A stretch of 62,416 nucleotides of DNA, the filler included, from Collodictyon triciliatum (Eukaryota), in assembly GCA_043381765.1 (NCBI GenBank). It is 5 parts of 5 records of this genome, joined end to end, with 100 filler letters (N's around TTAATTAATTAA, not from the genome) between each part and the next. Parts side by side here need not be neighbours in the genome. Positions count along the whole stretch, not along the records: positions 16,731 to 23,786 come from JBHJMP010000387.1; 4 more parts are not named here. One strand, written 5' to 3'. The notes under the pieces were generated by a model that saw only the letters and a program-made list of their open reading frames with translations, did no database searches and was not told the origin of the DNA. The position numbers and the translations under genes are program-made. Positions 1 to 62,416 of the stretch are shown here, one piece after another (the first letter of the stretch is position 1; the number at the start of each line of letters is the position of its first letter).

Positions 1-70
1 GTTTCTACTGTGTTTCTACTGTGTTTCTACTGTGTTTGCACTGTGTTTCTACTGTGTTTCTGCAGTGCTT
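1..70. repeat. 11-bp tandem repeat (GTTTCTACTGT)n, degenerate
   Basis: Unit gtttctactgt repeated about 6 times with variants at the window start. Confidence 0.85.
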
Positions 71-129
71 ATGTAGCCTTTATGTAGTGTTTATACTGTG
101 CTTATGGATTATTTTTTTTTGGGAGAGCG

Positions 130-499
130 TGTGTGCGCCTCTATTCGAAGGCCATCTGACCCACATCTAAACGATTCGTGCAGCCGTGACTGCCCCTCTC
201 TATTTTCCTTGGGCATTTTTTTCGGGAATGGGAAGCACTGGCGTGCTGTGACCAGCAACGAAGGTGTGGGTTGCGCGTCAGACAGTCTTCCTAAAGCCTG
301 CATTCGGCTGGGATGTGAAAAAGGCCCGAGAACGTCACTCCCGCAATGAAGCAGAACAGCAGGAGCGCACGATTAAAGAACCAGCGCGAGAGATAAGGAA
401 AACGAAAACCAAGGGAGAAAAAGGAGCGTCCTGGGCAAGGGCTGACAGAGAATCCCTTGCCATCAAGTGCCTTCCTTCGCTGTACCAGGCCAACATCAT
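130..499 (-). CDS. Possible 5' exons of an unidentified minus-strand gene running off the window start
   Basis: An ATG near 499 (MLAWYSEGRHLMARDSL) can splice in frame (GT..CAG) to ORF 109..303 (RMQALGRLSDAQ...). No recognisable motif. Confidence 0.25.
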
Positions 500-732
500 T
501 TAGATTGCACTGCAACTCGCCCGGCATCATCCGACAAGCCCAAAAAAAAAAAGGGTCTGTGACACACAACTCTTTCTCTCTCTCTCTCTTATCTCTTTTC
601 TTTTCTTTTTCCCCATGGCACATACCCATGTTCGCTTGCTGCACAAATTCTCCGTCACATATGTGCAGATGGCCGTGAAGTGCGGTTTATGATTCGTGGG
701 GTGACAGGCTGGACTCTGTCAGCAGAGGGAGC

Positions 733-3700
733 TCAGCAACCCGAGTTTTGGACTTGGAATTCTGGGCAGAACGGGTCGGCTCCGTACACCCCACGTCCAC
801 GCGGGTCTCCGCAGACGCGAGCGATTTCACAAATCGTATTGCTTAGGAAATGGCAGGACGCCACACCGAGCTCGCAATTGATTTGTTGGGCCAAAATCCC
901 TTGCAGGTCCACCTTGGGGACTACATCCTATCAAGCGCGACCAAAGAGCAATTCACTCAAAGGCAGAAGCAAAATCCATTGACTGCTCACAAAACATAAA
1001 GATAGGAGGGTAAAGAAATGTGTCTGCACAGAGCCAAAGTTTTTTTCCGTGGAAGGATAAAGTGGGGGGGGGGGGGGGAAAACCTTTTCGGGGAGGGAGT
1101 TTCGGNNNNNNNNNNNNNNNNNNNNNNNNNNNNNNNNNNNNNNNNNNNNNNNNNNNNNNNNNNNNNNNNNNNNNNNNNNNNNNNNNNNNNNNNNNNNNNN
1201 NNNNNAAAAAGGGGGGGGGGAAAAAGAGTTTGTAGGAGAGGGGGATATTTTTTTTCGTGGGGGAGAAAGGGGGGGGGGGGGGGGGGGAACAACCTTTTCA
1301 GGGACGATGTTCATGGCGTACTTGTGAATGTCCTTTTCTGGGAGTTTGTTGAACTTTAGTCGAGACATTACGATACCAGGTCCCGAGAAGGCTATGGCTG
1401 GGACCTTGTTGGCAACACCAGCAATCTGAGCAATACCACCACCCAAACTGTGCCCTGTTACCACAACCTAACAAGAATACCCAATCAATTATACATAACT
1501 GTTAGAACAACACATTTACTGCATGACTTTGATTGAGTAGACTATGATCGGTCGAGCTTCAGGAACCTTCTTTCGCTTCGGGATAATTTCGGCTACGTAA
1601 TCCTGGACCTCTTGATAATAACGGCGGTTTTCGTAGTCATCATCCGACATCGTCAGAATCTCATCCAATTTCGATAAGGAGTAGATAAAGACCTCGGTAA
1701 TCTAACGAGATAATTAGAATCAAAGAAATCATACAACTTTGCGATGCGGCCCTTCCGCAAGCTACTAAAGAGTTAGAGAAGTAATAAAACTTATCATAGC
1801 TCGTAAAAATATTCTTTCAACAACATTTTAGGCCCATTACCCTCTGTGGCCACAAATACAGGAAGGGAACGACAGTTCGAATACCCTGAAACAGTGATGC
1901 CTCGATCCAGATATCAGCATCTTGGACCCAATCAAAGGGGAGAGTGGTTCCTTTTAAAGTAAAATATTTGAGAACATATATTGCTATAAGACTATTTCGC
2001 AATCAACCCTCTTACAGCTCATTACTTTATTACGCGGTGCGACCAATTCAAATTACCTCTCACAGAAACTATGCTGAAGTTCTGGGCTTCGTTGTAGAAA
2101 TCGTAGTAGTAAACCTGATTGCTCTCGTCAGTTGGATATTTTCGAACAACAAACTGCCCATCTGTCCAGGTATCAATCGCTTGTGTTGCATTTTCTTTGG
2201 CTATGTAAGCAATCTACAGAGTTTGTTAAAGCAAAAAGGATAAGTTTGATTCTCTTCCTATTTTTAATCTAGTGCCTTTGTGTCAGCTCCTTTCTACCGT
2301 ATCGTTTAGTCTCTCATTTAAATGTCTGTTTTTTTTTTTTTTTTTGCTTTTTAAAATTTATTTGTATTTTTTTAAAAAAAAAATTGCAACGTAGCTAAAA
2401 TCATCTTTGAAGAAGAAAAAAAGGAGGGTACAATCTATACCTTGGCGATGTATGCATAGTCCAATACAGACAATCCCTCGTAGGTTTCTTTACAGAACGG
2501 ATAATTAATTACCTATTCAATAACGAATTCTTTTAAGAACGAAACAAATAGTATCTTTTAAGGAGGTAAAATGATACATTACCCCAGCTTCACTTCTGGG
2601 TGGGAAATCATAACACCCATTCGGGGATGGGTAGAACGTGTTGACCTAATCAAATATGCAATAAAAAAAAGGATTAAAAATACATAATTTTAATAGTATT
2701 TATTTCTATCAAATTAAAAAGAAGTTAAACCAAGAATCATAGACAGTTTAAATAAATCTCTCATACTGTTTTCAGAACGAAATAACATATTACACTGTCA
2801 CTCAATTGCACTGCAGCCATGATAACAAAAAGTGTAGCAACCACGATGAATCCGACCCAAATAACTATACCCAAACGCGTATTTAAGAAAGAAAAGTAAA
2901 AAAAATTAGATAAAATCGCTATTTTTTTCCTTTATTCGATTCAAAGAGATAAAATCGCTATTATTAAATATTTCATATTAATGTAGAATTTCGGTATAAT
3001 TTAGTATCTCATCGAGATATTCATGATTTGAGTATGCTATCAGAGGACGGACGTACGAATGAGCCCTCGGCGAGACTCCTCCGAGCGAAGAAGCTCAATC
3101 ACCACATTATAGGGAAAAGAAAGGTCAGTGTCTGTTTTCTCAGATGTCGGGAGTGGGATGCTTCGGTCTGTTCGGTACACTCTCTTCAAAAAATCGCCGT
3201 GATTTCCTGTGGTGGACTGTGTTTGACGAAAAATGTTACATTAGTTTCGGAACTGAAATGAAGCGAGACTAGGCCTATTGACAAAACAACAATAGCTATG
3301 ACTTCATCATTACCATCTGTTTATCATCCTCGTTGATGGAATGAGAAAGGAGGCGTCTTTCAGACTTGTAGTTTGGTAAACTGAAATTGAATCCTCTCTC
3401 CGTTGTCTTCCTATCCTCATCAGTGGCCACGTCAAAGTAGCAAAACTAAGAAACAGAAATGCAGTTTATTTGGAGGGGAAGCTTAGAACATACGTTATCA
3501 TTGAAGTCAATAGCCTTTTCCTACATCTAGGATGGTCTCCAGGCGCGATTTTGGCTTTATGTCAAGATCGACTTCCCTCTCCGTAGAAGATTCATATCCA
3601 ACATCGGCGTCGCCAGTTTCGTGTTCCTTATTCTTATATGACTATGAAGGGTATTGCAGAGCGAAGGATTTCAAATTTGATGGCGAGGCAGAAAAGGAAG

Positions 3701-5114
3701 AGGAATGGGCAAAGAAAAAAAATTCTGATAGGACTGAGATTTGGCTATGTGTACATGCGAAGGAATGAAACCTTAGGTTCTCGAGGTATGATGGACACAA
3801 ACTTCAAGAACAAGAGAATAGTCGTAAATATGAGATTGGACACCCCCCAAGAAATAGAGACTGCAAATGAGTATATCATCGCGACGATGAAGATGACAAC
3901 AACACTGATGGACAGACTAGTGACACTGTCGCGTGATAAAAAAAAAAAAAAAGGAAAGGGAAACACCCAATTAATCACTATAATCCCCAGAGTTTGGAGG
4001 GAAATTTCCATTTAAAAGATATACAAAGTCTTTCCATCAGTTAGATCAAAGAAAATAAAACAAATCCTCATCTATAAGAAATTCATCAAGAATATACATT
4101 ATAAAATTACATCTACTCACATGAACGTGCGGTACTTCTTTTTGAGGAAATTTCTTTGGCCTTTCTTCAAATTTTGCATAAAGATATGGAACGTGATAGC
4201 AAGGAGAAATACAATCAAGGCGAATGTACCCAACCCACCATTAACGGACCAAAACAGGAGAATTACAGCGATCTAAATAGCAAGAAAAGCAAAATGGTCG
4301 TCAGTTATTTGCCTCTTTTAAAAAATAATTAGAAAAATGATAAAATATCATACAAGTATATTGATTTGAGTAAAGATGATATATGCACGGTTTACCCCCA
4401 AAAGAAACTGGGTGAGATGAAGCAGTCTTTTGAGCAGCGAAATCTCAAATATGAAAATGCGAGCATATAGGAACCCGATATGACTAATCGATGCAAAGAA
4501 GAAGAAAAACATAGAACCCCATAAAATGCCAGAGTTCAAAAACCCAGCCGTCCCAGGTACGATGAGCATAAAGATCATCGGGCAAATGAAGTATCCAATA
4601 GCAATGAAGATGTGAAATGGGATATCTTTCTTCAGAAGGCTGAAATATCTCAATTGCTCGGTCTTCTCATAAGAGTTGAAGGTGACGGAGTAGAAAATAA
4701 AGTTAAAGAACCATCCGTCATATACTCGGTGAGAGTTCTTGCCTTCCAGGGAGATTGGGAAAACAATGTAGTAAACGTATCTCTTTGCACAATTCCAGGC
4801 ATATCTATGAAAGTGTGAGTTTTTTTTTTTTAGGAATATTACAGTAAGCTTGTCGATTTATGAAGTGCTATTCAAATCCCGCCTTTAGGCGCGTTACAGT
4901 ACTGATGATGATGGTGATGGTGTTAGAAGAGTTCATGATATTTGATAGTGTGTAATATGGTTATGTTGGCATGTGCTCACTGGACGGTTCTCATCTCCAA
5001 TTTGTTTTTGATCTTCTCATGAATGATGAAGGAGGACTTTGCTCTGGCATAAAGTTGCTTCAAAAAGAAGATGGCAAAAATACACAAGCTAGAGGGGATG
5101 CTTATCTGCAATCG

Positions 5115-5200
<86 letters not shown>

Positions 5201-6917
5201 TGGGCAATAGGTTACTGAATATGATCGTTCTTGAATAAAAAAAAAGACACAAAAGGTATTAAGATAAACAATATCTCAGAAAAATAAATAAGAAAATTAG
5301 TTCAAATACATAACCTACGTAATGGGACATCACATAACCCTCTACAATGTCTTCTGTTAGGGAAACACAAATGAATGTCATCGCTGGAAGGATGAACAAG
5401 AGAACATGCAGAGTCAGCTGGTAAAGTGAGCGAAGCCAGTTCGAACCTTGGTTCGGGTTAAAGTCCCCTGTTGACCATAACAACATATTGTTAAAAAAAA
5501 AATGTTAAGAGAAATACGTATTCTGGTCATGCCTATTTCTTTCCGTACTGGATTATTTATTGTGCTCATCATTATAAGAAAAGAATAACACGTAAATAAA
5601 TGTTTCGGAAGTATACCCAGAAAGTACGTAAAGTCCATGAACGTGTCTAGAAACATGTACCAAGCGGAAATCTGGAGTGTAATTGCCAAGTAGAGAATCA
5701 CAGAGATGGTGTAAAGGCTGACAAACACAGCGAATCTGATAGAGAAGATTGGTTAGTGGCAATCCAGAATGATGACTTGTCTATTTCACTATTTTAGTAG
5801 CAGAAATACGAAGCTAGCTAGTGTACGGTAATAATTGGAGTTTTTTTCCTTTAAAAATTAAGTAAAACGAAAACGAACGATGCGTTTCCTCCGTCACGAA
5901 TAGTCGGAAGCATAGTTCCGTAAATGACTTGTAATATGGCCTTATCAAATAAAAAAAATTTTAGATGACAGCAATTATTTGCCAAGGAAGATATTACAAG
6001 ATTAAAACTAACAATATCGTAGAAACAAATAATGGCCTCAAAACGAGACAAACTTTGAAGCTCATAGCGTTGAGACAAAGGAAGCTCATGAAGATGTTGT
6101 ATGCATAAAATATGCGAAGAAACATCATCATCTTGGGCACACGATTTTTGGCATCAATCCTAATTTCTTGCTAGAAGTTGGGAGATGTGAGTGAATTAAT
6201 TGATCAGATAAATCATTGCTCATGGTCAACTTACCCGATTCGCCTCAATAGTCACGGTAGACAATGACAGTGGCAATTGAAAAGTATCTCTTTGATATTT
6301 AATTAGTAAATATAAACATAGCCATGATAGAGGGGACTCCAACAATAGTAAAAAGAAAAAAAACGAGCCCTGCACGATTAACTGGGAATTATTTTCCGCT
6401 CGATGTTTCTTCATATCTCTGCTCGCACCACCGTGATAGAATAGAATAAAAAAAATTACTTTTGGGCGCACGGCTGTAAGTCGCTGACTGAGTTTTCCCC
6501 AACATATATGAAGAGACTTGACAACGGCTCCGTTTCGCGCGAAACGCTCGCGGAAGGGTCATCCTTGTGGTTTGAACCGGATCCAAGGTGGGTCGGGACG
6601 CTTTCCGTCTCAGTTGACTCGACAGGCGCAGTCTCCCGGATGGGCTGCGATGCATGCTCGGAAACTGGTATTTGTGCAAAGGATATTTGCGGCAGCGGTC
6701 AGAGGTGACATGTCCAGGGCTATACTCGTTCGGAGAATGACGGAGACGAGCTTATCGACCCGTTAGATAAAGAGATAAAGAGGCAAAGAGGCGGGGAGGC
6801 AGAGGTAGTATAGAAAAAGGGCAAAAGAAGAAAACGAGGGAATCACGAGCAGGAAAGCAATCGGACACAAGTCAAACCTCCAGCGCCCACGTCGTCCGCG
6901 GGTTCGACAAGGCTCAT
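733..6917 (-). CDS. Multi-exon class 3 lipase (Lipase_3) with a large N-terminal multi-pass transmembrane region
   Basis: Nucleophile elbow VTGHSLGGGIAQ (about 1430-1464); lid-region KGTTLPFDWVQDADIW (about 1900-1955); last exon 733-927 DVVPKVD...SCHF...GC* supplies the Asp and His. Many hydrophobic exons at 2770-5750. The start ATG at 6917 (MSLVEPADDVG) is inferred. Confidence 0.8.
2908..2962 (-). mobile_element. 23-nt AATAAA/A-tailed micro-insertion with a 16-bp target-site duplication (intronic)
   Basis: Perfect direct repeat AGATAAAATCGCTATT at 2908-2923 and 2947-2962; the insert on the minus strand reads CTTTGAATCGAATAAAGGAAAAA. Confidence 0.65.
5115..5200. repeat. (ATA)n microsatellite in a lipase intron
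   Basis: Direct observation. Confidence 0.95.
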
Positions 6918-7408
6918 CCTGCTCAGCGGCAAAGAAAACAGGTTGCAACAGTCAATGTTAAGTGTGCGGAGATCATTTCTTAGGAGCGTGCTGCCCCAAA
7001 GACAGAGAACAGCGAGTCACGAGACCGCTGTGAAATGGCCGGGTTCTTCGGCAGCGGGAGAAATGTCCCAGACAGTGCGGCTTCGACTGGGGGGCGTACG
7101 GGGCGTCCAATGATCAGGAGGGAGGTGACAGTCATGATAGCTTTTGATCAGGCACAATACGACGCGCCACGGCCTGCGCCTTTAAGCAGCGCCCAAGCCT
7201 GTCACCCACAACGCCGACTCCATCCATAAAAGTCGCTGGATTCACCTCGATTGAGTTGTTTGCTGGTACGTTTATGTATATGGTGGTGTGGTGAAAGGGG
7301 CCATATGCGGACAATGTTCTGTGGTCATCCCAGCTCATTGTGGGCCTTGTGGACATATGGACCCTATAAATTTTTATTCCACTTTAAGTGTGTTCAAATC
7401 TGGAGAGC

Positions 7409-8703
7409 TCAGGTAGTAAGGGAACAGAAGGTGCTGGCTCGCAATTCCGGACATCTGTGGGTGCGCAACGAAGCACAGGCCAAAGAGAGCGTGAGCAAGT
7501 TGATGGGTGAATGTAGCGGTTGTTTGATATGACAATCGGGAGCCTGCAATTATAATCATAATTTGATGTAAAGCCATACAGGATTTCCTTTGACCTCAAC
7601 CAACTCCAGGCCTCCCATATGTGTGAGGAAAATAGGAAGGGTCGGTATCTGGTTTAGTTTGCGTCAAGAGCAGGTCGGTGGAGATACGAAATGGTGTTAT
7701 CGACAGATTATGAGAAAGATATATAAAGGAGAATCATGGAATAGTGCAGTGGCATACATTAGGATCATGTGTTTCAATTGTCACAATAAAAAAAACCTTG
7801 TTTTTTTGGAGCCCCAAGATACGAAGTTTCTGAAGGCAGCTCACTTCCGATGGTATTTCGGTAATCTGTTTTTAGGGTTTAAACCATATTATTAATTTGT
7901 TTCAATCTCCGGAAAGACACAACACATTTGCATTACTTCATAGTGAATATAAAAAAAAGACGCATGTTACTAGAATAAGATAAGCACATGATTTCCTCCG
8001 ATGCGACTTCCGAGAAGCAAAATTTGTAGGTTACTGAGACGACCGACACTTTCTGGAATGTGGGATATCTAATTTTTGCGCAAAGATGTCTTTTTGGTTT
8101 ATGGCATTATTTGAGAATAATTACCTAAAAATGATGGGTTTACCTTATTTTTGCTAAAATTCAACTCAGTTAGTGATGACATGCCACCGAGTGACAGAGG
8201 AATCGATGCTATCTACATAATTTTGTATTCAGCAGAATAGAGAGGCCCAAATAGAAAAAAGCATTTGATAATAAGACACTTTTTAAAACTGAAAAAAAGG
8301 AAAGAATTCATCACATAATAATAATAATAATAATCATACAATTTGTTTATTTATACCTCATTTCCAGTGGTGTTGAGGGAGATTAATTTGGTTAAATCTC
8401 CAATGGAGAAAGGTAGCTCTGTAATCTGAAACATAGGTAGTATAGATTGTTACAAAAAAATGAATTACCGTTTAGTTTTGTTTTTATTATCATTTGCTTT
8501 CATGCTGAATTTTATACAGCTTCAATTTTTTTATTTATCGCTCCCTTTATAGTCTTTATTTTCTTCATATGATTTCATATTTTTACTAATTTGCCCAATT
8601 ATTTAATAAATATTTGTCAATCAAAAGACTTTACATTGTTCCATTGAAGGTCAAGGGAGATCAAATTTGTGAGGGCTCCGATATTTTCTGGCAACTTCGA
8701 CAG
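7409..8703 (-). CDS. Leucine-rich-repeat protein, 3' part (5' end cut by the scaffold end)
   Basis: GT-AG exons: 8635-8703 LSKLPENIGALTNLISLDLQWNN; 8357-8425 ITELPFSIGDLTKLISLNTTGNE; 8144-8212 IASIPLSLGGMSSLTELNFSKNK; 7988-8068 ISHIPESVGRLSNLQILLLGSRIGGNH; 7797-7865 ITEIPSEVSCLQKLRILGLQKNK; 7580-7648 IPTLPIFLTHMGGLELVEVKGNP; terminal exon 7409-7543. Each matches the LxxLPxxIxxLxxLxxLxLxxN consensus. Confidence 0.9.
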
Positions 8704-8710
8704 CTACTCA

Positions 8711-8808
8711 GTTGTTTGTTTGTTTGTTTGTTTGTTTGTTTGTTTGTTTGTTTGTTTGTTTGTTTGTTTGTTTGTTTGTTTGTTTGTTTGTTTGTTTGTT
8801 TGTTTGTT
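8711..8808. repeat. (TTTG)n microsatellite at the scaffold end
   Basis: Direct observation. Confidence 0.95.
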
Positions 8809-8908
8809 NNNNNNNNNNNNNNNNNNNNNNNNNNNNNNNNNNNNNNNNNNNNTTAATTAATTAANNNNNNNNNNNNNNNNNNNNNNNNNNNNNNNNNNNN
8901 NNNNNNNN
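8809..8908. other. Artificial scaffold-joining linker (44 N + TTAATTAATTAA + 44 N)
   Basis: Six-frame stop 12-mer at 8853-8864 inside Ns; the same 12-mer recurs four times. Confidence 0.95.
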
Positions 8909-9166
8909 GTCGTTGGACTCGACAATGCGGAGAACTGCGCCGCCCGACAAGGGCTCGTTGATTTGGAAGGGGCCGATGAAGTAGCCTTTGGTGTCGTTCA
9001 TGCGGCCACGCATGTATGGGTCCACAGAGACGGCGACAAGCTCGGCAAGGACGCTGCCTGCTGGGACTGGGCTGGCTGGCTCGGGCACCGTGCCGATGCG
9101 GAAGTTGTCTGCGCTCATGTGAGGGCTTGGGCGGCTTTGCAGAAGGACGGCTGTGTTTGTGCTCAT
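8909..9166 (-). CDS. NADP-dependent oxidoreductase, prostaglandin reductase/YncB(CurA)-type MDR family; N-terminal fragment truncated by the scaffold end
   Basis: MSTNTAVLLQSRP...DNFRI...GSVLAELVAVSVDPYMRGRMND...GPFQINEPLSGGAVLRIVES; SVDPYMRGRM is the PTGR1/YncB signature. Confidence 0.88.
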
Positions 9167-9770
9167 TGTGGCTCGCGGGTCTTGTTGGCGGCTTTTTGGC
9201 TACTGCGGGGGACAAGTAGCTGGTTAGTCAGGTCGGTCAGAGAGGTCTTGTGTTGTCTTCTCTCTCTCTCTCTTTCTCTCTCTCCCTCTTTTCGCTAGTT
9301 GGTGTTCGATCCCAGAAGGCGTCGTTTGGTTCGTGACTTGCTGTGTGGCTGATCCTGTGCTGGCTGATAAATACGGGATCGGCTAAGTGGGAAAGAATAC
9401 TTCGTGACAGGGAAAGGCTCGGCCCCGCTTTATATGTGGGTTGGGCTGCTCCGATTAGAATGTTCTTCCAAGGCAAGAAGCCCGCTCTCGGCGGCTTCTA
9501 GAGGGTTCCCTGTCAAATCTGGTGCTGTTGTGCGCGTGTGTGGGCAATTCTGCCGGCTGATTGTGCGAACATGTTGGATTTACGCGCTCCTCTTCGTTTT
9601 CTTTTTTTTTTAAGATTTTTTTTCTAGGGTGCGCGTATCTATACTAAAAGTTATATTTTTCTGGCGTTTCTTTTATTGAGCGTGATGGTGGTCTTGTCGA
9701 TATCTTGACTTCTCTTTCCTCCCTTTCTCTTTACCCTTCGAGGTTTTTTCTCTTTTTTGTGGTTGGGTTG

Positions 9771-11879
9771 TTATTCGGCAGCTTTGCCGACGACGCGTTC
9801 GAGAATCTTCGAGAGGCTTTCGTTGTAGCGCTTGGCATTCGCATCCACGCCGGCAGTCAAGCATGCGCCAACATATAACTATGCAAGCAAAGGGGTGCAG
9901 GGTGAGGAATGAGGATTCCGGATTTGCTTGTGATGGTGATGGTGGTGGTGATGGTGGTGGTGATGGTGGTGGTGATGGTGGTGGTGATGGTGGTGGTGAT
10001 GGTGGTGGCAGACTTGTTCCATCAATGCATTTGCGGCCTCCGAATCCTTCTCTCGCAGGGCATCGAGCTGGCGGATGACAGGGCTGTTTGTGTTGACTTG
10101 CAAGGTGTACGTGTCCTTGGAGTTCTGGTTTTGTTTTTGTTTTTAGTGCAGCCTCACAAATATTCCATCGCCAATACAATCGTTCGTGTAGTAGGAGTGC
10201 CAGTGTTTGTAGTCACCGGTTAATGGTAAATCGTGCGAGTAGAGGCGATGATAGGTGGGTTAAATGAAGAAAACGTGGGAAAAGAAAAACAGAGAGGAGA
10301 TATGGGTGGTTTGTGTGCTATGGAGTCATTACCGGGTCAACGCGAAGGCGATATTGACGCATCATAGAGTTTTCTTGGTCGACAATGAGCATCGGTGTTT
10401 TCACACCAAGGGCACGAACCTGGTTCATATTCAAGTTTATTATGATGGATGACAGTGTACATAGGAAAGAGGCAAATAGAGATGATAAAGGGAGATTTCT
10501 CTCAGGAGGATTCAATACACGCTTTTGGTTCAACTCTGAATTTTAAAAATATGCTTTCTCTCTCCCTCATGGCTTTCCTTCAAAAAGTTGGGGGGGGGGG
10601 GGGGGGGGGGGGGGGGGATTTTGAACATATCGCACGTAAATAAAATAAGTAAATAATCAGAGTTACCCGTCTTAATGATTTCTAAGGGTCTGTCAATCCA
10701 AGGAATGGAGTTGATTCCGTAAACATCTCCTGGTCTTATTATTATGACATCAAATTTTCCTATTGGGGAAAAATGAAAAAGGAACGCAGGATACAAAAAA
10801 AAAAAANNNNNNNNNNNNNNNNNNNNNNNNNNNNNNNNNNNNNNNNNNNNNNNNNNNNNNNNNNNNNNNNNNNNNNNNNNNNNNNNNNNNNNNNNNNNNN
10901 NNNNNNAGAAGGAATTAAATGACCTTTTTTGTGTCCCCTCACTGTTAAAAATTTCATTGCTCTTCCCCCCTGGGGTCTGTCTGAAGAAAGGGGGGGGGGG
11001 GGGGGGGGGACCTGGACTGAGGGAATATCCGAAGGAAGGGTGGCTTTAGCCCAGGCTTCGAACCCAGCGGAGAGGGGAATCTCAGAAGATTGAGATGTGA
11101 CCTTAAGCAAGGCTTCGCTGCTGGCGATGTTAAGCTGAAATGTTTTTTGGGGTTTTTTTTTTAATCACAAAGTGGATAAGTTGCCTTCCCATTATATCGA
11201 TTGTTTCCATATGGTGTTTCTTACTAATCTCTTGTTTTCATATTTGGCAAGGTACTCCATTCCAATCTCCTCGTCGATGGTGGATAGAATCAGCACCTGA
11301 TGATTGTTTGTGTTTCGGCTTTTTCATTTGCGTGTATGTATGAAAAAGGCATTTGCAAGCACAGAGATATATGCAATTTTGACGCGCTGGTCCCCAGCAA
11401 TAAAACAATACTCAAAGTAATGTAAAGGTATGTTTTTGTCTAAATACCTCAAGATTCTTTTCCTTGTAGTTTTCGATGTAAGCGGACTCCATGGCAGCAT
11501 CAAATGAGGGTGAGTTGAGGTAATATATGAATTCCTGGTAAAAGATAAATTTCATAGGATAAATTAGATTTTTACTTCCATGAAGGTTATCAAATGGGAA
11601 AAAGGTTATCGAACAATCGGTTCGGAACAGCGGGTGAGTCGAATGCACTGGATGTAGTTTCAATCAGTAACCTGGTCGGATTTCATGCGAGCGACATAAT
11701 CGTCCAGAGAAATGTGCTTTCCTTTCTCGTTAGTAGACTGCAAACGGACTAACTTGGCAATGTTGGACTATGAAATTATAGATAAATGGATTAATAGAAG
11801 TTAGGATAATGCCTGGTGACAGAGACCAAATCTTGGAACAACAGCGTCAATGCGAAAAAGGAAAACATTTGGCTCTTTA

Positions 11880-11973
<94 letters not shown>

Positions 11974-12073
11974 NNNNNNNNNNNNNNNNNNNNNNNNNNN
12001 NNNNNNNNNNNNNNNNNNNNNNNNNNNNNNNNNNNNNNNNNNNNNNNNNNNNNNNNNNNNNNNNNNNNNNNNN

Positions 12074-12165
<92 letters not shown>

Positions 12166-15100
12166 TTAAAAACTCACTTTGTTTTGGTTATCACGACAAA
12201 GACCTTCGTTCAAAAAGATGCTAAACTCTTTGTAGAATTTCAGATACTTCTCTGGATTCTTGGTGGCTTCTTCTTCAAAGAATCTAGAGCGATTATTGGA
12301 TGTTGGCGAATAGGAATCCAACGCCAAGGCAACAAGGCCATCATGAGAAGAGGGAGAAAAGAGATAATACAAGATAACCCACCGGATGATTCTCTTTGTC
12401 AAAATGCCAGAAAGGCGGTGAATGAGAGACGAATCTTGAAGAGTCTCGCGACTGACATTCAAAGGGATATCCTCGCAGTCCACAACACCTGAGTATTTTG
12501 AAATAATCACGATTCGTATCATACTAACGTGAGCAAATGGGGTCAAAATATACATGTATGTATTTTATAATCATACAAGTAACTCAAAAAGAAGTGATAC
12601 GGATACGGTTATGATATTAAGAGTAGTGATTAATACCATGAATGAAGCGTAGCCAGTCTGGGAGAATCTTCTTGGAGTTGTGCTCCACAAGAATCTTCCG
12701 GGTGTAAATGCTGACGGAGGCGTTGCTTACATTTTGGAAGTAGCGGTCAGGCTAGTTGGGCATAATCAAACAGTTTAGTATTAAAAAAAAAAAAAGATAA
12801 ACACGCCCCTATTAGAAATGAAAAAGAAGAAAATGGTAAACTGTGAAGTTTGATAAAGTCGCGATAATGGCAAGATATCAATGATTGGACTGTTCATTCT
12901 GTCTTCCAAAAAAGGAAAGTAGAAGTTCTGAGCAAACCCGTTCTTTGGGGACGTAGAAAATAGTCCTGATGGACAACGGCGAGTCAGCAACAAAGTGGAA
13001 ATGGTAGAGTGGATCGTCTCCAAGGTGAGAAATAAACCGGAAGAATTCTATGACGGAAATGGTGTAATCAGAATCAAATGAAAATAGAATAGAACTCCTG
13101 ATATTTTCACGCGATTCATTTTCGGTATAGTGTCAACAAACGGCTGTGCTGTTCCTCTGTGATACTGCTCTTGTCTTGTAGCCAAAGTGGTTGGACTGTG
13201 TTAACCACTCGACCATTCAACTAAAAGCATCGGGTTGAGTTGGAAAAGATTTCAATGCGTATGAGATGGTGTTGACGCGGCTTCTTAATATAAGTAGAGG
13301 GAGAAGCCTTCTTCCCAAATGGATGAAAGAATCAATAAGTATCAAGATAAGGTGAAACCTTGATTGGATAGCCAACAAAATTGGAATATTTCTTGATTAT
13401 GCCTAAGTTTAAGTTAAGCACATTGAGTGGTGTGTCGAGGGACAGAAGTACGCATATATCCTTGTATGCTTGCTATTAGAATTATGAATTAATTACTCTC
13501 GACGTAGAATGGACTTGAAAACTCGTGACTGTCTTCCTTGAGTTGGAGAATAATCTTCGTTCCTCGAGATACTCCTTCTGCTTCATTGATAGTGTATGAT
13601 CCAAGCCTGGCAATACAAGGTAAATCAATATATTGGATAAATGCTCATTCTACCCAAAATATTATAACCCGTCAGTGCTCCATAGGTAACCGGGCGATTC
13701 GGTATCGACGGCAGATCTGGAGTAGACCTAAGAAAGAGAGAAAACCATCATTACTTATTACACACGGAAGACAAGAGACCATTGCGAATGTGCTATCAAT
13801 GAAATGAATGTATGTCCTAGAGACATACCTTCACGAGGTCAGAGACGATGAAGCTCGAGTAGAAACCAACACCAAACTGCCCGATAAGACTGTCATTGGA
13901 CTTGCTCTCAAGCTGGGAGATAAAGCTGGCAGTTCCTGTGTAAATATATGCCGTTTAGATGTATTGCAGGAAATTGAGTGGATAGATTGCCACTTTAGAA
14001 AAGCGTGCTACATTAAGAGAATCGTGAAAAGTATTTACCTGAATGGGCGATGGTTCCAAGATTTCTAACTAGATCTTCCTTCTTCATACCGATACCAGAG
14101 TCCTAAAAATTTTCGTATGTGTTTATCAGTAAATATGATCTTGTGTTTGAGACTCAGGTTGAGTCGAAATATTTTGCATACAAAAAAAAAAAAATGGCAA
14201 GGAGCCTAACCTGGATTATGAATGTTTTGTTTGTTGGGTCAACTAAGGAATGCACCAAAAATGGCGTTCGTTAGTAAGTAAATCGACTAATAGTGCACAT
14301 GCTTGGTTAAGGTTGAATTAAGCAGTAGGCTTTCGAATTATTAGGCATGTACCATCACCAGTACCCGACAAAACACTCACCAGATATGCTAATCTCGAAG
14401 GGAATCTCCTGGTTGATAAGAGGACCTTGCTTCTGCTGCTCATACTTGGCTTTCTCGAGAGCATCGCTTGCGTTAGAAATGAGCTCACGGATAAAGACTT
14501 CCTTGTCCTTATACAAGCTCTTTGCAACAATACTGAGAAGCTTCTTCGTTTCGGCTTGGAAAATAAACTGCTCAGAGTCCCCTGATAATTTCAACAAAAT
14601 TAAACCATCAGCCTTCCTTAGAACACAGTCATTCCCAAAGAAGATTTTCTTGTTAATTTACCGAAAGATATAGTGTTTGAGCCATTGAAATTTGCGTGCC
14701 AAAAAAAAATTAAACTTGGGTTGTCTTCTAACCCTTGGAATAAGTTTGTTCAATATTCTATACATATATTATTTGATGATGATGATTATTATCATTATTA
14801 TTATCATTGTCATTATTATTATCATTATTATTGTCATTATTATTGTCATTATTATTGTCATTATTATTGTCATTATTATTGTCATTATTATTGTCATTAT
14901 TATTGTCATTATTATTGTCATTATTATTGTNNNNNNNNNNNNNNNNNNNNNNNNNNNNNNNNNNNNNNNNNNNNNNNNNNNNNNNNNNNNNNNNNNNNNN
15001 NNNNNNNNNNNNNNNNNNNNNNNNNNNNNNTATTATCATTATTATTATCATTATTATTATCATTATTATTATCATTATTATTATCATTATTATTATCATT

Positions 15101-15764
15101 ATTATTATCATTATTATTATCATTATTATAATCATAATAATAAACCTTTCACAACTTCGGTCTCCTTAATGGTTGGTTCGTTGAGTTCAGTCAACTCAGG
15201 TGCATCGGGTTGATTCATATCCCTCTCAACTTGCTCTTCAATAGCACGCTCCTCTTCCGGAGTCAGCTTTGGCTCAGGCTGAGCGTCGTCTTTTGGGAGA
15301 GCGGAGTCGTTATTATCCGCTTTAGTGCTGTTGCCACTGCTGTTGTTGGCATCGACTGAGAAGGTCCGGAAGATGAAAGAGGACGGGTACGCTTGTGACT
15401 GAGCCCCTAGAAACAATCTTTGCTGTTAGTGGTCGACAACAGACAAGTCTGTGGGAAAGAAGGGTAAAAAAATTAAAAAAAAAAATAGATGAGGGGAAGA
15501 GAGAGAGGGTGTATACGCAACCAATAGGAACGAAGGAAATTGTGGCTATGAATAACACAGTGCAGAATATAAGAAAAACGTGCCCTTATGAGCGCTCAGC
15601 AAGACAGAAGATCGCGAGGTGAACGCCTGGCGAATCTGGAATCACATATGGTTCAGTAGCTGTTTAACGAGGAAGTTTGCCAACAATAAACAGCGAAAAC
15701 GAAGGACGTGGATCAGGATTTAAAAGATAGTCTGCAACCAAGACAACAACAACAACAAAAAAAA

Positions 15765-15826
<62 letters not shown>

Positions 15827-15876
15827 AGCAAACAAACCAGCCTTGCGAAGGGCAGCGAGCTATTGAGTGTCGCCAT
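9771..15876 (-). CDS. TRAP1: Mitochondrial Hsp90-family chaperone (TRAP1/Hsp75), multi-exon
   Basis: [82 protein letters not shown]. Arg/Ser-rich, acid-free presequence [23 protein letters not shown]. No MEEVD or KDEL; ends VGKAAE* at 9771. Confidence 0.9.
9931..10008. repeat. (GGTGATGGTGGT)n 12-bp repeat in the last TRAP1 intron
   Basis: Lies between the exons ending ...ALMEQ and starting LYVGACL; the poly-His ORF translation here is intronic. Confidence 0.85.
11881..12165. repeat. (TTA)n microsatellite spanning an N gap, TRAP1 intron
   Basis: Direct observation. Confidence 0.95.
14786..15139. repeat. 12-bp compound repeat (TTATTATTGTCA / TTATTATTATCA)n spanning an N gap, TRAP1 intron
   Basis: Direct observation. 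Confidence 0.9.
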
Positions 15877-16630
15877 ATCCTATGAGGGTAAACGAAGAGA
15901 GATTGGGTTTACTGAACACTGAGTGAAAGGGCGATGAGCTTCTGGCGAGGCTTGTTTGAGGGAGCTCTCTCTCCCAGATCGCACACACACCTTTGGTTCC
16001 TTTTGCTGCTCTGTTTTGTGGGGGTAATATGATTCTGATGCTATCGCGTGGCTTGTGCCGTGCGAGAAGTTTCCGGAAGAAATGCGAATGTGGATTTGTG
16101 GTCATCCCAAGGGCACAACGGGTGATTCAAGTAGTTTGCGTCAGAACTTGCCTGGTTTTCCTACTAGCATCAAACTATCATGTATTATAATAGATTTATA
16201 TATTTTTTGCATACATATATAGTTTCAAATGTGATAATTATGTTTGAAAAATCATATAAACTTATATTCCAGAAATAATTATAATCCAATTTTGTATATT
16301 CGACATGGCAGCTGATTATTTTAGGGTGGCATTCCATTCCAGCCTCATTGGCGTTTCCGTCGCTCGAACTTTGTCATGGTGCTCGGGCTTGCTCGGCAGG
16401 AGAAAAGTGCTGCGGCCATGAAAAATTGGGTGCGCGAAGCAACGTGGGTGGTTAGCGGACGGAAGGGAGGCCCAGCGAGGCGGGCAGCAAAGTCGGGCGA
16501 CCACTTGCTGGGATAACTGGACGGATTTTCATACCAAATAGCCTGATAAGATCAAGTAGAGAACAAAAACAAAAACAAAAACAAAAACAAAAACAAAAAC
16601 AAAAAAACAAAAAAACAAAAAAACAAAAAA

Positions 16631-16730
16631 NNNNNNNNNNNNNNNNNNNNNNNNNNNNNNNNNNNNNNNNNNNNTTAATTAATTAANNNNNNNNNNNNNN
16701 NNNNNNNNNNNNNNNNNNNNNNNNNNNNNN
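16631..16730. other. Artificial scaffold-joining linker
   Basis: TTAATTAATTAA at 16675-16686 within Ns. Confidence 0.95.
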
Positions 16731-17100
16731 TCATTCTTTAGTTTTCTTCATGGTAGAAAAATAGTATTACTTTCTTTTCTTTTCTTTCTTTTTTAATGGA
16801 TAGAAATAATCAACAATCAACAAACCATTAAAAATGAATTGCCTAAATTAATAACGAAACAGCTTTTAGTACGATGAAGCATATTTATTTTGGTTCTCTC
16901 CTCCTCTCTGTCGTACAAAGCATTTATTTTTGACGTACATATTACAATATATCTCCTCTTCTCCATCACCATGCTAATTAAAAAAAAATAAACAGAATCC
17001 CACCTTTTTGCACAAAACTGAAAGGAAGAATTAAAAAAAAACATAAACAAAGCGTAGGTGTTCTTGTTTTCATACAACTATTAAATATTCACGATAACAG

Positions 17101-20447
<3,347 letters not shown>

Positions 20448-20689
20448 AAGCAGTGGTATGATGTTTTCTCGTGGAGGTTTTCTGACTTCCTAACACCACC
20501 ACAGAGTAAAGAATATTAGCCCAATCTCCGAAGCACTTCCTTTGTCTGCTTCCTTCTCGCGTAGATCTTGGGGAAAATGCTGCGATAGTGGACAAACAGC
20601 GAACAACAGTGCGACTGGCTCGCTCAATCTGGCCTTGCCCGCCCATATATATATATATATATTTTATAATAAAAATGAAGGCAAGCTTC

Positions 20690-22430
20690 GCACATTTGAT
20701 GGAAAGTACAACCCACGACCCAACGATGGCTTCGTAAGTTGCAGCCAGTTCTTCTGGTTCCAACGCTGGTGCGGAAAAACCCCGAGTTGCACGTAAGTCC
20801 AGGAAAACCCGTGCAAGGAAGCCGCCTGCAAGTCTGTCTGAGCGGACAGTATTTTTGCACGGGGTCGAGCAAGTCGTTTATAACAAGAACAAGATACGCA
20901 GGCTCACAGATGTGCTCGCCTCCTTCTCGAAAGCGAACATACTTTGGGAAGAGTCCATCCAATTGCGCTTACCGGACAGCGAAGGCCTTTGCCTGATCAC
21001 CTTCCGCACTGCAGAAAACGCCCGAAAGCTTGTGGAGCTGAAGCAGGTAAGTTTGAGCGATATTAAGATCAGCTTCAGCAAAAGTAAACCAACAGAACCT
21101 CGGTGATGCTCTACCAACTACCGCTGGACGTGTGGCCGCAACTCTTTCGCGAGGAGCTGAAGCCGTTAAGACCGACCCACGTGGAGATAAAAAAAAAGGA
21201 CAAAGGCTTATTCACAGACACGGGGTGGTGAAGCTTCTTTGTCTCAAGAACCAACTCCCTGCAAAGTTTACGGTCATGGGCAAAGAAGTGTCCAAAGCGC
21301 ATCCTCAAAGAGCGTCCGCCAGCCGCGAACAATGAACGACAAATAAAAGCCCCACAGAAGAATACACCTGTCAAGCAGACAAGCAGCAGCGGGGTCAAGG
21401 AAGCCAAGGCCAGGCAACAACAGAGTTCGCAAGACTCACAGCAGATACACGCATACAGCGACAGCGACGATGACATGGAAGGAAATCTCGGTTCCTCTTC
21501 AGAATCCTCGCACTCGAGCCCCTCCAACACCAACACCGGACAAGCCCGCACATTGCAAGACCCAAGAGCAGTGCATCTCCAAACCCCGAAAGAAATCCCC
21601 CCTTAAATTACCCATTCAGACTGACGTGAATATGGTTAACATAGGAGGCCTCAAGGCAGTCTTCGTTACTTATCCGAAAGGATACTCCAAAGCGAAGGCA
21701 ACACAAGAACCAGCGCCCACAAAAGATAGACCGTTTACCCTGCGCCAGCCCGTCGCACCGAGAACCAAGGAGCAAGAGCAAATAGTACAAGTCGAATCCA
21801 AGCCTGGAACTTCACAAACTAAAGACAGTCCGAGCAAGCAGGAGCGTATGTTTCTAAAACCACAAACGGTATCCATACTCCGGTTAAGAAAGTCCACTGC
21901 GCTACGCATGCCTCCGAAACCAGGGACGGTCAAGCGCCACTTCCGATAATTCCAGACAAACAATGATGCATCACTTTCTGTCTGAATCTCCCAGCAAGAA
22001 ACGCAAGGAAATTGACCCGTTGTCCCCTCAAAAGACTCATCCTGTGGAATGAAATAGGATGTAAACCTTGTCTGAGATAGATGGTCGAAAGGACTCGTCG
22101 GAATCGATTTTAGAAGTAACTGTCATGTGCGTACTTTCATCGACCCGACAACTTTATCCGCTCTTCTGTCAGTCTCGAACACAACCAGAAATCACGTTGG
22201 AGCTAAATCACCTCGGGTAGAATAGGCTGCGTGTGAGAAATTTTCTCTCCTTTCTATCTTGCTTTTTCTTTTTCTTTTTCTTTCCACCCAAAACAAAAAA
22301 CCTCCAACCACACAATCCGAGGGGGTTTCCACTGTCTTGTCCACAGCTCATTTTTATCCTAGAGGCGAAGGCGGGTTCCTCGGGTTTATTTTCAATGATT
22401 TATTTTAAACATTGATAATTAAAAACTGTC
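20690..22430 (+). mobile_element. Degenerate non-LTR retrotransposon (LINE-like) remnant: disrupted ORF1 plus 3' tail, no ORF2
   Basis: Intronless, comparatively GC-rich block. ATG 20726 is followed by an in-frame TAA at 20735, with frameshifts near 21100, 21222 and 21600. The reconstructed protein ...RTVFLHGV...GLCLITFRTAENARKLVELKQVSLSDIKISF...SVMLYQLPLDV...GLFTDTGVVKL...LPAKFTVMGKEV resembles L1/Tx1-type ORF1p RRM regions. The 3' motif at 22358-22393 recurs inside a TSD-flanked insertion at 48063-48098. Boundaries are approximate. Confidence 0.6.
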
Positions 22431-22803
22431 TAATTTACAAACGTCAATCGTTTTCAAAATTGAAATTGGAATATACTATTCATTATTTCTAGAGGTGCAG
22501 TTTATTTTTTTTTAAAAAATTTTCATTCCTTTTTTCCCTTGAGTAATCGTGAATCCTTGAAAACAGTGGTAGTGTGAGACTTTGGCCAGAAGCGAGAAGG
22601 TGGGGATATTTTCAGGTTCCGTAATGAATGTAGAAAGCTTTTGTTGTTGAACTCGTTGAGATGTGGTAATCAGATAGTTTGTGATTTCCCTTCAGCGGCT
22701 GTCCCATAAAAAAAATGACACTGCTATTCTAGTTGGACCCTAAGCTCCTCAATGTATGTACCTTAAAATGCTCCGAGCCGTTGGAAAGCCCCGCATTGAG
22801 TGA

Positions 22804-22845
22804 TGACATCATATATATATTAATATTACTATATATATGATGTCA
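22804..22845. repeat. Perfect 16-bp inverted repeat (hairpin) with a 10-nt loop
   Basis: TGACATCATATATATA - TTAATATTAC - TATATATATGATGTCA. Confidence 0.9.
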
Positions 22846-22864
22846 CTTTACGTCCTTTTTCTAT

Positions 22865-23074
22865 TTCTCGAGGACTGACCGATAACTTATTTCCCTGCAT
22901 TCATACCATATATGGCGAGTACGGTACCTCGCCCTAATTCTCGACGACTGACCGATAACTTATTTCCCTGCATTCATACCAAATGTGGAATATAAAATAA
23001 TTAAATTAATTCTCTGATACCAAATGTGGAATATAAATAATTTAAATTAATTCGCTGATACCATATGCGGTATC
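22865..23074. repeat. Nested direct repeats: a 44-bp unit twice (period 73) and a 41-bp unit twice plus a partial copy
   Basis: TTCTCGA(G/C)GACTGACCGATAACTTATTTCCCTGCATTCATACCA at 22865 and 22938; ATACCAAATGTGGAATATAAA... at 22976 and 23017, partial at 23058. Confidence 0.9.
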
Positions 23075-23261
23075 TTTGCGCTGGCCCACCTGGCCCAAAA
23101 ATCCCAAAAATTTCACGCAAAAAACTTGTTTGCCTGTGTAGATTTTTTTACACGATGATTAAAAAATACATACGCGAGAAATATATTTCCCCCAAAATTT
23201 TGGGATAAGTATATAAAAAATGGGCCAGCCTTCAACTCTTTTTTTATTATAGTTGGTCAGT

Positions 23262-23657
23262 TTATTCATCGTCGCTGTGTCGCTTGATAATATAGCAGAG
23301 CAGAGTAACCAATAATGGTTTCAGCTTTTCTCTCGCAAAAATCCAGTTTCTTCTATCAGGAGATTCCTCAGGATTCATTACACAATGTATACAGTCAAGA
23401 GTATCATCCAGGTGCTTTTCGTAATTATCCTCGACATTAAATTTTTCCAATGCCAAAAAACAGGAGAGCGCATCAGTTGTAAATTCTTCAGTTTTCCTCG
23501 AAGAAGTCAGACTGAGATTAAGGCCAGCTTTCCAAACAACCTTAATGTTGCTCACTTCACTTCTTTTAAACATAATTGAAACATCATTAACTTGATTCCA
23601 TTCATGTTTAATTCTTATTTTATAGTCTTTGTTATAGTAAACAATGGTTGCTGACAT
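23262..23657 (-). CDS. Intronless 131-aa hypothetical protein, probably viral or element-encoded
   Basis: Clean ATG-to-TAA ORF, AT-rich and globular-looking, with no introns, unlike the host genes. Confidence 0.65.
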   Translation of the reverse strand: MSATIVYYNKDYKIRIKHEWNQVNDVSIMFKRSEVSNIKVVWKAGLNLSLTSSRKTEEFTTDALSCFLALEKFNVEDNYEKHLDDTLDCIHCVMNPEESPDRRNWIFAREKLKPLLVTLLCYIIKRHSDDE

Positions 23658-23697
23658 CTTGTAAAGCTATTTAAAGGTAATTTATTAAGTTATTATA

Positions 23698-23786
23698 ATG
23701 TCTTTAACTCAAGAAGAAATATTTAAACCTATTCCTTTTTGTCAACAGTATGAAATTGGTACTTTTGGAAATGTAAGAAATATGTA
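23698..23786 (+). CDS. NUMOD4-motif protein (HNH homing-endonuclease type), N-terminal fragment
   Basis: MSLTQEEIFKPIPFCQQYEIGTFGNVRNM matches the NUMOD4 pattern EEIWKPIPGYEGxYEVSNxGRVRS; truncated by the linker. Confidence 0.7.
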
Positions 23787-23886
23787 NNNNNNNNNNNNNN
23801 NNNNNNNNNNNNNNNNNNNNNNNNNNNNNNTTAATTAATTAANNNNNNNNNNNNNNNNNNNNNNNNNNNNNNNNNNNNNNNNNNNN
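23787..23886. other. Artificial scaffold-joining linker
   Basis: TTAATTAATTAA at 23831-23842 within Ns. Confidence 0.95.
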
Positions 23887-24045
23887 ACAATAAAAAACAA
23901 TAAAAAACAATAAAAAACAATAAAAAACAATAAAAAACAATAAAAAAACAATAAAAAACAATAAAAAACAATAAAAAACAATAAAAAAACAATAAAAAAC
24001 AATAAAAAACAATAAAAAACAATAAACAATAAAAAAACAATAAAA
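23887..24045. repeat. (AATAAAAAAC)n tandem repeat at the scaffold start
   Basis: Direct observation. Confidence 0.9.
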
Positions 24046-24204
24046 AGCAACAAATGGGTAAACGAAGAAAATACAGAGCAATAAAAAGCAAATAGATACG
24101 CAAGTGCAATCCACCATGCACAAAACACACATTACCCATCGCTTTTGCAGCTCCATTTTCAATACCAAACATATGGGCAAACCAGAGTTCACGGACCGAC
24201 CAGG

Positions 24205-24887
24205 ATGGACTCCGTCATCACGAAGGAGGACATCCGAAGGCAGATGGAGGACTTTGCTCGATTTCTGCTCGCAAAAAACTACTACTTGACCGCTCTCGAG
24301 TTTTACCACGAGATCCAGGAAGACGGGGACGAACTTACAATCCTGAAAGAGTGGTTCTCGATGAACTATCCGATAGCCGAGGAGCGCTCAGGTTCACTTT
24401 TGAAGCTATTCTTTCTTTTTTGTGATATTACTGCCTTGTTAAAAAAATGCATTAAAATAACTGTAGAGAATTAAAAAAAAACCAGAAAAGCATAAGAAAA
24501 CAGAAAATCGCCAAAACATCAAACAAAAACAAAACAAAACAAAACAAAACAAAACAAAACAAAACAAAACAAAACAAAACAAAACAAAACAAAACAAAAC
24601 AAAAAACAAAACAAAAAAACAAAAAACAAAAAAACAAAAAACAAAAAACAAAAAAACNNNNNNNNNNNNNNNNNNNNNNNNNNNNNNNNNNNNNNNNNNN
24701 NNNNNNNNNNNNNNNNNNNNNNNNNNNNNNNNNNNNNNNNNNNNNNNNNNNNNNNNNAAAAAAAAAAAAAACAAAAAAAACAAAAAAAAAAAAAAAACAA
24801 AAACAAAAACAAAATATAATAAATACCAGAAATATATTAGATAACAGAAAATCATTAAAGAATACAAAAACTTAAAAACCCCCAAAA

Positions 24888-24936
<49 letters not shown>

Positions 24937-24939
24937 CCC

Positions 24940-24970
<31 letters not shown>

Positions 24971-27900
24971 AAACCGCGAATAAATATCAAAGACCTACCA
25001 ACGCATAATAACAATGATAAACACTCAAATTCTGACTACCCTTATCGAATTTTGCATTCACATAACCTTATCGCAGAGCCGAAACCATCGTTGCGCCCAG
25101 TTAGCGCTGTGGAGGTTAATAAAGACGAAAAGATAGCCATCCTCGAATATGAGCTACGTATTGCTTACGAAGACTTGGAGAAAATGAGAGAACGTCTATT
25201 GAGTCTGCAAAATCAAATCCAGATGCAAGGAGTGCCTATCATGACACAATCAGGCAAACAGAAAGTGAGTCAATATGTGACTCAACTAATTCCATTTTAG
25301 TTCGATAAACTAAAAGTTTTTTTTTTTTAGTTTGAACATACAATAGCATGTCTCAATGTCTCCGTAATTAACAATAATATTTATTTTATTTTGCATACTT
25401 TCATTCCTGCTCCTTTATTTCCTTCAGGACCTAAGTGCATCCACTCCGCCAAGTGGTCGCCTTCAAAGCAGTCCATCCGGTGATGGCACAGATTCCTCTG
25501 GAGTCGCAAATTTATATTCAGAGCCGATAAAAACACACGAAAAGCGTATCCTTAATCATTTAATAAAGAAATTCCTCCTCAACAACGGTTACAAACTGAC
25601 AGCGCTCACACTGAATGACGAGGTATAATCTATGCAAATTTCATAAAACGACATGCGCGCTTATTTTATTGGGTTCCACATGCAGCAGATGTCAAATATA
25701 GGATTGTTTCATTGTTCCTTTTTCCTTTTCCCTTTCCTTTTCCCTTTCCCTTTTTCCTTTTTCCTTTTTCCTTTTCCCTTTTTCCTTTTTCCTTTTTCCC
25801 TTTTTCCTTTTCCCTTTTTCCTTTTCCCTTTTTCCTTTTCCCTTTTTCCTTTTTTCTTTTTCTTTTTCTTTTTCTTTTTCTTTTTTCTTTTTCTTTTTCT
25901 TTTTCTTATTTGTCCGAACTTACCAATCGCTTCTACGTTACCTAGTGCTCTGTGCTTGTGTTGATTTCTTTTAACATTACAGGTGGCGGACCAGAGACTG
26001 GATGACACCAGTGACATTGGATCTCCAGTCGGGTTTCCTCCTGAGCTCTTCCATCTGATACGCGCATACAACGCCCTTCCGTCATCAATGTCCTTCAAAC
26101 AGGTAAATCCCTGTCTATAATGCGTATCTGTGTGAGACGCGCACGATTTCATACTTTATCTTTCTCTCCTTTATCACCAAAATTTGGTGTATATATTAAT
26201 TATGTTGTCTAATCTGTTAATACAGGCCAAGAAGCGACGAGAATCGCGTTCAGATTTACGTTTGGGTGATTCTGAGGTGAACCTCCTTTGACCTTAAAAC
26301 GCTGTTGTTTTAGATATCATGAGAGATATCCAACATAATCCATTTTTTTCTTCTTGATATCTTCCATCACACCAAACAGATGTCTTGAAATTCAATCACC
26401 GCTCATCTTATTTTCTCACTAATATTTGTGGTTGCATCTATCTCGCCAACCTCCATCACCTCCAAAATATCAACAGGCGCCCCTGTCCCCGAGTGTGTCT
26501 ATCAATGGCTCCTTGGATAAAATTGCTGACATATCTGATGAGTTGGAGATTACTTTGGAAAAGAAAGCAGGTATACGTCATCATGAGTTGAAATATCTTC
26601 AAAGTGTCTTTTCTATTTGGTCGTCGTTCCCTCCTTTATCAATTGTCTCTTCATATCCCTTGCAGACGAGCCCACAAACGCCGTTGAGGATGCTGCCGCT
26701 GAACCTGTTGTCGAAAGCTCAAAAGATTCTAAAGTGATATCTCTCAATACTCTGAAAATTGTTGAAACCCATAATTCCTCCGACCAAGTGGAAAATTATT
26801 TCAAAAATCTTAAATATTCACGCTTGCATGTCTCTGTCACTCATGAATCATCAATGTCTTTTTGCAATATCTTGTTGATTAGAGAATGAAGTTTACCCGC
26901 AAACATATGAGACTCATCACCGCGACGAAAGTACGAATACTCAATTTTTAGAGTTTAATGTCGGTGCTTTCCTTTCCTTTAAAATTGAAAATAGTGAATC
27001 AAAATCTAGAGTAATAGACTGATTGATAAAAAAAAAAATACATAAACAAATTAATCAGGTACAAGAGGAGGAATCACAGCCAGAAGATGAATTGAGCCGC
27101 ACTTTGCGTGAAGATCTACAAAAAAGAGTAAACATTTGTTGATCAGAAATGAACAAACACCGTCTATCGTAAAGCACATCTTGTAGCTTTATTATTGAAC
27201 GGGGACTCTAATACATTCTCCTTGAACTCTAATTTGGATTCTTTTGTTTTATTCTGAGCAGCATTTACTTACATAATAGCATATGTTTTCTCTTAAAAAA
27301 TTATACAAATACCCATGTAGATGGCCATTCTCGGAGACGGATTGATTGATGATGCTGAAGGGTTTGTGCGATTGATGGCAGACTCCCTCCCGCATATCGT
27401 ACCCAACGTGCTTCTGAATAAGAGAGAGGTACTCTTTGTTCCTTTCCATTAATGAATACAACATGTAAAGGCAAATAGGAGCAAATCTCTGTGAAATTTA
27501 ATTCAAGTAGCTGACATATTAATCACTTTTCTGACTTGCCATCTTCAAAAAGGAACTGATCCCTGTACTCGTGGGAACCATCGGTCTTCATCCAGATGCC
27601 AAAATACGCGATTCTCTTACTCACATGCTGTAAGTTTTAACCAAGCGGCGGTATTCCTCCATCTTGTCCTTTTGTATTTCAATCGAGGGAATTGGTGCCT
27701 CTTTTCTTTCAAATAAATCCGACGATGGTGCAGAAATTGTACTCATGACATTTATCTGACATTCTTTAAATCATGAAATAACCTATAGATTCAATCTGAT
27801 AAAGAAGCCTGATGACAAGCAAAGAAAAATCATTCTAGCGGGTTGCATTTCCTTGGCTAGGACCCTTGGCGCAGATAGAACAGGGGAGGAACTCCTTCCA

Positions 27901-30900
27901 CAGTGCTGGGAGCAGGTATTTCTATTTAGCAATGCTGATTTACTGGTGAGCACTACACATATCACCTATGTAGTTTTTTTTTTTTGAAGCACATAAAATG
28001 ATTATGTCGATCTTTTTGTCCTATTTATGATTTAAGAAATGATAAACTATGCTATCGACCCCATCTCATGCAGATTAGCCACAAACATGTCGAACGCCGA
28101 ATACTGGTTGCAGATTTCTGTGGAGCTCTTGCGCCATATACCCGACCTGATTTGCGTTCTTCATTGATGCCGTCAATCCTTTCCCAGGTCTTTTTATCTT
28201 TCTTTTTCTTTTTCTTTTTCTTTTAAGTTGAAATCTCTACTCAATATCTGAGATAATTACCCACCACATAATTTTTATTTGAGCCTAGTTTCACGCTCGG
28301 TAGGAAAATTCTCTTATATAACTCACCTGCACATAATATCAGCTGGTTGAAGACAGGACACCAGTAGTTCGTCAGGCTGTAGCCCGAAACCTGGCATCTT
28401 TGCTGAAGTTTATTGACGACGAAACTAAGTTTCCGATGGTATCAATCATATGTACCAAAAAAGAAAAAAGGCCTCATATTTTTATCTCTTCAATCCCTGG
28501 TTTCTTATCAGTAATAACTTTTGGTATGTAATGGTCTCTTTCTTCATTTCTATGTAACGTTCAGAGCTTCAAACGTAATTCGTTGCTTTCTTGTCTGTTT
28601 AGCTTATGGACATGGTAATGAAGCTTATTCTTGATGACACTGTGGAGGCTTCTACCACATCAATCAAAGAATTTTTCCCACATTTTACTGAATGGAGTCA
28701 ATCGCATGGATTTCTATGCTCCAAATTAATCCCGTCTCTTCTAAAACAGATGGAGGATTTATCCAGAAGTGTAATACGCCAGTCTCTATCAAACTCACTT
28801 TTTTTTTTAAAAGATTCTCGAAAGACTTTTTGTTTATTTATTCATGCTAAAACACCCAATGAATAACCCACCAGATCATCAAAGAAAAAGATCAAACTGG
28901 TAGTCAGGTTCTCCAAGCATCCCAGCTTTATCAGGTTTTGATCCAGTACATGGAGCAAACGATTCCGTATCTGCAGTTGGAGGTTCTTTTAACTGGTCTG
29001 TAGTTTTGCTTCAGAAATCAGTTGTTAGAAAATACTGAATGTGTTTAACCTCGGTATGCATCGATAACCAGCCCCGTTTGCCGCGGAAATACTGAACGAT
29101 TTCAACCCGGAAAGATATGATGGTAACTTTATTAACCTATCCATTCAAACCATTCGAGCTTGTATTTCGATGATGATACCTATCTGTATGAAAATTATGG
29201 GACTCCCCTTTTATGTATATGTATGTGAGAGGAATGGAGCTAATTCGTTAGGTGTTGCAATAAAATAGCTCAAATTGAAAAGAAACATGGGCGGATTATC
29301 CCAATAAATATATACACATATCTGTTCACAAAGGGTTTCAGTTTCAAGACCCAATTATTATTCGCCTCCAAAAATGCTTCATTAACTCATTTGATAAAGT
29401 CGAGGTGAGACGATGGCTTCCAATGTCCAGTGTTGCAAATAACTTTTTTTTTTATTATTTCTGGAATTATATCAATGTTTCGTTTCCTTTTGATCTTTTT
29501 GATTCTGCTCTCAAAAATGCTCGTGATGCTTTTCATAAGGATATCTCCAAGAGCTGGGCTGGTCTCGATTGGATTGTCGCCACATTTTTACCGAAACTAG
29601 TCAAGTAATATTGTATTTCTTTTTCTTTTGGATATGTAACCAATCCTTAATAAAACAATTTTAATTAGAAATGAAATTTTATCCTTACGCAATAATGCAA
29701 AAAAATAATCATCAAACGAAACTGAATTAAGTGAGATATATATGAGTGCCTCCTAAAAACGAAGCTCTATTTTCAAAATCAGAATGACCGAGGCGTTGCC
29801 GCATTCTTCTCCATGCATCGAATATATTGCGAAGCTTCTGCACACTTTTTGCACCAGCTTTGGGTCAGTGTTTTCCCGGGAGATTGTCAAGTCATACATG
29901 GCTGCGGAAATATCTCGACTGACAAGCAAAATTCGAGATATTCAAGGAATAGGTACTTTATTATCATCATATCCGTTGTTTCTTTTTTCTTCTTCCTTTT
30001 GGGCATTATTGTCTCCTTAACAGAACAGTTCTATGAATTGATTTTTTTGGAAAAAAATTAAATGTTTGATGTGTCTTAAGGATGATACATCCACTCTACT
30101 CTATAAATGTATTTTTTTAAGAAGAAAAGCGATTAATAAAAAAAAATCCCATCATCAGAGCTCGGGTTTTTGATAGAATATGAGCATGCTCGCCAGAGAC
30201 TCATCCGTGTCTATCTCACTGGCGTCCTCGCATGTCTTGATATAGGACAGGTTGTGTATTTTCTACTTATTTTTCCTGCGATAACCAAATGGCCAACGAG
30301 GGCTTGATTGCGCATATCTATATATATATATTTTACTTTTACATGATATAGAATCAAAGATGTCATATAGTCGAAGAGCAGGAAATTTTTATCTTGTGAC
30401 TAAATGTTTGATTTTCTCGTAAACAAATTCGACTGCATTCTCCAGTTGGTCAACACTATTCGAGTATTTATCATGAACATATCTTTGGAAGAGGGTCATT
30501 GGAAGCGTTCCCAGCTTGGTTGTATTTTGAGATGTTTCCCTTTGCTATGGTAATTTCTTATTCTTCTTTACGAAATATTTTTTTTTCCTTTCTTCCTCCT
30601 TTGGCCGTAAGACGTTTTAATTGGGCATTTAAAGTCATCTTCAAAGGATGTCGATGTGTATTGTTTATATTGCACACTTGTGTTGAGGACTAATTGATTG
30701 AAAAATATTTTGCTTGCGAATATCTAAGCAAAATCGAGAGTTTCGACGAAATGGTGTTGGTGATGTTGTGTGAAATGGACGGCTCGAAGGACAGTCATGT
30801 AAAAATATCAGTGGTGGAGTCTCTGAAGGAAATAGTATGTTCAGAACACATTTTAGTCGCATAGCATGAATATTGAAATACACAAATATATGTCCGTTAT

Positions 30901-32227
30901 ACTGGGACCAACAAAATCAAAAAAAAAAACCTATGTTATCCTGATTCGTACAGTTCATAATGTCTTTTTATACTCTAAAACAGGGTCCACTTGTAAATCC
31001 TGACCAAATGCTGAAAAGAATTATTCCGTCTCTTGTTATATATGTAAACGCCTTGAATCTCCAAAAAAAAAAAAAAATAAAAAAAATTAAAACACACGTA
31101 CTTGGTTTCCTTTCCCTCCCTTTTTTTTTCCCCTTTCTTTTCATTCACAAGTGTAATCGTCCTCGGTAATATGCAAGGAAATTATGAATGCAGCAAAACA
31201 ATATAATTCTGCGTAAATGTAGCCAAATATATATATATATATAAGAAATTAATCACCAAATTTTCTCTGACATGCTTTCGTCACTGCAGATTTCTGATGC
31301 TGATGTGAATGTCAAGAAGGCAGCCATATCAGCGCTGGGTAAACTTGCGACCACAACTCACAACCAAGAGGTGCATAACCAATCATAAATAGTCTATTAA
31401 TCCTTCATATTTTCCTTTTACACTCCTTTCTCTATGTTAATTTCGAAAAGAAACCTATCAGCGGGAACTGCCCAACAGAAAAGCATGCTACATATTCTCT
31501 TTCATTTTCAAAGATTTTTTTTTTAAAAAAAAAAACAAACAAGTAGAAGAAAGAGAAAGAAATCGTACACATGGCTCCCTCTCGTCATTTCCCCCATTTT
31601 ATCACCGTCAAGGATATGTTCACAGTAATTCCAACGCAACAGGTGACTGACCGAATAACGACGCAGCTGGATTTGATTATTGCCGAGGGGCAGCAGCAGC
31701 CCGTGAACCATGTCTTGGCGACATTTGCCGTGGTCATACCTCAGAGCCACGAAGCGTTCCGGGACTCATGTAAGTCCAACAACTGCACTCACACTTTCTG
31801 GACAGAGTCAGTACATCTCGCCTTTTCTCATTCTCTCGCCTCCCGCTCTTTGTCTTTCAGTGTCCGGCAACATAATGCGCGTGCAAATACACCCATAAGT
31901 ACATGCTTGTGTGATTCTTGTTATTTACACCGCGGAATAGAAAAAGAAGGAAAATGCGTTGCAAAATCCGCAAAAAAAGAGCAAGGAAGAAAACCTAACC
32001 TCCTTTTTTCATTTTTTTGAAATGAAATGAAATGAAATAAATCAGTTATCCTACCGAAGCTGTACCACATGACATCGCAGATATCAAGTAACCACAACAA
32101 ACTGCAGCGGACGGTCACAGCCACTCTCTTATTCGAGGCGTTTGCGTCTTGCTTGGCCTGTCGTATCCTTCCCAATCTATTTTACTTTATTTTTATTTTA
32201 CATTTTTTTCTCTGTTCAGCTGTCTAT

Positions 32228-32325
<98 letters not shown>

Positions 32326-32834
32326 GTTATTGTTATTGTTATTGTTATTGTTATTATTGGACGAAAGGCATCCATTCTATAAAAACCAGACGCAATTTTC
32401 GGAAAGGAATGTGCCTTTTGTGTCCCACACACCCGAACAACATATGCAGCTTTCCCTTGACAGCTCCGCAGACGATATCAGAGGCGTTGTCTTCGTGGAC
32501 TTGATTCTTCCGAGTCTCCGCATTCTCGTCTCGGTACACTTGCATCTCAATTCCAATTCCAATCCCAATCCCAACCTCAATCTCAAATACTAACACGCGT
32601 CTGGCTTTGCGACAGGACCCCGATTATCTCGAGTCGGCAAACCGCTCGCGGGCACAGTCGATGCTGAAGGACATCGAGGCCACATACCAGTCGGACCTGG
32701 AGTCGGCGGCAAAGTCTGGAGACAACGTCGTTTCGAGACTCTTCCGCGCATCCAACCCGATTCCGAGGCTCAGCGGAGGCGTCATCGGCATGTTCAACAG
32801 GACAGAGAAAGAGGACAAGGAAAAAGACAAGTAG
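24205..32834 (+). CDS. RELCH: RAB11-binding LisH/HEAT-repeat protein RELCH (KIAA1468) homolog, multi-exon
   Basis: FLLAKNYYLTALEFYHEIQEDG, DEKIAILEYELR, PIKTHEKRILNHLIKKFLLNNGYKLTALTLNDE (LisH), SLPHIVPNVLLNKREELIP, LFNLIKKPDDKQRKIILAGC, ELLPQCWEQISHKHVERRILVA, then HEAT-repeat exons. Stop TAG at 32834. Confidence 0.92.
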
Positions 32835-33559
32835 CCTGTGTGCTTCCTCGCCAGGAGGCAGCCACAAGCGTCCTTAACCGTAACCTAAACACACCCCGTC
32901 CAGCCTCTCTTCTTCTCTCCACACTCGCACTCCCTTCCTTTTCCGACTCCGTGTGCTCTCATACTCCGTTTCGCCTGTTTGTCCATCCCTCTTCAGGAAG
33001 GCGGCTGCCCGCAAAACCCTTCCTCGAAGGCCTTGCCTCCTGCGGCCCTTTATCCTGCCAAGGGGACTCCATAAACCAACGCAACCACCCGTCGCCTTCC
33101 TGCATTGCCGTGCGCCCGCCTGCAGCCGCTTCCCACCTGCAGAGTTGGCCGCACCACGCCGCTGCTTCGACGCTCCATCCCACAGGTCACTCCGCGCCCG
33201 TCCACCCGCTCCCGTGCGCCTTTGGCCGCACCTCCTGCCAACACAGCCGCATCTGCGCGTCGCCCCGTGGAGACGGCACACAGGCCAGGCTTCGGTGGCG
33301 CATATGCCGGTAGTGCTGCGCCTCCTGCGAGTCAGCCTCATCCATGCGCACAATCCCGCGCTTCTTTGGCCTCTGCTTTGGGCTGTCCAGCCTGCGCTTC
33401 GGGCAATCCAGTCTGCCTAGTGGCGGGTAGCAATCTGGTTATTCACAGTGCTTTGGGGTGTGTGGTGCGGAGATGGAAGTGCTGATTGGCCACTCGTGTG
33501 TGCGGTGACCCATCCCTCTCTCTCTCTCATCTCTCACTCTCTCATCATCTCCTTCTCCA

Positions 33560-36500
33560 TCATTTTTCAAAGATGTGTGTGGCGGTTAAAGCAGGGTTAC
33601 TTTCTGGTGCGGTGGCTTTGGCGGGCTTCGTGGTCGTTGTTTTGTGCGTGTGTTGGTGTGCTTCGGTGCCCTGCTTTTGGGCGTGTTGTGCATAACCCTT
33701 GACGTGCATGCTGAGCGCTTCGAAAGTTCCTTTGATGCTCTCTTCCGGGAGAATCTCTCTGGGTGCGTGGATTGCAGATTAGTCAAGGATTTGGTGGGGC
33801 GAATGCTCTCAGTCTTCCTGGCTTCCCACCAAACTCTAAACGAAAGGATGAACTTCCTCCCATAAGAAAAGGGGAAGCCACCCCGATGACAAGGGCGGTA
33901 GTTGTGGGGAAGGCACGTGGCTCAAAGATATTGGGGACGCAAGCCTTTTTGGAACACTCACAGGTATTTCTCCGTTATCTCCTCCAGGGTCATGCCGGCC
34001 AACTCGGAAAGACTCGAGCATGTGAGCATCAACTGGCTTGAAAAGGGGTTCAGGTCGGGAATGGCGCAAAGGAACTGCTCGTGCTGACTCTGCTCTGCCA
34101 CCATCCATTCCCTGTCGAACCACGACTGCGGCCTTTGTTAGTTGTACTCCGCCTCAACCCATGCTTTTTGTGTGTTTTCATCCTTTTTGTTGTGGTTCAT
34201 GATGTGTTAAACGGAGCAATTACCCCCTTCCACACGATGCTTTTCTCTGCCTGCCAAACGCACAGCCTTCTTATATATCCGATAATTTCGCTGTCCTGGA
34301 AGCAATGCAGAATGGACTGCCACACAATGTGATATAGCCAAGGTGAGGTTTTGTTTCATGTTCATGCATTCACAATGGTGATTTTGCAAGCATTGAAGTA
34401 TATTTTTCTGGGTAAAAGTTACGATATCGCAAGGTATGTTCACAGTAGATGCATATAAACTTTGTAATTCCGTGTCTGTGTCTGTGCTCCGATTGCTATC
34501 ACAGGATAAAGCATTAGAATTGGCGGCAACAAAAACGAAAAAATTTACAACTATGTACATCGATGGACGAAATGCTTTCGTGTGGGATTGACCTAATCTT
34601 CTGTGGGTCGACTAAAACCAGGAGAACAATCTGCTTTGATGATGCGGATGCCTGGATAAGTTTATCAACCAGACTTTCCAAGGGGGATTTAGGCCCTGTG
34701 TGATTGCGCGACTGGACGGTGTACACAATCACGCCTGTTCGCTCGTCCACCTGAAAGTCACATACACTTCCTTGTCTCTCAAGAAGCATAAACTATGTTT
34801 TTTATGGTGTTTGTTAGTGTTTTACGGCTTCCTAACTAAATGGCTTCGTCCATTCATCATTAATTTATTTTTTTTACTATTTTTTTTCGTCACCTGATTC
34901 TCTCTAAAGGTCTTGAGCATCTTCTTGTTATTCATAACAAACTCGGACGATACAAAAATCTTTATTGGTTGATGCCGGCCTTTGTCGTCTAGTTTTTCTG
35001 GAATCGATTTTCCAGAGGATGCATCACGCGCATCTACGTTTTGATATTAAATGCGGTTTTTTGATTTTTAATATGAGCCAGTAATGAAATCGTAATTTTG
35101 AGGAATTCAGAAATGAGAATATGAATTGATTCAGAATGAAGAAGTCTTGGTCATGTAAAAATTACATTCTACGGGGTAATGCACTTTAGGTGTGGGAGCT
35201 TTTGTCACGCAAAATCCCTTCTGCAGCATGTAAGATTGGAATAAATCCTACAAAAAAGTAATTGTTTTACTCGCAATAACGAAAAAAAAGGGGGATGAAA
35301 AATACCTCTAAATGTGAATCTGCATGTATAGGCTTCATCGAGTTACCTCATGTCCGGAAGCTTTTGCGTGACTCCGTTTCAAAGTCTTTGTCTCATTTAT
35401 TAAAAATTGATTTCTTGTCGAAATTCTGTCCTCCTTAGCGCGTTCAGCGACACAGAATTCTTCACCCACAGAAATATTTTGATTGGGCGACCCAAGGCGA
35501 AGTATTTCAACCGGGATTGTTTTTTGCATTTTTATCCGGTTGATTATATCCTCAGCCATCATTCCTGTGATTTAAAATATGAGATGTTGATCGAATCATT
35601 ATGTTGTGCCTATGCGATAAAATGATAACCTGGGTCTTTGGTTTTTGCTTCTCGATGTCTGTGAGATTCCTTCTTTGATTTGGAGTATATTTTATATTCG
35701 CAATCCAATGGTAAATTGATTGATTCCTTTGGTTCGATTGCATAATTGAGACGAAACTCGTTGGTTATCTGCGCTGCATCTTCAAGGCAGAGCAACTTTG
35801 CGCCGCTAAAGGTATCCTTTGAATAGAACAGGACTTAGAATCTCATTATCTAATCATCGAAACATGCAGTATGCTACCTTGATATTTATCCATGTGCAGT
35901 CTAAAGGTATACACGCAGTTGATAAAACGTCATCAATATCATTTTCCATTAACTTTCGGCTCAAAGGTGCCACTTTATTTAAAATTTTATTTTAATACTC
36001 TAAAATCACAAATTATTGTTGCGAATGATTTAGGTAATGATTCCAAGTATTAAACACTGCACAAACTTGGCAACAGTTTCACCAATGGGTCATTAACCCA
36101 TGTTTCCGACTCAAAGTATACTTTCCACAAGCTCTGGGTGTCAAACGAGCTCAGAAATGTTTTCCACTCTACCAAAGTGCCAGTTTCCTCAGATTTTTTT
36201 GGTGAGAATAGAACACTTCCATCTTCAAGCTCAGGCGTCTCCAACAGCATAATGGGTGTGTCATTATCTAAATTATTCAAAATGATTATTGAAAGTAGAC
36301 ACATTATGTTCTCAGATTTAATCCGCGGTTACCAATTGCGAGCTCATGACAGAAAGAAGGGGTGTGTATATTTGAGATTTCATCGCAATTTTCAATAATC
36401 ACGCTCTCCTTGATGCCAATAAAGGAGGACGCTGCATTACAATTTAGTGAGGATTATAATCTAGACGAGATTATCGGCACATTATTTTTCTTAAAAATAC

Positions 36501-39009
36501 CATCAATTTTTTCTTCTCGATACTTCGTAAAAGTTATCTCGAATTTGTCATCTGCGAAACTGTCCGTGTTGGGAGTATCTAACTCATCAATTAATTCCTC
36601 CTTTTCTTCTGCAATAAAAATTATTTCAAGTCCGGGGGACTCGTCTCGGTGAGAAAGAAAGTTTTCGAGGAACCTAACAAAAACAAAGAAAAAAGGTATT
36701 GTAAATTAATTCGCATGTTTTCCTTTGAAACAAAACAGTTACATCGATCACTTTCACGCTTTAGATGGTGAGTTACCATTTCCTGTTATCCTTTGATTTT
36801 TCAAGCTCCAGCACGTCCCATTCAAATCGAATATAATGAAATATGGTTTCCTGTGCAATATCTGTATTGACGGGGGCTATTTCTAGCTCACTGACGACCA
36901 TCATCGACTCGTAATCTTCACGTGCGAAATCTATATGACCAATCAATTATAATTTTTTTTTATTCTACATTCCGATTTATATCACCAGTCAATTTAAGAA
37001 TATCATTTTTTTTATCACGCGGATGTTTATCTCTCCCAAAAACCTTCTTGCTGGCCAAAATCGTTTCCAAAGTTGTTATAAATGCCATACGGATTGCCCA
37101 AGTCAGAGATATTGTCGAATTCGGGATACTTGCTCTCCATTTTCAATGGGGCAATACTTCGTTCGCCTGGGTGTGTGGTGTGAATAAAACTGGAAGAAAA
37201 AAAAGAAAAGGAGATATCTTTTGTAGTCTTTCACCAATTATAATTGCAATACAAAAATATGGAGGCAGCCAACTTTCAAACTCTTCCTGCTTGAATCCCA
37301 TGAAATTGATAGACTCTGAGTATTTATCGTCTGCCACTTCAGGGTTTTGCAGGAACCATCTATTTATTACAAGTATTAGTATTTAGATTTCTTTCCAAAC
37401 ATCGATTTTTTTCGGCAAATAATGTGTTTAATTCTTGTTATATTTTGTAAAATATACGAGGGTTTACAAGCTTGCTTCCTCGATGATAGTCTCCCTTTTT
37501 TTCATGTAAAATGGCCTCAGCGATTTTGAAAACCTCATATCGCTCCTATTTGATTCTACTGATTTTTTTGAGAGCAATTGATGCTAGTTATTACGATTTG
37601 ATGATTTAGTTTGCTTTAATCGAAATGGAAATACAGAACCCTTGATTACAAGTTACAAACTTTGTATTGTATCGTTTTGATTTACATTTGCAAACGAACG
37701 CGTGATAGTATTGAATTAAAATAATTCATTCCAAACGATATTCATTTTCTTATTGCATGGGTTATAGAGCATGATAAATGAACTCAGTTACACACTTCTT
37801 ACTTTGATAAACATTAGTGTGCTTGGGTTTTAGCTTTCCATGAAACCAATCCTTTCGTTTTGTATGATTTTGTCTGGCAACTTTTCGTCAATCGATGGTG
37901 CAGATTTTTCTCCAAAAAAATGTACAAACCAATCTGGTACCACCAAGTAGAGAACTATGGGAAGAATCTCAAACGAAGAGACGGTATATATCGATTACCT
38001 CCAGCATTTTTGGACGCCAAAATTTCGGGCAAGAATTCATGGAAGGATGGATTCATAGAGATACAAGTCGTTGTTAATCCGATTAAGTCGCTGGAATTTC
38101 CCCCAATTAATTACATTTTTCGCTTTGAATATTATGCGCATTTATCGTGTGCTTGTTGGAATTGTTTTTACGAGAAATAAGATAGCTATTGGATTTTTAA
38201 AAAAAAAATGTTTTTTCTTTGTTTCACCGACAAAAAAAAATACACCGTGAATCAGTTAAATTAGCTGCGAGACTTTATGGCTCCGTTATTTAGAATGGCC
38301 TATTCGATATGTTGTTATCATTCCTTTTTTTTTTTCTTTCTCTCAGCTCAGCTTATCTTCACTGCTCTGTTCCTCCAGAAATTTCTCCCAGCCATTCGTT
38401 CATGACAGAGACTATTCGTTCGCTAATTCTGCAAAATCGGTAATTTCTATATATAAAAAAAAGTGTATCACAGAATACTGCATCTCAGTAGCTGAATGAG
38501 GGAAAGTCTCAATAACACATGTTTATGGTTATTGTTTATTCGTCCGCTTACCTTCATTGGAAGAAAAAAAAAAGTATTGTAATCAAAACGAACTGTCCAT
38601 ACGCTACTCGAATGATTCATCTATGCCAAACATCCTTGTATACAAATTGAGTGAGCATGTTTTATTGAGGGAGTTCATTTGATTGTCACTTTGATTATTG
38701 GCAATACATTTCCACCAGCTACGAGTCAGCATTGGTTGCCATTCATTTTCTAACGCAAAATCAGCAATCCGAGAATTTTTGCCTCAAAATTAGACCGGTG
38801 TGTCTCCTTTCATGTTGAATACTAACCAAATTATGCATTGTATTGTTTGGAAAAATGAATAAATTGCTATCACATAACCCAGATTTTGATGGAGTTTGAC
38901 GTACTGTTGAATGAAAAGCTCGTAAATATGCAGCTGTATGAGTTTCTGCTGAAGGTTTATACGATTCTCGGGTTGGAGAAAGAGAGAGTTTGTTCCGTTT
39001 AAATTGCAT
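33560..39009 (-). CDS. SHOC1: SHOC1/Zip2-like meiotic protein with a C-terminal XPF/ERCC4-like and helix-hairpin-helix region, multi-exon
   Basis: C-terminal exons: LLERQGSVCDFQVDERTGVIVY...LVDKLIQASASSKQIVLLVL; ELQSLYASTVNIPCDIVTF; DSEIIGYIR...WQAEKSI; HEQFLCAIPDLNPFSSQLML...SLSELAGMTLEEI (33962-34083); LPEESIKGTF. This is the motif order of the SHOC1 C-terminus. The 5' exons and the start at 39009 are tentative. Confidence 0.7.
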
Positions 39010-39101
39010 GTGCTCTTTCGTGTGAGAAAGCACAATTTATTTTCCCCTTTCTTTTCGCCATTATTTAGTGTTTGCTTCGAATCCGCTGCTGTCGAAAAAC
39101 A

Positions 39102-39711
39102 ATGCCGAATTCCGCCTCATGGCTCAGACTCGGAGAAGAATGCCAGCAGATAGCTCTTTTCCACGAAGCTCTCGAGGTTGGAAATCTGATATGTTCCCTG
39201 TATTTCCCATTTGGCTACACTTGCGCTTCAGTTTGTTTTTTTTCCCTCTTACTAGTGATACAAACATCAATCACAGGCGTATTCGAACGTCCTTCACTTG
39301 GCAGAGAAGGAGAACCTCGGGCTGAGTATTCTTAAAAACTGCTACGATGCAAAACATATCTGCTATTCGGCGCTTGGGGAGCAGGGTTTGTGGCTTCTTC
39401 CCTTTTCTTTTTCATTTTTTCTTCCCCATGGAAGTGATTCATCAAGAGATTCCAGCAATCAACCGCCTTTTCAAAAAAAACGAAAGAATGATGATGAAAA
39501 AGGTATGTTCATGCACACATCACTATGCTCATCACAATCACGAAAACCAGACTTTGCCCGCGCTGCAATGTTTGCTAAATGCAGGATTGAGAAAAGAATT
39601 AAGGAGAGTCAGTCCGTATCCTGCGAGTGGATTCCTCGGAAGGAAAAGTTGAAAATGATGGTGCGAGAAATAGAATCTGAGGCCAGGAAAAAGCGACGAA
39701 CCAACCAGTGA
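39102..39711 (+). CDS. Small (about 115 aa) three-exon protein with a TPR-like helical N-terminus
   Basis: MPNSASWLRLGEECQQIALFHEALE / AYSNVLHLAEKENLGLSILKNCYDAKHICYSALGEQ / DFARAAMFAKCRIEK..., joined by phase-compatible GT-AG introns. W-LG...EAL-AY fits the TPR consensus. Confidence 0.55.
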
Positions 39712-40528
39712 TAAAATCTTCAAATGAAAGATAACAGAAAGAATGGCGATAGCGCCAGAAATATCAATAAGCATTGCTTGAAAATGCAAGAAAAGCTAAA
39801 AACGAGAAAAACAATTAAAGTGAAGAAGCAAACAAGTCAAGCAGTTCAGAGTATTTTGCCCGGTAAGCGCAAGGAACACAAGTTGTTACGACCATCAACA
39901 ACCCCGCCAAAGTGCGCAGCTTTTTCAAATTACTTGAGCAGTGCGGTTTTATTGCAAACCCATGGATTTCGTAGACGGACAAAAGATTCATCGGGCGCCT
40001 TCAATGCGCAAATGTAAAATAAAAATAAAAAAAAGAATAAAAAGAGAGATGACAATAGAAAATAGAGAAATAGAAACAAAGGGTAAAAAAAAAAAAAAAT
40101 GGTGCATATTGGCTCCAGAAAACGAAAGGGAGCGAAGGGAAGCAGGGAATAAAGTAAAGATAAAGATAAAAAGCGAGAAGAAGGTGGTGCGATTCAAGTT
40201 CGTGGATGGTCCTTTGTGTTTTGCTTACCGAATGACTTACCACAAAGCAAATCATACTTTGGTTGGTTTCTTTTTCTTTCTTTCTTTTTTTTTTTTCCTC
40301 CTATTTTTCTAAGAGTAATATTTTCATCATTTTCTTTTAATTGTCAAAAAAGCCAAATATTATTTTTTTTCTTCTTTTTTCCCGCATCAGAAATCCGATG
40401 CAACTTGTTTCTAATCAGTATTATAGTTTTTCTCCAAAGGAAAAAAGAAAAGGGAAGGGAAGGGAAGAAGGGGGGTAAAGGACTGGCACAGAACAAGACA
40501 GAGACTTGCTTCCACCAACCAACCAAGC

Positions 40529-48726
<8,198 letters not shown>

Positions 48727-48982
48727 CTTTTGAGTCCTTTTGTTTTAGGAGGAAAGAGTCTAATTAGTATCTTTGGTCACTCAGTTACAATATGCCTTCC
48801 CTCTGAGTTGTGTGCTCTTTTATGTCGTAAGAGAAAATAAGCGTCTATGTTGTAGTCGTAAAAGTTTATGGGCTAGTATTTTTATTTCATTTTTTTTTCA
48901 GCTATATGCTCTGTCCCTTGAAGAATTCTTTGAAGCATTTATGGTTTACCTCTACATTTCGAATTTATTCTTTTGCTTTTTC

Positions 48983-49105
48983 TATGGTTTTTATATGGTT
49001 TTTATATGGTTTTTATATGGTTTTTATATGGTTTTTATATGGTTTTTATATGGTTTTTATATGGTTTTTATATGGTTTTTATATGGTTTTTATATGGTTT
49101 TATAT
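48983..49105. repeat. (ATGGTTTTTAT)n 11-bp repeat at the scaffold end
   Basis: Direct observation. Confidence 0.92.
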
Positions 49106-49205
49106 NNNNNNNNNNNNNNNNNNNNNNNNNNNNNNNNNNNNNNNNNNNNTTAATTAATTAANNNNNNNNNNNNNNNNNNNNNNNNNNNNNNNNNNNNNNN
49201 NNNNN
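49106..49205. other. Artificial scaffold-joining linker
   Basis: TTAATTAATTAA at 49150-49161 within Ns. Confidence 0.95.
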
Positions 49206-49218
49206 TTTTTCCCCCGCC

Positions 49219-49252
<34 letters not shown>

Positions 49253-49705
49253 GCGGTAAATGCCCGTGAACTGGTGTGTATCAGCACAACCGCACGTTCC
49301 TTTTTTTTCCCAGCGGTCACGATTGAATCACCAAGCAATCTGACCAAAGCGATAGTATACTTGCGCATACCCTCTCCGCAGCAGAACCGCTCCTCTTCAT
49401 TATTCTGCAGCATTTTTTTCTCGAGACTAGAGAGGAACCTCTTTATGAACACTTATCCAAACCACTTCGCCCTTTTTCTAGTCATCCTACTCACCTGTCG
49501 ACATGAATCCAGTAGTGCTAGAGAGAACCCCCTCGCTAAGACTTTTGGTTTGCAAAATATGGATATTATTCAGGACAGCGATTGCCACTCGCATGCAAGA
49601 AAATCATGATTCATTGAGCTGGAAAAAAATGAGACGGTGTTGATTTTCACGTGTTTCTGTTGATTTTTTTTTAAAAAAAAAAACAATATAAAGGACACAG
49701 AATCA

Positions 49706-58916
<9,211 letters not shown>

Positions 58917-60059
58917 GCATCTGGAGCTTCGATCTGTTGTGTGGCGATTTTACACTTTGAAATCGAGGTTCGCTGAAGCCCTCTGAAGTCATACACTAAA
59001 AATACTTCTTACCTAACCAAAAAGAAGGGCTCTGTAGTTCATTTACACAGAGTAAATAAATCAAAATACATTAATAATTTGACGCAACTCAGAACTTTGT
59101 TTGTTTGTTTCTTTGGGAAAATATTGCTGTAAAAAAAGTATGAACATAGCCTTATTTGTAACCTATGAGCCTGGTCGTGTTTTGAAAATGCATCGGTGCA
59201 CATAAAAGCATATCAAATTATGTGATTAATCTACAAGGAACAAGGAAGGTGCTCAGGGTAGAGACCAGACGTGAGTAGAAGATTCTAACACTGGACAGAA
59301 ATCAGTGATAGAGAGTTGGTCAGCGGGGGCCCAACTGGTTGATTAGTTGTGTGGGTGGCAGTGCTTGAATGTGTTATGGGGGATATCTCACGAAACGTTC
59401 CCATATCTTCTTCGCTTGCGGTCAGAGTAGCGAAGAATGCGGGCGTGTTTCGCCATTTGAACTTTATTTCAGATCGCTTTCTAGTGTTCTTTAAGGTGAC
59501 TAATTGGTGATGAGTTAATGTAGTTGCATGAAATGCATGCGATACTCAACCAGGTAGATGTCAGTTAGAACGAAAAAGGATTTTGAGTTCACTCACTCGT
59601 AAGTTGTTGACTAATCGTATATTACGACTTCATTTTGTTTAGATATGGGCAAAAGATATGATTTGTATTCAGTGTCTAAGAGCGTGGTATTGAATTTACC
59701 AAATTATAATAATAATAATAATTTGTAGACCTTTTGTCATCCCGTGGCATTGAGCTTCCAATTAAAAAAAAAAATCTTTATTTGATCCAAGGGGATGGAG
59801 GCCTCCAATAATGATAAAAAGAAAAGAGATAAAAGAAAGTTTTGTCTTTAAATAGAATGAAAGAAGATATAGAAGTGGAAATTTTCAAAGGAATGGAGCG
59901 TTTCTTTGATTCGATTTAGGATGTACGAGGCCAAGTATCAGAAAAGAGAAAATGTATTGGTGTACATATATTTCAGAGCCTATGTTTAGAGGAATAAAAT
60001 GTTTGATTATGAGATGTATTCCTTTTAAATATAAGTTTTCCGTCTTGAATGCTGCTTCA

Positions 60060-61956
60060 TCAAATAAAGATTTGGTGGATGTCGGAGCGCTTCACTATTG
60101 AACGGCATACAGGACATTTTTTTGAAGCCAGGACCGACTGGTAGATACAAGGTTTACAAAATATATGCCCACATTTTGTAGTGAAAATCATTTTCAAATC
60201 ATCCATACAGATTGGACAGCTAAGATCTTTCACTTTGACTATGTGTGAGGATTTCAGATCCAACTTTGGTTCATCGCCCGCGGCAAACTGTCCTATCCCA
60301 TTTCCTGTTATTGTGCTGGCTAGCTTGCTGGTACTTTGGCCGCTCCCGTGTAATCTTGCGTGTGTCTTTGATGGGGACTACAAAAGAGAAAAATAAGCTC
60401 ATTTTTAGGTAGGTTAGTTTCCTTTTCCTTTTTTCTTTTTTCTTTTTCTTTTTTCTTTTTTCTTTTTTCTTTTCTTTATTCTTCGAACAGAATATCTTAT
60501 ACGAGCAAAACCTAGGAAATCATGTACCTGATGTGGGCTCTGGAGAGAAATTAAACCAGGGACGAGGACTCGCCGCTGTGTAGATCTTTTTATTTTCCCT
60601 GCTATAAAACTCTGCTTAGATATTTCACTGTCACAAATACGACACATGCCTTAAAATTTTGTCTTCCTGTTGAAATAAATTGATACATTGTGCATTTCCC
60701 CGAGGTTCGTTTGGATTAGTTTTGGGCGCTGTAACCGAACTCCCTAGTTCACCTACGCTTGGTGGAGCCAATTCCGTTGCTGAAGGACAGGGCGATGATA
60801 ACAAATCAATTATTTCTGGTTCTTTCACCTGGTTCTGTCCATGTATATCTGAATCATTCACGAATTGGGGTATGTTTCTTGTACATAGTTCATCGCCCAG
60901 AGTACTGCAGGATGACATTTGGAGCTTGTAGGTAGATGTGAGTTTTTCATTTTCCTCGTCGTTATCATTAGAATCATCCAGGAGAGATATAATTTCTTTT
61001 TGAATAATACCCGATTCTCTTGGCAATCTCACCGGTTTTTGGGATTGAAATGAAGTTAAATTGTCATCGCTATTTGTGCTTGCCTATATTTGTATAATGT
61101 TCAAATGAGATGGGGAAATGCATACGGCTTTGTTTATTTTGAAAAAAAAAAATCGACTTGCGAATTATGAATGGCTTAGGTATTGAGTTTGGCAGAAGCA
61201 AAAGCAGAAGACAGAATTGATATATGTTGGTATTACCCTACAGTCAGTAAGTGAATGACTGGTTTGCGGTAAGTGTAAACTATCAATTGATCGACTTTGA
61301 GGAGGATATTGCCAGGTAGTGTTATCGACACTTTGTTTTATATGAGATGAACTTGCGGATGGTGAGCCTGTTGCAGCTGTTTCCAAGAAGCAGGAACCGC
61401 TACTGCCTTTTTGATCTTGTGAGATTTTCTTCTCCGTGGAAGAGTGCGATGAGGGAATAGAATCATTAAGATTACTAATGTTATGACAGTCGGCAAAGCT
61501 ATTTGACTGTGAGAGAGGCTTGATAATTTCAATAATATGGCCGGGCTCTTGCATATCAACCTCTTGCTCACTAATCAAAGATTGTTGGTATTTGTGATCC
61601 TTTATCGCATGTGGTTAGTATGTGGTGGTTTTTTTTTTTGGTTTTTTTGGTTTTTATTTCTTATCCTTTTTAGAAGATTGGGCAATAGATGGCATGATAT
61701 TTATTAAATTATATTGACTGTAAATATTGTACACCGCATGTCAAACAGAAGTAGATACATTTTAGATGTAAAGCGTAGGGACTCAGTTATAAACAGGAGT
61801 TTTATGAGAGGTTTAAACAGAAAAAAATCATACTGAAAGTGGCCCGTCACTGGGGTCTGTGACACCTGAAGAAGGAGCAGTATTCGACGTGCGTTTCGGG
61901 GAATATTGTATTTCAAGAGCTGTTCGCTTCTTAATGCTCTTAACTGGTCTTTCCAT
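60060..61956 (-). CDS. RNF4/Slx8-like RING E3 ligase with candidate SUMO-interacting motifs
   Basis: Extreme C-terminal C3HC4 RING LSCPICMDDLKMIFTTKCGHIFCKPCIYQSVLASKKCPVCRSIVKRSDIHQIFI*. The upstream disordered region has IIEII, EIISLLDDSNDNDEE and EIIDLLSS. The start at 61956 is tentative. Confidence 0.75.
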
Positions 61957-62346
61957 GGCGTTTCAAGAGATATAGCAGTCCTGTCCTATATGAATATTCA
62001 AGTAAAGGCCAAATGGTAAATATACGTATTTTTTTAGGAACCCCAAATGTATTTGCTACACTGTAGTTCTTATATTTAATACTTCGTAAAAAAAAACTTT
62101 GGTTTGTAAATGGAAGAGAGACTCGGTAAAAACAGAGACTTGAAGCAACTACCTTTTTCTTTTTGCGATTAATTTTATTTTATTTTTCCCGGGGGTAGTG
62201 GGTTTCAAGTTTTTCTTCTCAGAGGGATGAGTTTGTCTATCGATCGAGTTTACTAGACTCGGCCTACATGGTGCAAACAACTCCACTAGCAAAGCGAAAC
62301 ACTGAACCAACTTGCCTCATTCATTTGTCCTGGTTCCTCTTTTTGT

Positions 62347-62416
<70 letters not shown>

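Follow-up and report, generated by a model that had tools for sequence, protein, structure and literature searches.

Polinton-like viruses (PLVs) as well as virophages are described as dsDNA viruses, linear or circular, of protists that integrate in eukaryote genomes with TSDs of 5–7 bp (PMC12220804, PMC7805220). For PLVs, the reported genome size is 14–40 kb, with terminal inverted repeats (TIRs) of several hundred bp and TSDs of 5–6 bp, and one PLV is reported to carry a NUMOD4-HNH_3-AP2 gene (PMC12220804). PLVs are further described as abundant in lake water, with TIRs marking complete genomes, and contigs with animal-Polinton-type capsid genes as low in the fraction of virus size and enriched in the microbial one (PMC7805220). 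Transpovirons are described as 7-kb episomes of mimiviruses (PMC7031253). We compared these systems with the locus at positions 22799–23786 of a 62,416-nt window (the whole stretch of DNA that was analysed). Among the other linear DNAs with which the locus can be compared, Polintons/Mavericks have 5'-AG...CT-3' termini and a 6-bp TSD, and transpovirons and the cytoplasmic or mitochondrial linear plasmids are small AT-rich linear DNAs with TIRs. Expected of PLVs and virophages are genomes of about 14–40 kb and TIRs between 100 bp and several kb in length.

The window consists of five small scaffolds joined by N44-TTAATTAATTAA-N44 linkers at four places. The locus forms the final 1 kb of one of these scaffolds, which is small (~7 kb) and unplaced (16731–23786; JBHJMP010000387.1). 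The preliminary description had placed it at a scaffold edge, which was right: a linker follows directly after 23786 (23787–23886; N44, six-frame stop linker, N44), and this joint is artificial and not biology. All the features which that description had listed were present where it had put them. In the window as a whole, no Rfam families or tRNAs were found, six host-like ORFs had no Pfam match and no homologue was found for an ORF of 832 aa. On balance, we take 22799–23786 to be one end of a small linear freshwater element, a dsDNA virus or something like a plasmid, most likely of the PLV or virophage kind.

Near-identical DNA was present in the metagenomes of 11 studies, 19 runs in all, with 0.24–0.61 of the element's sampled words found per run. 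Ten of these runs are labelled freshwater, four wetland, two riverine and two sediment, and one carries no label. An RNA run (X20) had a share of 0.07, which has no bearing on expression or habitat. Four of the 19 runs (X1, X2, X4 and X6) were aligned to the window. The element was covered in all four; positions 22537–22804 were covered in none, and in three of them (X2, X4 and X6) nothing aligned to the flank at 21800–22804. The block is foreign and real DNA. A 12,670-nt wetland contig (X6 record 22) was colinear with 23209–23782 and extended ~12.1 kb beyond the scaffold end, which supports the earlier proposal that the assembly broke inside a mobile genome, foreign and virus-like, of which the locus represents the end region.

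A shift from host-like DNA had been proposed at 22799. The boundary stood, though not as a change in composition (GC 0.329 in the element versus 0.356–0.397 in the flank); the boundary is shown by the edge of a palindrome and by the stops of metagenome contigs, not by composition. Position 22799 is the outer edge of an AT-rich imperfect palindrome of 49 nt (22799–22847), where the symmetry ends; as ssDNA the palindrome would form a hairpin with a 16-bp stem and a 10-nt loop. Its core (22804–22845, 42 nt) has 95% complementarity and reaches 22799–22847 if a 3-nt bulge (22804–22806) is allowed; there is also one mismatch (22820/22829). The predicted folding energy of the single strand was −11.9 kcal/mol (z = −6.4), none of 200 shuffles was equally stable, and the palindrome is unique within the window. 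Host-like DNA adjoins the element exactly at this outer edge in the assembly, and no repeat is common to the two sides of the junction. A mirror arm outside the palindrome is absent, as 22760–22798 and the reverse complement of 22848–22886 were identical at 9 of 39 positions. In the metagenomes, the X4 element contig begins at 22833, and in X1 33 other AT-rich letters precede 22843. To our knowledge, a terminal palindrome is not a known PLV feature, and a limited search of the literature found no description of a 49-nt terminal palindrome with iterons in PLVs.

The loop of the hairpin contains TAATATTAC (22821–22829), which we take to be the canonical nonanucleotide of CRESS/geminivirus-type origins. 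Could the locus then be the rolling-circle origin of a small circular DNA (CRESS-DNA, geminivirus or nanovirus-like)? The position of TAATATTAC in a 10-nt loop above a 16-bp stem, with four iterons adjoining, would fit such an origin, but the AATATT centre is no more than an AT-rich palindrome would have at its axis, the palindrome of the X1 variant is another AT-rich one that lacks the C, and no Rep-like ORF or Pfam match was found. The colinear relative contig of 12,670 nt rules this origin out unless that contig is itself chimeric, and we regard the explanation as hardly credible.

Inward of the palindrome, the non-coding block of hairpin and tandem repeats that had been reported from 22799 was indeed found: it spans 463 bp (22799–23261), and every ORF in it is ≤47 aa. 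It contains a direct repeat, D1, with two 55-nt copies on the + strand (22861–22988; starts at 22861 and 22934, 73 nt apart, 93% identical), and a tandem repeat, D2, with 2.2 copies of a 41-nt unit on the same strand (22976–23067, 92% matches). The core shared by these repeats, ATACCAWATRYGG, forms four iterons at 22903–23070 (starts 22903, 22976, 23017 and 23058; spacing 73, 41 and 41), each on the + strand and within the terminal block; 0.01 copies were expected and none of 100 shuffles reached four. Each D1 copy has an iteron at its end, and D1 and D2 represent two nested tandem duplications that carry the iterons. A diverged wild contig (X1 record 8) lacks 56 nt at D1 and thus has a single copy. 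Between the D1 copies a small GC hairpin is predicted (22914–22933; 6-bp stem, 8-nt loop), which is probably without function because wild contigs from X1 and X6 vary at 22916 and 22917, changes that would break the stem. The inner part of the terminal block (23068–23238, ~170 bp) is non-repetitive and non-coding, and wild contigs break at its end.

These breaks bear on whether the block is a terminal repeat. Two contigs (X1 record 6 and X6 record 21) terminate at 23238, and in X2 and X6 the block 22833–23238 has two right-hand neighbours: the continuation seen in the window is also present, and behind 23238 both runs share an identical 30-letter loose-end consensus, which is the second neighbour. 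These 30 letters are absent from the window. The window-type continuation past 23238 was found in X4 record 13 and X1 record 7. The contig depth of the block was 1.6–2.7 times that of the unique part (32.3–44.8 versus 19.7 in X1; 31.9–33.8 versus 12.7 in X6), contig depth being a poor measure. Because contigs break at 23238 and two different inner neighbours occur, we read the ~440-bp block 22799–23238 as a probable terminal inverted repeat. Of the earlier claim of a terminal repeat, the repeat with two inner neighbours is thus borne out, while the inverted orientation of the second copy is what we infer. Two co-occurring strains with a common block would likewise give two continuations. The 12,670-nt contig stops at the edge of the repeat; contigs of the same run reach 32.8 kb. 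As the unique part is at least ~12.6 kb, the whole element is probably ~13–14 kb or more.

In several respects the element resembles PLVs and virophages as these are described in the sources cited above: TIRs of several hundred bp (the candidate here is ~440 bp), compact intronless genes, a size range that fits at least 12.7 kb plus the repeats, occurrence in lakes and fresh water, and a NUMOD4-type gene, reported for one PLV. It differs from PLVs in its 49-nt palindrome and iterons, going by the limited literature search, and in its 131-aa ORF, which has no relative in IMG/VR. With just 548 bp past the repeat in the window, the Polinton-like class is a tentative assignment from features other than hallmark genes; the double-jelly-roll capsid, minor capsid, FtsK-type packaging ATPase, pPolB and rve integrase would lie past 23786. 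Of Polintons/Mavericks, the defining pPolB and rve integrase were not seen in these 548 bp. With Polintons/Mavericks the element would share TIRs and, if the palindrome edge at 22799 is the true end, an AG start (22799–22800). The other end, where a second copy of the predicted TSD (GCATTG) would lie, is absent from the window. In contrast to the animal-Polinton-type capsid contigs, reported as enriched in the microbial fraction, the element occurred without the flank in three of the four aligned runs. Transpovirons and linear plasmids are likewise small, AT-rich and linear with TIRs, but the relative contig, at 12.7 kb, already exceeds a transpoviron, and any polymerase or helicase gene would lie past the scaffold end.

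Past the repeat, two intronless, compact and divergent ORFs are arranged head-to-head with their start codons 40 bp apart, as had been reported. The first (ORF131, 23262–23657, − strand, 131 aa) is an orphan that reads towards the terminus, and none of 2000 shuffles of 23239–23786 gave an equally long ORF. Among ~15 billion proteins, only three relatives were found: P0001 (97% identity), P0002 (47–51%) and P0006 (50%), so that the protein is conserved at 47–51% identity in two other contigs. P0002 is encoded on a 10,102-nt Logan contig; the relatives overall are encoded on a 1,859-nt JGI contig and on Logan contigs. A further candidate, P0003 (1,063 aa), was rejected as spurious, being a repetitive protein with an additive score over 10 stretches. 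ORF131 had no Pfam or PHROG family and no usable ESM Atlas match. Its single-sequence model was poor (pLDDT 59), and Foldseek with it returned nothing at E ≤ 0.001; the model built with a 3-row alignment (pLDDT 83.9) predicts a six-stranded sheet and three helices. With the alignment-based model there was no fold match in BFVD at E ≤ 0.001, and in a wide scan of the PDB the best Z was 6.6, while several polo-box domains scored Z 5.2–6.0. All this is below the trusted level; therefore we name no fold.

The conservation of ORF131 argues against an ordinary host transposon or non-coding repeat in which the ORFs arose by chance. Small unplaced scaffolds often end in repeats, but the length of ORF131 exceeds chance in the shuffles, the protein is conserved elsewhere, three of the four aligned runs contain the element with no host-like flank and it is single copy in the 62-kb window, so we consider a host repeat very improbable. 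The multiple copies that the preliminary description had expected were not seen in the window, which contains one copy and one end.

The spacer between the two start codons (23658–23697, 40 bp, GC 0.175) may act as a bidirectional promoter. The second ORF (23698–23786, + strand) is cut by the scaffold end after 29 codons and is putatively of the NUMOD4 type (HNH homing-endonuclease-like); positions 23655–23782 are identical in the 12,670-nt contig from X6. The resemblance to the NUMOD4 motif from which this ORF had been named stands, while the score lies below the Pfam cut-off (17.6 versus 23.4 bits, E = 0.0046, a weak match on 29 residues). The 29 residues fit positions 1–24 of 49, the first half of the profile, as in NUMOD4-HNH homing endonucleases of the I-HmuI type; in the element, the HNH domain would lie past the scaffold end.

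From the outside to the inside, the end would thus read as a 49-nt palindrome, four iterons in nested duplications and ~170 bp of unique non-coding DNA, which together would form the TIR, followed inward of it by the leftward ORF131, a putative AT-rich bidirectional promoter region of 40 bp and the rightward NUMOD4/HNH-type gene. The palindrome and iterons may form a replication and end-recognition module, which could serve as the origin for end-initiated replication and as the substrate for the activity, of whatever kind, that links the element's ends to other DNA, and an element-encoded protein might bind the iterons.

The NUMOD4-type ORF also raises the question of a prokaryotic origin, in which case the locus would be the terminus of a linear replicon of bacteria or archaea that has ITRs (a linear plasmid, for example, or a tectivirus-like phage). 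It is among phages that NUMOD4-HNH genes are commonest, an HNH endonuclease family was the top PHROG match of the 29 residues (phrog_59, E 0.17) and the abundance in metagenomes is compatible with such a replicon. However, there was no DNA or protein match in 50,697 phage records (blastn, tblastn), and no match in 72,556 plasmids (blastn) or in 185,579 prokaryote genomes (protein-guided). Neither ATG is preceded by a Shine-Dalgarno-like purine run when the sequence is read directly, σ70-like sites showed no enrichment (9 versus 5.8 ± 2.8 expected), and intrinsic terminators were not found. By the searches run and by these sequence features, the element appears not to be prokaryotic, and we consider a prokaryotic replicon quite unlikely.

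The termini of poxviruses, ASFV and chloroviruses consist of an AT-rich imperfect hairpin, tandem repeats and small terminal genes, and a study of Chlorella virus CVK1 reportedly found terminal inverted repeats with neighbouring tandem repeats. NUMOD4/HNH genes are common in giant viruses. The locus could therefore be the place where the genome of a giant virus (Nucleocytoviricota) ends in a hairpin telomere, an ITR with tandem repeats and small terminal genes. The order seen here, from an AT-rich incompletely paired hairpin through tandem repeats to small ORFs, fits that architecture, as does the NUMOD4-type gene, and the X1 variant contig starts 15 nt past the palindrome centre, as a fold-back would in an assembly with 31-letter words. 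On the other hand, there is no mirrored read-through past the palindrome in the window, no poxvirus-type resolution motif was seen by eye to the right of the hairpin and ORF131 lacks a BFVD fold match at E ≤ 0.001. Nor is there any sign of a large genome, and the sole long relative contig ends at the repeat edge although its run contains longer ones. A giant virus terminus is unlikely.

Collections of environmental sequence gave no further relatives. IMG/VR had no exact match to four patterns and no relative of ORF131 with either a single protein or an alignment as query, and in a metagenome contig collection both a protein-guided scan and an exact pattern search were empty. IMG/VR contains many virophages and PLVs, and its lack of matches to the element counts against that reading.

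Is the element integrated in this genome? We hold this possibility tentatively. It is about as likely that the join at 22799 is not biological and that one chimeric clone or read tied host DNA to the natural end of a free virus or plasmid, co-sequenced because the organism's water, food or gut contained it, since three of the four aligned runs contain the element without the flank. Such a chimera would concern the status of the join only and is compatible with an end of a PLV- or virophage-like element. It would agree with the ~99% identity to environmental copies, with the presence of the element in 19 environmental runs from 11 studies, with a small unplaced scaffold that ends 548 bp past the repeat and with a window that holds no second copy or other end; in a genome of ~13 kb, moreover, natural ends would make up a sizeable share of fragment ends. 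Against it, the junction coincides exactly with the palindrome's outer edge, and no repeat is shared by flank and element that could mislead an assembler, so that a physical chimera would be needed. In X1, moreover, element and host-like pieces are both present at comparable contig depth, a weak measure.

A still more specific account, which we consider unlikely in its entirety, is that of a live freshwater dsDNA virus of ~13–14 kb that circulates outside cells at present, has orphan genes, belongs to a lineage that IMG/VR lacks and ends in terminal palindromes, not in plain TIR ends. It would have integrated freshly, with ~99% identity to its free copies, into an intron-rich eukaryote's nuclear genome. 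Such a virus would be Polinton-like with an environmental and an endogenous phase, and hairpins would possibly assist its end replication or end-joining integration.

If the join is real, it would represent the insertion of a virus that still circulates in fresh waters and is nearly identical to its free copies, and it would link an uncultured virus lineage to a host and be an example of endogenisation in progress. A chimeric join would be a contamination flag for the unplaced scaffolds of the assembly; the locus would still point to a small linear element that is widespread and undescribed, and of which the end structure (palindrome and iterons) and the orphan genes are absent from the reference collections searched here.

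The environmental copies themselves vary. X1 was ~99% like the window, from which it differed at 6 letters over 23216–23782, at 3 in 216 and at 2 in 103. The strains form a mosaic, with a different left neighbour at 23091 in X6 and with 23038–23255 missing from X1 record 8.

The element (22799-23786) is the end of a virus-like genome, both real and foreign, and occupies the 3′ end of a 7-kb scaffold (16731-23786) with one 100-N gap. Its repeat-rich terminal block (22799-23261, 463 bp) contains no ORF longer than 47 aa and opens with a 42-nt palindrome (22804-22845, 95% complementarity), which reaches 22799-22847 once a 3-nt bulge and one mismatch are allowed and which occurs once in the window. 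Folded as single-stranded DNA, the palindrome adopts a hairpin with 16 bp in the stem and 10 nt in the loop (-11.9 kcal/mol, z = -6.4), an energy equalled by none of 200 shuffles. The palindrome is followed by two copies of a 55-nt unit (at 22861 and 22934) and 2.2 copies of a 41-nt unit (22976-23067); the core ATACCAWATRYGG is present in both repeat types, in four copies of a single orientation that are found in the block only (0.01 expected). The hairpin and tandem-repeat non-coding block that the preliminary description had placed from 22799 onwards was thus confirmed. The step in GC content at 22799 is slight (0.329 in the element versus 0.356-0.397 in the flank, the host-like DNA to its left), so the boundary rests on other evidence.

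Part of this evidence came from public metagenomes. Nineteen runs from 11 studies, labelled freshwater (10), wetland (4), riverine (2), sediment (2) or none (1), contain a 0.24-0.61 share of the words sampled from 22799-23786. We compared the contigs of four runs from four studies (X1, X2, X4 and X6) with 21800-23786. The element was covered in all four, and the X1 contigs were about 99% alike to it (differences at 2 of 103 letters, at 3 of 216, and at 6 positions across 23216-23782). On the flank (21800-22804) nothing was found in three of the four (X2, X4 and X6), and 22537-22804 was covered by none of the compared runs. X1 gave flank pieces at 21851-22392 (contig depth 7-16) plus depth in the 22470-22536 bin; the pieces listed show a 5-8% difference to the window (92-95% identity), so that some relative of the host-like organism, or one of its repeat families, is present in the X1 sample together with the element. 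Contigs of the element start on the left at 22833 in X4, and X1 has 33 different AT-rich letters before 22843, which hold their own palindrome with its centre at the same place. The runs without the flank and the contig starts at the palindrome indicate that the element exists in nature without the flank; it is foreign. The boundary claimed at 22799 therefore held: it is the outer edge of the palindrome, and similarity of the wild contigs stops in or at this palindrome.

A 12,670-nt contig of a relative in X6 is colinear with 23209-23782, ends at 23209 and extends about 12.1 kb past the scaffold end, in agreement with the earlier claim that the assembly broke inside the element. In X1 and X6 the block contigs end at 23238. 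X2 and X6 share one alternative sequence behind this position, and the window-type continuation is found in X1, X2, X4 and X6. Two right-hand neighbours with nothing at the left are what a terminal inverted repeat (TIR) gives in a short-word assembly, and the best reading of the block is therefore a TIR of a linear genome (putative repeat 22799-23238), the inverted orientation of the second copy being putative. For the terminal repeat proposed earlier, two neighbours and contigs ending at 23238 were thus observed, but the inverted second copy was not seen. The depth of the block contigs was 1.6-2.7x that of the unique part, contig depth being a poor measure. Strains are mosaic: at 23091 X6 has another left neighbour, and one of the X1 contigs, a diverged one, is without one 55-nt unit and without 23038-23255.

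Two ORFs follow the block head-to-head, 40 bp apart, as had been described: ORF131 (23262-23657, minus strand, 131 aa, a length reached by none of 2000 shuffles) and a NUMOD4-like ORF from 23698 on the plus strand, with 29 residues available before the scaffold end; the spacer has 17.5% GC. The NUMOD4 start was borne out in part, since the 29 residues match the first half of the Pfam profile (E = 0.0046) but score under the curated cut-off. Among about 15 billion proteins searched, ORF131 had only three relatives: P0001 (97%, on a 1,859-nt contig), P0002 (47-51%, two contigs, the longest 10,102 nt) and P0006 (50%, 3,097-nt contig). P0003 was dropped as a repetitive protein. In the alignment, 63 residue positions over 138 columns are invariant in all three aligned sequences, which indicates that ORF131 is a real gene. 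It matched no Pfam family and no PHROG family. The model predicted from the three-row alignment is confident (pLDDT 83.9, pTM 0.79) and has six strands and then three helices; the top-scoring structures in a comparison with it (Z 6.6, with polo-box domains at Z 5.2-6.0) were under the trustworthy level, and a fold search of BFVD gave no match at E ≤ 0.001.

What kind of element could this be? A prokaryotic origin is disfavoured: collections of phages, plasmids and prokaryote genomes gave no match, we found no Shine-Dalgarno-like motif, and sigma-70-like sites were not in excess. The hairpin loop (22821-22829) reads TAATATTAC, the canonical rolling-circle origin nonanucleotide of geminiviruses and nanoviruses. 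We rejected such an origin because of the 12.7-kb relative contig, the absence of the motif in the X1 variant and the absence of Rep, and we regard the motif as a side effect of an AT-rich palindrome with AATATT at its centre. In giant-virus termini the hairpin is followed by tandem repeats and then by small genes, an order shared by the element; however, the mirrored arm expected from hairpin read-through is absent in the window (9 of 39 positions match) and there is no sign of a large genome.

By anatomy and by ecology, the known kind that comes closest is that of the Polinton-like viruses (PLVs) together with the virophages. PLVs are described in one source as 14-40 kb long, with TIRs of several hundred bp, comparable to the putative TIR here, and with 5-6 bp target site duplications upon integration; the same source has NUMOD4-HNH_3-AP2 in one PLV, similar to the NUMOD4-like ORF start of the element (PMC12220804). 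Lake water is rich in PLVs, whose complete genomes are marked by TIRs, according to a second source (PMC7805220), and the element likewise occurs in freshwater metagenomes. The element probably adds a new member to the Polinton-like or virophage-like world, with this class being putative. In such a genome, the palindrome and the four iterons would form a module for end recognition and replication, the iterons may be bound by a protein encoded in the element, and the 40-bp AT-rich spacer could drive both divergent genes. The NUMOD4/HNH gene may be a selfish homing endonuclease. It adjoins the stretch where the element is most mosaic: the 12,670-nt X6 contig shows 0 differences over 23655-23782 (the intergenic region and endonuclease start), about 16% over 23209-23407 and an equal-length diverged stretch between them, the ORF131 region (23239-23654) being diverged by 16% or more. 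This pattern suggests recombination beside a homing-endonuclease gene.

Whether the element is integrated in the host-like DNA or joined to it chimerically is a separate question. The sequence is continuous across 22799, no repeat is common to host and element at the join, and the join coincides exactly with the terminal palindrome's outer edge, as integration would have it. On the other hand, the scaffold is unplaced, only 7 kb long and stops after 548 bp of unique element DNA, free copies are about 99% identical to the element, and the DNA preparation of a freshwater organism could easily include such a virus. Moreover, instead of the multiple copies expected earlier, the window has a single copy and one end, which leaves the earlier GCATTG target site duplication a prediction. 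We therefore consider integration possible, with a chance slightly short of even.

The five small scaffolds of the window are strung together by N44-TTAATTAATTAA-N44 linkers (8809-8908, 16631-16730, 23787-23886 and 49106-49205), so features are not to be read across the joints; 12 more N runs, 79-100 long, are ordinary gaps. The linker after 23786 marks the end of the scaffold 16731-23786, in line with the scaffold edge reported before, and the DNA beyond 23887 is unrelated to the element. A 36-nt GC-rich motif is common to the flank (22358-22393) and another scaffold (48063-48098), on opposite strands with 91.7% identity; it may represent a regulatory element or a short repeat of the host. 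By this motif and the same kind of microsatellites on the scaffold, the flank belongs with the remainder of the window. Long microsatellite arrays (17640-18080, 19100-19215, 23887-24054 and 24521-24968), which comprise a 12-nt GAAG-type unit, a trinucleotide run, (ACAATAAAAA)n, (AAACA)n and poly-A, characterise the host-like DNA, and none is found in the element. An 832-codon open frame (40532-43027, minus strand) in a GC-rich stretch (0.54-0.64), with low-complexity HS, GH and GY runs, gave no Pfam family and no homologue of similar length. Just past the scaffold joint, exon-like host-gene frames (24211-24399 and about 25075-25270, both plus strand) are divided by an intron-like stretch rich in A-rich microsatellites; the first, with no Pfam match at E ≤ 0.01, looks by eye like a LisH-type N-terminus.
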